DNA of 64,000 nt, taken from contig OZ245843.1 of the NCBI GenBank assembly GCA_965228875.1, forward strand, positions 3,826,616 to 3,890,615. The letters are read 5' to 3'. Both the position numbers and the translations under genes were made by a program. The notes beneath the pieces were generated by a model. The model made no database searches, had not been told where the DNA came from, and saw only the letters and a program-made list of their open reading frames with translations. This stretch comes from Thalassobaculaceae bacterium (GTDB taxonomy: Bacteria > Pseudomonadota > Alphaproteobacteria > Thalassobaculales > Thalassobaculaceae). Positions 1 to 64,000 of the stretch are shown here, piece by piece; positions within the stretch are counted from its first letter, which is position 1, and each line of letters starts with the position of its first letter.

Positions 1-116
1 GGCGCCCGCGCTGTCCGGACTGCGCGGTCCGGGAAGTGTGCAATTTCAAGGAGAAGACGCCGGCCCCATAGAGCAGACCACGATCGAGTCTGAAGCGATC
101 GCGCTCTTGCGGGCCG

Positions 117-596
117 TCAGCTCTCGGCCTGCTGCGACCGGGCGATCCAGAGGTCCTCCAGGCACGCCTGCATCTCGACGGTGCCCGGCGCGTGAACCCC
201 TCGCGCTTCCACGTGCAGCAGCGACAGTCCCGCGTCCGAGCGGTACCAGAACAGATCCATCACGCAGCCCTGCACGGAGTACTGCCAGATGATCGCGCCG
301 CTGTCCTGACGCACGAACCCCGGCGCGCCGAGCAGTCCCTCCACCGCGGTCGGGTCGAGCGCGCGCAGGGCCATGGTGTCGCGCAACGCGACCGGCCTGG
401 GCCGCACCGGATTGCTGCGCGCCGTCGGATCGGGTTTCGCAACGGGCAGGGGGGCGACGCCGCGCATGGCCGGGGTCGCCGGGTCGTGCGGAGCGGCCGC
501 GACGGATCCGGCGTCGGGAGTCGTTACACAGCCGGAAAGGGCCAGGCCGGCGACGAGGGCGAGGGCGGGCAGGCAACGACGGGTCACGCGGATCAT
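117..596 (-). CDS. putative lipoprotein
   Basis: Signal peptide with lipobox LALSG-C; host-like codon usage; directly downstream of the bactofilin gene. Confidence 0.65.
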   Translation of the reverse strand: MIRVTRRCLPALALVAGLALSGCVTTPDAGSVAAAPHDPATPAMRGVAPLPVAKPDPTARSNPVRPRPVALRDTMALRALDPTAVEGLLGAPGFVRQDSGAIIWQYSVQGCVMDLFWYRSDAGLSLLHVEARGVHAPGTVEMQACLEDLWIARSQQAES

Positions 597-603
597 CCGA
601 GGG

Positions 604-1302
604 TCACTCTTCGGTCAGGGGGGCGATGTTGCCTTTGATCACGCCGCCGAGTTCGACTTCCAGGCGGTTGAAGCGGACCTTGCCTTCGAGCACGCCGGTG
701 GACTTGATGGACAGGGTCCCGCGCACGCTCAACTCGCCCTCGAAGCGGCCGGCGATGATGGCCTCCTCGATCGTCACCTTGCCTTTGTACAGGCCGGTAT
801 CGGTGACCTCGAGCGACTGACTGTGCTCCAGCGTGGCCTGAACCGTTCCCTCGACCACGAGCGAGTCGCAGGCGGTGATCTCGCCGGAGAGCGAGATGTC
901 CCTGCCGACCAGCAGGCGCTTGCTCTCCTCGCTGTTCCTGCCTGGCGTTCGCCGTGCCGGCGCGCCGGGAATGTCGGCGGCCGAGCGTCGCGGAATCTCG
1001 GGAACGAACCCCTGTCCGGGGGAGCGCGGCGGAGTGGAAGCGGACATGGCCGAACCTTTCGAGTCGGAAGCGGCGGGCGACGTGACAGCAGGCGATGTGA
1101 CGGCGGGCGTGGCATCCGAGGGCGGCGTCGCGGGCGCTGGCGCCCCCGACATGCTGTCCGCGTGCTCCGACAGGCTGGTGATCGAGGCCGTTGCCGCGCC
1201 CGCCACGGTCTGCGGCGCGGCGTCGGCCTCCCCGGCGGCATCCCGTGCCGGCTCGACGTTTCCGTCTCGCGGCAGTTCGGATGCTCTACGGCGCCGGAAC
1301 AT
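604..1302 (-). CDS. bactofilin / polymer-forming cytoskeletal protein
   Basis: C-terminal LLVGRDISLSGEI...LVVEGTV...GRFEGEL...GGVIKGNI beta-helix repeats after a low-complexity N-terminus; start uncertain. Confidence 0.85.
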   Translation of the reverse strand: MFRRRRASELPRDGNVEPARDAAGEADAAPQTVAGAATASITSLSEHADSMSGAPAPATPPSDATPAVTSPAVTSPAASDSKGSAMSASTPPRSPGQGFVPEIPRRSAADIPGAPARRTPGRNSEESKRLLVGRDISLSGEITACDSLVVEGTVQATLEHSQSLEVTDTGLYKGKVTIEEAIIAGRFEGELSVRGTLSIKSTGVLEGKVRFNRLEVELGGVIKGNIAPLTEE

Positions 1303-1352
1303 GGCTGATCTCCTTACTGAGCGCTATCGGCTAAGCAGTTGCCTCGTCGGTA

Positions 1353-2027
1353 TTATCGCGGAACGGTTCGGCGTCGCAACCGTTCATGTTCGTGGACCGC
1401 AAAAGCGGTTGCCACGACGGGAGTTGTGAGGTTCACCACAGGGATCGTCGATATCCCGGCGATCAGGATTCCGCCCAGGAACAACGATCCCCGATTCGCC
1501 TGACGGAAGGCCCGCAGGTCGTCGCGCGCCAGATAGCGCTGACCGACCATGTCGGCGTATTCCCGGCCGAGCAGGTACCCGTTCAGCCCCAGGAAGATCA
1601 TCAGGTTGAGCCCCGGCAGGAAGAGGTACAGGGGCAGGGCCAGGATGTTCAGGCCGATCGACAACAGGGCGAAGCGCAGTCCGTCGCCCAGAATCTCCGC
1701 GACCGGCACCGTGCGGGCCGGTGCGGCGCCGGGATAGTGGACCGCCTGCACCGCGTCGGCGACCCGGTCGGCAAAGAGGCCGCTGACCAGTTGTACGGAG
1801 CCCGGGAAGAAGATCAGAGCGAACACGGCGGTGCCGATGGCCCCGAGCCAGACGATCAGGTCGTCCAGCCAGCCGGTCCCGGTCTGCGCCAGGGCCGAGA
1901 GTACGAAGCCGACGGCGGCGGCGAGCGCGACGATCAGCAGCAGGCTTGCGACGACGGACAGGATCAGAACCGACCGCAGGCGCGGATCGCCGAGCTGGCC
2001 GAGGGTCAGGGAAATCGATCGGAACAT
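1353..2027 (-). CDS. EI24/CysZ-like membrane protein
   Basis: Multiple TM helices, GLFADRVADAV and NGYLLGREY motifs; start set at MFRSISL. Confidence 0.75.
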   Translation of the reverse strand: MFRSISLTLGQLGDPRLRSVLILSVVASLLLIVALAAAVGFVLSALAQTGTGWLDDLIVWLGAIGTAVFALIFFPGSVQLVSGLFADRVADAVQAVHYPGAAPARTVPVAEILGDGLRFALLSIGLNILALPLYLFLPGLNLMIFLGLNGYLLGREYADMVGQRYLARDDLRAFRQANRGSLFLGGILIAGISTIPVVNLTTPVVATAFAVHEHERLRRRTVPR

Positions 2028-2250
2028 CGCCGCTCTCGTTCGGTGCGTGGCACGGATCGCCACGAGGGCGTTGAAACCACGAAGGCGGATCTCGTTCAAG
2101 CGCCCAGCGGATCGGACAGGGTTTCGCCCCGCCACTCGCCCCTTCACTCACCCCCCAGGGGGATCGAGAAAGCCGCGCGGGGTTGATCGTTCCGACGAGG
2201 GCACTAGTGTGCGCACGGATCCTTATCTTTAGACCGCCTTGGAGACCTTC

Positions 2251-3240
2251 ATGACCAAGAGCCTCGATGTCGTCGCCATCGGCAACGCCATCGTCGACGT
2301 CATCTCACGCTGCGACGACGCCTTCCTGACGGCGCAGCAGGTGGAGAAGGGCGCGATGACGCTGATCGACGCCGACCGTTCGGAGTCGCTCTACGCCGCC
2401 ATGGGCCCGGGCGTGGAAATGTCCGGCGGATCGGCCGGCAACACCGCGGCCGGACTGGCGGCGCTGGGCAGCCGCACGGGCTATATCGGCAAGGTCCGCG
2501 ATGACGGGCTGGGCAAGGTGTTCCGCCACGACATCACCGCCCAGGGCGTGCGGTTCGACACGCCCCCGGCCGGCGAAGGGCCGCCGACCGCGCGCTGTCT
2601 CGTCCTGGTGACGCCGGACGCCCAGCGTTCCATGAGCACCTTCCTGGGTGCCTGCGTGAACCTGTCGCCGGACGACATTTCCGAAGAGCTGATCGCCGAG
2701 GCCCATGTGGTCTATCTGGAGGGCTACCTGTGGGATCCGCCCGAGGCGAAGAAGGCCTTCGTCAAGGCGGCGGAGATCGCGCACCGCACCGGCGGCAAGG
2801 TGGCGCTGTCGCTCTCGGACTCTTTCTGTGTCGACCGGCACCGCGCCGACTTCAAGGAACTGGTCAAGCACCATGTCGACATCCTGTTCGCCAACGAGGC
2901 GGAGTCGCTGTCGCTGTTCGAGACCGACCGGTTCGACGATGTGCTCCAGGCGGTTCGTTTCGAGGTCGAGACGGCGGCCCTGACCCGCAGCGAGAAGGGG
3001 TCGGTCGTGGTGCACCGCGACGAGGTCCATATCCTGGACGCCGAGCCGGTCGACCAGGTGGTCGACACCACGGGGGCGGGCGACCTGTATGCGGCCGGCT
3101 TCCTGCACGGCTACACCGCCGGCAAGGACGCCGTGGCCTGCGGCCGTCTCGGCGGCCTCTGCGCGGCGGAGATCATCAGCCATGTCGGCGCCAGACCGGA
3201 AGCCGATCTGAAGGCGCTGGTCGCAGAAAAGCTCGGCTGA
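2251..3240 (+). CDS. adenosine kinase / PfkB-family carbohydrate kinase
   Basis: IGNAIVDV, SGGSAGNT and DTTGAGDLYAAGFL PfkB motifs; GGAGA RBS. Confidence 0.9.
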   Translation: MTKSLDVVAIGNAIVDVISRCDDAFLTAQQVEKGAMTLIDADRSESLYAAMGPGVEMSGGSAGNTAAGLAALGSRTGYIGKVRDDGLGKVFRHDITAQGVRFDTPPAGEGPPTARCLVLVTPDAQRSMSTFLGACVNLSPDDISEELIAEAHVVYLEGYLWDPPEAKKAFVKAAEIAHRTGGKVALSLSDSFCVDRHRADFKELVKHHVDILFANEAESLSLFETDRFDDVLQAVRFEVETAALTRSEKGSVVVHRDEVHILDAEPVDQVVDTTGAGDLYAAGFLHGYTAGKDAVACGRLGGLCAAEIISHVGARPEADLKALVAEKLG

Positions 3241-3246
3241 CGGTCG

Positions 3247-4584
3247 TCAGGCGGACTCGGTGCCCGGCCGGGCCTTGGTCGGGTCGGGCATCACCCAGAT
3301 CATCACCAGCAGAAGCGGCAGGCCGAGCAGAGCCAGCCCGGCGGTGATGGTGAAGAACAGCGCCCAGTCTCCGCCGAGACTGTCGACGATGATGCCGGCC
3401 GAGGACGCGAACCAGATCCGCGCCAGGTTGCCGAGCGAGTTCAGCAGCGCGTACTGGGTCGCCGAGAATGCCTTGTCGCAGAGGGCGGCGAGGTAGGCGA
3501 CGAAGGCCACGGTGGCCAGGCCGGAGGTGAAGTTGTCGGCGATGACCGCGATGGCGAACACTTCGAGGTCCTGACCGCTGGCCGCCAGGTAGGCGTAGGC
3601 CAGGTTGGTCGCCGCCGCGGCGAGGCCACCACCCAGCAGGGCGCGGAAAATTCCGACGAGTTTGACCAGGACGCCGCCAGCGAACACGCCGATGCAGACC
3701 GCGGCCAGTCCGAAGACCTTGGTGACGTCGGCGATCTGGGTCAGCTCGAAGCCGAGTTCGCGATAGAACACGAAGGACATGCGGCCGAGCAGCGCGTCGC
3801 CGAACTTGAAGACGAAGACGAAGATCAGGATCAGCAGCCACCAGTCGCGCCGCACGAACTCGGCGAACGGATCGATCAGCGCCTCCCGCAGCCAGATGGC
3901 AAGCCGCCTGGCGACCGGCTCGGACGCGGCCGCGGCATCCTGCGGCCGCGGATCGCGGGCCTCCGGCTCCGGGGCCAGCAGGGTGGCGACGATCGCGATC
4001 GTCACCGTGCCGGCCAGGATCAGGTAGGTGGCGTTCCAACCGAGGGCGTCCGCCAGGTACAGCCCGCCGGCGCCGCCGACCAGGGTACCGCCGATATGCC
4101 AGCCCCAGATCGCCACCGCGGATCCGGCGCCGAGTTCGTCGGGGCGCAGGATATCGACGCGATAGGCATCGATCACGATGTCCTGGGTCGCCGAGACGAA
4201 GGCGACGAAGACGCAGGCCAGGGCGACAAGCGAGACGTCGGAGGCCGGATCGGTCAGGCCGAGGAAGGCGATGGCGACGATCAGCAGACCCTGGGTCAGC
4301 AGCGCCCAGCCGCGCCGCCGGCCGAACCTCTCGGTCAGCACCGGCAGCCGCAGCCGGTCGACCAGCGGCGCCCAGAGAAAGTTGATCGCGTAGGCCGTGG
4401 TGGCGAGGCTGAACAGTCCGACGCTGGAGCGCGAGAAGCCGCTGTCGGTCAGCCAGATCGAGAGGTTCGAGTAGACCAGCGGTGCCGGCAGTCCCGACGC
4501 GAAGCCGAACACGAGAATGATCAGCATGCGCCGGTCGAGGTAGACCCGGATGCCATCCGCCCAGGAGGTGCGCTCGGTCGTCAT
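3247..4584 (-). CDS. ampG: AmpG-family muropeptide MFS transporter
   Basis: GFASGLP, FLWAPLVD, GRRRGW, SATQDIVIDAYR, FSATQYALL motifs. Confidence 0.9.
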   Translation of the reverse strand: MTTERTSWADGIRVYLDRRMLIILVFGFASGLPAPLVYSNLSIWLTDSGFSRSSVGLFSLATTAYAINFLWAPLVDRLRLPVLTERFGRRRGWALLTQGLLIVAIAFLGLTDPASDVSLVALACVFVAFVSATQDIVIDAYRVDILRPDELGAGSAVAIWGWHIGGTLVGGAGGLYLADALGWNATYLILAGTVTIAIVATLLAPEPEARDPRPQDAAAASEPVARRLAIWLREALIDPFAEFVRRDWWLLILIFVFVFKFGDALLGRMSFVFYRELGFELTQIADVTKVFGLAAVCIGVFAGGVLVKLVGIFRALLGGGLAAAATNLAYAYLAASGQDLEVFAIAVIADNFTSGLATVAFVAYLAALCDKAFSATQYALLNSLGNLARIWFASSAGIIVDSLGGDWALFFTITAGLALLGLPLLLVMIWVMPDPTKARPGTESA

Positions 4585-4661
4585 CCCCGTGAGGTAGCTG
4601 AGTCGCTCCGCCCTGCCCAGCGGCAATTCGGCGGTGGCTCGCGTGTTGAACCGCTGCCGGT

Positions 4662-4779
4662 TTGAGCGGGATCGGTTCAGGTCGACGCGGCCCGAGCCCC
4701 GCACCATCCTCTAAGTCATTAGAGGGATGGAGAACTCACGAGACCGGACGTCTTCGTCTGATCTCGTGAATCTGCTCTT
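4662..4779 (+). repeat. ~117-bp palindromic intergenic repeat (MITE-like), copy 1, degenerate
   Basis: Shares GATCGGTTCAG...CACGA.CCGGA.G...TCTGATC..GTG...GCTCT with the copies at 9925, 29203 and 31359. Confidence 0.7.
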
Positions 4780-4815
4780 GAGCCCCGACCGTTCCGCCGT
4801 TCCGGCGCGATCGCC

Positions 4816-5511
4816 TCAGGCCAGGGCGTTGGCGTCGAGCGCGTAGCCGGCGGAGCGGACCGTGCGGATCATGTCGTCGTCGCTGTCGCTGTTGAGCGCC
4901 TTGCGGAGCCGCCGGATATGCACGTCGACCGTGCGCGGCTCGACATAGACATCCGGACCCCAGACCGTATCCAGGAGCTGTTCGCGCGAGAACACCCGGC
5001 CCGGATGCTCCAGGAAGTGGCGCAGCAGGCGGAACTCGGTGGGTCCGAGGTGAATGTCGCGCTCGCTGCGCTTCACCCGGTGGGCGGCGAGATCCATGGA
5101 TAGGTCCCCGAAGCGCAGGATCTCGTCCTCGGTGGACGGCCGGGCCCGGCGCAGGACGGCGCGGACACGGGCCACCAGTTCGGCCGGGCTGAAGGGTTTG
5201 GTGATGTAGTCGTCGGCGCCGGAATTCAGACCGCGCACCCGGTCGCCCTCTTCGCCGCGGGCGGTCAGCATGATGATGGGGGTGTTCTTCAGGTCCGGCG
5301 CCCGGCGTAGGCGGCGGCAGGCCTCGATGCCCGAGAGAAGGGGCAGCATCCAGTCGAGCAGGATCAGGTCCGGCCGCCGCTCGGCGGCGACCAGCATCGC
5401 CTCTTCGCCGTCTCCGGCTTCGATCACCCGGAACCCCTCGCGCTCGAGATTGTAGCGCAGCAGGGTGACGATCGGCGCCTCGTCCTCGACGATCAGGATC
5501 AGTGGTTTCAT
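4816..5511 (-). CDS. phoB: phosphate regulon response regulator PhoB
   Basis: Receiver domain (LLDWMLP) plus OmpR wHTH (VEPRTVDVHIRRLRK); last gene of the pst-phoU operon. Confidence 0.97.
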   Translation of the reverse strand: MKPLILIVEDEAPIVTLLRYNLEREGFRVIEAGDGEEAMLVAAERRPDLILLDWMLPLLSGIEACRRLRRAPDLKNTPIIMLTARGEEGDRVRGLNSGADDYITKPFSPAELVARVRAVLRRARPSTEDEILRFGDLSMDLAAHRVKRSERDIHLGPTEFRLLRHFLEHPGRVFSREQLLDTVWGPDVYVEPRTVDVHIRRLRKALNSDSDDDMIRTVRSAGYALDANALA

Positions 5512-5529
5512 GGTTCAGGCTACTCGCAT

Positions 5530-6261
5530 CTACGACGATCCATCACTCAGGTTCTCCGGCGTCATGACGGAGAAGCTGCTCTTGTCTCCCTTGGGGCGGG
5601 TGCCCTCCAGCCGGTTGCCGGTCTGCTCGAAATAGACCGTCTCGGCGATGTTGGTGGCGTGGTCGCCGATCCGCTCGATGTTCTTGGCGACGAACAGCAG
5701 ATGCGCGCAGGCGGTGATGTTGCGCGGATCCTCCATCATGTACGTCAGCAGCTCGCGGAAGAGGCTGGTGTACATCTGGTCGACTTCCTCGTCGCGCTGC
5801 CAGGCCTGCAGGGCGCGGTCGACATCGGTCTGGGTATAGGCGTCGAGCACGTCGGTGATGATCCGATGCGTCAGCCGGCCCATGCGGGCGATGCCGTTGA
5901 CCGGCCCCACCTCCGGCAGCTGCGACAGGGCCGAGGCGCGTTTCGCGACGTTGGTCGCATAGTCGCCCATGCGCTCCAGATCGTGGGAGATCTTCAGCGC
6001 CGACAGGATCTGCCGGAGGTCGTGGGCGACCGGCTGGCGCAGCGCCAGCATCCGCAGGGTCAGCGCCTCGACCTGGTCCTCCAGGTCGTCGATATCCTTG
6101 TCGGACTCGACGCAGCGCGCCGCCAGGGCGTCGTCGCGCTTGGCGATCGCCTGGATCGCCGACGAGAGCTGCGCCTCGACCAGCCCGCCCATGCGGGAGA
6201 TGACGGACCGCAAGCCGTCGAGTTCTTCGTCGAACGAGGAAACGATGTGGCTTTCTGGCAT
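5530..6261 (-). CDS. phoU: phosphate signalling protein PhoU
   Basis: LRQPVAHDLR, DLERMGD, KNIERIGDHATNIAE. Confidence 0.97.
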   Translation of the reverse strand: MPESHIVSSFDEELDGLRSVISRMGGLVEAQLSSAIQAIAKRDDALAARCVESDKDIDDLEDQVEALTLRMLALRQPVAHDLRQILSALKISHDLERMGDYATNVAKRASALSQLPEVGPVNGIARMGRLTHRIITDVLDAYTQTDVDRALQAWQRDEEVDQMYTSLFRELLTYMMEDPRNITACAHLLFVAKNIERIGDHATNIAETVYFEQTGNRLEGTRPKGDKSSFSVMTPENLSDGSS

Positions 6262-6318
6262 GATTCAGGTCTCCGGATTCGGGGGACGCGCGGAACGGTC
6301 TGCGTGTGACCGACGATG

Positions 6319-7149
6319 CTAGCCGAAGCGTCCGGTGATGTATCCCTGAGTGCGGCTGTCCACCGGGTTGGTGAAGATCCGCTCGGTCTCGCCGACCTCG
6401 ACCAGATCGCCCAGGTGGAAGAACGCGGTGCGCTGCGAGACGCGGGCCGCCTGCTGCATGGAGTGGGTCACGATCACGATCGTGAAGTTCTCCCGCAGCT
6501 CGTCGATCAGCTCCTCGATGCGCGCCGTGGCGATCGGGTCGAGGGCGGAGCACGGCTCGTCCATCAGGATGACTTCCGGATTGACCGCAATCGCCCGGGC
6601 GATGCACAGCCGCTGCTGCTGCCCGCCGGACAGGCCGGTTCCCGGCTGGTCGAGGCGGTCGCTGACCTCCTTCCACAGGCCGGCGCGCTCCAGGCTCTTC
6701 TGGACGATCTCGTCGAGCTCCGCCTTGCCGTGGGCGATGCCGTGGATCCGCGGGCCATAGGCGATGTTGTCGTAGATCGACTTAGGGAACGGGTTCGGCT
6801 TCTGGAACACCATGCCGACGCGGGCCCGCAGCTGCACGACATCCAGGGACTGGTCGTAGATGTCGTGGTCGTCGAGCGCGATCCGGCCGGTCACCCGGCA
6901 GATGTCGATCACGTCGTTCATCCGATTGAGGCAGCGCAGGAAGGTGGACTTGCCGCAGCCGGACGGCCCGATCAGTGCGGTGACCTCGTTCTGGTAGACG
7001 TCGAGATCGACATGCTTCAGGGCGTGCTTTTCCGCGTAGTAGACGTTCACATCGCGGGACTCGATCTTGGTGACCCGTTCGGCCATCTGCTCCGGGCTCG
7101 GCGGCTTGGCCGCGATATCCACCTCGGGCGTCGTCGTCGCGTCAGTCAT
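6319..7149 (-). CDS. pstB: phosphate ABC transporter ATPase PstB
   Basis: [39 protein letters not shown]. Confidence 0.97.
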
Positions 7150-7161
7150 CCGTAGTTCTCC

Positions 7162-8487
7162 TTACCACCGGCGCTCGAAGCGTTTGCGCAGCATCACGGC
7201 AATCGCGTTCATGAAGACGAGGAAACCGAGCAGGACCATGATCGCCGCCGAGGTGCGCTCGACGAACGCGCGCTCGGGGCTGTCCGCCCAGATGTAGACC
7301 TGAACCGGCAGCACGGTCGCCGGATCGGTGAAGCTCTGGGGAATGTCGACGATGAAGGCCACCATGCCGATCATCAGGAGCGGCGCGGTCTCGCCGAGCG
7401 CCTGGGCCATCCCGATGATCGTGCCGGTGAGGATGCCCGGCATCGCCAGCGGCAGCACGTGGTGCGTCACAACCTGCAGCGGCGAGGCGCCGAGACCGAG
7501 TGCCGCCTCGCGGATCGACGGCGGGACCGCCTTCAGGGCGGACCGCGCGGCGATGATGATCGTCGGCAGGGTCATGAGGGCCAGCACCAACCCGCCGGCC
7601 AGCGGCGCCGAACGCGGCAGGCCGAAGAAGTTCAGGAAGACCGCCAGCCCAAGCAGGCCGAACACGATCGACGGGACGGCCGCCAGATTGTTGATGTTCA
7701 CCTCGATGAGGTCGGTCAGCCGGTTCTTCGGCGCGAACTCCTCCAGGTAGACCGCCGCCATGACGCCGATCGGGAACGACACGAGGAGGGTCACCGTCAG
7801 CGTCAGGATCGAGCCGATGAAGGCGCCGTAGATGCCGGCCTCCTCCGGTTCGCGGCTGTCGCCACTGGTGAAGAAATCGACGTTGAACGCGGCGAAGACC
7901 CGGCCGTCCTGATCGAAGTGGTCGAACCAGCCGACCTCCTTGTCGGAGACCCGGCGATCGCTCTCCGGCAGGTCGCGGTCGATGTAGCCCTTGGCGAAGG
8001 TGTCCATGTCGTCCGACAGCTTGATCGACACGGTCTGCGTGGTGCCGATCAGGGACGGGTCTTCCATCACCATGTCGCGCAGGGCGATGTCGGCGTTCGG
8101 CGACACCAGGCCGTACAGCGCGCGTCGGTCGCGGCGGCTGCCGGCGGCGTCCGGGAACTCCCGCTTCAGGGAGTCGCGCACCAGGGTCAGATAGTTCGCC
8201 CGCCGAAGCGTCTCCATCTCGGCCGGCCCGCCATCGGGGTTCAGCTCCTCGGCGCTGAACTCGATGGTGAGATCGACGTAGTGCTGCCAGAAGGCCGAGT
8301 AGCCCTTGGACACGATGCTGCCGAGCAGGATCAGCAGGATCAGACCGGCGGCCGCGACGCTGCCCAGGCCGAGCAGTCGGAACCGCCGCTCCGTCGCGTA
8401 GCGCTTGGTCAGGTGCGGGCCGGCAAGGACCGGGCGGCGGACCGGGTCGGTCGGCACGCCCTGCGGAGAGGAGATCGTATCAGTCAT
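7162..8487 (-). CDS. pstA: phosphate ABC transporter permease PstA
   Basis: NLAAVPSIVFGLLGL, AQALGETAPL. Confidence 0.95.
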   Translation of the reverse strand: MTDTISSPQGVPTDPVRRPVLAGPHLTKRYATERRFRLLGLGSVAAAGLILLILLGSIVSKGYSAFWQHYVDLTIEFSAEELNPDGGPAEMETLRRANYLTLVRDSLKREFPDAAGSRRDRRALYGLVSPNADIALRDMVMEDPSLIGTTQTVSIKLSDDMDTFAKGYIDRDLPESDRRVSDKEVGWFDHFDQDGRVFAAFNVDFFTSGDSREPEEAGIYGAFIGSILTLTVTLLVSFPIGVMAAVYLEEFAPKNRLTDLIEVNINNLAAVPSIVFGLLGLAVFLNFFGLPRSAPLAGGLVLALMTLPTIIIAARSALKAVPPSIREAALGLGASPLQVVTHHVLPLAMPGILTGTIIGMAQALGETAPLLMIGMVAFIVDIPQSFTDPATVLPVQVYIWADSPERAFVERTSAAIMVLLGFLVFMNAIAVMLRKRFERRW

Positions 8488-9865
8488 ACTTCTCTCGGTA
8501 TTTGCGGACCACGCTGAGCGCGATCACGTTGAGGGCGAGCGTGATGAAGAACAGGACCAGGCCCAGGGCGAAGGCCGAGAGGGTCTTGGCGCTGTCGAAC
8601 TCCTGGTCACCGACCAGCAGCGTGACGATCTGCACGGTGACCGTGGTCACGGCCTCCAGCGGGTTGATCGTCAGGTTGGCGGCGAGGCCGGCCGCCATGA
8701 CAACGATCATGGTCTCGCCGATCGCCCGGCTGACGGCCAGCAGCAGGGCGCCGACGATGCCCGGCAGGGCGGCGGGCACCACAACCGCCCGGATCGTCTC
8801 GGACTTGGTCGCGCCCAGGCCGTAGGAGCCGTCGCGCAGGGACTGCGGCACGGCGTTGATGACGTCGTCCGAGAGCGACGACACGAACGGGATGATCATG
8901 ATGCCCATGACCACGCCGGCGGCGAGCGCGCTTTCCGAGGAGACGTCGAGGCCGATCGACTCGCCCACCCCGCGGAAGAACGGGGCGACGGTCAGGGCGG
9001 CAAAGAAGCCGTAGACGACCGTCGGGATGCCGGCCAGCACCTCGAGCATCGGCTTGGCGAAGGCGCGGAACCGCGGATCGGCGTATTCGGCCATGTAGAC
9101 CGCCGACATCAGTCCGATCGGCGCGGCGACGACCATGGCGATGAAGGTGATCAGCAGCGTGCCGACGAACAGCGGGATGGCGCCGAACGCACCCGAGGAT
9201 CCGACCTGGTCGGCGCGCAGGGCGGTCTGCGGGCTCCAGTTCAGGCCGAACAGGAACTCGTAGAACGGAACCTTCGTGAAGAACACGAAGCTCTCGAACA
9301 GCAGCGAGAGCACGATGCCGACCGTCGTCAGGATGGCGATGGTCGAGCTGATGATCAGGATGACGTTGATCACCTTCTCGACGCCGTTACGGGCCCGCAG
9401 GGACGGGCTGATCCGTTGACGCGCCAGGGCGAGGCCGCCGGCGCCGACGGCGAAGGCCACGACGGTCATGAGGATGAACCCGGTCTGGCGGAGGCTGGTC
9501 AGCCGCTCCGCCGCCGCCGTGATCGCCGGGTCGTCGCCGCGGCTCGAGATGTTGCCGGTGGCGACGTTGCGGATGTCGTTGAGCAGCAGACCGTACTGCG
9601 AGCCGGACAGATCGGCGGTCATGGCGGCCGGCAGCCCGCCCATGACCAGGCCGTCGACGATCTGCGGTTGCACGATGAGCCAGATCGCCAGCACGATCAG
9701 CGACGGCAGGCCGATCCACAGCGCGGTGTAGGCGCCGTAGTAGCTCGGCAGTGAATGCAGGTCCCTGGGCACGCCGCCGGCCGTCATCACGGCCCTGGCC
9801 CGTCCCGTCATGTAGCCGACCAGGGCGAACCCGATCAGCGCGAGAATTACGATAAACGTCTGCAT
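8480..9865 (-). CDS. pstC: phosphate ABC transporter permease PstC
   Basis: LAGIPTVVYGFFA, SRAIGETMIV; start set at MQTFIV. Confidence 0.95.
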   Translation of the reverse strand: MQTFIVILALIGFALVGYMTGRARAVMTAGGVPRDLHSLPSYYGAYTALWIGLPSLIVLAIWLIVQPQIVDGLVMGGLPAAMTADLSGSQYGLLLNDIRNVATGNISSRGDDPAITAAAERLTSLRQTGFILMTVVAFAVGAGGLALARQRISPSLRARNGVEKVINVILIISSTIAILTTVGIVLSLLFESFVFFTKVPFYEFLFGLNWSPQTALRADQVGSSGAFGAIPLFVGTLLITFIAMVVAAPIGLMSAVYMAEYADPRFRAFAKPMLEVLAGIPTVVYGFFAALTVAPFFRGVGESIGLDVSSESALAAGVVMGIMIIPFVSSLSDDVINAVPQSLRDGSYGLGATKSETIRAVVVPAALPGIVGALLLAVSRAIGETMIVVMAAGLAANLTINPLEAVTTVTVQIVTLLVGDQEFDSAKTLSAFALGLVLFFITLALNVIALSVVRKYREKYD

Positions 9866-9924
9866 CGGTCCCGGCCCCCCAGAGAGCGCTCCCACTCGGT
9901 CCGACGGCATTCCGCCGGTTCGGT

Positions 9925-10040
9925 TAGAGCGCGACCGGTTCAGATCGACTCGATCTGCACCGTGAAACGCCCTCAAAGTCATTCAAACAGAGAACAGATT
10001 CACACGATCAGATGTTTCCATTCGATCGTGATCTGCTCGA
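9925..10040 (+). repeat. palindromic intergenic repeat, copy 2
   Basis: TAGAGC...CGGTTCAGATCG-ACT-CGATCTGCACCG...CACGATCAGATG...GATCGTG...GCTCGA. Confidence 0.8.
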
Positions 10041-10119
10041 AAGGGTCTAACGAATGAATTCGGTCGGTGCGTGGCCCGGCGGGAATGCGCCGGAAGGCGG
10101 ACCGGATGGCGGAGAGGAC

Positions 10120-10143
10120 GCGGCCGACCCGAGGGTCGGCCGC
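10120..10143 (-). terminator. GC-rich hairpin 3' of pstS (mRNA stabiliser or terminator)
   Basis: GCGGCCGACCC-GA-GGGTCGGCCGC, perfect 11-bp inverted repeat; no U-tract. Confidence 0.5.
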
Positions 10144-10160
10144 TGGTGTGTCGTATCCGA

Positions 10161-11189
10161 TCAGAGGCTCAGGTTGGTGAGGTTCTCACCCGCCGTGCGG
10201 TAGCCTTCGAGATCGGCGGTCGGCAGCGGGATCAGACCCTTGTCGGTCAGATAGCCTTCCTGGCCGGCAGCCTTCTCGCTGGTGAACTCGGCGACGTACT
10301 CCTTCATGCCGGGGATGACGCCGACATGGGCGTTCTTCATGTAGAAGAACAGGGAGCGCGAGACGGGGTAGGAGCCGTCGGCGATGGCGTCGAAGGACGG
10401 CGCGGTGCCGTCGACGACCGAGCCATGGACCTTGTCGGCGTTCTGGTCGAGGAAGGAGAAGCCGAAGATGCCCAGGGCGGCCGGGTTGGCTTCCAGCTTC
10501 TGAACGATCAGGTTGTCGTTCTCGCCGGCCTCAACGAAGCGGCCGTCTTCGCGCATGGAGTCGGAGACCGCGCGGAACGGCTTCTTCTCCAGGGCCTCGA
10601 GCATCGGGAACTGCTCGGCGCCTTCGCGCATCACCAGCTCGACGAACGCGTCGCGGGTGCCGGAGGTCGGCGGCGGGCCCAGAACCTCGATCTCGGTATC
10701 CGGCAGGGACGGGTCGATCTGGGACCACTTGGTGTAGGGGTTGTCGACCAGCTTGCCGTCGACCGGGACCTGCTTGGCCAGAGCCATGAAGATCTGCTTG
10801 CGGGTCAGTTCGTAGGTCTCGGCCGCCTTCGAGTTGGCCAGCACGATGCCGTCGTAGCCGATCTTGATCTCGGTGATGTCGGTCACGCCGTTCTCGGCGC
10901 AGAGCTCGACCTCGGACTTCTTGATCCGACGCGACGCGTTGGTGAAGTCCGGATGCTCGGTGCCGACACCCTGGCAGAACAGCTTCAGACCGCCGCCGGA
11001 GCCGGTCGACTCGATGACCGGGGTCTTGAAGCCGGTGGTCTTGCCGAAGTTCTCCGCGACCACGGTGGCGAACGGGAACACGGTCGACGAGCCGACGATG
11101 CGGATTTGATCACGGGCCTCGGCCTGGGCCGTCATGGCGACGACGCCGAGCGCGGCGAGGGCGACCGCCTTGCCGAACGAGAAAGTCAT
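10161..11189 (-). CDS. pstS: phosphate ABC transporter substrate-binding protein PstS
   Basis: Signal peptide; IVGSSTV, TGSGGG, PPTSGTRDAF. Confidence 0.95.
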   Translation of the reverse strand: MTFSFGKAVALAALGVVAMTAQAEARDQIRIVGSSTVFPFATVVAENFGKTTGFKTPVIESTGSGGGLKLFCQGVGTEHPDFTNASRRIKKSEVELCAENGVTDITEIKIGYDGIVLANSKAAETYELTRKQIFMALAKQVPVDGKLVDNPYTKWSQIDPSLPDTEIEVLGPPPTSGTRDAFVELVMREGAEQFPMLEALEKKPFRAVSDSMREDGRFVEAGENDNLIVQKLEANPAALGIFGFSFLDQNADKVHGSVVDGTAPSFDAIADGSYPVSRSLFFYMKNAHVGVIPGMKEYVAEFTSEKAAGQEGYLTDKGLIPLPTADLEGYRTAGENLTNLSL

Positions 11190-11323
11190 GAGAATCCTCC
11201 AGTCTTTCACTTGGGAGGTTGCGCTTTCGCCGGATCCGCAGGGACGTTCGGGCATTCGAGAACCGCGATCCTGGTCCCGAGGATTGGCTGCGCCGACAAC
11301 TAAACATCGGGTGCCAACCTTTT

Positions 11324-11352
11324 AAGACAGAACTGTGAAACTTTGGTTACAG
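11324..11352 (-). promoter_or_regulatory. Pho box array upstream of pstS
   Basis: Minus strand CTGTAAC-CAAA-GTTTCAC-AGTT-CTGTCTT, 7-mers at 11-bp period resembling CTGTCAT. Confidence 0.7.
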
Positions 11353-11383
11353 AGCGGATTGAAATACTGTCGTCACAAAATTT

Positions 11384-12931
11384 TCACGCAGCGGTAATCG
11401 AACGCGATCCCGCCCGATCCGCCCCGTCTGCGGACGCCGCCTGCGCGCCGGCCTCCACGGCCCGAGGCAGGAACACCGACACCGTCGTTCCCTCGCCGCG
11501 TGTCGATTCGACGGCCAGCGCGCCGCGATGCCGGCCGACGATGTGCTTGACGATGGCGAGGCCGAGCCCGGTGCCGCCGAGCTCGCGCGACCGCGCGGTA
11601 TCGACGCGGTAGAACCGCTCGGTCAGCCGCGGAATGTGATCGGCCTCGATGCCCTCGCCGTGGTCCCGGACCCGCAGGGCGACGGCGTCGTCGCGCTTTC
11701 CCGGCCAGGCCGCGGGAACCTTTGCGGCGGGGGCCGCCGACACCTCGACGACCGTGCCGCTGCGTCCGTACTTGATGGCGTTGTCCATCAGGTTCTGCAG
11801 AACCTGGGTGAGCTGGTCCGGCTCGCCGACCACGGCGGGCAAGTCGCCGGCGATGTCGAGCTCGATGCGCATGTCCCTGCGCCGCGCCTCCAGGTCCAGG
11901 GTCGCCTTCACCCCCTCCACGATCGGCGCGAGGTGGATACGCTCGGTCGGCGGGCTGTGCTCGTTCGACTCGATCCGCGACAGCGACAGCAGGTCGTTGA
12001 CCAGCCGGCTCATCCGGTGGGCCTGAACCCGCATGATCTCCAGGAACCGGTCCCGGGCATCGCTGTCCTCGCGCGCGGGCCCCTGCAGGGTCTCGATGAA
12101 ACCCATCAGGGTGGAAAGCGGCGTGCGCAGCTCGTGGCTGACGTTGGCGACGAAATCGACCCGCATCTGCTCCGAGCGCCGAACGGCGGTGATGTCGACG
12201 AAGAGCAGAAGCGCGGAGGCCGGCCGCTCCTGGGCGTCGGCCAGGGTCTCGACCTGGGGTTCGACCAGGGTCTCGACCTGGACGGTGAAGGTCCGCTCCG
12301 TCGGTGCGGCGATCTCGAACTCCACCTCCGCCGTCGGCTTTCCGGCCAGTGCGCCGCGCACCGCCGCCAGAACCGCCGGGTGACGGATCACCGCCGACAG
12401 GTCGCGACCCTCGATCCGCTGGCCGAACTGGCTCTGGGCTGCCTTGTTGGCTCCGACGATGCGCGAACGGGAGTCGACCACCAGCAGGGGATCGGGGATC
12501 GCCTGGATCACGCGGGTCCGGGTCTCCGACTCCCGGTGGGCCGCGTCCATCCAGGTCGAGAGCTGACGGTCGGCGCGCTCCAGCGACAGGGCCAGATCGG
12601 CCGAGGGCCCGGTGTCGCCGATCAGCGAGATGGCGCCGCGCCGGTCGGCCAGCGCCGTCTCCAGGTCGGGGGCCTGGGCGCGCTCGTCGAGATGCTGGCG
12701 CAGGATCGCCAGCTCGCGCAGGTGCCGACGCACGACGAACGCCATGGCGCCATAGGTGGCACCCACGGCGCCGACCGTGACGAGCGCATCGATCCTTCCG
12801 GCCGCCGCCAGGCCGACGAACAGCAGCGTCGGGACCAGGGCCAGCAGACCGGACATCCGCAACACCGTGCCCCAGGCCGGGGCCGCGACGGCGCGGGGGC
12901 GATCCTCTTGTATCGAGCGGGTGTCCGCCAT
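11384..12931 (-). CDS. phoR: phosphate regulon sensor kinase PhoR
   Basis: N-terminal TM, PAS-like region, DFVANVSHELRTPL, ERFYRVD..RSRELGGTGLGLAIVKH. Confidence 0.93.
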   Translation of the reverse strand: MADTRSIQEDRPRAVAAPAWGTVLRMSGLLALVPTLLFVGLAAAGRIDALVTVGAVGATYGAMAFVVRRHLRELAILRQHLDERAQAPDLETALADRRGAISLIGDTGPSADLALSLERADRQLSTWMDAAHRESETRTRVIQAIPDPLLVVDSRSRIVGANKAAQSQFGQRIEGRDLSAVIRHPAVLAAVRGALAGKPTAEVEFEIAAPTERTFTVQVETLVEPQVETLADAQERPASALLLFVDITAVRRSEQMRVDFVANVSHELRTPLSTLMGFIETLQGPAREDSDARDRFLEIMRVQAHRMSRLVNDLLSLSRIESNEHSPPTERIHLAPIVEGVKATLDLEARRRDMRIELDIAGDLPAVVGEPDQLTQVLQNLMDNAIKYGRSGTVVEVSAAPAAKVPAAWPGKRDDAVALRVRDHGEGIEADHIPRLTERFYRVDTARSRELGGTGLGLAIVKHIVGRHRGALAVESTRGEGTTVSVFLPRAVEAGAQAASADGADRAGSRSITAA

Positions 12932-13022
12932 GTCTCCTCCGATGCCGCACCGGCATCATCCGATCAGACGATGGCGCCCGGACGGCGGCGGCCCCCGACG
13001 GCGGGGGCCGTCCGTCCCGCCG

Positions 13023-15289
13023 TCAGCCGATCGTCGCTTCGTGGGCCGCGATCGCGGCGGCGTTCACGATGTCGGTGACGCTGGCGCCCATCTGGACGAT
13101 CTGCGCCGGCTTCTCCAATCCCATCAGCATCGGGCCGATCACCGATCCGCCGGCGAAACGCTGCAGGAGCTTGTAGGAGATGTTGGCCGAATGCAGCGCC
13201 GGCATGACCAGCACGTTGGCCGGCCCGGACAGGCGGCAGAACGGGTAGAGCCGTCGCACCTCCGGGTCCAGCGCCACGTCCGCCGACATTTCGCCGTCAT
13301 ACTCGAAATCGACATCGCGGCTGTCCAGGATGTCCACCGCCTCGCGGATCCTGAGCGCCTTCTCGCGCAGCGGGTTGCCGAAATTCGAGAACGACAGCAG
13401 CGCCACGCGCGGTTCGTGCCCGAAGGCCCGGGCCGCCGCCGCCGTCTGGCAGGCGATGTCCGCCAGTTCGTGGGGGTCCGGCAGCTCGTGCACGTTGGTG
13501 TCGGCAATGAAGACCGTGCGGCCGCGCGAGATCACCATGGTGACCGCCATCAGCAGCTGGTTCGGCTTGCAGTCGATCACCCGGGTCACGTCGTCCGCGG
13601 ACACCCCGAAACTGCGCGTCAGGCCGGTGACCATGCCGTCCGCATCGCCCATCGCCACCATGCAGGCGGCGAAGATGTTGCGGTCCTGGTTCACCATGCG
13701 CTGGCAGTCACGTTGCATCGCGCCCCTCCTCTGGAGACGCTTATAAAGGAACTCTATGTACTTTTCGTTGAACTCGGACACGCGGGCGTTCTGAATCTCC
13801 AGCGACTCCGCGCCGGCGATGCCCATCTCCCCGATCTTCGAGCGGATGCGGTCCTCGCGGCCGATCAGGACGGCGCGGCCGAACCCGCCGTTCTGGAACG
13901 CCAGGGCGGCGCGGATCGTCTTCTCCTCCTCGCCCTCGGCGAACACCACGCGTTTGTCCGCCTCGCGGATGCGGTCGAAGATGTTCTGCAGGCTGGCGGC
14001 GGTCGGGTCGAGCCGGGCGCCGAGCTCGGCCGGTAGGCGTCCATGTCCTCGATCCGCCGCCGCGCGACGCCGGTGTCCATCGCCGCCTGGGCGACGGCGG
14101 CGGAGACGTGGACGATCAGCCGGGGATCGAACGGGGCGGGGATGATGTAGTCCCGCCCGTAGTGCAGGCGGCGTCCCGAGTAGGCGGCGTCGACCTCGTC
14201 CGGAACGTCCTCGCGCGCCAGTTCGGCGAGGGCGTGGGCGGCGGCGATCTTCATGTCCTGATTGATCTCCGAGGCCTGCACGTCGAGGGCGCCGCGGAAG
14301 ATGTAGGGGAAGCCCAGGACGTTGTTGACCTGGTTCGGATAGTCCGAGCGACCGGTGGCCATGATGGCGTCGTCGCGCACCGACTGGACATCCTCGGGCG
14401 TGATCTCCGGATCCGGGTTGGCCATGGCGAAGATGATCGGGTTGTCGGCCATGGACTTGACCATGTCCTTGGTCACCGCCCCCTTGACCGACAGGCCGAA
14501 GAAGGCATCCGCCCCCGCCATGGCGTCGGCCAGCGTCCGGTGATCGGTGACGACCGCGTGGGCCGACTTCCACTGGTTCATGCCCTGCTCGCGGCCCTGG
14601 TACACGACGCCGCGGGTGTCGCAGATGATGATGTTGTCATGCGGCATGCCCATCGCCTTGAGCAGCTCGACGCCGGCGATCGAGGCGGATCCGGCCCCGT
14701 TGACGACCAGCTTCGTGGTCTTGATGTCGCGGCCGGTCAGGTGCATGGCGTTGATCAGTCCGGCGGCGGAGATGATCGCCGTGCCGTGCTGGTCGTCGTG
14801 GAACACCGGAATGTCGAGCAATTCCTTCAGGCGCTGCTCGATGATGAAGCATTCCGGCGCCTTGATGTCCTCGAGATTGATGCCGCCGAAGCTCGGGCCG
14901 AGGTAGCGCACGCAGTTCACGAACTCGTCCACGTCCTGGGTGTCGACCTCCAGGTCGATGCCGTCGACATCGGCGAAGCGCTTGAACAGGACCGCCTTGC
15001 CCTCCATCACCGGCTTGGAGGCGAGCGCGCCGATATTGCCGAGGCCGAGTACCGCCGTGCCGTTGGAGATCACCGCGACCACGTTGCCGCGGGAGGTGTA
15101 GTCGTAGGCGGTGTTCGGATCCTTCTCGATCTCCAGGCAGGGCACGGCCACGCCTGGGGAGTATGCGAGCGACAGTTCGCGCTGGGTCGTCAAGGGCTTG
15201 GTCGGCGTGATCTCGATCTTGCCGGGGCGCCCGGTCGAGTGGAACAGCAGCGCCTCGGTCTCGGCATCTGTGCGGTTGTCGGTGTCCAT
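13023..15289 (-). pseudogene. maeB: NADP-dependent malic enzyme with PTA domain (MaeB type), split by a 1-nt frameshift near 14030
   Basis: Malic enzyme domain ([30 protein letters not shown]) in one frame; PTA domain ([15 protein letters not shown]) in another; adding one base gives 755 aa. Confidence 0.85.
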
Positions 15290-15513
15290 GGTGTTCCGTT
15301 CGCTCCCTGATCCTGGCCGGCCCCGGAGACCCGGATCGGCGCCTGCGGCGGTGCGTCCGCCGTTGTCTACTGGCTTGACGTTAACGTTGCCGACCGGCAT
15401 GGGGAAGGCCTTCGCGGAAAAACAGTCTGTTACGGTCCGCCCCGACCCTCCCGTGCGGCCGGCGCCCATGGTAGGGTCGGCGTCCCCCATGCCCCCGTGA
15501 GCCAAGCCGTACC

Positions 15514-18204
15514 GTGTCCGCCGAGCCGTCTTCGCCTGCCTCCTCCGATCCGGACGCACGGATCGCGGCCCGCGCCGCCGGCGCGACGCCGATGTTCCAG
15601 CAGTATTTCGAGGTCAAGCGCGCCCACCCGGACGCGCTGCTGTTCTACCGCATGGGCGACTTCTACGAGCTGTTCTTCGAGGACGCCGTGGCCGCCGCGC
15701 GGGCGCTGGACATCACGCTGACCCAGCGTGGTCAGCACCAGGGCGAGCCGATCCCGATGTGCGGCGTACCGCACCACAGCTCCGAGGGATACCTGGCGCG
15801 GCTGATCCGCCAGGGTTTCCGGGTGGCGGTCTGCGAACAGACCGAGGACCCGGCCGAGGCGAAGAAGCGCGGCGGGAAGGCGGTGGTGAAGCGCGAGGTC
15901 ATCCGCGTGGTCACGCCCGGCACCCTGACCGAGGACACGCTGCTCGACGCGCGGCGACCGAACTACCTCGCCGCCCTGGCCGAGGCCGGTGGCGCGTTGG
16001 GCCTCGCCTGGGTCGATCTGTCCACCGGCGATTTCCAGACCCAGCCGGTCGACGGCCGCGGCCTGGAGGCGGCGCTGGCGCGGCTGGCGCCGTCGGAACT
16101 GATCCTGTCGGAGAAGCTGTACGGCGATCCGGGCCTGGAAGGGGGCCTCGCCGAGGTCAGGGACATCGCCCATCCGATGCCGGGCGCCCGGTTCGACAGC
16201 GAGAACGGACGCCGCCGGCTGGAGACCGCCTATGGGGTCAGCGCGCTCGACGCGTTCGGCGCCTTCTCCCGGCCCGAACTGGCGGCGGCCGGAGCGGTGG
16301 TCGACTATCTCGACCTGACCCAGAAAGGCAAGCGGCCCCGGCTGGCGGCGATCCGCCGCTGGTCGCCCGGCGGGGTGATGGAGATCGACGCCGCCACCCG
16401 CCGCAACCTGGAACTGACCCGCACGCTGTCGGGTGAACGGCGGGGCAGTCTGCTCGCCACCATCGACCGCACCCTGACCGGGGCGGGAGCGCGGCTGCTC
16501 ATGGCCCGCCTGTCGGCGCCGCTGACCGATCCGGCGGCGATCGACGCGCGGCTGGACGGCGTTTCCTTCTTCCTGGAGGCGGAGCGCGCCCGGCGCGATC
16601 TGCGGGAGATCCTCGCCCGCATTCCGGATATCGACCGGGCCCTGTCGCGCCTGGCCCTGGATCGCGGCGGGCCGCGCGACCTGGCGGCGATCCGCGGCGC
16701 CCTCGCCGAGATCGGACCGATCCGCGAGGCGGTGGCCCGCGCGCCTCTCAGCACGCCGCCGGCGGCCGTCGCCCGCGACCTCGACGATCTCGGCCGGCAC
16801 GACGAACTGGTCGGCCTTCTGGGCCGGGCCCTGTCCGAGGATCTGCCGCTTCTGGCCCGCGACGGGGGGCTTGTCGCGCCGGGCTACGCGCCGGAGCTGG
16901 ACCGGCTGCGCGGCCTGCGCGACGAGAGCCGGCGGATGATCGCCGCCCTGCAGGCCAGGTACGCGGGCGAGACCGGGGTGTCGGCGCTGAAGGTCAAGCA
17001 CAACAACGTGCTCGGCTATTTCATCGAGGTCTCGGCGACGAACGGCGACAAGGTGATGGGCCGCGACGGCTTCATCCATCGCCAGACCATGGCCAACGCC
17101 GTGCGTTTCTCCACCGTCGAGCTGGGCGAGCTGGAGAAGGAGCTGTCGACGGCGGCCGACAAGGCGCTAGCGGTCGAGATGGAGGTGTTCGCCGACCTCG
17201 TCGCGAGGGTCCTGGAGACGGCGGACGCCATCGCCATCGCCGCGGCCGCGCTCGCCCGGCTGGACGTGGCGGCCGCGCTGGCCGACCTGGCGGCGGCGCG
17301 CGACTGGTGCCGGCCGGCGGTGGATGACGGTCTCGGCTTCGAGGTGGCCGCCGGGCGTCATCCGGTGGTGGAGGCGAGCCTGCCGGACGGGCCGGGCGCC
17401 TTCGTCGCCAACGGCTGCACCCTGGTGCCCGACGACCGGGTCTGGCTGGTCACTGGCCCGAACATGGCGGGCAAGTCCACCTTCCTGCGGCAGAACGCGC
17501 TGATCGCCGTGCTGGCGCAGATCGGCTCCTTCGTGCCGGCCGCCTCGGCCCGGATCGGTGTGGTCGACCGGCTGTTCAGCCGGGTCGGCGCCGCCGACGA
17601 CCTGGCGCGGGGCCGCTCCACCTTCATGGTCGAGATGGTGGAGACGGCGGCGATCCTGAACCAGGCGGGCGCGCGGGCGCTGGTGATCCTGGACGAGATC
17701 GGCCGCGGCACGGCGACCTTCGATGGCCTCTCCATCGCCTGGGCAACCGTCGAGCACCTGCACGAGAGCAACCGCTGCCGCGCACTCTTCGCCACCCACT
17801 ACCACGAGCTGACGGTCCTGGCCGACCGGCTCTCGGCGCTGTCCTGCCACACCATGGCGGTGAAGGAGTGGAAGGACGACATCGTCTTCCTGCACGAGGT
17901 GGTGGCGGGAGCGGCCGACCGCTCCTACGGGATCCACGTCGCCAAGCTGGCCGGCCTGCCGGGCGCGGTGATCGACCGAGCCGGCGAGGTGCTGGAGCGG
18001 CTGGAGACGGGCGAGCAGGGCAAGGCGGCGACCACCCTGATCGACGACCTGCCGCTGTTCAGCGCTGCCGCCCCGAAGCCGCGGTCCGCCGAGCCGGCGG
18101 GCCCGACCCCGCTGGAGGCGGCGGTCCGCGCGCTGAACCCGGACGAGATGACCCCGCGGGAAGCGCTCGATGCTTTGTATGCGCTAAAAGGGCTTGTTAG
18201 CTGA
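15514..18204 (+). CDS. mutS: DNA mismatch repair protein MutS
   Basis: [42 protein letters not shown]. Confidence 0.98.
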
Positions 18205-18245
18205 AGCTGAATAGCGGCTCAGTTTGCAGTGAGCTGCTGCGACGG

Positions 18246-18292
18246 CTACCATATCTAGATTTTGTAATAATGTTTCACACAAAATCTATTGA
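18246..18292 (+). promoter_or_regulatory. tandem NrdR-box-like sites upstream of the tRNA
   Basis: CTACCATATCTAGATT (18246) and ACACAAAATCTATTGA (18277) compared with consensus acaCwAtATaTwGtgt; starts 31 bp apart. Confidence 0.55.
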
Positions 18293-18376
18293 ACATCAGG
18301 CCCTTTTCCAGGATCTTTAAATCTTACATGGCCAAAAAGAAGGGCCGCCAAGTTTGACGGCCCGTTGCCTCTCACT

Positions 18377-18480
18377 GGAGGCGTGGCTGAGTGGTTTATA
18401 GCACCGGACTCAAAATCCGACGGGGGTACGGCTCTCACACCTAAGGCCCCCCGTGGGTTCGAATCCCACCGCCTCCGCCA
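18377..18480 (+). tRNA. atypical tRNA: serine-type body with CAA (Leu) anticodon
   Basis: Acceptor GGAGGCG/CGCCTCC, G73, encoded CCA; D arm GCTG-AGTGGTTTA-TAGC; anticodon arm CCGGA-CTCAAAA-TCCGA; 32-nt variable region; T arm GTGGG-TTCGAAT-CCCAC. Confidence 0.9.
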
Positions 18481-18486
18481 TTTCCT

Positions 18487-18516
18487 GGGTGGTCCTTCGG
18501 GACCACCCTTTTTCTT
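18487..18516 (+). terminator. intrinsic terminator of the tRNA
   Basis: GGGTGGTCC-TTCG-GGACCACCC followed by TTTTTCTT. Confidence 0.9.
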
Positions 18517-18596
18517 ACGTTTTCACGTTAGCAAGCCAACAAATTCAAATCGACTCGATTCTGCCCCGATTCGATTCGCCAGTAAAGAATAAAAAT

Positions 18597-18620
18597 GCCA
18601 TTTTAATTGAATAAAATGGC
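18597..18620. promoter_or_regulatory. inverted repeat (putative operator) over the start of the small ORF
   Basis: GCCATTTTA-ATTGAA-TAAAATGGC, perfect 9-bp arms; the right arm contains the ATG. Confidence 0.55.
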
Positions 18621-18864
18621 TACTCATTCAAAATCTTCTCGCGGCAGAGGTCGGCCGAAGAACGAGACAGACACCGTACAGATCACGCTCGCTGTACCGC
18701 CGAGATTGCATGCCTATCTCCGATATCTGGCACAGAACACGATGATGGGACCGTCGGCCCCAGCTGTGGCTCTATATGTGTTGACTAAGCAATTGGAAGA
18801 AATGCGGTTATCCGGCTATCAAGAGCCTGAACTGCCCAGTAACAACTCACCAGAAAATCAATAA
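18616..18864 (+). CDS. small putative ribbon-helix-helix DNA-binding protein
   Basis: 82 aa; RGRGRPK basic motif, beta-like VQITLAV, then two predicted helices; AT-rich codon usage. Confidence 0.6.
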   Translation: MATHSKSSRGRGRPKNETDTVQITLAVPPRLHAYLRYLAQNTMMGPSAPAVALYVLTKQLEEMRLSGYQEPELPSNNSPENQ

Positions 18865-18865
18865 A

Positions 18866-19459
18866 CTAGGGCCGGCCCGTCCTGAGCGTGGCATCGATCA
18901 GTCGGGTGATCGCCGCGCAGTAGGGGGCTGGATCCGCTCCGCCGGCGATCGCCAGGGCGGCCCGGTCGAAGGCGGCGGACAGACAGTCGGCCAGGGCGTC
19001 GAGCTCGGCCGGGTCGATCCGCGGCATCGCGGCGTCGAGCCCCCGGCGCAGGGTGTCGCCGCCCTGCTCCCTGTCCAGCGCCGCCATGGCTTCCGGCCCG
19101 AGCACGGCCGGCCCGTCCAGCAGCAGCAGTCGGGCCCGTCCGGGCTCCGTCATCGCCGCGAAATAGGCGCCGGTTCCCTCGATCAGCGCCTGGCGCGGCG
19201 AAATCTCCGGTCCCGTCGCCCGTTCGATGGCGCCGGACAGGGCGGCGGCCTCGGCGGCGACCACGGCCCGGAACAGGTCGGCCTTGTCGGCGAAGTGATG
19301 GTAGAGCGCGCCCCGTGTGACCCTGGCGGCGGCCACGATCTCCGGCGTGCCGGTCTCCCCGTATCCCTTCTCCACGAACAGCGTGCGGGCCGCGGCGATC
19401 AGCGCCGCCTTGGTCGCGGCCGTGCGGGACTCGTTCGATCGGCGCGATGTCTGTTGCAT
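18866..19459 (-). CDS. TetR-family transcriptional regulator
   Basis: [10 protein letters not shown]...[12 protein letters not shown] helix-turn-helix. Confidence 0.92.
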
Positions 19460-19509
19460 ACATACAGCCTGTATGTTAATTCGCATTCACTTACATACAA
19501 ACTGTACGT
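19460..19509. promoter_or_regulatory. two TetR-type operators between the divergent tetR and VOC genes
   Basis: ACATACAG-C-CTGTATGT (perfect, 19460-19476) and ACATACAA-A-CTGTACGT (19493-19509). Confidence 0.75.
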
Positions 19510-19532
19510 ATCTGTCTCGGAGGGCGATAGCC

Positions 19533-19958
19533 ATGAAATGCAGCCAGTTCTATCCGGTCATCATGACCGACGCGGTGGCGGTGACCGCGCGCTTCTACAT
19601 CGACCACTTCCGGTTCGAGCCCAAGTTCGAGAGCGACTGGTACGTCCACCTGCAGTCGGTCGAGGACGAGAGCGTGAACATCGCGGTTCTCGCCGGCGAT
19701 CACGAGACCATTCCGGCCGAAGGCCGGGGGCGGGTTTCCGGCCTGCTGATCAATTTCGAGGTCGAGGACGTGGATGCCGAGTTCGCCGCCGCCGAGGCGG
19801 CCGGCCTGCCGATCCTGCTGGGGCTGCGCGACGAGCCCTTCGGCCAGCGCCATTTCATCACCCGGGATCCCAGCGGCGTGCTGATCGACGTGATCAAGCC
19901 GATCCCGCCGAGCGCGGAATTCCTGGCCCAATACGCCGCCGACGCGGTTCCGGCCTGA
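19533..19958 (+). CDS. VOC/glyoxalase-family protein
   Basis: [39 protein letters not shown]. Confidence 0.88.
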
Positions 19959-20052
19959 GGCACACAGGGCGGCGGGGAAACCGGCCCGGATCTTCCACGG
20001 ACAGATCTTCCATGGCCCGGACATCCCCGCCGCGACCTGTTAGGATCTCGCC

Positions 20053-20256
20053 ATGACCGATCAGCCGACCAGCATCGTCTTGGAATACCTACGCCGAATC
20101 GATGCCAATGTTCAGGCCTTGCGTGAGGACATGGCTGATGTGAAACAGCGCCTCAGTCTCGTCGAGGAAGGCGTTGCTATCGTCAACCGGCGTCTGGACC
20201 GCCTGGAGGTTCGGGTCGACCGGATAGAGACCCGCCTCGGCCTCGCCGAGGCCTGA
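20053..20256 (+). CDS. small coiled-coil hypothetical protein
   Basis: 67 aa with a heptad pattern (LEYLRRID...RLDRLEVRVDRIETRL); AGGA RBS. Confidence 0.6.
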   Translation: MTDQPTSIVLEYLRRIDANVQALREDMADVKQRLSLVEEGVAIVNRRLDRLEVRVDRIETRLGLAEA

Positions 20257-20260
20257 GGTC

Positions 20261-21220
20261 TTACGCCACCTTCGAGTACACCGTCTCTCCGGTCAGGCCG
20301 GCAGCATCCATCGCAGCTGCGATCTTGGCGATCTCGGCCTCGCTCAGCTTCACCAGCGGCGGGCGGACATGGGCGGCATCCATGCGGCCGAGATGGACCA
20401 GCGCCTCCTTCATGCGGTTGTGCATGTCGAGGAAGGGCGGGTCGTAGAACGCGCCGGTGGTCGGGTAGATCCGGTCGGCGATCCGCCGCGCCTCCTCCAG
20501 GTCGCCGGCCTGGACCGCGCGGAACAGCGCCACCTGCAGGGCGGCGATGACGCTGCCGGCCCCCGACAGCAGCCCGTCGCAGCCGAGCACCAGCGAGGAC
20601 AGCAGCCACGAGGAATGGGTCGTCAGCACGCTGACCCGCCGCGGCAGGGCGTGAAGCGTGCGGACCTGCTGTTCGTGCTGCTTGGCGTCGTTGCACCAGT
20701 CCTTGATGGCGACAACGGTGTCGATCTCCTCGCAGATCCGGACCAGCGTCTCCACCGGGTAGCCGAGCGTGGCTGCCGGATACTGAAACAGGATCAGCGG
20801 CAGGTCTGTCGCCTCGCGGATCGCGGCGAAGTGGGCGAGCGCCATTTCCGGGCGCATGGCCCCGCCGGAGAGCAGCGTGTTCGAGGGGAAGACCAGCAGC
20901 GCGCTCGCGCCGTCGCGTTCGGCCCGCCGGGCGATCGCCGCCGCCAGGTGGGAGCCGTCGCTGTAGACGCCGTGAACCACCGGCAGCCTGCCGCCGACCT
21001 CCTCCATGGTCATGGCCATCACCCGCTCCTGCTCCTCGATGGTGCAGGTGGCGACCTCGCTCGCGTGGGCGTTGACCGTGACCGCCGTGATCCCCTCGAC
21101 CGAGGCGACATCGTTCAGGTGGCGGCGGTAGCCGCCCTCGTCGATGGCGAGGTCGGCGGTGAAGGGCAGCAGGCAGGCGGGAATCACGCCGGTCGGCGTG
21201 AAGGGCAGCGGCGCGGCCAT
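20261..21220 (-). CDS. dihydrodipicolinate synthase (DapA)-family protein
   Basis: Aldolase barrel pattern, ILFQYP, VAIKD with catalytic Lys. Confidence 0.85.
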   Translation of the reverse strand: MAAPLPFTPTGVIPACLLPFTADLAIDEGGYRRHLNDVASVEGITAVTVNAHASEVATCTIEEQERVMAMTMEEVGGRLPVVHGVYSDGSHLAAAIARRAERDGASALLVFPSNTLLSGGAMRPEMALAHFAAIREATDLPLILFQYPAATLGYPVETLVRICEEIDTVVAIKDWCNDAKQHEQQVRTLHALPRRVSVLTTHSSWLLSSLVLGCDGLLSGAGSVIAALQVALFRAVQAGDLEEARRIADRIYPTTGAFYDPPFLDMHNRMKEALVHLGRMDAAHVRPPLVKLSEAEIAKIAAAMDAAGLTGETVYSKVA

Positions 21221-21297
21221 GGTCTCCTCCCGGAGTCGTTTTTTAGTTGGGAGGAAGTCTAGGCCCGCCGCCGACGGCTTGAAAGCCGTGGAATACC

Positions 21298-21660
21298 TTA
21301 TTCCGCTTTTCGGTCCACGATCGGCGTGAAACCACCGAAGAACATGCGCCTGCCGTCGAAGGGGGCGGATTTCATCGGTTCTATCAACCGGGGATCCTCC
21401 ATCGCCTTGGCCATACCGGCGTCGCGCACCGCCTTCGACGGCCAGACGATCCAGCCGACCGCGACGGTCTCGTCCTCTCCCGCCTTCACCGCCATCGGAA
21501 AGGAGGTCACCTCACCCTCCGGGACGTCGTCGCCCCAGCATTCAACGAAATGAATGGCGCCATGCTCGATGAAGACCGGCGCGCCAGCCTCGGCCATCCG
21601 CGTGTAGGCCTCGCGGTTCGCGGTCGGGACCGGCAGAACGAAGGTATCGATGTAGGTCAT
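21298..21660 (-). CDS. DUF1428-family protein
   Basis: ECWGDDVPEGEVTSFPMAV, PFDGRRMFFGGF. Confidence 0.85.
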   Translation of the reverse strand: MTYIDTFVLPVPTANREAYTRMAEAGAPVFIEHGAIHFVECWGDDVPEGEVTSFPMAVKAGEDETVAVGWIVWPSKAVRDAGMAKAMEDPRLIEPMKSAPFDGRRMFFGGFTPIVDRKAE

Positions 21661-21683
21661 GGGTCGGGTCTCCTGATTGGGTG

Positions 21684-22427
21684 TCAGTCGGAAGGGCTCC
21701 GGCAGGAACAGTCCGCCGCGGGAGCGGTCCCCTGCCGGGGGGTGTATTCGTCGTGCAGCCGCAGCCAGCTCATGGTGCCGGCCTCGTTGCGCCCTTTCGG
21801 CACGAGATCGAGAAACGCGAAGGGCGCGAACAGGGTCTCCATGCCGCGGCTGTAGGCCGAGTAGGTGTGAAAGACGGCACCGTCCCTGCCCCTGGCAAAG
21901 ACACTGACGCCCGGCAGGTCGGTATGGGCGTACGGCGTGGTGCCGTAGTTGTAGGCGACCTCGCCGGCGGCGATCTGCTCCGGCGTGAAGGCCGTGCCGA
22001 AATCGTGGTTGAAGCCGTTACCGCCGCAGGAAACCCAGCGGAAGGTCCAGCCGAGGCGCTTGCGCGCCGCCTCGATCTCGGCGACCGGCGCGCGTGACAC
22101 GGCGACGTAGGACAGATCGGCGTGCTCGAAATGCTGTCGGGCGGCATCGACCATGTCGGCGGTTCCGGCGCAGCCGTCGCAGATCGGACCGCCCGGCGGC
22201 AGCATGAAGTGCTGGACGAACAGCTGGGCGCGTCCGTCAAACAGGTCGGCGAGTGACGCTGGGCCCTCCGGGGTGTCGAAGACGTAGTCCGTCTCGACGC
22301 GGACCCAGGGGAGGGCCCGCCGCTCGGCATTCACCGCGTCGCGCAGATGGGTCGCTTCCCGTTCCCGGGCGAGCAGGGCCAGCCGCGCCTGCATCCACTC
22401 CTCTCTTGAGACGATCTTGGGGTCCAC
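21684..22427 (-). CDS. DUF899-family thioredoxin-like protein
   Basis: IVSREEW, RRALPWV, SLADLFDGR, CDGC, HTYSAYSRG; GTG start after GGAGG. Confidence 0.85.
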   Translation of the reverse strand: MDPKIVSREEWMQARLALLAREREATHLRDAVNAERRALPWVRVETDYVFDTPEGPASLADLFDGRAQLFVQHFMLPPGGPICDGCAGTADMVDAARQHFEHADLSYVAVSRAPVAEIEAARKRLGWTFRWVSCGGNGFNHDFGTAFTPEQIAAGEVAYNYGTTPYAHTDLPGVSVFARGRDGAVFHTYSAYSRGMETLFAPFAFLDLVPKGRNEAGTMSWLRLHDEYTPRQGTAPAADCSCRSPSD

Positions 22428-22499
22428 TGTCTCCTCCATTGCGCGAGCGATGGCGGCGATGCTCGTTGACAAAAGAGTTGATGTCAACATAATTGACCC

Positions 22500-22946
22500 A
22501 TGACCATGCGCGACGACCTGCCCATCGACGTGACGCTGGAGGTCCGGGACCGATGTCTCTGCCTGCATCTGCAACGCGCCGCCCGCGCCATCGCCCGGCG
22601 GTTCGACGAGGTTCTGCGGCCGTTCGGCCTCACCAACGGGCAGTTCTCGCTGCTGATGTCCCTCAACCGGCCGCATCCGCCGCGCATCGGCGACCTGGTG
22701 CCGCTGCTGGCGATGGATCGCACGACCCTGACCGCCGCCTTCAAGCCGCTGGAACGGCGCGGACTGGTGCGCGTGCAGGTCGACGAGAAGGACCGACGCG
22801 GCCGTCGGGTCGCCATCACCGATGCCGGCCGCGACGCGCTGGTCGCCGCCCTGCCGGTCTGGCGGGACACCCATGACGAGATCGACCGCCTGGTGCCGGG
22901 CGGCGACGTGGACGGATTGCGCGCCGATCTCCTGGCGCTCTCATGA
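22500..22946 (+). CDS. MarR-family regulator
   Basis: CLCLHLQRAAR, GLTNGQFSLL, MDRTTLT, DRRGR. Confidence 0.9.
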   Translation: MTMRDDLPIDVTLEVRDRCLCLHLQRAARAIARRFDEVLRPFGLTNGQFSLLMSLNRPHPPRIGDLVPLLAMDRTTLTAAFKPLERRGLVRVQVDEKDRRGRRVAITDAGRDALVAALPVWRDTHDEIDRLVPGGDVDGLRADLLALS

Positions 22947-22973
22947 AACACGACGCGACCGGGAGGGCAGCCA

Positions 22974-23387
22974 ATGAAATCGAACCCCTATCTGACCTTC
23001 GCCGGCGACTGCGAGGCCGCCTTCGCGCTCTATGCCACGGTGCTGGGCGGCCGGGTGGCGGACGTGACGCGCTTTCGCGACGTTCCCGGCTGCGAGCGGA
23101 TGGACGGAGCCTGGCGGGACAAGGTGATGCACAGCACCTTGGAGTTCGGCGACCAGGTGCTGATGGGCTCCGACGCGCCTGCGGGGATGTACCAGGCGCC
23201 CCAGGGCATCTCGGTGGCCCTGCATCCCGAGCGCGATGACGAGGCGGAGCGGATCTACGCGGCGCTCTCGGAAGGCGGGACGGTGACGATGGAGCTACAG
23301 GAGACCTTCTGGGCGAGCCGATTCGCCATGTTCGCCGATCGCTACGGCACCCGCTGGATCGTCAACTGCGCGAAGACCGAGGCGTGA
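22974..23387 (+). CDS. VOC/PhnB-like protein
   Basis: PYLTFAGDCEAA, KVMHS, ETFWASRFAMFADRYGTRW. Confidence 0.88.
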   Translation: MKSNPYLTFAGDCEAAFALYATVLGGRVADVTRFRDVPGCERMDGAWRDKVMHSTLEFGDQVLMGSDAPAGMYQAPQGISVALHPERDDEAERIYAALSEGGTVTMELQETFWASRFAMFADRYGTRWIVNCAKTEA

Positions 23388-23393
23388 CGGAGG

Positions 23394-24587
23394 TCACACC
23401 ACGTTCCGCTCTTTGAGCGGTCGGTTCTCCAGGATTCTTTCGAGTCCGAAACGGGTGAGGTCGAGGCTGCGGAATCCGCCGGCGGTCATCAGTTCCATCA
23501 CCGCGCGGCCGGCGGCGGGCGACTGCTGCAGGCCGTGGCCGGAGAACCCGGTGGCGAAGAGCAGATTGGCGATTTCGGGATGGCGGCCGATCACCGCGTT
23601 CTGGTCGAGGCTGTTGTAGTCGTAGGGTCCCGCCCAGGCGCCGGTCAGCTTCACCGCCTCGAAGGCCGGGATGCGCTCGGCGATGGCCGGCCAGACCACC
23701 TCCTCCCACCAGCGCCAGTCGACCTCGATCTCCCAGCTCTCCGGGTCGTGCTCCTCCGGCGGCGACACGCCGCAGACGTAGCCGGTTCCCTCGGGACGCA
23801 CGAAGACGCCGGTGGCGCCGATGGTCAGCGGCAGGGGCGGGCCCTCCAGCGGCTCCCGGCAGGCGATCTGGTACACCGTGCGGATCCGGGGCCCGACCGG
23901 CAGCTCGACTCCGGCCAGCGCCGCCACAGCGCCGGAATTTGCCCCCGAGGCGATCACGCAGGCGCCGCAGCCGATCCGGGTGCCATCGCTCAGGGTCACC
24001 CGCTCGATCCCGCCGGCCCCGCGCTCGATGGCCTCGACCTCGCCGGTGACGTATTCGGCCCCCTGGGCGCGGGCCTTGCGTTTGAACGCTTGAAGCAGGG
24101 TGTTGGGATCGATCCAGCCCTCGCCGCTCTCGCCGAAGGTGCCGGCCGCCAGGCCGTCGGTGTTCAGGTAGGGGAACCGGCTGGCCAGGTCGGCCGGCTC
24201 CAGCCAGGCGATGTCGGCGCCGGCGTCGGTCTGTACCGCGTGGTTCTCGGCCAGAATCTGCCTGCCCTCGGACGAGGCGAGGAACAGGTAGCCGTTCTCG
24301 ACGAAGCCCAGGTCCGGACGCTCGCCCGCAACCTCCAGGAGGTCGGCGGCCGCGCCGATGAAAGTCCGGGCGAACAGGCCGATCTCGACGTTCTCGCGGA
24401 TCGAGAACTGCTGGCGGATGCCGCCGACCGAAAGCGGTGTCGAGGCGCGGGCATAGGTCGGGTCGCGTTCGATCACCACGACCCGCCCCTTGAAATCTGC
24501 CGACCCCGTGAGGAAATAGGCTGTCGCGGAGCCGACCGCGCCGCCGCCCACGATCACCACGTCCGCCATCCCGTCCGTCCGGTTCAT
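23394..24587 (-). CDS. FAD-dependent oxidoreductase (sarcosine oxidase beta/FOXRED1-like)
   Basis: GGGAVG dinucleotide fold, SVGGIRQQFS, GFSGHGLQQSP. Confidence 0.88.
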   Translation of the reverse strand: MNRTDGMADVVIVGGGAVGSATAYFLTGSADFKGRVVVIERDPTYARASTPLSVGGIRQQFSIRENVEIGLFARTFIGAAADLLEVAGERPDLGFVENGYLFLASSEGRQILAENHAVQTDAGADIAWLEPADLASRFPYLNTDGLAAGTFGESGEGWIDPNTLLQAFKRKARAQGAEYVTGEVEAIERGAGGIERVTLSDGTRIGCGACVIASGANSGAVAALAGVELPVGPRIRTVYQIACREPLEGPPLPLTIGATGVFVRPEGTGYVCGVSPPEEHDPESWEIEVDWRWWEEVVWPAIAERIPAFEAVKLTGAWAGPYDYNSLDQNAVIGRHPEIANLLFATGFSGHGLQQSPAAGRAVMELMTAGGFRSLDLTRFGLERILENRPLKERNVV

Positions 24588-24686
24588 CCGCCGCTCCCGT
24601 CATCACGCCTCGGGCGCGAGCCTCGGGCATCCGTGACGGTCGGACAAGGCCCGCGTATAGTTGCGGGCGGAACAGAGGAGGCTTCC

Positions 24687-27572
24687 GTGGCCGCGACCGC
24701 CGAGTTCGAGACCCGATCCGACCCGCCGTCGGCGCGCACGCCGAGTGTCGAGCTTGCCGTGCTGGGCAAACGGGTGCCGAATCGCAAGGCGATCTGCGAC
24801 GTGCCGGCCCTCACCGCCGAAATCGATCGGACGGCCACCGAGGTCGCGGATCCCATATCCCGGCGCCGCGCGATCCTCGATCTGCTCAAGGCCGCCCTCT
24901 CGACGGCCACGGCGGAGATCCGCCGGCGCCTGGAGGCGACCAACGACGGCGCCGCCTGCGTGCGTGGCCGGGCCTGGCTGATGGACCAGGTCATCCGGCT
25001 GATCGCGACCCACGCCGCCGACCGGGAGTTCCCGGCGACCAACCCGACCACCTCGGAGCGGATCGCGGTGATCGCCGTGGGCGGTTACGGCCGCGGCGAG
25101 CTGGCGCCGCAGTCCGACATCGACCTGCTGTTCCTGCTGCCCTACAAGCAGACCGCACGCTGCGAGCAGATCGTGGAGTACATGCTCTACCTGCTCTGGG
25201 ATCTTGGGCTGAAGGTCGGTCACTCGACCCGCTCGGTGGCCGAGTGCCTGCGCCAGGCCAATGCCGACATCACCATCCGCACGGCCCTGCTCGAGGCCCG
25301 GTTCCTGTGGGGCGACGACGCGCTCTTCGAGGAGATGCGCGAGAAGTTCCTGGCCGATGTCGCGTCGGGATCGCCGCTGGAGTTCGTCGAGCAGAAACTT
25401 CAGGAATCAGACAACCGCCACCGCCGCATGGGCGACAGCCGCTACGTCGTCGAGCCGAACATCAAGGACGGCAAGGGCGGGCTGCGCGACCTGCACACCC
25501 TCTTCTGGATCTCGAAATACGTCTACCGCATCGACGACGTCGCCGAGCTGGTGCCGCGCGGCGTGCTCGATCTGGCGGAGGCGCGGCGCTTCGCCCAGGC
25601 GCAGAAGCGGCTCTGGACCATCCGCTGCCATCTCCACTACCTGACCGAACGGCCGGAGGAGCGGCTGACCTTCGACGTGCAGCCGGTGATCGCCGAGCGG
25701 CTCGGCTACACCGACCGCGCCGGCGCCATGGCGGTCGAGCGGTTCATGAAGCACTACTACCTGACGGCCAAGGACGTCGGGGACCTGACCCGCATCTTCT
25801 GCGCCGCGATCGAGGCCGAATACAAACGCCGGCGGCGCCGGTTCCGCCTGCCGACGCTGTTCGGCGAGCAGCGTTTCGGTGACTTCAAGGTCGAGGGCGA
25901 CCGCATCAGCGTGATCGACGACCACGCCTTCGAGCGCGATCCGGTCAACATCATCCGGCTGTTCCACGAATCGCATTTCCGCGATCTGATGATCCACCCG
26001 CACGCGCTGCGGGTGATTACGCAGAACCAGGGGCTGATAAATCCCGAGTTGCGCAGGGAGCCGGAGGCCAACCGCCTGTTCCTGGAGATCCTGACCAGCG
26101 AGAAGGGGCCGGAGCGCATCCTGCGGCGGATGAGCGAGGCGCGGGTTCTGGGCAAGTTCGTGCCCGATTTCGGCCGGGTCGTGGCGCAGATGCAGTTCGA
26201 CATGTACCACACCTACACGGTGGACGAGCACACGCTGGTCTGCCTTGGCGTGTTGCACGCGATCGAACAGGGCGAACTGCGCGACGTCGCCCCGATCGCC
26301 ACCGACGTGGTGCACAAGGTGCTGTCGCGCCGGGCGTTGTATGTCGCGCTCTTCCTGCACGACATCGCCAAGGGCCGCGGCGGCAACCACTCGATCCTCG
26401 GCGAGCGGGTCGCCCGCCGGGTCTGCCCGCGTTTGGGCATGACCGACGAGGAGACCGACACCGTCGCCTGGCTGATCCGCTGGCATCTGCTGATGTCCGA
26501 CACCGCCTTCAAGCGCGACATCCACGACCCCAAGACCGTCGAGGACTTCGCCCGCGTCGTCCAGTCGCCGGAACGGCTGCGCCTGCTGCTGGTGCTGACG
26601 GTGGCCGACATCCGCGGCGTCGGCCCGCATGTCTGGAACGGCTGGAAGGCGCAGCTGCTGCGCGATCTGTACTACGCCACCGACGAGATGCTGTCCGGCG
26701 CCTCCTCGCCGAAGAACACCCGCACCCGCGTCGCCGTCGCCAAGAGGAAGGTGGTGGAGCAGCTCGTCACCTGGACCGAGCCGGAGATCGAGGCGCACCT
26801 GGCGCTGGGCTACGATCCCTACTGGCTCGGTTTCGATACCGAAACGCTGGTCCGGCACGCCTGGCTGGTGCGCCGGGCGCAGGCCTCGGACGCCCGGCTG
26901 GTGGTCGAGCACCGGCTCGACCCAGACCGCGAGGTGACGGAGGTGACGGTCTACGCCGGCGACCACCCGGGCCTGTTCTCCCGCATCGCCGGGGCGATGT
27001 CCTCGGTCGGCGCCAACATCGTCGATGCCCGCATCGTCACGCTGGCCGACGGCATGGCGATCGACACGTTCATGATCCAGGACGACAAGCGGCAGATGTT
27101 CGACCGGCCGGACCGGTTGGCGCGCCTGGTCTCGGCGATCGAGCGGACCCTGGACGGCAGCCTGCGGGTCGAGGAGCAGCTCGAGAAGAAGAGCTCGCTG
27201 ACGGCCCGTCGCACCCGGGCGCTGAAGGTGCCGCCGCGCGTGCTGATCGACCAGAAGGCCAGCGTCACCCACACCGTGATCGAGGTGAACGCCCATGACG
27301 AGCCCGGCGTCCTCCACAGGATGACCCGCGCCCTCGCCCGCATCGGCGTGCAGATCCACTCGGCCACGGTCTCGACCTACGGCGAGCGTTTCGTCGACGT
27401 GTTCTACGTCAAGGACGTGTTCGGCCTGAAGATCGACAGCACCCGCAAGCTCGACGAGATCCGCACGGCGCTGCTCGAGGCGTTGGGGGTGGACGACTCG
27501 AAGGCCGAGAAGCAGAAGGACAAGGACAAGGACAAGGACAAGGACAAGGACAAGGACAAGGACAAGCCCTGA
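24687..27572 (+). CDS. glnD: PII uridylyltransferase GlnD
   Basis: AVGGYGRGELAPQSDIDLL, EPNIKDGKGGLRDL, HD domain, two ACT domains; GTG start after GAGGAG. Confidence 0.96.
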   Translation: MAATAEFETRSDPPSARTPSVELAVLGKRVPNRKAICDVPALTAEIDRTATEVADPISRRRAILDLLKAALSTATAEIRRRLEATNDGAACVRGRAWLMDQVIRLIATHAADREFPATNPTTSERIAVIAVGGYGRGELAPQSDIDLLFLLPYKQTARCEQIVEYMLYLLWDLGLKVGHSTRSVAECLRQANADITIRTALLEARFLWGDDALFEEMREKFLADVASGSPLEFVEQKLQESDNRHRRMGDSRYVVEPNIKDGKGGLRDLHTLFWISKYVYRIDDVAELVPRGVLDLAEARRFAQAQKRLWTIRCHLHYLTERPEERLTFDVQPVIAERLGYTDRAGAMAVERFMKHYYLTAKDVGDLTRIFCAAIEAEYKRRRRRFRLPTLFGEQRFGDFKVEGDRISVIDDHAFERDPVNIIRLFHESHFRDLMIHPHALRVITQNQGLINPELRREPEANRLFLEILTSEKGPERILRRMSEARVLGKFVPDFGRVVAQMQFDMYHTYTVDEHTLVCLGVLHAIEQGELRDVAPIATDVVHKVLSRRALYVALFLHDIAKGRGGNHSILGERVARRVCPRLGMTDEETDTVAWLIRWHLLMSDTAFKRDIHDPKTVEDFARVVQSPERLRLLLVLTVADIRGVGPHVWNGWKAQLLRDLYYATDEMLSGASSPKNTRTRVAVAKRKVVEQLVTWTEPEIEAHLALGYDPYWLGFDTETLVRHAWLVRRAQASDARLVVEHRLDPDREVTEVTVYAGDHPGLFSRIAGAMSSVGANIVDARIVTLADGMAIDTFMIQDDKRQMFDRPDRLARLVSAIERTLDGSLRVEEQLEKKSSLTARRTRALKVPPRVLIDQKASVTHTVIEVNAHDEPGVLHRMTRALARIGVQIHSATVSTYGERFVDVFYVKDVFGLKIDSTRKLDEIRTALLEALGVDDSKAEKQKDKDKDKDKDKDKDKDKP
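27516..27566 (+). repeat. hexamer tandem repeat (AAGGAC)8-AAG encoding the (KD)8K tail of GlnD
   Basis: Counted directly in the sequence. Confidence 0.95.
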
Positions 27573-27655
27573 CCGGGGTGTGCCTCGGCGTCTGGCCATC
27601 GCGTCGCCCTAACCCTGCCATATCCCCGCCCTGCCGAATCGCGTAAATCGGTCCC

Positions 27656-29206
27656 ATGAACCTCGCGCGCGCCATCGCCACGGTCGGCGGCTACACCATG
27701 ATCAGCCGGGTGACCGGCTTCGTGCGCGACATGCTGATCGCCGCGGTGGTCGGCGCCGGGCCGGTCGCCGACGCGTTCTTCGTCGCCTTCCAGATCCCGA
27801 ACTTCTTCCGCCGCCTGACCGGCGAGGGGGCTCTGACCGTCGCCTTCGTGCCGATGTTCGCCGGCCTGGTCGAGACCCGGGGTAGGGAGGTCGCCGTCGC
27901 CTTCGCCGGACAGGTGCAGTCGGTGCTGCTTCTGGTGCTGCTTGCCCTCCTCGTGCTCGCCGAGGTTGCCATGCCCGGCGTGATCCTGGTTCTGGCGCCG
28001 GGCTTCGCCGACGAGATGCTGCGCTACGACCTGGCGGTCGAGCTGACCCGCATCACGTTCCCCTACCTGCCGCTGATCTCGCTGGTAGCGCTGTGGGGCG
28101 GCATGCTGAACAGCCTCGGCAAGTTCTGGGCGATGGCGGCGGCGCCCATCCTGCTGAACCTGATCCTGATCGCCGCCCTGGCGGGCGCGGCCGGCCTGCT
28201 GGAGACACCGGGGCACGTTCTCGCCTGGGGCGTGGCGGCGGCCGGAGCGGCGCAGGCGGCCTTCGTCGCCGCGGCCTGTCGGCGCGCGGGGGCGTTGCCG
28301 CCGCTGGTCCGCCCGCGGCTGTCGCCCGAGATCCGGCGGCTCCTGGTGCTGATGGCGCCGGCGGCGCTGGGCGCCGGCGTGGTCCAGGTCAACGCCTTCA
28401 TCGGCATGCTCCTCGCCTCGCTGCTGCCGGCCGGCTCGGTCTCCTATCTGTACTACGCGGACCGGGTGGTGCAGCTGCCGCTGGGCGTGGTCGGCGTGGC
28501 AATCGGCACGGCTCTGCTGCCGATGCTGTCGCGCCAGGTTCGCGGCGGCCACGGGGCCGAGGCGCGCGCCACCCAGAACCGGGCGCTCGAGATCGCCCTG
28601 CTGCTGACCGTCCCGGCGGCGGCCGCCCTGGCGGTGATCGCCGATCCGCTGATCGCCGTCCTGTTCCAGCGCGGGGCCTTCACCGCCGCCGACGGCAGCG
28701 CGACCGCGATCACCCTCGCCGCCTATGCCGTCGGACTGCCGGCCTTCGTGCTCATCAAGGTGTTCCAGCCCGGATTCTTCGCCCGCGCGGACACTGCCAC
28801 GCCGGTCAAGGTCGCCGCCGTCGCCGTGGTCGCGAACCTGGCCTGCAATGCCGTGCTGCTGCCGCTCTACGATCAGGTCGGGATCGCGCTGTCGACCGCG
28901 CTGTCGTCCTGGCTCAATGCCGGGCTACTGGCGACGCTGCTGTGGCGGCGCGGGCACCTGGCGACCGACGCCCGATTGCGCACGCGCCTGCCGCGGATCG
29001 TGCTCGCCGCGGCGGCGATGGCGGCGGCGCTCTGGGGACTCCATGGCTGGACCGCGCCGTGGCTGGACGGCGGCACGGTCGAGCGTGTCGCCGCCCTGGC
29101 GCTGCTGATCGCCGCCGGCCTCGCGGTCTATGCCGGGGCCTGCCTGCTGGTCGGCGCCGCCCGGCCGAGTGATCTGCGCGCCCTGCGCCGGGCCGAAGGC
29201 GGCTAG
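27656..29206 (+). CDS. murJ: lipid II flippase MurJ (MviN)
   Basis: SRVTGFVRD, PNFFRRLTGEGA, YYADRVVQLPLG; follows glnD. Confidence 0.95.
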   Translation: MNLARAIATVGGYTMISRVTGFVRDMLIAAVVGAGPVADAFFVAFQIPNFFRRLTGEGALTVAFVPMFAGLVETRGREVAVAFAGQVQSVLLLVLLALLVLAEVAMPGVILVLAPGFADEMLRYDLAVELTRITFPYLPLISLVALWGGMLNSLGKFWAMAAAPILLNLILIAALAGAAGLLETPGHVLAWGVAAAGAAQAAFVAAACRRAGALPPLVRPRLSPEIRRLLVLMAPAALGAGVVQVNAFIGMLLASLLPAGSVSYLYYADRVVQLPLGVVGVAIGTALLPMLSRQVRGGHGAEARATQNRALEIALLLTVPAAAALAVIADPLIAVLFQRGAFTAADGSATAITLAAYAVGLPAFVLIKVFQPGFFARADTATPVKVAAVAVVANLACNAVLLPLYDQVGIALSTALSSWLNAGLLATLLWRRGHLATDARLRTRLPRIVLAAAAMAAALWGLHGWTAPWLDGGTVERVAALALLIAAGLAVYAGACLLVGAARPSDLRALRRAEGG

Positions 29207-29319
29207 GGCAAGTCACGATCAGATGGAAACATCTGATCGTGTGAATTTGCTCTGTTTTTAATGGCTTAGAGGACGATCCACAGTTCGGATCGTTTCGACC
29301 TGACGCGATCGCGCCCTAG
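29203..29319 (-). repeat. palindromic intergenic repeat, copy 3 (inverted), with a partial copy to about 29385
   Basis: Terminal inverted repeats CTAGGGC...GCCCTAG; internal CACGATCAGATG-GAAA-CATCTGATCGTG. Confidence 0.85.
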
Positions 29320-29495
29320 GGTAGAACCACGTCTCGGACGACGATTCACAGTTCGGATCGTTCCCATCCGAACAGATCGTGCTCGGGTTCGTCGCGCGCG
29401 GCACAGCGATCCGCCCGGACCGTTGGGTGTCCTCCTCCGGACGGGTATGCTATCGGAAATACCCCGCCGGACCGACACATGGGGGAGACGATCCA

Positions 29496-30221
29496 ATGCA
29501 GACGGATATCGGCACGCCCCTGGTCGACGGCATGAAGGCGCTTCCTCTGCGCGAGGAGCCCTTCGCGTTCAAGGTGATGCGGGAATCGCTCGACCCGGCG
29601 CTGTTCGAGGCCGCGCGCAGCACGTTTCCGACGCCCGACCGGATGCGGCCCAAGGTCGAGTCCCGCGCCGACAGTCGCTACTCCGACCGGCGCCTGACCG
29701 TCGACCTGGAGTCCTGCCCGGACCTGGCCGCGGCGGAGGGTCGTGCCGTCTGGCGGGAGATCGCCGATTTCTTCCTGCGGTCGTCGGAACTGGTCGCCAC
29801 CCTGCGCGAGGTCTTCGGCCCGCTGTTCGCCGACGAGCTCGAGGCCCGGTTCGGACAGCGACCGACCCGGTTCCGCCTGAACAGCGAACTGGTCTACGAC
29901 CGCACCGGGTTCGCGCTGCTGCCGCATACGGACGCCTCCAACAAGGCGGCCACCCTGCTCACCTATTTCGCCGAGCCGGGCGACCCGGTGGAACTCGGCA
30001 CCGTGCTGTTCGCCCCGAAGGACGAGGATCTGGCGGATCCGGGCGGGCGGAAGTTCTGGCGACCGGACCAGTTCCGCGCGGTGGCCCGGGTACCCTACCT
30101 GCCCAACCTCTCGGTGGCCTTCGCCCGGCACCGGACGTCGTTCCACGGCGTGATGCCGACGACCAGCACGACGCCGCGCCGGCTGATCCAGACCTCGCTG
30201 ATCGCCGCCGTCGACCCCTGA
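29496..30221 (+). CDS. putative 2OG-Fe(II) oxygenase-like protein
   Basis: LPHTD...SFHGV...RRLIQ fits the HxD...H...R pattern; GGGGAG RBS. Confidence 0.65.
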
Positions 30222-30357
30222 GTTCATCCCCGAACCGGTCTCCGGCGTCGTTCGTGACGGCGCCGTTCCCGCACCGACCTTGATTTGCGCGCCGGGTCCG
30301 GGGATAACGCCTCGCCACATCGATCCCGGCCCACCCAACCACGCGGAACACGCCGTC

Positions 30358-31362
30358 ATGCGACGTATCTTCTCCGGCATCCAGCCGACCGGAAACCTGA
30401 CACTGGGCAACTATCTGGGAGCGATCCGCAACTGGGTGACGCTGCAGGGCGAGCAGTCGTATGAGTGCATCTTCTGCATCGTCGACCAGCATGCCATCAC
30501 CATTCCCAAGGAGCCGGCCGAGCTGCGCCAGGCCACCCGCGAGGTGACGGCAAGCGTGATCGCCGCCGGCATCGACCCCGAGAGCAGCATCCTGTTCAAC
30601 CAGTCCCAGGTCGCCGAGCATATGCGCCTCGCCTGGGTGCTCGGCTGCGTGGCCCGGGTCGGCTGGCTGAACCGCATGACCCAGTTCAAGGACAAGGCCG
30701 GCAAGGACCGCGACAACGCGACCACCGGCCTGTGGTGGTACCCGGTGCTGATGGCCGCCGACATCCTGGCCTACAAGGGCACGCACGTGCCGGTCGGCGA
30801 CGACCAGAAGCAGCACCTGGAGCTGTCCCGCGACATCGCCCAGGCCTACAACTCCATGTTCGGGGTCGAGTTCTTCCCGCTGCCGGAGCCGCAGATCCTG
30901 GGTGCGGCGACCCGGGTGATGAGCCTGCGCGACGGCACCAAGAAGATGAGCAAGTCGGACGCCTCCGACATGTCGCGGATCAACATGACCGACGACGCGG
31001 ACACCATTGCCAACAAGATCAGGAAGGCGAAGACCGACCCGGAACCGCTGCCGAGCGAGGCGGCGGGGCTCGAGGATCGCCCCGAGGCGCGCAACCTGGT
31101 CACGATCTACGCCGCCCTGGCCGACAGGTCGGTCGACTCGGTGCTTGCGGAGTTCGGTGGTCAGGGTTTCGGCACGTTCAAGCCGGCCCTGTCCGAGATG
31201 GCGGTCTCCGTCCTCGGTCCGATCGGATCGGAGCTGCAGCGGCTGATGGCCGATCCGGCCTACATCGACGGAATCCTGGCCAAGGGCGGTGAGCGGGCGC
31301 GGGCGATCGCCAGGCCGATCGTCGACGAGGTCTACGACACGGTCGGTTTCCTGCGACCCTAG
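30358..31362 (+). CDS. trpS: tryptophanyl-tRNA synthetase
   Basis: [29 protein letters not shown]. Confidence 0.97.
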
Positions 31363-31587
31363 AGTGCGATCGGTTCAGATCGGATCGATCTGAACCGTGA
31401 ATCGCCCTCTGGAAAATTAAGATCAGAGCAAACTCACACGACCGGATGCTTCCATCTGATCGTGATTGGCTCTGGAGTGCGATCGGTTCAGATCGGGTCG
31501 ATCTGAACCGTGAATCGCCCTCTGGAAAATTAAGATCAGAGCAAATTCACACGACCGGATGCTTCCATCTGATCGTGGTTTGCCCTA
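31359..31587 (+). repeat. two head-to-tail 113-bp copies of the palindromic repeat (copies 4 and 5)
   Basis: Near-identical units starting at 31360 and 31473, each with a CGGTTCAGATCG/CGATCTGAACCG hairpin. Confidence 0.92.
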
Positions 31588-32883
31588 ACGCACGCGCCCG
31601 CATCCGGCGGCGACGCCGGCATAGAGGACCATCCCCGTCGCCGCGAAGGCGGGGGCTGTGGCCAGCGCGATGCCGACAACGCCCCAGATCTCCATGAACA
31701 CCGCGTTCAGGGCGATGGTCAGCGCCATGTTGACCGCGGCGGCCGTCGGGATCACCCAGCCGAGACTCAGCACCGCGGCGGCGCGGACCAGGATCACCAC
31801 GGCGCCATAGGCGGGAAGCTGCACCGCGTAGGCGGCCAGCACGTCGGCGACCAGACGGGTGTCGTCGGTGGTGAAGGCGCCGCGCTGGTACAGCAGGGCG
31901 ATGACCGGCTCGGCGATCGCCCAGGCGATGGCCACGCCCGGCAGGGCCAGGAGAATCACCGCGACCAGGTGTCGCCGCAGCCGCGTCAGCAGCCGCCGCG
32001 GGTCGTCCAGCGCGCTCTCGGCGTAGGCCGGCAGCACCGAGATGCCGAGCGCCGTCGTGACCACGTGCAGTCCGGCCAGCACCAGCTTGGCCCCGTAGCC
32101 GAGGGCCGAGGCAGAGCCCTCGCCGAGGGAGGCCGCCATGAGCTGGTCGATCAGCCCGGCTCCCGACAGCAGCAGGGTCGCCAGCATCAGCGGTCCCCAG
32201 CGCCGCGCCAGTGCCGCGAGGTCGGTCATGGCCATGCCGAGGCGTGGGCGGTAGCCGAGGCGACGGGCCGCGGCGAGCACGATCGCCGCCTCGGCCAGGG
32301 TGCCGAGCACCGCTCCCCAGGCCAGGGCGGCGACGCCGAGCTCGGCGCGGAAGGCGAGCAGGAGAACGGTCATCACCAGCGGCGTCAGTGCCGGAGCGAT
32401 CGCCGGAAGGGCGAAGCGGCGCTCCGCCGTGAGCATGGCCCCGCCGGCATAGGCGAGGCCGCCGAGCACCGCGAACAGGGTCATGATCCAGAGCATGTCC
32501 GCCGCCAGGACAAGTGCCGTCTCGGAGAAGCCCGGGGCGACGACCGGCAGGTAGAGCGGCGCGGCCGCGGCGGCCAGCACGGCGACCGCCGCGATCGCCA
32601 TCGTCACGGTCAGCGTGCCGGCGCCGGCCAGGGCGGCGGCGCGGTCGCGTCCCCCGTCGCGGGCCGCCGCCAGCAGTCCGGGCACCACGGCGATCTGGAA
32701 CGACCCGGCGATCAGCTGGACCAGGAACACCGGCAGGGCCAGCGCGACGAAGAAGGCGTCGACCTCGGGGCCGCGCCCGTAGATCATGGCGATCGCCGCC
32801 TCGCGCACGAAGGCCGAGGATTTCGCCAGGATCGACAGCACCGCGATCGTCGCGCCGGCCCGGGCGACGGCGCGGTCGTCCAT
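31585..32883 (-). CDS. second MurJ/MviN-like (MOP superfamily) flippase
   Basis: SAFVRE, DAFFVA, SALGYGAKL, LLYQRGAFT. Confidence 0.8.
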   Translation of the reverse strand: MDDRAVARAGATIAVLSILAKSSAFVREAAIAMIYGRGPEVDAFFVALALPVFLVQLIAGSFQIAVVPGLLAAARDGGRDRAAALAGAGTLTVTMAIAAVAVLAAAAAPLYLPVVAPGFSETALVLAADMLWIMTLFAVLGGLAYAGGAMLTAERRFALPAIAPALTPLVMTVLLLAFRAELGVAALAWGAVLGTLAEAAIVLAAARRLGYRPRLGMAMTDLAALARRWGPLMLATLLLSGAGLIDQLMAASLGEGSASALGYGAKLVLAGLHVVTTALGISVLPAYAESALDDPRRLLTRLRRHLVAVILLALPGVAIAWAIAEPVIALLYQRGAFTTDDTRLVADVLAAYAVQLPAYGAVVILVRAAAVLSLGWVIPTAAAVNMALTIALNAVFMEIWGVVGIALATAPAFAATGMVLYAGVAAGCGRVR

Positions 32884-32912
32884 GGTCGGGAACGGTCGGG
32901 TGCCGGGGCCGC

Positions 32913-34259
32913 TCACGACAGGTCGGGTGGGGTGAAGACGTCGATCGGACGGGTCAGCCCCTTGACCGGGTGGCTGCCGAGCCCGGTCATCGGCTCGCCC
33001 ACGGAGTCGGCGAAGGCGCGCGAGGCGAGAACCCGCACCCCGAGCGTACGGGTCAGCCCCTCGATCCGGTTGGTCAGGTTGACCGCCGGCCCGATCACCG
33101 TGAAGTCCAGCCGCTCGGCCCCGCCGATATTGCCGTATCCGATCTCGCCGATATGCAGGGCGATGCCGAAGTCGATCGCCTGACGCCCGTTGCGCAGGCG
33201 GGAGGTGTTCAGGGCCCGCAGCAGGGTGACGGAGTCCCGGGCGGCGCCCAGCGCCAGGCGGCAGGCTTCGGCATCGCCGTCGGCGACCCCGCGTGCCGGG
33301 TCGGCCGGGAACATGGCCAGCATCCCGTCGCCCAGGAACTTCAGAACCTCGCCGCCGCGCTCCTCGACCGCCTGCACCGTGCGCTCGAAATACTCGTCGA
33401 GCAGGTCGATGATCGCGTCCCGGTCGAGCTGGTCGGACAGAGTCGTGAAATCCCGGATGTCGGTGTACCAGATGGCGGCGCGGATGCCCTCCGCCTTGCC
33501 GCGCACGATCTCGCCGGACAGAATCCGCTCGCCGGTGTTGCGGCCGAGATAGGTGCTCAGGAGCTGGCGGGTCAGGTCGCGCCGCTCCAGCACCTCCATG
33601 CGCATCGACAGGGCCGGCATGAACTCCCAGATCTCGCGCAGCTCGTCCGTGGAGAAGCCGCCCGGCCGATCGGCGGTCCAGGTCGTGAAGTTGATGCTGC
33701 CGTCGGAGAACACCAGCGGAATGGCGACATAGTCGGTGGCCCCCTCCGACCTCAGGTCGTCGAGGATCGGAAAGTCGTTCTGCTCGCCGTCCATGTCGAG
33801 ACGGCGGCGGATGCCCTGCGCGCCTTCGAAGATCAGCGGAAGCGGGCTGCGCTTGTAGGCCACCGTGTCCTGCATGCCGCGCAGGACATGCATGTAGCGG
33901 GGCTCGCCGCCGTCGCGGTACCAGATGATCGACGTGCCCGTCGCCTGGGGATGCAGCGTGGTGATGAAGTAGGTCATCCGCATCAGCGGGTAACCGCGGG
34001 CGACCAGAAGCCGTCCGAGATCCCGCGCCAGAAAGCGACGCGACGCGTAGGAGGCCGCGTCCCGCAGGATCCACTGCAGCGGCGTTCTCTGCGGGTCGAC
34101 CGGCGGCGCGCCGGCGTCGTCGTCCTCGTCGAGAATGCGGACGAGACGACGCGTCTCCTCGTCCCTGGGGGTGTCCGCCCGCTGCAGGTTGAATTGCGTG
34201 TCGGGCTCTTGCGGCGTCGCGGCTCCGGTACCGTCCTTCGGTGGCCGTCTTGACGTCAT
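32913..34259 (-). CDS. class III adenylate/guanylate cyclase
   Basis: WYTDIRDFT, LKFLGDGML, RLDFTVIGPAVNLTNRIE. Confidence 0.88.
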   Translation of the reverse strand: MTSRRPPKDGTGAATPQEPDTQFNLQRADTPRDEETRRLVRILDEDDDAGAPPVDPQRTPLQWILRDAASYASRRFLARDLGRLLVARGYPLMRMTYFITTLHPQATGTSIIWYRDGGEPRYMHVLRGMQDTVAYKRSPLPLIFEGAQGIRRRLDMDGEQNDFPILDDLRSEGATDYVAIPLVFSDGSINFTTWTADRPGGFSTDELREIWEFMPALSMRMEVLERRDLTRQLLSTYLGRNTGERILSGEIVRGKAEGIRAAIWYTDIRDFTTLSDQLDRDAIIDLLDEYFERTVQAVEERGGEVLKFLGDGMLAMFPADPARGVADGDAEACRLALGAARDSVTLLRALNTSRLRNGRQAIDFGIALHIGEIGYGNIGGAERLDFTVIGPAVNLTNRIEGLTRTLGVRVLASRAFADSVGEPMTGLGSHPVKGLTRPIDVFTPPDLS

Positions 34260-34364
34260 CTCGCGGCGCCCCAAGTATGCGGCTGACGAGCATAGCCCAG
34301 ACACCGGCCTCGACGCGGCGGCCGGACCGCCCATGCGATCGATGCCAGACTGGAGACGTGACAC

Positions 34365-34943
34365 ATGTTCATTCAGACCGAAGAGACCCCGAATCCCGCT
34401 ACGTTGAAGTTCCTTCCCGGACGCACCGTTATGGTGAGCGGCACGGCGGAGTTCAAGTCGGAGGAGGAGGCGGCTGCCGGATCGCCCCTCGCCGCTGCGC
34501 TCTTCGAGGTCGACGGGGTGACGACCGTGTTCCTCGCCGCCGACTTCATTAGCGTCTCCAAGCGCGACGACAAGGAATGGTACCTGATGAAGCCGGCCGT
34601 GCTCGGCGTCATCATGGAGCACTTCGTCGCCGGCAAGCCGATTCTGGCCGAGGGCGCCGGCGAGGCCGAGGAACTGGACGTCCGTCCGGAGGACGAAGAG
34701 GTCGTCTCGCAGATCAAGGAGCTGCTGGATACCCGCGTGCGCCCGGCCGTGTCGATGGACGGCGGCGACATCGTGTTCCACGGCTACGAGGATGGCATCG
34801 TTACCCTGACCATGCAGGGCGCCTGCGCCGGCTGCCCGAGTTCGACGGCGACGCTGAAGATGGGTATCGAGAACATGCTGCGGCACTACATTCCGGAAGT
34901 GCGCGAGGTGCGCGCCGCCGGCGGCATGGCCGACTACTACTGA
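34365..34943 (+). CDS. nfuA: NifU/NfuA Fe-S cluster carrier
   Basis: MFIQTEETPNPATLKFLPG, DGGDI, GACAGCPSS. Confidence 0.93.
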   Translation: MFIQTEETPNPATLKFLPGRTVMVSGTAEFKSEEEAAAGSPLAAALFEVDGVTTVFLAADFISVSKRDDKEWYLMKPAVLGVIMEHFVAGKPILAEGAGEAEELDVRPEDEEVVSQIKELLDTRVRPAVSMDGGDIVFHGYEDGIVTLTMQGACAGCPSSTATLKMGIENMLRHYIPEVREVRAAGGMADYY

Positions 34944-35010
34944 GCGCGACCGGCCGCCCGGTCGCCCAGACCCCGTCAGCCGGCTGACGTCCGGAACCCA
35001 GCGAGGCCGA

Positions 35011-36039
35011 ATGGCGACACCTCCGGCATCCGCGCGGACTTTGGACCGCGTCGCGCTGGCGGTGGGGATCGCCGTTATCCTGTCGTTCGAGGCGGTGGCC
35101 CTGATTTTCGGCCCACCGGACTGGCCGATCCCGCGGCGGCCGGTGGCACAGCCGGCCAGCGTCGTCACCCCGGCACCATTGCCCGATGGCGGGCGGGACT
35201 TCACCGTTGCCTCCTCGGCCACGCTGCTGAACCTGTTCGACCGCGCCTCCTTCGATCTCGCGGCCGTGCGGGCCGGCGACGCACCGGTGCCCAGGCTCTA
35301 TCTCGCCTCTCTGCCGGCCGATCTTGCCGGCCTCGACCAGGTGGGCGCGCGAAAGCGGCTGTTCCTGCGCGTGGTTCTGCCGCTCGTTCTGCGGGTGAAC
35401 GCCGAAATCGCCATCGTCCGCACCCGGGCGGCGGCACTGCTCGACCGACTGGCTGAGGGAGACGGTCTCCGCCTGCGGGACGCCCGCTGGCTGATCGCGC
35501 TCGCCGGGCGCTACGGCGCGATCGATGCGGCGGAGGGATCGATCGGCGCGCTGCGCGACCCGGCGGTGCGCCGATCGCTGCTGCGCCGGATCGACGGCGT
35601 GCCGGTCCCCCTGGCCCTGGCCCAGGCGATCATCGAGAGCGGCTGGGGCCGTTCCCGGTTCGCTTATGAGGGCAACGCGCTCTATGGCCAGTGGACCTGG
35701 GACAAGAGCCAGGGCATCGCGCCGGCCGAGGCGCCCGACGCCGGGCACGCGGTCCGATCCTTCGACAGCCTCGCCCACTCGGTCCGGGCCTACATGCACA
35801 ACCTGAACACCCATGCGCGTTACCGGGCCTTCCGCGAGGCCCGGGCCGCCGGGGCACCGTCGCGCGCGCTGGCCGGGACCCTGACCGCCTACAGTGAGCG
35901 GGGCGCGGTCTACGGCGAGGAACTGGCGCGGATCATCGACCAGAACGACCTCGACGCCTTCGCCGGGGCCGAACTCGGCGCGACCAACATCCGTCGGGGA
36001 GAGGGCTGGCGGCGACTGCGCGCCGCGCCCGGCGGCTGA
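35011..36039 (+). CDS. Bax-like glucosaminidase (GH73)
   Basis: LALAQAIIESGWGRSRFA, YMHNLNTH, YSERG..Y. Confidence 0.85.
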   Translation: MATPPASARTLDRVALAVGIAVILSFEAVALIFGPPDWPIPRRPVAQPASVVTPAPLPDGGRDFTVASSATLLNLFDRASFDLAAVRAGDAPVPRLYLASLPADLAGLDQVGARKRLFLRVVLPLVLRVNAEIAIVRTRAAALLDRLAEGDGLRLRDARWLIALAGRYGAIDAAEGSIGALRDPAVRRSLLRRIDGVPVPLALAQAIIESGWGRSRFAYEGNALYGQWTWDKSQGIAPAEAPDAGHAVRSFDSLAHSVRAYMHNLNTHARYRAFREARAAGAPSRALAGTLTAYSERGAVYGEELARIIDQNDLDAFAGAELGATNIRRGEGWRRLRAAPGG

Positions 36040-36100
36040 CCGGTCCGTCCGCCGCGCCGGCGAACGGCGCCGATTGCCAACAATATTGGAAATGCGGGAC

Positions 36101-37135
36101 CTACCGGGGAATGTAGAACTGCACCCCGTACCACCGCCACCGCCCATCCGGTCCCGGCATGGTGCAGTTGACGCGCGCCCGTCCCGCCGGGAACGGTTCC
36201 GACAGGCGCACCTCGACCCGATCGCCGAGCACTTCGGTCTGTGTCCGGCCCTGTCCCGAGGCGTAGCAGTCGATCCGGCCCGGATCGCCGATGTCCGGCG
36301 ACACGGTGAACCCGAAGGGCGGTGGGTTGTTCGAGGTGACGATCAGGTCCGCCGGCACCTGGTCGCGCACCGGCAGCGGCAGCGCGTTGGCGGTCAGGCG
36401 GAACCGGTCGATGCCGCCATAGGTCTCGTTCAGCGCGAACCGCGGCAGGCCGTAGCGGTCGCTGGTGGCGTGGGCCACGCCGGACTGTTGGCCGAACGCC
36501 GCCGCATAGCCGCGCTCGGCGACCACCTTCTGGATCTGCGACCCGTACTCGCCGTAGGGAAACGCCAGCAGCGTCGGCGCCGCGCCGAGCTCGGCGGCGA
36601 TCCGGGATGCCGACCGGTCGAGCTCGATCTTCACCGTCTCGATGTCGAGATCGGGCAGATGCGGATGCGAGGCGGTCTGGCTGCCGATGGTGACGCCGGC
36701 GGCCTTCAGCTCCCGCAGCTGATCCCAGCCCATGTAGCCGGGATGAGCCCGATCGATCGGATCGGTGGCGACGAACAGGGTGAAGGGCAACCCGGCCTGT
36801 CTGAGACGGGGCCACGCTTCGGCATAGACCGAGGCGTAGGCGTCGTCGATGGTGATCGCCACCGTCCGGTCGGGCAGGTCGGCGCCGGTCCGCATCCGCT
36901 CGAGGATCTCCGGAACCGGCAGCACCGAGTAGCCGCCGGTCCGCAGTTCCTCGAGCTGGGCTTCGAACTGATCGATGCGGATATTGGCGCTCGGGTACTC
37001 CGACTCGCCGAAACGGTGGTACATGAAGATCACGGCCGACTCGGTCGCCAACGCATCCGGCGCCCCGAATCCCGGGACGCCGGAAAGACCGATCATGGCC
37101 AGCGCGAACGCGGCGGTGCCGATACCTGACTTCAT
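36101..37135 (-). CDS. polysaccharide deacetylase family protein
   Basis: Signal peptide, FMYHRF, ITIDDAY, AFPYGE. Confidence 0.88.
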   Translation of the reverse strand: MKSGIGTAAFALAMIGLSGVPGFGAPDALATESAVIFMYHRFGESEYPSANIRIDQFEAQLEELRTGGYSVLPVPEILERMRTGADLPDRTVAITIDDAYASVYAEAWPRLRQAGLPFTLFVATDPIDRAHPGYMGWDQLRELKAAGVTIGSQTASHPHLPDLDIETVKIELDRSASRIAAELGAAPTLLAFPYGEYGSQIQKVVAERGYAAAFGQQSGVAHATSDRYGLPRFALNETYGGIDRFRLTANALPLPVRDQVPADLIVTSNNPPPFGFTVSPDIGDPGRIDCYASGQGRTQTEVLGDRVEVRLSEPFPAGRARVNCTMPGPDGRWRWYGVQFYIPR

Positions 37136-37216
37136 GGGGTGAAGATACGTCATGCCACCCGCATTTCGAAATGCTGCGGTTCGCCGCAATCCCCCGGCGC
37201 AGGACGGAGGGCGGCG

Positions 37217-37891
37217 ATGACCCTGATCCTCGCCCTGGACAGCGCCGCCGGCGCCTGCTCCGTCGCCGTGTCCGAGGGCGCGAACCTGCTGGCGTACGAG
37301 GGCTGCCGGCTGTCGCGCGGCCATGCCGAGGCGCTGATGTCGATGGTGGCCCGGGTGCTGTCCCGGTCGGGCCGCGACGCCGGCGCGCTCGACGCCGTCG
37401 CCGCGACGGTGGGTCCGGGCAGCTTCACCGGACTGCGAATCGGGTTGGCGGCGGCCCGCGGTCTGGCCCTGGCGATCGATGCCCGCACGGTTCCGGTGAC
37501 GACGCTGGAGGCGCTGGCCCATGCCGCCGGCCCGTCGGACCGGCCACTGCTTGCCGCCCTCGACAGCAAGCGCGGGGACCTCTACGCCCAGTGGTTCGAT
37601 CCGTCGGGCCGGCCGCTCGGCGATCCGGCGGTGATGTCCGCGGCCGCGGCGGTGGCCGCCGCGCCGTCCCCGGCGGTGCGGTTCGTCGGGGATGCCGCCG
37701 ACCGGCTGCTGGAGGCCGCGGGGGGACTGGAGCACGCGGCGGGGCTGAGGGCCGAAGCCGTTGCCGACTGCGATGTGCCGGATGCCCGCTCGGTCGCCGC
37801 TCTGGCCGCCGGACGGCTGGCGGCAGGCCGGGCCGGACCGCTGCGCCCGCTCTACCTGCGGGCCCCGGCGGTCAACCTGCCGGCGGCGTGA
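37217..37891 (+). CDS. tsaB: t6A biosynthesis protein TsaB
   Basis: LALDSA, GHAEAL, GPGSFTGLRIG, PLYLR. Confidence 0.92.
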   Translation: MTLILALDSAAGACSVAVSEGANLLAYEGCRLSRGHAEALMSMVARVLSRSGRDAGALDAVAATVGPGSFTGLRIGLAAARGLALAIDARTVPVTTLEALAHAAGPSDRPLLAALDSKRGDLYAQWFDPSGRPLGDPAVMSAAAAVAAAPSPAVRFVGDAADRLLEAAGGLEHAAGLRAEAVADCDVPDARSVAALAAGRLAAGRAGPLRPLYLRAPAVNLPAA

Positions 37892-37901
37892 GGCCGGTGC
37901 G

Positions 37902-38384
37902 ATGACGGTCCACGAGGCCTTGCTCGAGCGGCTGCGCGCGGCGACGCCGGACGATGCGGCGCGTATCTCCGTCCTGCAACGGTCAGCCTTCGACGATCGG
38001 TGGAGCGCGGAGTCGGTCGGCCGCCTGCTGTCCGGGCCGGCGAGCCTGTCGCTGATCGCCGAGGCATGCGACGGCGCGGCCGGCTTCCTGATCGGACAGT
38101 GCGTCGCCGACACCGCCGAGGTCATCGCGGTCGCGGTCGCGCAGAACCACCGCCGCCGGGGATGGGGGTCGGCGCTGCTCGCCGGGTTCGAGGCGGTGGC
38201 GGCGACGTCCGGCGCGGAGCGGACGCTTCTCGACGTGGCCGCCGACAATGCCGCCGCCCTGGCTCTCTACCGGGCCCGCGGCTACGAGACCGTGGCCCGG
38301 CGCGACCGCTACTACACCACAGGCCGCGCCGATCCGGTCGATGCGCTGGTGATGGTTAAAATGCTTGTGAAATCCGTCGGATAA
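37902..38384 (+). CDS. rimI: RimI-like GNAT acetyltransferase
   Basis: RRRGWG, LDVAADNAAALALY, RDRYY; follows tsaB. Confidence 0.75.
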   Translation: MTVHEALLERLRAATPDDAARISVLQRSAFDDRWSAESVGRLLSGPASLSLIAEACDGAAGFLIGQCVADTAEVIAVAVAQNHRRRGWGSALLAGFEAVAATSGAERTLLDVAADNAAALALYRARGYETVARRDRYYTTGRADPVDALVMVKMLVKSVG

Positions 38385-38473
38385 CAGACCGGTTCACGGT
38401 CCGGCTTTGCGGCTTGTCCCGGTCCCGAAGCGACGGTACGGTCGCGCGATACGACCCGGCGCCGATGCGCCGA

Positions 38474-38491
38474 CTGTGACAATGCTGTCAC
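38474..38491 (+). promoter_or_regulatory. Pho box upstream of olsB
   Basis: CTGTGAC-AATG-CTGTCAC, about 50 bp before the ATG. Confidence 0.7.
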
Positions 38492-38542
38492 AAAGTCGAA
38501 AAGGTCTCGCAAAGACATCCCGACGATGTCAGATAGCGGCAC

Positions 38543-39379
38543 ATGATCGATACGACCGAACGCCCTGTACAGATCTCGCCCGACCCGACGGCCGCGTTTC
38601 CGGCGATCGCCGCCGGCTCCATGGAGGTGCGGCTGGCGCGGGACGCGGCGGAGATCGAGGCGTCGCAGGCCCTGCGCTACCGGGTCTTCTATGACGAGCG
38701 CGCGGCCAAGCCGATCGGCGAGATGGCGGCCCTGCGTCTGGATTTCGACCGCTTCGATCCGATCGCCGACCACCTCCTAGTGCTCGACCACACTCGCGGC
38801 GAAGGGCCGGAGGCGGTGGTCGGAACCTACCGGCTGATCCGCCGGTCGCGGGCCGAAGCCCATGGCGGGTTCTATACCGCCGGCGAATACGACATCGCCA
38901 AGATCCTCGATTTCGCCGGCGAGACGATGGAGCTCGGACGGTCCTGCGTCGACGCGGAGTACCGCAACCGTCCGACCATGCAACTCCTGTGGCGCGGCAT
39001 CGCGGCGTACGTGTTCCGGCACGACATCACCCTGATGTTCGGCTGTGCGTCGCTGCCGGGAACCGATCCGGACGCGTTGGCGACCGACCTCAGCTATCTC
39101 TACCATTCCCACCTGGCGCCGCCGACGCTGCGGGTGCGGGCACTGGACTCCCTCCACGTCGAGATGAACCGGATCCCGGCCGAGCGGATCGACGCCAAAC
39201 GGGCATTGGCCGGACTTCCGCCTCTCATCAAGGGTTATCTCCGGCTCGGCGGCTTCGTCGGCGACGGGGCCGTGGTGGACCCGCAGTTCAACACCACGGA
39301 CGTGTGCGTCATCGTCCAGACCAGCGCGGTGACGGACAAGTACTACAAACACTACGAGCGCGAGGCGCGGGGCGGGTGA
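38543..39379 (+). CDS. olsB: ornithine lipid N-acyltransferase OlsB
   Basis: QALRYRVFY, VGTYRL, ELGRSCV, LLWRGIA, PPLIKGYLRLG. Confidence 0.85.
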   Translation: MIDTTERPVQISPDPTAAFPAIAAGSMEVRLARDAAEIEASQALRYRVFYDERAAKPIGEMAALRLDFDRFDPIADHLLVLDHTRGEGPEAVVGTYRLIRRSRAEAHGGFYTAGEYDIAKILDFAGETMELGRSCVDAEYRNRPTMQLLWRGIAAYVFRHDITLMFGCASLPGTDPDALATDLSYLYHSHLAPPTLRVRALDSLHVEMNRIPAERIDAKRALAGLPPLIKGYLRLGGFVGDGAVVDPQFNTTDVCVIVQTSAVTDKYYKHYEREARGG

Positions 39380-39381
39380 CC

Positions 39382-40272
39382 ATGGCGGGGGCGCTGACCG
39401 GGACTCCGACCGGGGCGACGTCGATGCGCAGGTTGAAGCCCGTCCATGTCGACGAGGCCGAAGAGCGGCGTCTCCTGGATCTCGGCGACGGGCTGATCCG
39501 GTCCGAGACCCGGGCGATCGTCCGCCTGACCGCCTACGTCCTGCTCACCCTGGCGCTGGCGCCGGTGCAGCTGGTCGCGCTCGCCCTGCGATTGCGGCTG
39601 GCCGAGCGGCTGCCGCGGATCTACCACCGTCTGTGCGCGCGCGTTCTCGACATCCGGATCGTCGTGCGCGGCCGCCGGGTGCGGGAGCGGCCCGTGCTGT
39701 TCGTCGCCAACCATGTCTCCTACCTGGACATCACCGCCCTCGGCGCGGTGGTGACCGGCTGCTTCGTCGCCAAGGCCGAGGTCGCGGGCTGGCCGTTCTT
39801 CGGGCTGCTGGCGAAGCTGCAGCGTACGGTGTTCGTGGCCCGCCGGCGGACCGCCGTCGCCCGCCACGGCGACGACATCGCCGAGCGTCTGGACGCCGGC
39901 GACAACCTCATCCTGTTTCCGGAGGGCACCAGCGGCGACGGCACGCGCGTGCTGGCGTTCAAGAGCGGGCTGTTCGCCGTCGCCGAGCGTCGGCCCGGCG
40001 GACGTCCGCTCACGGTCCAGCCGGTGTCGATCGCCTACACCCGGCTGAATGGCGTGCCGCTGGGGCGCGGCCTGCGGCCGTTCTTCGCATGGTACGGCGA
40101 CATGGACCTGGCGCCGCACCTGTGGACGGTCGCCGCCCTCGGCAAGCTGACGGTGGTGATCGAGTTCCATCCGCCGCTGACCGTCGACGAGGCCGGATCG
40201 CGCAAGGCGCTGGCCGGCCGTGCCCGCGAACGGGTGGCAGACGGACTGGCGCGGGCGAATGCCGGCCGCTGA
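39382..40272 (+). CDS. olsA: lysophospholipid / lyso-ornithine lipid acyltransferase (OlsA/PlsC family)
   Basis: NHVSYLD, FVAKAE, FPEGT; adjacent to olsB. Confidence 0.75.
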   Translation: MAGALTGTPTGATSMRRLKPVHVDEAEERRLLDLGDGLIRSETRAIVRLTAYVLLTLALAPVQLVALALRLRLAERLPRIYHRLCARVLDIRIVVRGRRVRERPVLFVANHVSYLDITALGAVVTGCFVAKAEVAGWPFFGLLAKLQRTVFVARRRTAVARHGDDIAERLDAGDNLILFPEGTSGDGTRVLAFKSGLFAVAERRPGGRPLTVQPVSIAYTRLNGVPLGRGLRPFFAWYGDMDLAPHLWTVAALGKLTVVIEFHPPLTVDEAGSRKALAGRARERVADGLARANAGR

Positions 40273-40522
40273 ACCGGGCGCTCAACGGGGCGCCGGCCCG
40301 GGCGACCGTCGGGTCACGCGACTGTTGCTTGACAGGGACGCGGCGAGCGGTGATTCGTAGTCTTCGCAGGCGCGCGGACACGGTGGGACCCACCCGGCGC
40401 GGTCAAACAGCGGGAGCTGGCCCGATCTTGGTGAAGTCGTCGATCCGGTGCCGGCCCGCGACGGGGCGCGGGATGCCGCGGCCCCCGATCCTTGGGCAGC
40501 GGCATTGAGCAAGACATCCCCC

Positions 40523-41925
40523 TTGAGCAAGAAACTCCACGTCAAGACCTACGGCTGCCAGATGAACGTCTATGACTCCGCCCGGATGGCGGATGTCATG
40601 GCGCCGCACGGCTACGCCTCCAGCGATCAGGTGGACGGCGCCGATCTGGTGATTCTGAACACCTGCCACATCCGCGAGAAGGCCACGGAAAAGGTCTACT
40701 CCGAGCTCGGCCGGTTGCGCCTGCTGAAGGAGGAGGCGGCCCGCGAGGGCCGGCGGATGCTGATCGCGGTGGCCGGCTGCGTCGCCCAGGCGGAAGGCGA
40801 GGAGATCGTGCGCCGGGCGCCGGTGGTCGACATGGTGTTCGGGCCGCAGACCTACCACCGGCTGCCGGAACTGGTGACCCGGGCCATGGGTCACGGAGAA
40901 GGTCGTGGGGCCGGCGTCGTCGATACCGAGTTTCCGGCCGAGGACAAGTTCGACCACCTTCCGGAGGAGAGTCAGGGGCAGGGCCCGGCCGCCTTCCTGT
41001 CGGTGCAGGAGGGATGCGACAAGTTCTGCACCTTCTGCGTCGTGCCCTATACCCGCGGCGCCGAGTTCTCGCGCCCGGCCGCCGCCGTTCTCGACGAGGC
41101 GCGCCGGCTGGTGGCCGCGGGCACCGTCGAGATCACCCTGCTCGGCCAGAACGTGAACGCCTATCACGGCGCCGGACCGGATGGCCGCGACTGGGGTCTC
41201 GGCCGGCTGATCCGAAGCCTGGCGGAGATCGACGGCCTGGCCCGCATCCGCTACACGACCTCGCATCCGCGCGACATGGACGACGACCTGATCGCCGCCC
41301 ATGGCGAGGTGCCGGCGCTGATGCCGTATCTGCACCTGCCGGTGCAGTCGGGCTCCGACCGGGTTCTCGACACGATGAACCGGGGGCATACCGCCGCCGA
41401 CTACTACCGCATCGTCGACCGGCTGCGCGCCGCCCGCCCGGATCTGGCGCTCAGCTCCGATTTCATCGTCGGCTTCCCCGGCGAGAGCGACCGCGACTTC
41501 GCCGATACGCTCAAGCTGGTGCGCGAGGTCGGCTACGCGCAGGCCTATTCCTTCAAGTACAGCGCCCGGCCCGGCACCCCCGCGGCCTCGGTCGCCGACC
41601 ATGTCACGGAGGCGGCGAAGGCCGACCGGCTCGAGGCGCTGCAGCAGCTGCTCAACGCCCAGCAGCGGGCCTTCAACGAGGCGGCCGCCGGGACCGTGCA
41701 GCCGGTCCTGTTCGAGCGCCGAGGCTCGCGAGAGGGTCAGCTCGTCGGCCGCGGGCCCTGGATGCAGTCGGTTCACGCGGTCGCGCCGGACCGCCTTCTC
41801 GGATCCCTGGTCGACGTCGCGATCGATCTCGGTGGTGCCAACTCTCTCTCGGGTCGGGTCGTCACGGTTGACGCCGACACCCTGTCGCCTTCCTCCCAGC
41901 CTCCTCCTGTCGAAAGGGTTTCTGC

Positions 41926-41929
<4 letters not shown>
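40523..41929 (+). CDS. miaB: tRNA methylthiotransferase MiaB
   Basis: [25 protein letters not shown] radical SAM motif, TRAM domain; TTG start approximate. Confidence 0.96.
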
Positions 41930-42941
<1,012 letters not shown>

Positions 42942-42945
<4 letters not shown>

Positions 42946-43504
42946 CCGACGAAGATTGTTCTGCCGAGGACGACAGTTGTCCTCGATCTAGCACCCGGCC
43001 TGCCGGCACCCGCCGGTCGGTCGAGCTCGATATCTCCATCACGGCCCCCGCCTGGGGCGACTCCGTAGACGGCATCGCTGCGCGCGCCGAGCGCGCGGTC
43101 GAGGCGACGCTGGAACGGGCGGGCGTCGTCGGCACGGTCGAGCTGTCGGTTCTGCTGACGGACGACGCGGCGCAGCGGATCCTCAATCGCGATCATCGGG
43201 GCAGGGATTCCGCCACCAACGTCCTGTCCTTTCCGGCCGGATTCGTGCCGCCGATGGGCCCGAGACCGCTCGGCGACATCTCCCTCGCGCTCGAGACCGT
43301 GATCCGGGAGGCGGCGGAGCAGGACAAGAGCGCGGCTGACCATTTCACCCACCTTCTGGTGCACGGCACCCTGCACCTGCTCGGCTACGACCATATCGAC
43401 GACGGCGAGGGCGAGGAGATGGAGGCGCTGGAGCGCGAGATCCTGGCGGGCCTCGGCATCGCCGATCCCTACGCCGGCGAGAGCGTCCCCGAAGGACGGG
43501 TGGC

Positions 43505-43508
<4 letters not shown>
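42942..43508 (+). CDS. ybeY: rRNA maturation RNase YbeY
   Basis: TNVLSFP, LGDI, HGTLHLLGYDH. Confidence 0.93.
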
Positions 43509-44429
<921 letters not shown>

Positions 44430-44443
<14 letters not shown>

Positions 44444-46031
44444 GATGCGGCCGCGCTGGCTGCCCGCCGCGGCCGCCCTGGCCGCCGGGGGCGCGACCGC
44501 GCTCTCCCTCTCGCCGCTGCATCTGCTGCCCCTGGCCTTCGGCCATGCGGTTCTGCTGGCGCTGGTCGCCGGTGCCGCCGACACGCGCAGGGCGGCGGCA
44601 CGCGCCTGGATGTGGGCGCTCGGCTACCACGTCGTCGGCCTGCACTGGATCGCCAACGCGATGCTGGTCAACGCCGGCGAGCATGCCTGGCTGATCCCCT
44701 TCGCCAATCTCGGCCTGCCCGCCTTTCTGGCGCTGTTCGCGGCGGGCGCGGCGGCGTTGGCACGCCGGCTGTTCGTCGGCGGTTGGCCGCTCTGGCTCGG
44801 TTTCTCGGCGCTCTATGCCGGGGTCGAGTGGCTGCGCGGCAACGTGTTGACCGGGTTTCCGTGGAACCTGCCCTCGGCCACGGTGGATGGCTGGACGGTC
44901 TTGCTGCAGCCGGCGGCCCTGGTCGGCGCCTACGGCCTGAGCCTTCTGGTGCTGCTGGTGACGACGGCACCCGCCCTGTGGCTGGATGCCGCCGTTTCCC
45001 GGCGTGCCCGCATCGTCGGATCCGCCACCGCCGTGGCGCTGCTGGCGGCGGTCGCCGGCTGGGGCACGGCGCGGATGAACGCGATCCCCCCGATCGACGC
45101 GCCCGGTGGATCGGTGGACGGCGTGGTGGTACGGGTCGTTCAGGGCAACGTGCCGCAGCGGGACAAGTGGAACCCGTTGCTCAGGCCGGAACATCTGCAG
45201 CGGTACCTCTCCCTGAGCGATGCCGGCCGTCCGGCCGATCTCCGCGCGCCGGGACTGGCGCCCGAGAGTCTGCCGACCGTCACCGTCTGGCCGGAGACCG
45301 CCGTCGCCCAACTTGTCGGCGACGGCTCCGAGGCCCTTGCGGTCCTGGCCGACGCGGCGCCGATTGGCGGCACGCTGGTGTTCGGCGCCCCCCGCGTGGC
45401 GCGGATCGGCCCGCTGATCTCGATCTACAACAGCGTGTTCGCGCTGAGCCGGGACCCGAGACCTGACGCCCGGACGCTCTGGCACTTCGACAAGGCGCAC
45501 CTTGTGCCGTTCGGCGAATACGTGCCGCTGCGCAGCGTAATCCCGCTCAATCCGATCGTGGCGGCCCGACGCGACTTCACCGCCGGACCGGGTCCGCGGA
45601 CCCTGTCGCTGGACGGCGCGCCGCCGGTCTCGGTGCTGATCTGCTACGAGGCGATCTTTCCGGGCGGGGCGGTCGATCCGGCGGCCCGTCCCGGCTGGCT
45701 GCTGAACGCGACCAACGACGCCTGGTTCGGCCGCTGGAGCGGCCCGCACCAGCACCTCGCCATCGCCCGGCTGCGGGCGGTCGAGCAGGGGCTGCCGATG
45801 GTCCGCGCGGCCAATACCGGGATCTCGAGCGTGATCGATTCCGCGGGGCGAATCGTGGCACGACTTGACATCGGACACACCGGCAGCCTGGACAGTCCGC
45901 TGCCCGCGGCGACCGCACCGACGCTTTTCGAGGCTAAAGGCGATGTTCCTTTCAGCCTCATGGTCGTATTGTTAACCATCTTTGCAGCATACGGGCGATT
46001 TCGTGCCGGTCGAAGAAGTCCCGGGAATTGA
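44430..46031 (+). CDS. lnt: apolipoprotein N-acyltransferase
   Basis: GFPWN, QGNV, WPE, KAHLVPFGEY, ICYE, NDAWF, RAANTGIS. Confidence 0.94.
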
Positions 46032-46130
46032 TTGGAATTAAATCGGTTTGCTCGCTCGATATCGTTGACTGAGTACAATTGTATGGTCTAATAGTCGGGA
46101 GTTATTTGGTTAACGAATACCGAGGTTCGA

Positions 46131-46583
46131 ATGGCGATCGACCGCCCAGGGCGCCGTCGGGTCGGCCGTCCGCCAACGGCCAGTAATCCCAATCCAATCG
46201 ATGTGCATGTCGGTGCGCGTGTCCGGCTCAGACGGACCTTGCTCGGCATGAGCCAGGAACGTCTGGGGGACGCCCTCGGCCTGACCTTCCAGCAGGTTCA
46301 GAAGTACGAGCGCGGTGCCAACCGCGTCGGCGCCAGCCGGCTGTTCGAGCTGGCCAAGGCGCTGAACGTGCCGGTCTCCTATTTCTTCGACGATCTTCCC
46401 GACGAGGAAGAGGCCGCTCCCGCCTCTGCGGGCGCGGTGTCGATGGACGAGGACCCGATGCGGCGCCGCGAGACCGTGGAACTGGTTCGCGCCTACTATC
46501 GGATCACCGATGATTCGGCCCGCCGGAAGCTCTACGAGCTGATGCGGTCGATCGCCGGCGCGATGGACGGCGACAAGCCCTGA
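46131..46583 (+). CDS. XRE-family HTH regulator
   Basis: MSQERLG..LGLTFQQVQKYERGANR. Confidence 0.9.
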   Translation: MAIDRPGRRRVGRPPTASNPNPIDVHVGARVRLRRTLLGMSQERLGDALGLTFQQVQKYERGANRVGASRLFELAKALNVPVSYFFDDLPDEEEAAPASAGAVSMDEDPMRRRETVELVRAYYRITDDSARRKLYELMRSIAGAMDGDKP

Positions 46584-46756
46584 AGCGACGCGCGTCCGTC
46601 CGCCGGTCGGACATGAGGCCCGGGTATCGGCTTTCCCCTTGACCCGGACGGGCTTTCGCGCAAAAACGCCGGCCCGGTATCCGCTATCGTGCGCCGTCTC
46701 CTGCGACGGTCGCCAGGCGTTGTATCCCTCGACAGACGAGTTTTCCGGAGGCCCCG

Positions 46757-47923
<1,167 letters not shown>

Positions 47924-47995
47924 CCGTCGGGCTCCGAGCGATGGCGGCCAGGCCCGACCGGGCGGCCGCCAAACCATCTGGATCACAGCGAACCG

Positions 47996-48694
47996 ATGTC
48001 GGATCACGGTGACGAGCGGCTGTTCTTCGGCCGGCGCAAGGGTCGGCCGTTGCGCGCCAGCATGCAGCGGCGGCTGGACGAGGACCTGCCGGGCCTGCGG
48101 GTGCCGCTCGACCGGACCGCCGAAGGCGGCGTCGATCCGCGGACCTGGTTCCCGCGCTCTCCCCGTGCCGTCTGGCTGGAGATCGGTTTCGGCGGCGGCG
48201 AGCATCTCGCGTGGCAGGCCCGGCACAATCCCGACATCTGCGTCGTCGGCTGCGAGCCGTTCGTCAATGGCGTCGCCTCGCTTCTGCGGCACCTCGACGC
48301 GGTCGAGGGCGACCGGGTGCGGGTTCATCCGGACGACGCCCGCGACGTGCTGGATGTCCTCGAGCCGGAGACCGTGGAGCGGATCTTCGTCCTGCACGCC
48401 GACCCCTGGCCGAAGCGTCGCCACCACCACCGCCGCATCGTCCAGCACGAGACGATCGCGCGGTTCCACGAGCTGCTGACGCCGGGCGGCATCCTGCGGC
48501 TGGCGACGGACGATCCCGGCTATCTGACCTGGATCCTGGCCCGCGTCACCGCGCATCCCGGGCTGCGCTGGACCGGGACGGCGATCGCCGATTTCGCCGA
48601 CCGCCGCGACGACTGGCCGGAAACCCGCTACGAAGCCAAGGCCCGGCGCGAGGGGCGGAGCCCGGTCTACATGGAGTTCCGCAAGGCCGGTTGA
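47996..48694 (+). CDS. trmB: tRNA (guanine-N7) methyltransferase
   Basis: LEIGFGGGE, DPWPKRRH, ATDD, TRYE. Confidence 0.93.
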   Translation: MSDHGDERLFFGRRKGRPLRASMQRRLDEDLPGLRVPLDRTAEGGVDPRTWFPRSPRAVWLEIGFGGGEHLAWQARHNPDICVVGCEPFVNGVASLLRHLDAVEGDRVRVHPDDARDVLDVLEPETVERIFVLHADPWPKRRHHHRRIVQHETIARFHELLTPGGILRLATDDPGYLTWILARVTAHPGLRWTGTAIADFADRRDDWPETRYEAKARREGRSPVYMEFRKAG

Positions 48695-48772
48695 GCGGCC
48701 GGCGCACGCCGGACTTGCTCTCGGGGCCGGGTTGCGATATATCACCGGCTCTTCAATCGGGTTTCGATCGGG

Positions 48773-48797
48773 GGTGGGCCAGCGGCCCACTTTTTTG
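48773..48797 (+). promoter_or_regulatory. rimP leader hairpin / attenuator-like terminator
   Basis: GTGGGCC-AGC-GGCCCAC-TTTTTT between a candidate promoter (TTGCTC-17-TATATC) and rimP. Confidence 0.65.
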
Positions 48798-48847
48798 TTG
48801 GTGCGCACCGTCGATCGCAGCCCGGCGGATTCGGGTGAGGACAGGGA

Positions 48848-49393
48848 TTGGACGCACACATCCGGCGCATCGCGGGCATCGTGACACCATCGATCGAGGC
48901 CATGGGTTTCGAGGTCGTGCGGGTGATGATGACCGGCGGCCGGCGGCCGACCCTGCAGATCATGGCCGACCGCGGCGACGGATCGATGATCTCGGTCGAC
49001 GACTGTGCCGAGATCAGCCGCACGGTGTCGGCGGTGCTGGATGTCGAGGACCCGATCGCGGGAGAGTACACCCTGGAGGTGTCGTCGCCCGGGATCGACC
49101 GGCCGCTGACCCGGCTGAAGGATTTCGAACGGTGGGCCGGGTTCGACGCCAGGATCGACACGGCCGTCCCGGTCGACGGCCGCAAGCGGTTCAGCGGCCG
49201 CCTGAAGGGGGTCGCGGACGGCGAACGGGTGCTGATCGGGGTCGAGGACGGGACGACGGCCGAAGTGGCGTTCGATGGAATTTCGCGGGCCAAGCTGGTG
49301 CTGACCGACGCCCTGCTCGAAGCCAGCCGCCCTGCCGGGATGGATCCGGCGGGCACGGAACCGGACGACGCGACGGACGGGAACCGGGGTTAA
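48848..49393 (+). CDS. rimP: ribosome maturation factor RimP
   Basis: [21 protein letters not shown]. Confidence 0.94.
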
Positions 49394-49446
49394 GGGAGTA
49401 ACCGGGGCGGGCGCGCCCGCCGGGTTGAAAGAGGACAAGCAAGCCG

Positions 49447-51027
49447 ATGGACATCGCCACGACACCGAAGCTGGAGCTGATCCAGGTCGCCGATGTGGTC
49501 GCCCGCGACAAGGGGATCGACCGCGAGGAAGTGCTGATCGCCATGGAGCAGGCGATCCAGAAGGCCGGGCGGTCGAAATACGGTCCGGACCACGACATCC
49601 GCGCCCATATCGACCGGCGCAACGGCGACATCAGCCTGAAGCGCTGCACCACGGTGGTCGAGGAGATCGAGGACGAGTTCGCCGAGATCACGCTGGAGCA
49701 GGCGCAGAAGATCGACGCGGCGCTGGAACTCGGGTCGGTGATCGAGGAGCCGCTGCCGCCGATCGATTTCGGCCGCATCGCCGCCCAGACCGCCAAGCAG
49801 GTCATCGTCCAGAAGGTCCGCGAGTTCGAGCGCAAGCGCCAGTACGAGGAGTACGAGGGCCGCTCCGGCGAGATCATCAACGGCGTGGTCAAGCGCGTCG
49901 AGTACGGCAATGTGACCGTGGAAATTCCGCGCGCCGAGGCCGTGCTGCGCCGCGACCGGCTGCTGCCGCGCGAGACGTTCCGCCAGGGCGACCGCATTCG
50001 CGCCTATATCGAGGACGTGCGCGAGGAGCAGCGCGGCCCGCAGATCTTCCTTTCGCGGACCCACCCGGAGTTCATGCGTCAGCTGTTCCGCCAGGAGGTG
50101 CCGGAGGTCTATGACGGCATCATCGAGATCAAGGCCGTTGCCCGCGATCCGGGCTCGCGTGCGAAGATCGCGGTGATCTCCTACGACAGCTCGATCGACC
50201 CCGTCGGCGCCTGCGTCGGCATGCGCGGCTCGCGCGTCCAGGCCGTCGTCGGCGAGCTTCAGGGCGAGAAGATCGACATCATCCCGTGGTCGGAGGATCC
50301 GGCGACCTTCGTGGTGAACGCCCTGGCCCCGGCCGAGGTGTCCAAGGTCGTTCTCGACGAGGATCAGGGCCGCATCGAGGTCGTGGTGCCGGACGAGCAG
50401 CTGTCGCTCGCCATTGGACGGCGCGGCCAGAACGTGCGCCTGGCCTCCATGCTGACCGGCTGGGACATCGACATCCTGACCGAGCAGGAGGAGTCGGACC
50501 GCCGGCGCGAGGAGTTCCGCCAGCGCTCCGAGGCCTTCATCGAGGCGCTCGACATCGACGACGTCATCGCCGGCCTGCTGGTCGCCGAGGGCTTCGCGTC
50601 GGTCGAGGAGATCGCGTTCACCGACATCGACGACCTGGCCGAGATCGAGGGTTTCGACGCCGACATCGCCGAAGAGCTGCGCACGCGCGCGTTCAATTTC
50701 GTCGAGGCCGAGCGCGAGCGTCACGACTCCCGACGCCGCGAACTGGGCGTCACCGACGACCTGGCCGAGATGGAGGTGTTCACCGCCGCCATGCTGGTCA
50801 CCCTGGGCGAGAACGGCGTGAAGACGATGGACGATCTCGGGGACCTCGCCAGCGACGAGCTGCGCGAGATTCTGCCCGACGCCGGCTTCGACGAGGACGC
50901 CGCCAACCAGATCATCATGGCCGCCCGTGCCCATTGGTTCGACGACGAGGACGCCTCGGAAGGGGCGGAGGCGAATGTCGGACTGGACGCGGAGGCCGAG
51001 GAGAGCGATCCTGAGCAGACGGCATGA
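49447..51027 (+). CDS. nusA: transcription termination factor NusA
   Basis: [37 protein letters not shown]. Confidence 0.97.
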
Positions 51028-51688
51028 ACCGACAGACCGGGAGGAGGACGGCGAACGCCGCTGTCTGGTCACCCGCGAGGTTCAGCCCCGCGGCGGACTG
51101 ATCCGCTTCGTCGTCGGCCCGGACGGTTCCATCGTCCCCGACGTCGACGAGCGGCTCCCCGGCCGCGGGCTCTGGGTTTCCGCCGATCGGACCGCGCTCG
51201 ATCAAGCGGTGGCCAAGCGACTGTTCGCCCGCGCTGCCAAACGGTCGGTGACGGTGGATCCGGAGTTGACGGAACGGGTCGAGGCGTTGCTCGCCAGGCG
51301 GTGCGTCGAGACCCTGTCGCTGGCGCGGCGCGCCGGCGGTGCGGTGGTCGGCCAGACCAAGGTGCGTCAGGCGCTGGAGGCGGGCCGCCGTGGGGTGCTG
51401 GTCGAGGCTGCCGACGGCGCCGAGGACGGGCGGGCCCGGCTGCGGGCCCTGGCGGCGACGCGGCCGGTGGTCGCGAGCCTGGTGGCGGCGGAGATCGCCG
51501 AGGCGTTCGGACGCGATCACGCGGTCCACGCCTTCGTGGACTCCGCAGGGCCGCGGACCGGTCTTGCTGACCGATTGTTGCGCGAGGCGGCGCGACTGGA
51601 AGGATTGCGGTCGGAAAAGGCCGCAAGGGATGAGGGCCCCGGCTTGGAAAACCGCGCCGGGACGTGTATTCAGGGCGCCACGCAGTGA
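50975..51688 (+). CDS. YlxR/DUF448 plus L7Ae-like RNA-binding protein
   Basis: RRCLVT, LIRFV, PGRGLW; located between nusA and infB; start uncertain. Confidence 0.85.
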   Translation: MSDWTRRPRRAILSRRHEPTDREEDGERRCLVTREVQPRGGLIRFVVGPDGSIVPDVDERLPGRGLWVSADRTALDQAVAKRLFARAAKRSVTVDPELTERVEALLARRCVETLSLARRAGGAVVGQTKVRQALEAGRRGVLVEAADGAEDGRARLRALAATRPVVASLVAAEIAEAFGRDHAVHAFVDSAGPRTGLADRLLREAARLEGLRSEKAARDEGPGLENRAGTCIQGATQ

Positions 51689-51730
51689 TGGCCTGCCCGT
51701 TGACGGATGGATGACGTGGGCAAAGACGAT

Positions 51731-54364
51731 ATGTCGAGCACCAACGAACAAGATCGCAAGAAGCTGAGCCTTGGCTCCGGCCGGGGCAAGCTGTCGCTCG
51801 GTAAGTCGGTGGAGACCGGGCAGGTCAAGCAGAGCTTCTCCCATGGCCGCTCCAAGACCGTGCAGGTCGAGGTGCGCCGCCGGCGGGCGACGACACCGGT
51901 ACCCGGATCGCGCGAGGCGGCGATCGCCGCGGCCAAGGCCGGTGGCGGCAAGGGCGGGCGCGAGCTGACGGCCGAGGAGCGTGAGGCCCGGGCCCGGGTC
52001 CTGCAGGAGGCGGCCAAGCGTCCCGACAAGCCGGAGGAGGCGGCGACCGCGCCGGCCGTCCAGGCGAAGGCGCCCGAGGGTGGCGAGGGTCAGGCCGTCG
52101 CAACGCCCGCGGCTGAGGCCGCGCCGGAGCCGCCGGTGGAGATCGACCGCCGTCAGGCCGAGCTGAACGAGCTGCGCAAGATCGAAGAGAGCGAGGCGGC
52201 GGTCAAGGCGGCCGAGGCCCAGCGTCTCGCCGAAGAGGAGGCCGCCCGTCAGGCGAAGGCCGCGGCGGAGCGCGCGTCCGCGCGTCTCGACCGGGAGTCG
52301 ACGGCGGCGACCCCGGCGGCGGCAGCAGCCGCACCGGCCGCGCGGCCGGAGTCCGAAGAGGACGACCGGCGCAAGCGCGGCGGTGGAGGCAAGGAGGCGC
52401 CGAAGCGTCCGGCCCGCACCCGCGGTGCGAGCGAGCCGCGCCGGCGCCAGGGCAAGCTGACGATCAGCGACGCGCTCAGCGGCGATAGCGGCCGCGTGCG
52501 GTCGCTCGCCTCGGTGCGCCGGGCCCGCGAGCGGGAGCGGCAGCGCTCCCGGAGCGATCAGGGCGATGGCGTCAAGCAGTCGCGCGACGTGGTCGTGCCC
52601 GAGACCATCACCGTCCAGGAACTGGCCAACCGCATGGCCGAGCGTGGCGGCGAGGTCATCAAGTCGCTGATGAAGATGGGCGTGATGGCGACCATCAACC
52701 AGATCATCGACGCCGACACCGCCGAACTCGTGGCACAGGAATTCGGCCACAAGGTGCGCCGCGTCGCGGAGTCCGATGTGGAACTCGGCATGGGCGGCGA
52801 GGATGACAAGGACGAGGATCTGCGGTCGCGTCCGCCGGTCGTCACCGTCATGGGCCATGTCGACCACGGCAAGACTTCGCTGCTGGACGCGATCCGTCAG
52901 GCCGACGTCGCCTCGGGCGAGGCCGGCGGCATCACCCAGCATATCGGCGCCTACCAGATCGAGGTGCCGTCGGGCGAGAAGATCACCTTCATCGATACGC
53001 CGGGCCACGAGGCCTTCACCGAGATGCGGGCACGCGGCGCCAACGTCACGGACATCGTCATCCTGGTGGTGGCGGCCGATGACGGCATCATGGCGCAGAC
53101 CGTCGAGGCCATTCGCCATGCCCGCGCCGCCGGCGTGCCGGTGATCGTGGCCGTCAACAAGATCGACAAGCCCGACGCCGATCCGCAGCGGGTCCGCACC
53201 GAGCTTCTGCAGCACGAGATCGTGGTCGAGGACATGGGCGGCGACGTCCAGGCGATCGACGTCTCGGCGCTGACCAAGCAGGGGCTCGACAATCTGCTCG
53301 AGTCGATCTCGCTGCAGGCTGAACTGCTGGAGCTCAAGGCCAATCCGGAACGGTCCGCCGCCGGCGTCGTCATCGAGGCCAAGGTCGAGCGCGGCCGCGG
53401 TTCGGTCGCCACCGTCCTCGTGCAGCGCGGTACCCTCAGGGCCGGCGACGTATTCGTCGCGGGCGCGGAATGGGGTCGGGTGCGCGCCCTGGTCAACGAC
53501 CGCGGGGAGCAGGCCGAGACGGCCGGGCCGAGCGAGCCGATCGAGGTGCTGGGCCTGCAGGGCACGCCGACGGCCGGCGACGACTTCGTCGTCGTCGAGA
53601 ACGAGGCGCGGGCCCGCGAGATCGCCGACTACCGCCAGCGGGTGATCCGCGAGAAGAGTGCGACGGCCGGCGCGCGCGGCACGGTCGAGCAGATGCTTTC
53701 GGCGATCAAGTCGGGCGAGGCGCAGGAACTGCCGCTGGTCATCAAGACCGACGTGCACGGTTCCCTGGAGGCGATCCGGGCGACCCTGGAGAAGCTGGAG
53801 ACCGACGTGGTCAAGCCGCGCATCCTGCACGGCGCGGTCGGCGGCATCAGCGAGTCCGACGTGTCCCTGGCGGAGGCGTCCGGCGGCATCATCGTCGGCT
53901 TCAACGTCCGCGCCAACCCGCAGGCCCGCGACATGGCCCGCCGCGACGGCATGGAGATCCGCTACTACTCGATCATCTATGACCTGATCGACGACGTGAA
54001 GGCGCTGCTCACGGGCATGCTGGCGCCGGAGGTCAAGGAGGAGTTCATCGGCTACGCCGAGATCCGCCAGGTCTTCAACATCACCAAGGTCGGCAAGGTC
54101 GCGGGCTGCATGGTCACCGACGGGGTCATCAAGCGTGGCTGCAAGGTCCGCCTGCTGCGCGACAACGTGGTGATCCACGAGGGCACGCTGAAGACCCTGA
54201 AGCGCTTCAAGGACGAGGTCCGCGAGGTGCGGGAAGGCTACGAGTGCGGCATGGCGTTCGAGAACTACGACGACATCCGCGACGGCGACCAGATCGAGTG
54301 CTTCGAGCTCAAGGAAGTTGCCCGGACGCTCGAGCAGGTTCAGCAGGAGGCGTCCGCCGGCTGA
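51731..54364 (+). CDS. infB: translation initiation factor IF-2
   Basis: [26 protein letters not shown]. Confidence 0.98.
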
Positions 54365-54397
54365 CGCGGCGGCGCCTCTGCGAACGGGAATACGGTC

Positions 54398-54835
54398 ATG
54401 GCGAAGCGCGACGCGGCCCGCGAGGGCCCGAGCCAACGGCAATTGCGTGTCGGGGAAGAGATCCGGCGCGTTCTCGCACGCGTGTTCGAACGCGGCGAAC
54501 TGCATGAACCGGCCCTCGCCGGCGCCCGGATCACCATCTCCGAGGTCAGCGTCTCGCCGGATCTGCGCAACGCCACCGTCTGGGTGGTTCCGCCGATCGA
54601 CGCCGATATCGCCGATATTCTGACGGTGCTGGGCCGGGTCTCCGGTCGGCTCTCTGGCATCGCCGCGCGTGAGGTGCGCATGAAGTTCGCACCGCGTCTC
54701 ACCTTCAAGCGCGATACCGCCTTCGACGTCTCCCGCAGGATGGACGCCCTCCTCAACGATCCGGTCGTGCGCCGCGACGTCGCCAGCGCCCCCGCCCCCG
54801 CGTCCGACGAGGGGGCGGACGGCGATGGCACGTAG
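54398..54835 (+). CDS. rbfA: ribosome-binding factor A
   Basis: RQLRVGEEIR, SPDLRNA, KFAPRLTF. Confidence 0.94.
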   Translation: MAKRDAAREGPSQRQLRVGEEIRRVLARVFERGELHEPALAGARITISEVSVSPDLRNATVWVVPPIDADIADILTVLGRVSGRLSGIAAREVRMKFAPRLTFKRDTAFDVSRRMDALLNDPVVRRDVASAPAPASDEGADGDGT

Positions 54836-55751
54836 GCGGCGCGGCAAGCCGGTCCATGGCTGGGTGATTCTGGACAAACCGGTCGACATCACCTCGACCC
54901 AGGCCGTGGCGATGGTCCGGCGGGTGTTCGACGCGGCCAAGGCCGGCCATGCCGGAACCCTCGATCCGCTGGCGACCGGAGTGCTGCCGGTGGCCCTGGG
55001 GGAGGCGACAAAGACCGTCCCCTACGTCATGGACGCGACCAAAGACTACGCCTTCACCGTGCGCTGGGGCGAGTCGACCTCGACCGACGACGCCGAGGGC
55101 GATGTGGTCGAGACCAGCGGGGAGCGGCCGGACGCAGCGGCGATCGAGGCCGTCCTGGGCCGTTTCGTTGGCGAAATAGAGCAGGTACCGCCGCGGTTCT
55201 CGGCCATCAAGGTGGCCGGCGAGCGGGCCTACGACCTGGCGCGCTCGGGCGAGGAAGTGGCGCTCGACTCCCGCGTCATCGAGATCCACGACCTGCGGCT
55301 GGTCGACATGCCGAGCGTCGACGAGGCCCGGTTCCGCGTCACGTCGGGCAAGGGCGCCTACATGCGATCCCTCGCCCGCGATCTGGCGCTGGCCCTCGGT
55401 ACGGTCGGTCATATCCGCGATCTGCGGCGGGCCAGGGTCGGCCCGTTCGGGCTGGAACGCGCGATTTCGCTGGATTCCCTCGTGGAGCTGATGCATAACC
55501 CCGCCTCTTTGGAGCACCTGTGGCCCGTTGAGACCGCGCTGGACGGCATCCCGGCGCTGGCCTTGAGGGGTCCCGAGGCGACGACGCTGCGCAACGGACA
55601 GGGCGTGCCGGTCTATCGTTCGATGGACCGGGACCGGTTCGGCGATCTGCAGGAAGGCGATCTGGTCTATGCCACCGACGGCACGATCCCGGTCGCCATC
55701 GCGCGGATCGAAAGCGGCGCCATTCGTCCGGTCAGGGTGCTGAACCTCTAG
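54825..55751 (+). CDS. truB: tRNA pseudouridine(55) synthase
   Basis: [31 protein letters not shown]. Confidence 0.96.
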
Positions 55752-55765
55752 CGAAGGAGAGGACG

Positions 55766-56035
55766 ATGTCGATCACTGCGGAGCGCAAGGCCGAGCTCAT
55801 CACCGAATACGGCCAGAAGGAGGGGGACACCGGTTCCCCGGAAGTGCAGGTCGCGATCCTGAGCGAGCGTATCGTGAACCTGACCGAGCACATGAAGACC
55901 CACAAGCACGATTTCCATTCGCGCCGTGGCCTGCTGATGCTGGTCGGCCAGCGCCGCCGGCTGCTGGACTACCTCAAGCGCAAGTCCAACGACCGCTACT
56001 CGACCCTGATCACCCGCCTCGGCCTGCGCCGCTGA
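55766..56035 (+). CDS. rpsO: 30S ribosomal protein S15
   Basis: [21 protein letters not shown]. Confidence 0.98.
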
Positions 56036-56081
56036 CGGCTGCCCGGTACCGGCTCTGCGGTACCCGAGGCACGGATCATGA

Positions 56082-56110
56082 GAGATGCCCGCCGGATCGG
56101 CGGGCATTTC
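56082..56110. terminator. hairpin terminator after rpsO, possibly bidirectional
   Basis: GAGATGCCCGCCG-GAT-CGGCGGGCATTTC. Confidence 0.7.
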
Positions 56111-56131
56111 CGTTTGGGGTGGTGGCGGTGG

Positions 56132-56159
56132 ACGGTTCGATCCGAACCGATCGCGTCTA
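56132..56159 (-). repeat. truncated end fragment of the palindromic repeat family
   Basis: GAACCGATCGCGTCTA matches the reverse complement of the unit start TAGAGTGCGATCGGTTC. Confidence 0.5.
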
Positions 56160-56429
56160 CCGCAGAAACTCGACGAAGAAGCGAACCGGTCCGGCAAGGA
56201 TGACCCGGTGCGGGACGCCCGGTTCGATGACGCCCGTCCGCTCGGGGGTGAGCGTCACCGCTGTGCCACCGGACGGGTATTCGAGGCCCAGGCTGCCAGC
56301 CACCACGTGCACGCGTGCCCACACGCCGGGCTTGGTCCGATGATCCCGAAGCAGACCCTGGGGCACGCTCTTCTCCGTGAAGACCGGCGTCTTCCGGTAT
56401 GGGGTGACCGTATCGGGCAGGGACGGCAT
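56157..56429 (-). CDS. DUF1971 / TehB N-terminal-like cupin protein
   Basis: YRKTPVFTEKSVPQGLL..HRTKPGVW, VIEPGVPHRV, FFVEF. Confidence 0.8.
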   Translation of the reverse strand: MPSLPDTVTPYRKTPVFTEKSVPQGLLRDHRTKPGVWARVHVVAGSLGLEYPSGGTAVTLTPERTGVIEPGVPHRVILAGPVRFFVEFLR

Positions 56430-56485
56430 CGACGAGGCTCCGCTGTGCTGAAGGGGCCGGGCTGCCAAGGCTCAGGCGCCGGGGC

Positions 56486-56950
56486 TCAGGCGCCGGGGGA
56501 CTGGCGTCGGGCGAAGGAAATGCCCTGCTGCAGGCTGTCGGCGATCCGCTCGGCCCGGTCGATGAAGATGGCGGCGACCTCCGGTGCCGCGACCTGGTGG
56601 GCGCTGACCCTGAACAGAACGAGCCAGCGCGCGAAATGCCGGGCGTCGAGGTCGGGGATCGCCAGGTGCTTGCGCATGGGTTGCCCGCTGAAGCGGCTGC
56701 TCACCTTGGTCACCGCCGACCAGAAGTCGACCATCGTGTCGAGGTGGCTCGGCCAGTCGGCGACGATGCGTGCGAAGATCGGGCCGATCTCGCCGTCCTG
56801 GCGGACCCGACCATAGAAATCCTCCACCAACCGACGGATCAGCGCCTCGTCGATGTCCGGATGCAGTCGCCGAGGCGCCGGGCGTGGGGCGGGTCGGGCG
56901 GGCAGGGCGCCGTCCGAGCCGCCGGTCTGTCGCGTCGCGCCGGCCATCAT
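56486..56950 (-). CDS. group III truncated haemoglobin
   Basis: [40 protein letters not shown]. Confidence 0.88.
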
Positions 56951-57609
56951 TCGGCCGCCGCGGCGAACGGGGCGTCCGCGTCCTCTTTCAGGGCATCGGC
57001 GAAGGCGTGGTTCCGGTCCCGATGGCCGGCCTCGTCGTCGCGTACGGCGACCACCACGTCTCTCAGCCTGGCCTGTGCCGGCAGCTTCCAGTAGTCGATC
57101 GCGATCGCCGGCGCCGCCGGGTTGGCCAGGCGCCCGGCGTCGATCTCGGCCAGGAATTCCGAGTAGCTCCGCACCGCCTCCTCCTCGAAGTAGCCGACGA
57201 CCCGGTGAGCGGTCTTTGGCGCCAGCAGGTAGAGGAAGAAGTAGATGTTATAGAACGCCGCCTGGGTGAGCATGATGATCGCGCGTTCCAGCAACGACGG
57301 TCGGGCGACCTGGATGAAGGTCATCAGGTGCATGCGCTCGTTCTCCGCCTCGTCCAGGAGTTCGCGGATCCATCCCTGGTCGTCGCGGATGTGGCGCAGG
57401 GCCTTCAGGTGCTGAAGCAGCCCGCCGACCATGCCGGGCACGGCGGCGACCGTCTCCAGGACGACGGCGCGGTGGCCGTAGCGTTTGCGGAAGAACCGGT
57501 CGGCCACGAACCTCAGGGCCTTGACGATGGCGTAGGCGGCGCGGTCGCTCAGATCGGTGGGCCGGTGATGGGCCACGACCGGCGGTCGCGTTGTCGCGTG
57601 GGGGGTCAT
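56947..57609 (-). CDS. aox: alternative oxidase (ubiquinol oxidase)
   Basis: [26 protein letters not shown] and DEAGH di-iron motifs. Confidence 0.95.
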
Positions 57610-57624
57610 CTCGTACTCCTGTTA

Positions 57625-57647
57625 AAGAAGTATTTGCTATGCATCTT
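57625..57647. promoter_or_regulatory. NsrR-type operator
   Basis: AAGAAGTATTT-G-CTATGCATCTT, 11-1-11 arrangement like AAGATGYATTT-N-AAATRCATCTT; weaker second site at 57669-57691. Confidence 0.75.
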
Positions 57648-57716
57648 ATATTCGCCGCCCTTGGCAAAAAGCAATATCGTCCGTACATCTTTTTTTGACG
57701 CCGAGACGGAGCCGAC

Positions 57717-58211
57717 ATGCGATTCACACGACAGACCGACTACGCTCTGAGGGTTCTGATGTTCCTCGGGCTGAAACCGCGTGGCCAACTGTCGACGATC
57801 CGTGAGATCGCCGGACAGTACGGGATCTCGGAGAACCATCTGATGAAGGTCGTGTACCGCCTGGGCCAGGAGGGGCTGGTCGAGACGATCCGCGGCCGGC
57901 AGGGCGGGATCCGGCTGCTGCTCCCTCCGGAGCGGATACGGCTGGGCGAAACGGTCCGGCGGTTCGAGGAAGACCTCCGGCTGGTCGAATGCTTCGACTC
58001 CGCCACGAACACCTGCGCCATCGCCCCCGTCTGCGCGCTGCCGGCGATCCTGCATGAGGGACTGGCCGCGTTCATGGCCGTTCTGGACCGCTATACGCTG
58101 GCCGATCTGCTGCGCCCGCGGGGCGGGTTGTCGGCCGTACTGCTGCCCGACGTCGAGGTGACGGAAGAGCGTCCACACGCGCCCCCGCACGCGCCCCCAC
58201 ACACGCGTTGA
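57717..58211 (+). CDS. nsrR: Rrf2-family NO-responsive regulator (NsrR-like)
   Basis: TDYALRVL, SENHLMKVV, RGRQGG, three Cys (LVECF..NTC....VC). Confidence 0.85.
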   Translation: MRFTRQTDYALRVLMFLGLKPRGQLSTIREIAGQYGISENHLMKVVYRLGQEGLVETIRGRQGGIRLLLPPERIRLGETVRRFEEDLRLVECFDSATNTCAIAPVCALPAILHEGLAAFMAVLDRYTLADLLRPRGGLSAVLLPDVEVTEERPHAPPHAPPHTR

Positions 58212-58481
58212 CCGCGACGGCGTTCCGTGTCAAAGAACGCGCGCGCAAGAAGAGACGTTAGATGAGAACCGAAGGCTGCCATTGGGGCGCCATGACGCAA
58301 GGGGCGTCCATTTCCCGTTCATCGCAAGACTGATCGCGAGTCACCGCCGGCTGTGCGCTGCCGGCGGCTGGTCGTGTTGGTCCATTCGGTCGCGGGATGA
58401 CACCGCGGCGCGGACCGGCCGGAAGGGAAACGGGGACGAGGCGTGTCATGTCGGTCGGTTCGCAAATGAGGAACGACACGT

Positions 58482-60602
<2,121 letters not shown>

Positions 60603-60627
60603 TCGGTCTGAGATCGTAACGACTGCG

Positions 60628-60666
60628 GCGGCGCGGCGGCTTCGGCTTCCGCGCCGCTCTCTTTTC
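60628..60666 (+). terminator. intrinsic terminator after pnp
   Basis: GCGGCGCGG...TTCG...CCGCGCCGC followed by TCTCTTTT. Confidence 0.75.
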
Positions 60667-60690
60667 AGGATCGATCGGCAGGAGCCCGTC

Positions 60691-61410
60691 ATGTCCCGTC
60701 CCTTCATCCCGCCCCGGTTGATCGGCCATCGCGGCGCCAAGGCGCTGGCACCGGAGAACACCCTGGGCTCGATCCGTGCGGCCAAAGAGGCCGGGGTCAC
60801 CTGGGTGGAGATCGATGCCAAGCTGGCGGGCGACGGGGTGCCGGTGCTGATCCACGACGCCACCCTCGACCGTACGACCGACCGCAGCGGACCCGTCGCG
60901 GCCCTGACATCGGTCGAGCTGGGGGCCGTAGATGCGGGCGGCGGCGAGGGCGTGCCCACGCTGGCGCTATGTCTCGCGCTGTGCCGTCGGCTCGGCCTCG
61001 GCCTGGATCTGGAGATCAAGCCGGATCCCGGCACCGGTGCGGCGACGGCACGGGCGGTTCTGGCCGTGCTCGCCAGGGAAGGCTGGAAACCGGAGGACGA
61101 GATCCTCGTCACGTCGTTCGACCGCGAGGCGCTCGCGATCGTCCGCGACGCGGCGCCCGACTATCGGCGCGGTTTCCTGATCGACGCCTGGCACGAGGAC
61201 TGGCGCGAGGCGGCCACCGAGCTCGGCGTCGTGGCGGTGATCCCCTGGACCCGCCAGATCGACCGGGCCGATCAGGTCGCGGCGATCCGCGATGGCGGCT
61301 GGGTGCCGCTGGTCTATACCGTCAACGACCCGCAGCGGGCGCGCCAGCTGTTCGACTGGGGCATGGCGGGCATCGTCACCGACGATCCGCCGGCGCTGCG
61401 CGGTCTCTGA
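60691..61410 (+). CDS. ugpQ: glycerophosphodiester phosphodiesterase
   Basis: IGHRGA..APENT, EID, IHD.TLDRTT, LEIK, YTVND. Confidence 0.85.
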   Translation: MSRPFIPPRLIGHRGAKALAPENTLGSIRAAKEAGVTWVEIDAKLAGDGVPVLIHDATLDRTTDRSGPVAALTSVELGAVDAGGGEGVPTLALCLALCRRLGLGLDLEIKPDPGTGAATARAVLAVLAREGWKPEDEILVTSFDREALAIVRDAAPDYRRGFLIDAWHEDWREAATELGVVAVIPWTRQIDRADQVAAIRDGGWVPLVYTVNDPQRARQLFDWGMAGIVTDDPPALRGL

Positions 61411-61436
61411 GGGTTTCCGTCCCCGCGACGCCGGCG

Positions 61437-62270
61437 CTACCGGATCGCCGACACGTCGGTCGGCGCGGCCTGCACGATCGCGTCCAGGTTGGCGATCAGG
61501 GCGAGGTCCACCGACCCGGCCGCCCGGGTCGCCGCCGTCGCCACCTCCAGCCCGGCGACGGTGCGGGCCAGGGCCGGAGCGGCGCTGCGATGCTCCAGCC
61601 AGTGCGACAGGAACAGGCCGGCGAACAGGTCGCCGGTCCCGAAGAACGGCCGGTCGTGCCAGGGCGAGCGGGCGATCCAGTTCTCCTCCGCCGTCACCGC
61701 GATCACCGCGAGGTGGTCGCCATCGGGCACCCCCGTCGCCACCACCACCTTCGGCCCCCATTCGAGCAGCGTGACCGCCGCGTCGTGAGCGTCGGCGACC
61801 GTCTCCACCCGGTGGCCGGACAGGCGGGCCAGTTCGAAGGCGTTCGGGGTGATGATCGTCGCCCGCGGCACCAGGCGGTCGCGGAAGGCGTTCTCGATCC
61901 CGTCGCGCACGAAGACCCGGCCATGGTCGCCGATCACCGGGTCGCAGAGATAGACCGCGTCCGGGCTGGCCTCCGCGATCTCGTCGAGGGCGCGGGCCAG
62001 GGCCCAGCCGGTCTCCGCCGCGCCGAGATAGCCGGAATAGATCCCGTCCAGACCCTGCCAGCCGGTATGGGTGCCGATTCCGCGAAACAGCTCGGCGATC
62101 TCATGACCCTCGTGCACCCGGCCGGAGAACTTGCGGTGGCCCGGATGATTGGAGAACGAGACGGTATCGACCCGCCAGACCTCGTGCCCGCGGCGTTCCA
62201 GCGCAGGGACGGCGGCGGCGTTGCCGACATGGCCGACGGCGACGTGGGAGGAGAGGGCAAGGACCGGCAT
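61437..62270 (-). CDS. pdxY: pyridoxal kinase
   Basis: SSHVAVGHVGN, FSNHPG, CDPVIGD, TPNAFE, GTGDLF. Confidence 0.9.
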   Translation of the reverse strand: MPVLALSSHVAVGHVGNAAAVPALERRGHEVWRVDTVSFSNHPGHRKFSGRVHEGHEIAELFRGIGTHTGWQGLDGIYSGYLGAAETGWALARALDEIAEASPDAVYLCDPVIGDHGRVFVRDGIENAFRDRLVPRATIITPNAFELARLSGHRVETVADAHDAAVTLLEWGPKVVVATGVPDGDHLAVIAVTAEENWIARSPWHDRPFFGTGDLFAGLFLSHWLEHRSAAPALARTVAGLEVATAATRAAGSVDLALIANLDAIVQAAPTDVSAIR

Positions 62271-62437
62271 GCCCCCTCTTACCCGGTTCCGGCAGGGACG
62301 TCAGGAGGACAAATCATGCCGGTTGTCGGGCAACTCGGTGCCGCCCGACACCTATGGAGAAACTAGAAGTCAATTGGATGCCGGAATACGACAACACAGC
62401 ACCGACTCTCGAACGCAAGGACGCTGCAGCAAAGCTA

Positions 62438-62947
62438 CTATTTTCCGACAGCAATCCAGTCGAGTGAGAACGACCGCAGCCTGGTCAGATTGAATGCTGC
62501 GCACTCGTACTTGAAGCCGGCTATCTGACGCTCCGTAATTCGGCAATCATACGTTAGGTGCTCAGACGGATCGCCTGATACCCTCAATCTGGAGTCAAAC
62601 TGGTTCAATGCGACAATCACGGCCGGGATCTCGGTGAAGCTCTCGCGATAATTTACTGATCCCGAAATAGTTCTCTTTCCAACATTTGGTCTGTATAGCG
62701 CCCACTCATTCGGTTCAGGAGGGCTTTCTTCAGCCACCCGCCCATATTCATACTTTATCGCGGGCCGGTCGTCAGAGATACACGGAGGAGGACCAAGAAT
62801 AGTTCCGTCTGGACACAAGAGAGCTCCACCTCTGATGAACTGTGCCGCGACTATGATAGCAATACCGACGATTCCAATTCCAATGAGCCATTGTGGGGCA
62901 TTTTTGAGAATCCACTCAATTGCTGCGGGCATTCTGAACTCCTCCAT
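62438..62947 (-). CDS. membrane-anchored protein with a C-terminal H-type lectin-like domain
   Basis: N-terminal TM; F..IP.VIVALNQFD...GF...W.AVG pattern; low GC. Confidence 0.55.
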   Translation of the reverse strand: MEEFRMPAAIEWILKNAPQWLIGIGIVGIAIIVAAQFIRGGALLCPDGTILGPPPCISDDRPAIKYEYGRVAEESPPEPNEWALYRPNVGKRTISGSVNYRESFTEIPAVIVALNQFDSRLRVSGDPSEHLTYDCRITERQIAGFKYECAAFNLTRLRSFSLDWIAVGK

Positions 62948-63249
62948 CTAGTGTGGTCTGAAGTCAGAAATAGAAATTGCTAGTAGTAATGATAATCTTA
63001 AAAAAACATCAAAAGAGGACACGCAATACTAGTCTCGCCAAAATCCTTTTCGGGCGATAATTGAACAATCATAGCATGTTTAAGTTGCTACGGAAGAAAT
63101 ATGTTGCACTCCGTGCTTCAGGTCACCCACCGGGCCATATTCCGAACCGGTTGTCGCATCCCCACCCGCTCGTTACCCTCCCTGTCCCTTCCCGCCCGCT
63201 ACCCTCGCCGTCCCGCCGCGAAGCGATCAACCAGACCGGACTCTGCCCC

Positions 63250-64000
63250 ATGGCCGCCACTCTCCGTCCCCGCCGTTCCGTCCTCTACATGCCGGGCTCC
63301 AATCCCCGTGCCCTGGACAAGGGACGCAGCCTGCCCTGCGACGCCATTGTCATGGATCTGGAGGATGCCGTCGCGCCGGAGGCTAAACAGTCGGCCCGCG
63401 ACGCCATCGCCGCCGCGGTCGCGGCGGGCGGCTACGGTGCCCGGGAGATCCTGATCCGGGTGAACGGCCTGGACACGCCCTGGGGTCACGACGACCTGGT
63501 CTATGCCGCCGGTCAGCCGGTCGACGGCGTGGTGCTGTCCAAGGTCGAGAGCGGCGACGCGGTGCGTAAGGCGGAGTCGTTGCTGGTCGGCAACGGTGTG
63601 CCGGATGGCCTTGGCCTGTGGTGCATGGTCGAGACCCCGCGCGGCGTCTTGGCGGCCCAGGACATCGCCGGCGCCACCCCGCGCATGGCCGGCCTGATGA
63701 TGGGCACCAACGACCTGGCCAAGGACCTTCACTGTCTGCATACGCCGGACCGGTTGCCGCTGATGACGTCCTTCGGCCTGTGCATCCTGGCGGCGCGGGC
63801 CCATGGTCTCGCCATCCTCGACGGCGTGCATGCCGATCTCAACGACGACGCCGGCTTCGCCGCGGTCTGCCGCCAGGGCGTGGAACTCGGGTTCGACGGC
63901 AAGACGCTGATCCATCCCAAGACCATCGCGGCGGCCAACGCGGCCTACGCGCCGACCGCGGAGGCGATCGCCTGGGCCCGGCGGATCGCCGAGGCCCACG
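63250..64000 (+). CDS. CitE/HpcH-family CoA ester lyase (malyl-CoA lyase/thioesterase-like), runs off the window
   Basis: Own translation: MAATLRPRRSVLYMPGSN...DLEDAV...RVNG...MVETP...GTNDL...GFDGKTLIHP. Confidence 0.9.
   Translation, partial: MAATLRPRRSVLYMPGSNPRALDKGRSLPCDAIVMDLEDAVAPEAKQSARDAIAAAVAAGGYGAREILIRVNGLDTPWGHDDLVYAAGQPVDGVVLSKVESGDAVRKAESLLVGNGVPDGLGLWCMVETPRGVLAAQDIAGATPRMAGLMMGTNDLAKDLHCLHTPDRLPLMTSFGLCILAARAHGLAILDGVHADLNDDAGFAAVCRQGVELGFDGKTLIHPKTIAAANAAYAPTAEAIAWARRIAEAH

Follow-up and report, generated by a model that had tools for sequence, protein, structure and literature searches.

Could a bacterium carry a tRNA gene that, on a defined signal, puts serine where its messages specify leucine? 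To our knowledge, identity and anticodon clash in few natural tRNAs, and for almost none of these is a trigger known. The question is raised by a short islet in the 64,000-nucleotide stretch of DNA analysed here (the window, to which feature positions refer), which the original prediction described as a new system for regulated mistranslation. The reading that we favour, with a probability of roughly one half for the cassette model as a whole, is that the islet is horizontally acquired foreign DNA: a two-part cassette from a mobile family in which an odd tRNA is paired with a small regulator, fused in this lineage to a copied nrdJ promoter with its NrdR operator, which would give conditional missense at UUG codons.

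The islet (18189..18865, about 677 bp, no strand assigned) is an insertion of low GC content between the convergent genes mutS (15514..18204, + strand), which specifies five MutS Pfam domains, and a TetR-family regulator (18866..19486, - strand). Its limits were set by the breaks in BLASTN alignments of the flanks and by the GC profile. In 200-nt windows over 18100-18899 its GC content is 0.45-0.58, against 0.64-0.80 in the flanks and 0.678 in the genome; this profile and the end of mutS at 18204 bear out the AT-rich islet predicted directly 3' of that gene. The mutS and tetR ends abut without it in four of the five same-genus genomes (G009, G006, G008 and G001), the flank alignments with these four ending at 18183-18188 and restarting at 18866-18884, and the insertion gives mutS a new 3' end and its product an altered C-terminus. 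The same junction in the fifth (G005) is filled by an unrelated AT-rich insert of about 1 kb. No toxin ORF was found inside the islet and no synthetase gene in or beside it; the elements that had been predicted (boxes, tRNA, terminator, and an ORF with its inverted repeat) are all present where they had been placed.

At the centre lies a type-II tRNA gene of 104 nt (18377..18480, + strand) with a 7/5 cloverleaf, G73 at 18477 and an encoded CCA at 18478-18480. It matches Rfam RF00005 over 18377-18477 (57.5 bits, E 1.2e-11), a score on par with those of the host Ser and Leu tRNAs (52-61 bits). ARAGORN reported no tRNA in the window, likely because of the 32-nt variable arm (18421..18452, + strand; 5-bp G-C stem, 21-nt loop), which compares with 17-21 nt in host tRNA-Ser. 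One unpaired nucleotide flanks the V stem on each side, an arrangement shared with the host tRNAs Ser(UGA) and Ser(GCU). The other stems measure 7 bp (acceptor), 5 bp (T), 5 bp (anticodon) and 3 bp (D), the D loop being 11 nt long and containing GG. The anticodon, CAA (18411..18413, + strand; loop CUCAAAA), reads the leucine codon UUG rather than a serine codon as in bacterial tRNA-Ser. An intrinsic terminator follows (18487..18516, + strand), with a 9-bp stem and 4-nt loop (18487-18508) and then a T run.

In its acceptor, D and T arms, as well as in G73 and the encoded CCA, the tRNA matches host tRNA-Ser. Identity of the 5' part is 17-20/26 to host tRNA-Ser versus 13-15/26 to tRNA-Leu, and that of the 3' part 24-26/28 versus 14-20/28. 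The anticodon arm is nearest to that of host tRNA-Leu(CAA), a normal gene located at 4074915 in the genome (13 of 17 positions), and has an identical loop, so the Ser body with CAA anticodon and intact terminator stands as predicted, on a Leu(CAA)-type anticodon arm. Membership of bacterial tRNA-Leu(CAA) was rejected on G73 and on the acceptor and D arms, which are not of the Leu type. An att-site hybrid left by integration was likewise rejected, since both acceptor halves are Ser-type and pair perfectly. In the phage collection, the annotated features among the matches listed were all tRNA-Ser. The Ser-type features present include the long variable arm, G73, G1-C72/G2-C71/A3-U70 and C11-G24, a list of identity elements that is in part general knowledge; seryl-tRNA synthetase (SerRS) does not read the anticodon. 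From these elements we infer that SerRS would charge the islet tRNA, which would then probably put Ser in place of Leu. The identity elements of tRNA-Ser are given in part by PMC5389517, in the text available from it. The features needed in translation are kept as well: the 7/5 branch, U8, A14, G18G19, U33, a purine at 37 fitting the codon class, and the T loop GTTCGAATC.

Upstream of the tRNA lies a segment homologous to the promoter/operator region of the genus nrdJ (18225..18320, + strand), as revealed by alignment with the region upstream of nrdJ in the same genome and in five relatives. Two NrdR boxes of 16 bp each are predicted within it, at 18246..18261 (6/6 conserved positions) and 18277..18292 (5/6, with T at position 13), neither with an assigned strand. 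They are separated by a 15-bp linker, together hold 11 of the 12 conserved positions, and the arms TAGATTTTGT and ACAAAATCTA at the second form a perfect 10-nt inverted repeat. In the available text of PMC13584703, NrdR operators of RNR operons are described as pairs of partially palindromic 16-bp boxes at a spacing of 15-16 bp, in which C4, A6, A8, T9, T11 and G13 are highly conserved. The islet site is alike in box size, linker and conserved positions; those operators front RNR genes, whereas this one fronts a tRNA gene, and the string "trna" occurs 0 times in PMC13584703.

Box pairs scoring at least 11/12 occur only 17 times in the 4.96 Mb genome, one being the site upstream of nrdJ. The islet site is 88% identical over 52 bp to G000:132176-132227, upstream of the genome's own nrdJ, and the segment is 83-92% identical to those of eight genus members. 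NrdR is present in the host, where the TIGR00244 equivalog scores 172.3 bits (cut-off 124.65), and so is an NrdJ equivalog. The tandem boxes are as predicted, and by sequence comparison they are a near-copy of the host nrdJ operator. NrdR control as a common trait of such modules fared poorly, a box pair of at least 10/12 being present in only two of 34 related loci. Between the boxes and the tRNA an A-run and GC hairpin directly precede the latter (18337..18363, - strand; stem 18363-18342, then a T-rich tail), resembling a terminator on the minus strand; the same arrangement precedes the tRNA in G061, G294, G194 and G754. For the G061 homologue, whose genome is a draft, a second copy of the leader was not found there.

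The third element is an ORF of 82 amino acids, P0001 (18616..18864, + strand), the start of which is overlapped by a perfect 9-bp inverted repeat (18597-18605/18612-18620, no strand assigned). This is presumed to be the operator of a ribbon-helix-helix (RHH) protein and its position suggests autoregulation; similar, GCATTTTAATG-type repeats are located ahead of the homologous ORFs of L253 and L198. No Pfam or NCBIfam model matched P0001. Its AF2 monomer model (pLDDT 83.5) has an extended segment followed by two helices, 29-41 and 48-65. Using VIA-align, nearly all of the top 47 or so matches were RHH chains (rmsd 1.2-2.8 over 44-53 residues), but with Z of at most 5.0, below the level that proves a fold by itself; Foldseek gave no match in the PDB at E ≤ 0.001, the best being ArtA (E 1.4). 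The small RHH-like ORF is thus present with its own inverted repeat as predicted, RHH being its predicted fold.

Homologs of P0001 were absent from the results of a word-based protein search and from the phage collection. An exhaustive HMMER search yielded 38 related proteins, from the alignment of which P0002 was left out, a 3,085-amino-acid protein with 18 matches only to low-complexity residues 4-28. An ORF of this family follows odd tRNAs in seven other loci, a co-occurrence proposed beforehand as a check. The ORFs lie 129-165 nt downstream of tRNAs with long variable arms in L198, L181, L203 (CAA) and G194 (CCU), and they follow odd tRNAs with short arms in G294 and G754. The expected company of the boxes held in part: L203 has an NrdR-like pair (10/12) as well as the tRNA and ORF, and the pair is missing from 32 of the 34 related loci. 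The RHH protein in G061, L184 and L207 gave no BLASTP match to P0001, so that two families of small proteins occupy one slot.

Under the cassette model, dATP-bound NrdR would keep the promoter shut, and low deoxynucleotide levels would release it together with that of nrdJ. A precursor of about 215 nt would end at the intrinsic terminator and be processed to the 104-nt tRNA. SerRS would charge this with serine, given its tRNA-Ser body, long variable arm and G73 and the indifference of the enzyme to the anticodon; CAA, set in a true tRNA-Leu(CAA) loop, would then compete at UUG and place Ser for Leu. The RHH protein would act at the inverted repeat as a repressor of its own promoter. Overall, the result would be missense that is conditional and specific to one codon, heaviest on TTG-rich genes, that is, AT-rich and foreign ones, and the cassette would be maintained as an element that is selfish, toxin-like or defensive. 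Observations that count against this model are a C27-A43 mismatch in the tRNA, a promoter scan with no result, the host's own use of TTG, the TTG codons in the cassette's own RHH gene, the expression in normal growth that nrdJ-type control implies, the rarity of NrdR boxes in the family, and the translational inactivity that Mukai et al. ascribed to many allo-tRNA(UAU) copies. The locus nevertheless presents an apparently decoding-competent Ser/Leu chimera of canonical fold in a complete alphaproteobacterial chromosome that also has a normal tRNA-Leu(CAA), with a defined input, the operator copied from nrdJ, and a defined partner protein, and regulated mistranslation is therefore directly testable here. 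The NrdR regulon would also gain a gene outside ribonucleotide reduction.

In the samples searched, the tRNA has relatives in metagenomes, on viral contigs and in a few genomes (at least three of the 401 sampled from the class). Among 28 family sequences, 97.6% of pair cells form pairs (99.5% in the acceptor stem, 98.6% in the T stem), and in 18 of 24 pairs both sides have changed in a compensatory manner; the pairs of the V stem are among those that covary. The covariation score is 0.539, compared with 0.168 in shuffled alignments, none of 500 of which reached the observed value, and at most 0.117 with partners slid. G1-C72 is present in 28/28 members, G2-C71 in 27/28 and G73 in 26/28. The structure of the family is under purifying selection. 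The same body also carries the anticodons CCU, GAG, UAG, GUC, UUA, CUA and UCA, with Arg, Asp, Ala and stop among the anticodon classes. The GAG and UAG relatives have loops identical to those of host Leu(GAG) and Leu(UAG), including G37. CAA was preset in the search pattern of two scans, to both of which other anticodons were invisible, and its conservation across the family is therefore not evidence.

The mobile setting of this family gives rise to a competing explanation, possible but doubtful, in which a tRNA-shaped RNA serves a mobile element outside translation, as a regulatory RNA, as a protein handle through its variable arm, or as a landmark for recombination or transposition. IS1595-family transposases lie within about 2 kb in 16 of the 89 loci examined, directly upstream in G194 and L198, and several viral-contig copies are located at contig ends. 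A semi-conserved motif that has nothing to do with decoding recurs in the variable-arm loops, and the conserved minus-strand hairpin before the tRNA would suit such a role, which Mukai et al. proposed for many allo-tRNAs, judging many allo-tRNA(UAU) copies translation-inactive (available text of PMC5389517). Against it, every translation-relevant feature of the tRNA has been kept, the anticodon loops are identical to those of the cognate Leu tRNAs, and the islet itself contains no transposase or integrase.

A solitary insertion without mobility genes also speaks for an inert relic: a piece of a mobile element would have been stranded here, with its tRNA either not expressed or not processed in this host. 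The genome has just one IS1595 transposase, 38 kb away from the islet and with different cargo; no sigma-70-like promoter passed a scan of the islet; and C27-A43 is mismatched, six of the 28 family members having no standard pair there. We nonetheless consider a relic unlikely, as the ORF, terminator, inverted repeat and box pair are all intact, the family structure is under selection, and the same islet at the same junction is found, with two differences in 1,724 nt, on a contig from an aquatic metagenome of another study. No contig joint was seen that takes out precisely the islet. Neither the cassette nor P0001 matched anything in the plasmid collection.

A more ambitious proposal makes the cassette a defence or addiction module with a tRNA effector: replicating foreign DNA would drain the dNTP pool and release NrdR, and reading UUG as Ser would cripple TTG-rich invader proteins together with the module's own repressor. 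If true, this would be the first natural system with regulated mistranslation as a weapon, but we regard it as quite unlikely. TTG is indeed scarce in the host, as predicted (4.5% of Leu codons and 4.3 per 1000 codons in 2,777 crude long ORFs). However, about 72% of long host ORFs contain at least one TTG and the host would therefore not be spared, contrary to the expectation of preferential harm to foreign proteins. P0001 has three TTG and one TTA among its nine Leu codons. The three TTG positions are Leu in its family, L56 being nearly invariant, which led us to reject the idea that TTG is read as Ser in P0001 itself and implies that the tRNA would damage its own partner. Expression under attack only is not supported either, since nrdJ-type control implies expression during normal growth, a poor fit with a strongly toxic product.

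Many phage tRNAs supply codon decoding for foreign genes, and LeuRS requires A73. That the islet tRNA is a genuine extra leucine tRNA, charged by LeuRS and supplying UUG decoding to TTG-rich foreign genes, is very unlikely: the Leu(CAA)-like anticodon arm, the TTG-rich cassette ORF (3/82 codons versus 4.3 per 1000 in the host) and A73 in the relative G230 (anticodon UAG) speak for it, but G73 is found here and in nearly all of the family, where each of the four host Leu tRNAs has A73, the tRNA is of the Ser type in its acceptor, D and T arms, and codon supply leaves the Arg, Asp, Ala and stop anticodons on the same body unexplained.

The closest published counterparts of the cassette tRNA are the allo-tRNAs, Ser-identity tRNAs with Leu anticodons among them, so that "new system" was an overstatement (PMC5389517, available text). 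There they are described as having a long variable arm, G73 or U73, Ser identity and non-Ser anticodons (for the Leu codons UUG/UUA/CUN, the Arg codons AGA/AGG, and stop), and as occurring in Proteobacteria and metagenomes beside toxin-antitoxin and transposon genes; those with Leu anticodons insert Ser and are toxic to, or kill, E. coli. Diagnostic of allo-tRNAs are a 12-bp acceptor/T branch divided 8/4 or 9/3, a long D stem closed by a tetraloop, and an anticodon stem that is longer than usual, and no NrdR operator or dedicated RHH partner is mentioned in that text (PMC5389517). The islet tRNA shares the long variable arm (32 nt), G73 and a non-Ser anticodon, CAA, but its branch is the canonical 7/5, its D stem of 3 bp carries an 11-nt loop, and its anticodon stem measures 5 bp. 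With neither the 8/4 or 9/3 branch nor the tRNA-Sec-like D stem and tetraloop it was rejected as a member of that class, the shared features suggesting that it works like an allo-tRNA. The phenomenon would thus not be confined to allo-tRNAs but would include tRNA-Ser bodies of the ordinary 7/5 kind whose variable arms are extra long.

Ser-identity tRNAs acting at other codons include tRNA-Ser(CAG) of the CTG-clade yeasts and engineered or human tRNA-Ser anticodon variants. The yeast tRNA likewise has Ser identity and decodes a Leu codon, as the indifference of SerRS to the anticodon allows; all of these are eukaryotic, act at CUG or other codons and represent a fixed code change or sporadic variants, unlike a putative mobile, regulated bacterial cassette. 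Streptomyces tRNA-ProX and ProA form a natural mistranslating system in which, as here, the anticodon is at odds with the amino-acid identity; that identity is Pro, with a dedicated synthetase paralogue, whereas the islet has no synthetase gene. P0001 resembles RHH repressors and type II antitoxins (CopA, ParD, TacA, PrpA, Arc, Omega) in its predicted beta-alpha-alpha core, but it is paired with an RNA gene, which has a terminator of its own, and not with a co-translated protein toxin. A type II toxin-antitoxin module was rejected, the upstream partner being a tRNA gene in an islet with no toxin ORF.

Weak matches to the P0001 family in the genus g323 (E 5e-5 to 6e-4) were set aside, Rfam having detected no tRNA in their loci of about 3 kb; in one, L258, the P0001-like ORF directly follows another gene. 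In G169 and G221 a small basic ORF, for which no Pfam match and, by word-based search, no homologue were found, occupies the slot of the tRNA.

The low-GC islet at 18189–18865, between mutS and a tetR gene, is most likely a mobile cassette, a reading to which we give about an even chance; it would carry a serine-charged tRNA that decodes UUG, a borrowed NrdR-controlled promoter and, alongside, an autoregulated ribbon-helix-helix (RHH) protein.

The source genome (G000) is one contig of 4.96 Mb with a GC content of 67.8%, in which the window occupies C1:3826616-3890615, and the window GC profile gives 0.45–0.58 in the interval between mutS (15514–18204, + strand; five MutS domains) and the TetR-family gene (18866–19486), which lies convergently on the opposite strand. 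BLASTN revealed that the two flanks abut in four of five same-genus genomes (G009, G006, G008 and G001), with overlap of the mutS and tetR 3' ends; by this comparison of sequences 18189–18865 is an insertion of approximately 677 bp which also rewrote the final mutS codons. The protein ends in ...ALYALKAKAGSS in the relatives and differently in G000, where the last codons were replaced by the insertion (18204 region). The fifth genus member, G005, has an unrelated AT-rich insert of about 1 kb at the same junction (locus L248, 2092–3111), bordered by a direct repeat (~45 bp) of junction sequence, and this different insert suggests an insertion hot spot. Among 61 genomes, only G000 gave a full-length match to the whole 661-bp islet. 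Contigs of sequencing run X1 span the islet and both flanks, as does a contig from an aquatic metagenome of another study (run X2), with two differences in 1,724 nt.

ARAGORN reported no tRNA in the window. The Rfam tRNA model matched 18377–18477 (57.5 bits, E-value=1.2e-11), treating 30 nt of the variable region as an insertion; this is one of 48 Rfam tRNA matches genome-wide, and the scores of the host Ser and Leu tRNAs, at 52–61 bits, bracket its own. The cloverleaf is canonical, with a 7-bp acceptor stem, U8, a D arm of a 3-bp stem and GG-bearing loop (U12-A23 where host tRNA-Ser has C12-G23), an anticodon arm of a 5-bp stem, with a single mismatch at C27-A43, and the loop CUCAAAA, a variable arm of 32 nt (5-bp G-C stem and 21-nt loop), a T arm the same as in host tRNA-Ser(UGA) and nearly the same as in Ser(GCU), and G73 followed by an encoded CCA. 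The 5' part matches host Ser tRNAs at 17–20 of 26 positions and Leu tRNAs at 13–15, the 3' part at 24–26 and 14–20 of 28, respectively, while the anticodon arm matches Ser at 8–12 of 17 and is closest to Leu(CAA) at 13. The original prediction, in which a CAA anticodon sits on a Ser body, is borne out. Host tRNA-Tyr also resembles the body (20/26, 23/28) but has A73. In an annotated phage collection, every annotated feature beneath the islet-tRNA matches was a tRNA-Ser among the matches listed. G000 retains a normal tRNA-Leu(CAA) at 4074915.

The nearest precedents are allo-tRNAs, Ser-identity tRNAs with Leu anticodons which, according to PMC5389517, placed Ser at CUC and UUA and arrested growth of E. 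coli, and whose genes were found near toxin-antitoxin and transposon genes. As defined in that source, they have an 8/4 or 9/3 branch and a Sec-like D arm; the islet tRNA has neither, and we place it beside the allo-tRNAs as a variant form rather than among their members.

A loose pattern scan of species genomes gave at least 120 rows, among which a T-loop filter left at least eight tRNA-like matches; at least three of these are Ser-like, have the CAA anticodon and carry a long variable arm. Tightening the pattern yielded 8 loci from viral contigs and 76 from metagenomes. Thirty distinct sequences passed a filter that asked for six or more of the seven acceptor pairs, G73 or U73, and 22 nt or more in the variable region; of these, 27 were aligned with the window tRNA, three with arms of 38–55 nt being left out. 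On a hand-written cloverleaf 97.6% of cells are paired, a percentage, unlike the compensatory counts, raised by the pairing filter. Both-sided changes occur in 18 of 24 pairs across the 28 sequences, and the covariation score is 0.539 versus 0.168 when shuffled (0/500 reach 0.539) and at most 0.117 with partners slid. Part of the D arm and the anticodon loop were set in advance by the search pattern, from which conservation of CAA in the family is therefore not inferable. An anticodon-free pattern, run on 401 genomes of the class, picked up long-arm tRNAs in three: G000 (CAA), G194 (CCU) and G230 (UAG, A73). In viral contigs (at least 119 rows) the same body carries, among the matches listed, CAA, CCU, GAG, GUC, GGU and CGC besides Ser anticodons, as well as the suppressor anticodons UUA, CUA and UCA. 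The whole 7-nt loops of Leu-anticodon members equal those of the host cognate Leu tRNAs, with A37 for UUG and G37 for CUN, which we read as pointing to selection for decoding.

Many of the variable-arm loops (alignment A3, columns 50–73) share a motif of the form GCC-TC-A-A/C-A-GC-AG (e.g. L153, L196, L181, L212, L244), also present in the CCU member L312. In L152 (G062:C28, a Mesorhizobium-labelled MAG), a second sequence at ~5020–5130, some 60–170 nt 3' of the CAA tRNA, has T-arm-like GGGGTTCGATTCCCC and acceptor-like ends; it was not reported by Rfam at the gathering threshold and may be another irregular tRNA.

Upstream of the islet tRNA, two NrdR boxes (18246–18261 and 18277–18292; 15 bp between) hold 6/6 and 5/6 of the highly conserved positions given in PMC13584703, which also describes a naturally occurring box whose position 13 is T. 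G000 encodes an NrdR equivalog at 1351825 and has 17 box pairs that reach 11/12, including a site ~380 bp upstream of nrdJ, a ribonucleotide reductase gene. Over 52 bp the islet site shares 88% identity with this nrdJ site, and with the sites of eight genus members it shares 83–92%. The similarity takes in the linker and runs on weakly for ~25 nt downstream; since linkers are said in PMC13584703 not to be conserved among NrdR sites, this argues for shared descent, and we infer that the left ~100 bp of the islet descend from a nrdJ promoter of this lineage and have since diverged. No promoter of sigma-70 type passed the scan; on our own reading, a putative TTGTAA/TCTATT pair is common to the islet and the nrdJ region. 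A box pair of at least 10/12 within 250 nt upstream was present in just two of the 34 related loci (background 0.015 per 250 nt), and NrdR control is, by this count, not a trait of the tRNA family. One of the two, L203, has a 6/6 first box, a CAA tRNA and then an ORF related to that of the islet. The other 11/12 pairs in G000 include three consecutive boxes near 1.288 Mb (1287898–1287992) and a well-formed pair at 3.652 Mb (3651648). On the minus strand, 18337–18363 is a GC hairpin scoring as an intrinsic terminator, preceded on the plus strand by an A-run; this hairpin directly 5' of the tRNA is kept in five loci and could be where an antisense RNA crossing the tRNA stops; no promoter for such a transcript was found.

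The islet ORF (18616–18864, +) specifies P0001, an 82 amino acid protein with no match in Pfam or NCBIfam and 38 matches at E-value ≤ 0.001 among 1.84 billion representatives. Thirty-seven small proteins (51–85 AA) align with it, conserving Y34, L35, L38, G45, V51, A52 and L56. Its AlphaFold model (pLDDT 83.5) has an extended segment followed by helices 29–41 and 48–65. Foldseek returned ArtA alone (E-value=1.4). Nearly all of the ~47 best rows of an all-against-representatives alignment were RHH chains, many of them antitoxins (Z up to 5.0, rmsd 1.2–2.8 over 44–53 residues), which makes an RHH fold likely, though not proven, for the modelled protein. A perfect 9-bp inverted repeat lies over the start codon, and related repeats precede the homologs in L253 and L198.

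Codon usage was counted in 2,777 crude long ORFs of G000. Of the Leu codons, 4.5% are TTG, which comes to 4.3 per 1000 codons overall, and 1,999 ORFs have at least one TTG; TTA accounts for 0.15% (177 codons), and neither ARAGORN nor Rfam found a tRNA-Leu(UAA) gene in the whole genome. Among its nine Leu codons P0001 has three TTG, at sites that are Leu in its family, and one TTA (codon 65). The nrdJ-like control predicts expression during normal growth, and therefore the tRNA product probably does mild rather than acute harm, or has little activity. An anti-phage role of the islet is possible but unsupported. In the openly accessible literature that was searched, no paper turned up that describes a tRNA under NrdR control or phage defence by a mistranslating tRNA.

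A family profile located a P0001-family ORF 129–165 nt 3' of the tRNA and in the same orientation, both where the anticodon is CAA (the window, L198, L181 and L203) and in G194 (CCU). The family occurs in 5/401 (class) and 7/401 (phylum) sampled genomes, G000 included. A layout of A-run and GC hairpin, tRNA, terminator, spacer and ORF is common to five loci. In G294 and G754 the ORF is preceded by a 73-nt tRNA whose variable region is short, the anticodons being GGA and AGC by our parse. In G169 and G221 the upstream position is taken by a small basic ORF, 48% identical between the two over 27 residues. These ORFs (L254 1162–1314, +; L255 1829–1945, -; 38–50 AA) occupy the tRNA slot and share the motif R-x-Y-x-R-x-R-x-G-[KR]-W-E, with no Pfam match or word-based homolog. 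Four weak P0001-family matches in genus g323 had no tRNA in their ~3-kb loci by Rfam scan, and in one, L258, the ORF directly follows another gene.

Other CAA loci have a different small protein in the ORF slot: an RHH-like family in G061, L184, L207 and L230, which BLASTP did not link to P0001, and a coiled-coil, HTH-like ORF in nine loci. IS1595-family transposases lie near 16 of 89 loci; a SocA/Panacea antitoxin domain and a Schlafen-like gene are also among the neighbours. The sole IS1595 transposase of G000 lies outside the window, 38 kb upstream of the islet (G000:C1:3806385-3808703; L385 3385–5703), and is ~68% identical (TBLASTX) to that beside the G194 tRNA. Its cargo position holds, in a low-GC stretch, an NYN-domain gene followed by a small ORF homologous to that beyond the tRNA and RHH cargo in G194; judged by its sequence, this seems to be an element of the same type carrying other cargo.

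Follow-up and report, generated by a model that had tools for sequence, protein, structure and literature searches.

A type II tRNA gene that combines a tRNA-Ser body with the leucine anticodon CAA was found in the 64-kb stretch of DNA analysed here (the window). Judged from its sequence, it is a tRNA-Ser in its acceptor stem, D arm, T arm, discriminator and extra-arm geometry, and a tRNA-Leu(CAA) in its anticodon arm. Homologues with CAA in seven genomes and covariation of the stems place the tRNA in a maintained family, and by gene order it sits in the slot of a mobile cassette family that also holds Ser-type tRNAs for UAA and AGG. A serine body, a leucine anticodon and a cassette of similarly mismatched tRNAs make Leu-to-Ser misreading possible, and the cell may insert serine where leucine is encoded. 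The features of the locus are listed in Table 1.

Table 1. Features of the tRNA locus (positions are those of the window).
Feature	Position	Strand	Evidence and remarks
mutS, left flank	15514..18204	+	896 aa; Pfam MutS_I-V; terminal codons unlike those of congeners
Lower-GC insert, ~680 bp	18189..18865	.	blastn against mutS 3' loci of 8 same-genus genomes; junctions; GC
52-nt stretch	18243..18294	+	own-genome search; 88% identity to DNA preceding an nrdJ-like gene at another locus of the genome
GC-rich leader hairpin	18342..18363	+	ends 13 nt before tRNA 5' end; terminator-like site called on minus strand; flanks of relatives
Type II tRNA, Ser-type body, G73, encoded CCA	18377..18480	+	104 nt; Rfam RF00005, comparison with own tRNAs, profiles, covariation
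Anticodon CAA (reads UUG), loop CUCAAAA	18411..18413	+	Rfam alignment; same in contigs of two runs
Extra (variable) arm	18421..18452	+	32 nt; unpaired C, G5/C5 stem round 20-nt loop, unpaired C
Intrinsic terminator	18487..18518	+	7 nt after CCA; 9-bp stem, 4-nt loop, T run; inverted repeat
CGAYTCGATTC direct repeats (GATTCG motif)	18551..18577	+	terminator-to-ORF gap; direct-repeat search
Small ORF, lower GC	18616..18864	+	82 aa + stop; blastp, tblastn and profile matches, structure model
TetR-family regulator, right flank, convergent with mutS	18866..19486	-	Pfam TetR_N, TetR_C_41; abuts mutS in 7/8 congeners

Results

Structure of the tRNA and its base call

The Rfam tRNA model, whose gathering score is 29, gave the gene 57.5 bits over 18377-18477 (E 1.6e-11), and this was the sole Rfam family match in the 64-kb window. 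The acceptor stem has 7 bp (GGAGGCG/CGCCUCC, with G1:C72, G2:C71 and A3:U70) and the T stem 5 bp (GUGGG/CCCAC), which agrees with a preliminary description of this DNA that had given the tRNA canonical 7/5 geometry, unlike that of allo-tRNAs. The D stem is formed by G10:C25, C11:G24 and U12:A23 plus G13.U22, the D loop has 9 nt, and the Levitt pair is G15:C48. The anticodon loop is wholly canonical (C32, U33, A37 and A38), position 27:43 is a C.A mismatch, and G73 is followed by genome-encoded CCA at 18478-18480. The extra arm, at 32 nt, is much longer than those of the genome's own type II tRNAs (15-21 nt). All of the cloverleaf features and coordinates given in the preliminary description, including CAA at 18411-18413, were present in the sequence. 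Its expectation that automatic annotation would name the gene tRNA-Leu(CAA) was not borne out with ARAGORN, which at default settings overlooked the gene and called no tRNA at 18377-18480. When introns were allowed, ARAGORN returned tRNA-Leu(caa), with 11 nt taken as a false intron. Folding of the single sequence to minimum free energy gave no cloverleaf (z-score -1.26).

The anticodon was compared with contigs from sequencing runs. The whole tRNA was covered with 0 differences by a contig of run X1 (1476 nt, depth 24) and by one of run X4 (489 nt, depth 8), the two runs belonging to one study; contigs of run X3 had a gap across the anticodon, and run X8, which bears the same species label, gave no aligned contig and does not bear on presence or absence. 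A sequencing error, which the preliminary description had wished to see checked in the raw reads, is thus countered by the exact reproduction of CAA in the X1 and X4 contigs.

Serine-type body and leucine anticodon

Ser and Leu profiles were purpose-built, and the tRNA was scored in two parts (the 5' part, and the T arm, acceptor and N73). The 5' part scored 9.2 bits with the Ser profile and gave no match to the Leu profile; the T arm/acceptor/N73 part scored 24.3 bits with Ser against 8.7 bits with Leu. Both halves prefer the Ser profile, and the acceptor, G73 and G15:C48 are like those of the genome's own tRNA-Ser, so the Ser-type body proposed earlier stood.

The tRNA and the own tRNA-Ser genes have in common the GGAG... 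acceptor, G73, G15/C48 and the placement of G18G19; the T stem-loop is identical to that of own Ser(UGA), the D loop AGUGGUUUA has the Ser layout, and the extra-arm stem is flanked at either end by a single unpaired C, like that of own Ser(UGA), Ser(CGA) and Ser(GCU). The own tRNA-Leu genes differ in having a GC... acceptor, A73 (in 4/4 Leu genes) and A15, and their D loops read AAUUGGUAG in Leu(CAA), Leu(GAG) and Leu(CAG) and AACUGGUAG in Leu(UAG). By eye, one base is unpaired 3' of the extra-arm stem, against two in the own Leu tRNAs. When substrate features were tested, those of tRNA-Ser were present (type II arm, G73, G1:C72/G2:C71/A3:U70, C11:G24, G15:C48 and D loop) and those of tRNA-Leu were absent (A73, A15:U48 and Leu-type placement of G18G19/A20a). 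In the isoacceptor test a serine anticodon (NGA or GCU) was absent and a leucine anticodon present.

Own Ser(CGA) (C1:4419204) and Ser(UGA) (C1:1272085) share with the tRNA the pairs G1:C72, G2:C71, A3:U70, C11:G24 and G15:C48, as well as G73, the D-loop layout, the single unpaired bases flanking the extra-arm stem and CCA; they differ in a Ser anticodon and an extra arm of 16-21 nt, against CAA, 32 nt, C27.A43 and location in an acquired insert. Own tRNA-Leu(CAA) (C1:4074915-4075001, 87 nt) shares the loop CUCAAAA, and differs in A73, a GCC... acceptor, A15, another placement of G18G19 and two unpaired 3' bases. This gene is identical or 98% identical in 8/10 congeners, and 91-92% identical in two congeners of 1.5 Mb. 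The anticodon arm and first extra-arm bases of the tRNA at 18377 are identical to those of many genuine tRNA-Leu(CAA) genes. The best identity to any tRNA-Ser of the searched relatives was 68-73%.

The genome has Ser(CGA/UGA/GGA/GCU) and tRNA-Leu(CAA) genes apart from the tRNA at 18377, so that the separate normal tRNA-Ser(CGA) and tRNA-Leu(CAA) genes anticipated in the preliminary description were both found; a tRNA-Leu(UAA) gene was not found in the genome. The SerRS N-terminal arm had one match in the genome, which indicates one SerRS, and no extra synthetase was found in the genome beyond it, nor any in the insert.

Two other tRNA classes were rejected. Hallmarks of selC are 8/5 geometry, a 6-bp D stem and a UCA anticodon; tRNA-Sec was ruled out by the 7/5 geometry, the 3-4-bp D stem with 9-nt loop and the loop CUCAAAA rather than CUUCAAA, and tRNA-Tyr by the 7/5 geometry, the loop CUCAAAA and the discriminator G73.

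Homologous CAA tRNAs and covariation

Among 34 matches in a genome collection, seven were alphaproteobacterial long-arm G73 homologues with CAA. The pattern required CAA and GGA at positions 1-3, and left the 3' partners and G73 free; since it required CAA, the common anticodon is no independent evidence of constraint, and the absence of CGA relatives cannot be inferred from that search. The question of the preliminary description, whether close homologues carry CGA, was therefore answered in part: seven carry CAA, with the cloverleaf kept by compensatory changes, in a search that demanded CAA.

The seven homologues, the tRNA at 18377 and four more distant tRNAs were aligned (12 sequences). 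In this alignment 98% of 300 cells pair and 13/25 pairs change on both sides; the covariation score was reached by 0/500 shuffles, and slid controls paired in 42-60%. The acceptor and T stems were 100% paired, and the extra-arm stem paired in 93% of cells. G1:C72, G2:C71, A3:U70 and G73 were invariant in 12/12 sequences (GGA at 1-3 being demanded by the pattern). A loop motif of the extra arm, CCCUSAGAAG, was common to six members. The 27:43 mismatch was present in only 2/12 members; a 4-bp anticodon stem was thus rejected as a family trait, and the idea of superwobble (PMC13092985) was not built on.

In a metagenome pattern scan, no family member was seen among the 121 loci read, of the matches listed. 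That pattern is matched by tRNA-Leu(CAA), tRNA-Lys and further ordinary tRNAs as well, and among the matches listed 57 of 103 well-formed metagenome tRNAs were genuine tRNA-Leu(CAA) with A73.

The insert between mutS and the TetR gene

The GC content of the insert is 0.57, against about 0.68 in its flanks. In 7/8 congeners no insert was present at the site; one congener (G005) has there an unrelated, AT-rich insert of ~1 kb, next to which the 3' end of mutS is duplicated. The mutS junction of the present insert carries partial repeats of the target in scrambled form, and no homologue of the tRNA was found among 40 relatives searched. On these comparisons (insert absent from 7/8 congeners, no homologue in 40 relatives) the tRNA is horizontally acquired. 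A genomic island or prophage around it was rejected, as only ~680 bp deviate in composition and synteny. Searches for the origin of the insert gave no plasmid match, and the only match in the phage search was one of 71% of the tRNA part to a Bacillus phage. A first viral pattern scan gave no matches, and a viral scan with a D-arm pattern returned three other type II tRNAs, none of them in this family.

Within the 52-nt stretch upstream of the leader hairpin lie an inverted repeat with perfect 10-nt arms (18256-18265 / 18279-18288) and elements that resemble a promoter (TTGTAA at 18262-18267, an 18-nt spacer and CTATTG at 18286-18291); a consensus promoter scan of 18150-18900 gave 0 sites. An equivalent of the hairpin precedes the tRNA in every family member examined. 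By eye, motifs like the GATTCG repeats of Table 1 were also recognised at the corresponding position of sister modules and downstream of the stop codon in the genome's own IS1595 transposase gene.

The small ORF

The 82-aa ORF was matched by blastp to an ORF of Rhodophyticola (E 6e-7) and by tblastn to locus L081 (3e-6), with further profile matches, and its homologues occupy the same place in sister modules. The product had no Pfam match at E up to 1, no PDB sequence match and no relative among the 45-144-aa proteins of an index of 5.8 billion proteins; the PHROG search gave only two matches (E 0.13-0.14). The structure model has two helices (pLDDT above 90 over residues ~21-60) and an extended segment at the N terminus, and the two best Foldseek matches were ArtA bound to DNA (probability 0.77-0.80, at an E of 0.77). 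The product is a putative ribbon-helix-helix-like DNA-binding protein. By eye, the codons of the ORF include at least two UUG and one UUA.

The cassette and its sister modules

The order leader hairpin, tRNA, terminator, GATTCG repeats and small-protein gene was seen here and in G390, G683, G583, G108, Rhodophyticola and L081. With anticodon-blind probes, sister tRNAs were found in G390 and G108 (both UUA) and in G583 (CCU). This sample consists of three Ser-type tRNAs only, which combine a serine-type body with G73 and have extra arms between 26 and 46 nt long; a Ser anticodon was seen in 0/3.

The G390 module adjoins an IS1595 transposase gene (Pfam DDE_Tnp_IS1595, E 7e-46), as does that of G583, whose transposase gene has 70% DNA identity over 852 nt to the IS1595 copy of the genome analysed here. 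No IS1595 transposase gene lies beside the present cassette, its upstream neighbour being mutS; the only one of the genome is about 38 kb off, with another passenger gene. Elsewhere the family has among its neighbours genes for an integrase, a GmrSD enzyme, an S24 repressor, IS1-like transposases and a PemK toxin, and related tRNAs lie in integrase-bearing islands. In Rhodophyticola just the tRNA and the small ORF lie in a short low-GC patch, so the cassette itself may be the minimal unit.

A tRNA was found at six of 13 places of the small-protein gene and none at seven. Three of the six slot tRNAs are of class I (GGA/U73; GUU/G73, Asn-like; UGU/A73, Thr-like), and the slot is thus not reserved for mismatched tRNAs. 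At 4/10 of the stronger small-protein loci it holds a non-tRNA hairpin RNA or is empty, and in three islands an upstream ORF stays open across both hairpin and tRNA.

Discussion

Proposed action of the tRNA

The explanation that we favour, with about even confidence, is that of an intact, acquired cassette tRNA that is charged with serine by SerRS and reads UUG as serine at a low level. Charging by SerRS and decoding of UUG are inferred from established identity rules. The anticodon is no identity element for SerRS, and G73 is a known LeuRS antideterminant (PMC9976931); A73, A15:U48 and D-loop elements are required by LeuRS (PMC9976931; PMC7609411). Transcription would start from a promoter upstream of the hairpin and be followed by processing. 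The single canonical SerRS of the genome, which would recognise the tRNA by its long arm, acceptor stem and G73 whatever the anticodon, would charge it, and LeuRS would be kept off by G73 and the missing A15:U48. EF-Tu would then bring the Ser-tRNA to UUG in competition with the resident tRNA-Leu(CAA), giving low-level Leu-to-Ser substitution. UUG makes up about 3.6% of the Leu codons. Sister cassettes would act in the same way at UAA stops (UUA anticodon) and at AGG (CCU anticodon).

Several points speak against this proposal. Among them are the empty promoter scan, the single-sequence fold without a cloverleaf, the rejection of the gene by ARAGORN, the small anticodon-blind sample and the class I tRNAs or missing tRNAs at other small-protein loci. 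The leader hairpin could block transcription, and the present copy, which has no adjacent transposase or integrase gene, may be a stranded fragment. We know of no tested precedent for a 32-nt extra arm with a 20-nt loop as a substrate of SerRS or EF-Tu. Many of the allo-tRNAs tested were inactive in translation and the active ones killed E. coli when induced (PMC5389517), so a constitutive mistranslator should be costly.

Alternative readings

A lesser but real possibility is that the tRNA is made, and perhaps charged, without decoding, and serves the mobile element otherwise: it could mark a transcript for processing or stabilise it, act as a regulatory RNA or a decoy, be the substrate of a tRNA-dependent enzyme, or be the harmful half of a pair resembling a toxin-antitoxin system. 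Translation made no use of many allo-tRNAs or of His-chargeable irregular tRNAs in the study of Mukai et al., where they were tied to transposons and toxin-antitoxin loci (PMC5389517). The constant company of a leader hairpin and a small gene of DNA-binding type, the hairpin RNAs or empty slots at 4/10 stronger loci, the ORF reading through hairpin and tRNA in three islands, and the CCCUSAGAAG loop motif of six members, which no aminoacylation rule demands, point the same way. Against a non-decoding role, the anticodon loop is canonical, the T stem-loop is that of a housekeeping tRNA-Ser and CCA is encoded. The four stems and the extra-arm stem are kept by compensatory change, which fits the needs of a translating tRNA and exceeds those of a processing signal. 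Moreover, CAA, UUA and CCU belong to the codon classes of allo-tRNAs that decode in E. coli.

We consider it improbable that the family is functional elsewhere and the present copy is an inert transposon or island remnant, silent or weakly expressed, at an integration hotspot. The distance of about 38 kb to the sole IS1595 transposase gene and the want of any adjacent one or of an integrase gene, the scrambled target repeats at the mutS junction, the different AT-rich insert of G005 at the same site and the 0 promoters of the consensus scan are consistent with a remnant. However, the tRNA, terminator, repeats and small ORF are all intact, Rhodophyticola likewise has the tRNA and small ORF alone, and the 52 upstream nt are 88% identical to DNA before a housekeeping-type gene, which would give the tRNA a native-looking promoter.

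That this is an odd-looking but ordinary tRNA-Leu(CAA), brought in by a mobile element and charged by LeuRS as a second reader of UUG, we judge very unlikely. The anticodon CAA, an arm like that of many genuine tRNA-Leu(CAA) genes, the UUG and UUA codons of the small ORF and a genome without tRNA-Leu(UAA) would suit this reading. It is opposed by G73 rather than A73 (G73 being a LeuRS antideterminant, PMC9976931), G15:C48 rather than A15:U48, Ser-type G18G19, G2:C71 rather than C2:G71 and the Ser-like single unpaired base 3' of the extra-arm stem; by the Leu profile, with 0 matches in the 5' part and 8.7 against 24.3 bits in the 3' part; and by sisters of the same body that read stop and Arg codons.

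An artefact is scarcely credible, whether tRNA-Ser(CGA) was wrongly sequenced or assembled or had only just acquired a dead G35A mutation: CAA is one transition from CGA and the loop of own Ser(CGA) differs from CUCAAAA at that base only, but the contigs of two runs match exactly, own Ser(CGA) is separate and intact, differs in its acceptor stem and has an arm shorter by 20 nt, diverged homologues in seven genomes carry CAA (demanded by the search), and a Ser anticodon was seen in 0/3 anticodon-blind relatives.

Comparison with known systems

For the favoured Ser-charged UUG reader, allo-tRNAs (Mukai et al. 2017, Nucleic Acids Res 45:2776; PMC5389517) provide a comparison. Like them, the family combines Ser identity elements with a non-Ser anticodon and lies near transposon-related and toxin-antitoxin genes. 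The 9/3 class of allo-tRNAs targets AGA/AGG, UUA/UUG/CUA/CUG and UAA (PMC5389517), a codon set that includes those of CAA, UUA and CCU, and some allo-tRNAs insert Ser at Leu codons in E. coli (PMC5389517). Allo-tRNAs are by definition 8/4 or 9/3, whereas the present family is 7/5, and in the tRNA at 18377 U8 cannot pair with C65. The extra arms of the family are far longer (25-46 nt); its hosts are Alphaproteobacteria, those of allo-tRNAs being mainly Acidobacteria, Clostridia and their phages; and its tRNAs keep a constant cassette layout that includes a leader hairpin and a small-protein gene, in part with an IS1595 transposase gene alongside.

Mismatched Ser-tRNAs are possible because SerRS ignores the anticodon. 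In CUG-clade yeasts the codon is reassigned genome-wide, and the tRNA-ProA system brings its own dedicated synthetase, whereas none was found in the present cassette. Eukaryotic Ser-tRNAs on Leu or Phe codons are tRNA-Ser(CAG) of CUG-clade yeasts (PMC6041473) and the G35A variant of human tRNA-Ser-AGA (PMC12993449); they too have a serine body and the anticodon of another amino acid's codon, and differ in being eukaryotic chromosomal genes, not mobile bacterial cassettes. The tRNA-ProA/ProRSx pair of Streptomyces and relatives is likewise a case of a natural bacterial tRNA whose identity and anticodon disagree, and is thought to serve regulated mistranslation (PMC10404621).

In the literature open without subscription, no account of this tRNA family was found under natural bacterial tRNA-Ser(CAA), mobile missense suppressors or tRNA passengers of IS1595. 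The principle, like that of allo-tRNAs, is known; the 7/5 cassette form appears to be undescribed in the literature searched.

Biological meaning

Genetic-code change and regulated mistranslation draw on natural tRNAs whose identity and anticodon disagree. To our knowledge few are known from bacteria, namely the allo-tRNAs and the tRNA-ProA family. The present tRNA has an ordinary 7/5 shape acceptable to the translation machinery and occurs in a complete genome of cultured type that keeps its normal tRNAs, and the relatives of its cassette are directed at a stop and at an arginine codon. As ARAGORN at default settings misses such genes and naming by anticodon alone hides the mismatch, surveys of code variation undercount them.

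In a broader proposal, which is speculative and distinctly improbable as a whole, Alphaproteobacteria would have a family of portable recoding cassettes of ~0.6 kb, moved by IS1595-type transposons and integrative islands. Each would combine a leader hairpin with an exchangeable tRNA and a small protein of repressor type, and the serine-accepting tRNAs delivered would be aimed at UUG, UAA and AGG, which GC-rich hosts seldom use. As the active, potentially toxic cargo, the tRNA could be an addiction or abortive-infection RNA toxin checked by the hairpin and the protein, or else a switchable source of proteome-wide Leu-to-Ser, stop-to-Ser and Arg-to-Ser changes; it would have arisen independently of the acidobacterial allo-tRNAs and in convergence with them. 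If the tRNA at 18377 is Ser-charged and decodes UUG, mobile elements would spread codon-specific mistranslation among Alphaproteobacteria, and the same codon classes would have been targeted twice independently.

Structure and detection of the tRNA

The gene was read from the sequence as a 104-nt cloverleaf (coordinates in the table). The 7-bp acceptor stem (GGAGGCG/CGCCUCC) is followed by U8 and G9; the D arm pairs G10:C25, C11:G24, U12:A23 and G13.U22 and has a 9-nt loop including G18G19; the anticodon arm has a 4-bp stem, a C27.A43 mismatch and the loop CUCAAAA. A long extra arm and the T arm (stem GUGGG/CCCAC, loop UUCGAAU) precede the acceptor 3' strand, G73 and an encoded CCA. With 7 bp in the acceptor stem and 5 bp in the T stem, the geometry is the canonical 7/5 first described. 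The gene was the sole Rfam family match in the window (tRNA model, 57.5 bits; gathering score 29). The MFE fold of the single sequence gave no cloverleaf (z-score −1.26).

ARAGORN made no call for the gene in the window or in the whole-genome run, probably because the extra arm is overlong; with introns allowed, it reported tRNA-Leu(caa), 11 nt being excised as a false intron. The annotation as tRNA-Leu(CAA) foreseen in the preliminary description was obtained only with introns allowed, and the gene was overlooked by default.

Coordinates of the features (window positions unless a contig or locus is named; C1, contig of the source genome)
Feature	Position	Strand	Length or remark
Bin to which the fall in GC is confined	18001-19000		GC 0.57
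Insert between mutS and the TetR-family gene	18189-18865		677 bp
Stretch upstream of the leader hairpin	18243-18294		52 nt
Copy of that stretch	C1:132176-132227		88% identity
tRNA	18377-18480	+	104 nt
Anticodon CAA	18411-18413	+
Extra arm	18421-18452	+	32 nt
Small-protein ORF	18616-18864	+	82 aa
IS1595 transposase	C1:3,806,384-3,807,337		~38 kb before the tRNA, beyond the window
IS1595 element	C1:3806384-3808159
ARAGORN calls without Rfam support	C1:255373, 1930557, 2722626, 3929980, 4268351		five calls
AT-rich insert in congener G005	L035 1888-2905		~1 kb
GGA tRNA of genome G683	L262 1886-1958	-	73 nt

Identity elements and host tRNA set

The tRNA shares with the tRNA-Ser genes of the source genome the GGAG... 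acceptor stem, G73, G15/C48, the D-loop layout and an extra-arm stem with one unpaired base on either side, and its T stem-loop is that of Ser(UGA). In the tRNA-Leu genes, by contrast, the acceptor stem begins GC..., positions 73 and 15 are both A, G18G19 is shifted, and the extra-arm stem is followed on its 3' side by two unpaired bases. The source genome and its relatives supplied 26 Ser and 25 Leu tRNAs for profiles that omitted anticodon and extra arm. The 5' part of the tRNA scored 9.2 bits with the Ser profile and found no match with the Leu profile; the part comprising T arm, acceptor and N73 scored 24.3 versus 8.7 bits. In every other family member the Ser profile also exceeded the Leu profile, although their 3' scores are understated because two 3' bases were clipped. 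Gene comparison and profiles both bear out the Ser-type identity positions originally proposed.

The source genome is a single contig of 4.96 Mb (GC 67.8%). Rfam counted 48 tRNAs in it and ARAGORN 52, plus a permuted tmRNA; the five ARAGORN calls without Rfam support lie in high-GC, coding-looking sequence and are probably false positives. ARAGORN found separate normal genes for tRNA-Leu(CAA) (87 nt) and tRNA-Ser(CGA), together with Leu(CAG/GAG/UAG), Ser(UGA/GGA/GCU) and Tyr; tRNA-Leu(UAA) was absent from the whole-genome set. A rough gene set (2531 long ORFs picked by codon-position GC) contained 3.44 UUG and 0.10 UUA per 1000 codons, so that UUG makes up ~3.6% of Leu codons. One SerRS with an N-terminal tRNA-binding arm is encoded. 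By eye, the 82-aa ORF holds one UUA and at least two UUG codons, although the genome lacks tRNA-Leu(UAA) and hardly uses UUA.

The CAA family

A pattern joining a Ser-type 5' half to CTCAAAA was run on one genome per species (~185,000) and gave 34 loci. Seven are alphaproteobacterial homologues (Mesorhizobium MAG, Sphingomonadales MAG, Rhodophyticola porphyridii, Breoghania sp., Rhodobacterales MAG, Alphaproteobacteria MAG and a Bradyrhizobium japonicum strain) with G73, a GGGG/CCCC extra-arm stem, arms of 25-33 nt and a near-identical T arm; three are remoter relatives in delta, gamma and Gemmatimonadales MAGs. The remainder are either Ser-like CAA tRNAs of normal length in further phyla, A73 being present in some, or shortened 5' halves reminiscent of integration scars. 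Three tRNAs (L063, L076 and L077; Chloroflexota and Acidimicrobiia MAGs) combine a Ser-like 5' half (GGAG..., C11, GAGYGG D loop) with CAA and A73, and may represent the normal tRNA-Leu design of these phyla or a hybrid of a different sort. Six tRNA-Ser 5' halves (L061, L062, L066, L067, L079 and L091) end within the anticodon loop (CTC/AAAA), beyond which the DNA is AT-rich and unrelated; they resemble scars left by elements that integrate into the tRNA-Ser(CGA) anticodon loop.

In an alignment of 12 sequences (the tRNA, its seven alphaproteobacterial homologues and four more distant ones), standard pairs occupied 98% of 300 cells, 13 of 25 pairs had changed on both sides, and the covariation score was reached by none of 500 shuffles; sliding the 3' partners lowered pairing to 42-60%. 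The GGA at 1-3, C11, G24 and the anticodon loop were fixed by the search pattern, so these columns and the shared CAA are no independent evidence. The cloverleaf is intact and maintained, and the anticodon loop is canonical. A CCCUSAGAAG-like motif, for which none of the aminoacylation rules accounts, is common to the extra-arm loops of six long-arm members (alignment and L259) and is only partial in the present tRNA (CACCUAAGG).

Cassettes and sister tRNAs

A GC hairpin ending 8-14 nt ahead of the tRNA and a terminator of its own occur in all family members. The Mesorhizobium tRNA is preceded by a full tyrosine integrase and a small ORF weakly matching HARE-HTH, and followed by a DUF5906 protein and further phage-like genes; that of Breoghania is flanked by GmrSD and an S24/LexA-type repressor, and that of Bradyrhizobium lies near weak IS1-like transposase matches and a PemK/MazF toxin (all Pfam). 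In three of four islands inspected (L099-L101), a small upstream ORF lacks a stop and continues across the hairpin and the entire tRNA, always in the frame starting at tRNA base 1; in the fourth (Bradyrhizobium), it stops right before the hairpin.

Homologues of the 82-aa ORF follow the tRNA at the same position in Rhodophyticola (blastp E 6e-7) and the Alphaproteobacteria MAG (tblastn E 3e-6), and a HicB-family ribbon-helix-helix gene follows that of Myxococcota (Pfam). The ORF itself matched nothing in Pfam or in a PDB sequence search; its predicted structure is an extended segment followed by two confident helices, and the top two fold matches were to the ribbon-helix-helix regulator ArtA, non-significantly.

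Two anticodon-blind probes were applied. A family-specific DNA pattern with anticodon NNN, run on 401 genomes of the order of Bradyrhizobium, matched Bradyrhizobium itself (CAA) and genome G390. The Ser-type tRNA of G390 agrees in its GGAGGCG acceptor, G73 and CCA and is likewise accompanied by a leader hairpin, a terminator and the small ORF, but its anticodon is UUA; an IS1595 transposase lies immediately upstream (Pfam E 7e-46). Small-protein profiles, run on the same 401 genomes and on 401 of the class, gave 13 places outside the source genome (10 at E ≤1.4e-6). A tRNA stands directly upstream on the same strand at six: Ser-type UUA in G390 and G108 (the latter 117 nt to N73), Ser-type CCU in G583 (116 nt to N73, an IS1595-type transposase just before), a GGA tRNA with class I body, U73 and no long arm in G683, and two class I tRNAs in G321 (GUU with G73, UGU with A73). 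None of the three Ser-type tRNAs carries a serine anticodon, and the G683 tRNA, with its serine-codon anticodon, is the reverse kind of mismatch. The other seven places lack a tRNA and include an empty hairpin-terminator pair and other hairpin RNAs. The tRNA belongs to a mobile cassette family holding other mismatched tRNAs. Outside this family, one of two viral contigs (L256, L257), itself phage-derived, carries a type II tRNA with GUA (Tyr) but G73, and the other a type II tRNA with CUA (amber suppressor type).

Insertion site and upstream region

The tRNA lies between mutS and, beyond the 82-aa ORF, a convergent TetR-family gene. The mutS 3' end was matched in eight of ten same-genus genomes; in seven of these eight the two genes are 2-51 bp apart, versus 677 bp here. 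The eighth, G005, carries an unrelated AT-rich insert at nearly the same point, between copies of a duplicated mutS 3' end (direct repeat of ~23 nt), and to judge from sequence the mutS end in this genus resembles an integration hotspot. No homologue of the 104-nt tRNA was found among 40 relatives, in which the best matches were ordinary 90-nt tRNA-Ser genes (identity 68-73%). The tRNA was horizontally acquired.

The 52-nt stretch ahead of the leader hairpin contains a perfect 10-nt inverted repeat. Its copy precedes an nrdJ-like ribonucleotide reductase gene, and the stretch may be a shared operator or promoter. Within it, TTGTAA-N18-CTATTG is a possible promoter; a consensus scan around the tRNA returned no site. 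The nrdJ-side copy was found in contigs of other runs, with loose ends at 18243 and 18291. The only IS1595 transposase of the source genome shares 68-70% DNA identity with the G390 and G583 transposases, and directly after its stop codon stands a TCGACTCG...CCGATTCGCCA motif similar, by eye, to the repeats separating the tRNA terminator from the 82-aa ORF. The passenger of this element is a 210-aa low-GC ORF, with no tRNA cassette.

Charging and function

By established identity rules, SerRS would charge the tRNA and LeuRS would leave it uncharged; it would then compete with the resident tRNA-Leu(CAA) in reading UUG and so substitute Ser for Leu. We give even chances to such a Ser-charged UUG decoder. 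Allo-tRNAs with GAG and UAA anticodons put Ser at CUC/UUA in E. coli, where their induction was lethal, and others were inactive in translation (PMC5389517). A non-decoding role within the mobile element is a weaker, still appreciable alternative, and an inert, stranded copy is somewhat less probable again. A true tRNA-Leu is improbable on this Ser-type body; bacterial LeuRS relies on A73, A15:U48 and D-loop elements, independently of anticodon and long arm (PMC9976931). An artefact can practically be dismissed: contigs of two runs from one study (depths 24 and 8) cover the tRNA with no difference, the anticodon falling in a gap in a third run and a fourth run contributing no contig, and CAA is no base error.

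No description of a natural bacterial tRNA-Ser(CAA) or of IS1595 tRNA passengers was found in the open-access literature. The mismatch of identity and anticodon makes the tRNA allo-tRNA-like, and the CAA, UUA and CCU anticodons of the cassettes fall inside the codon classes reported for 9/3 allo-tRNAs (AGA/AGG, UUA/UUG/CUA/CUG and UAA; PMC5389517); the present family differs in its canonical geometry and giant extra arms. It also differs in having a mobile cassette of defined make-up and in its hosts, which are a new group for such tRNAs.
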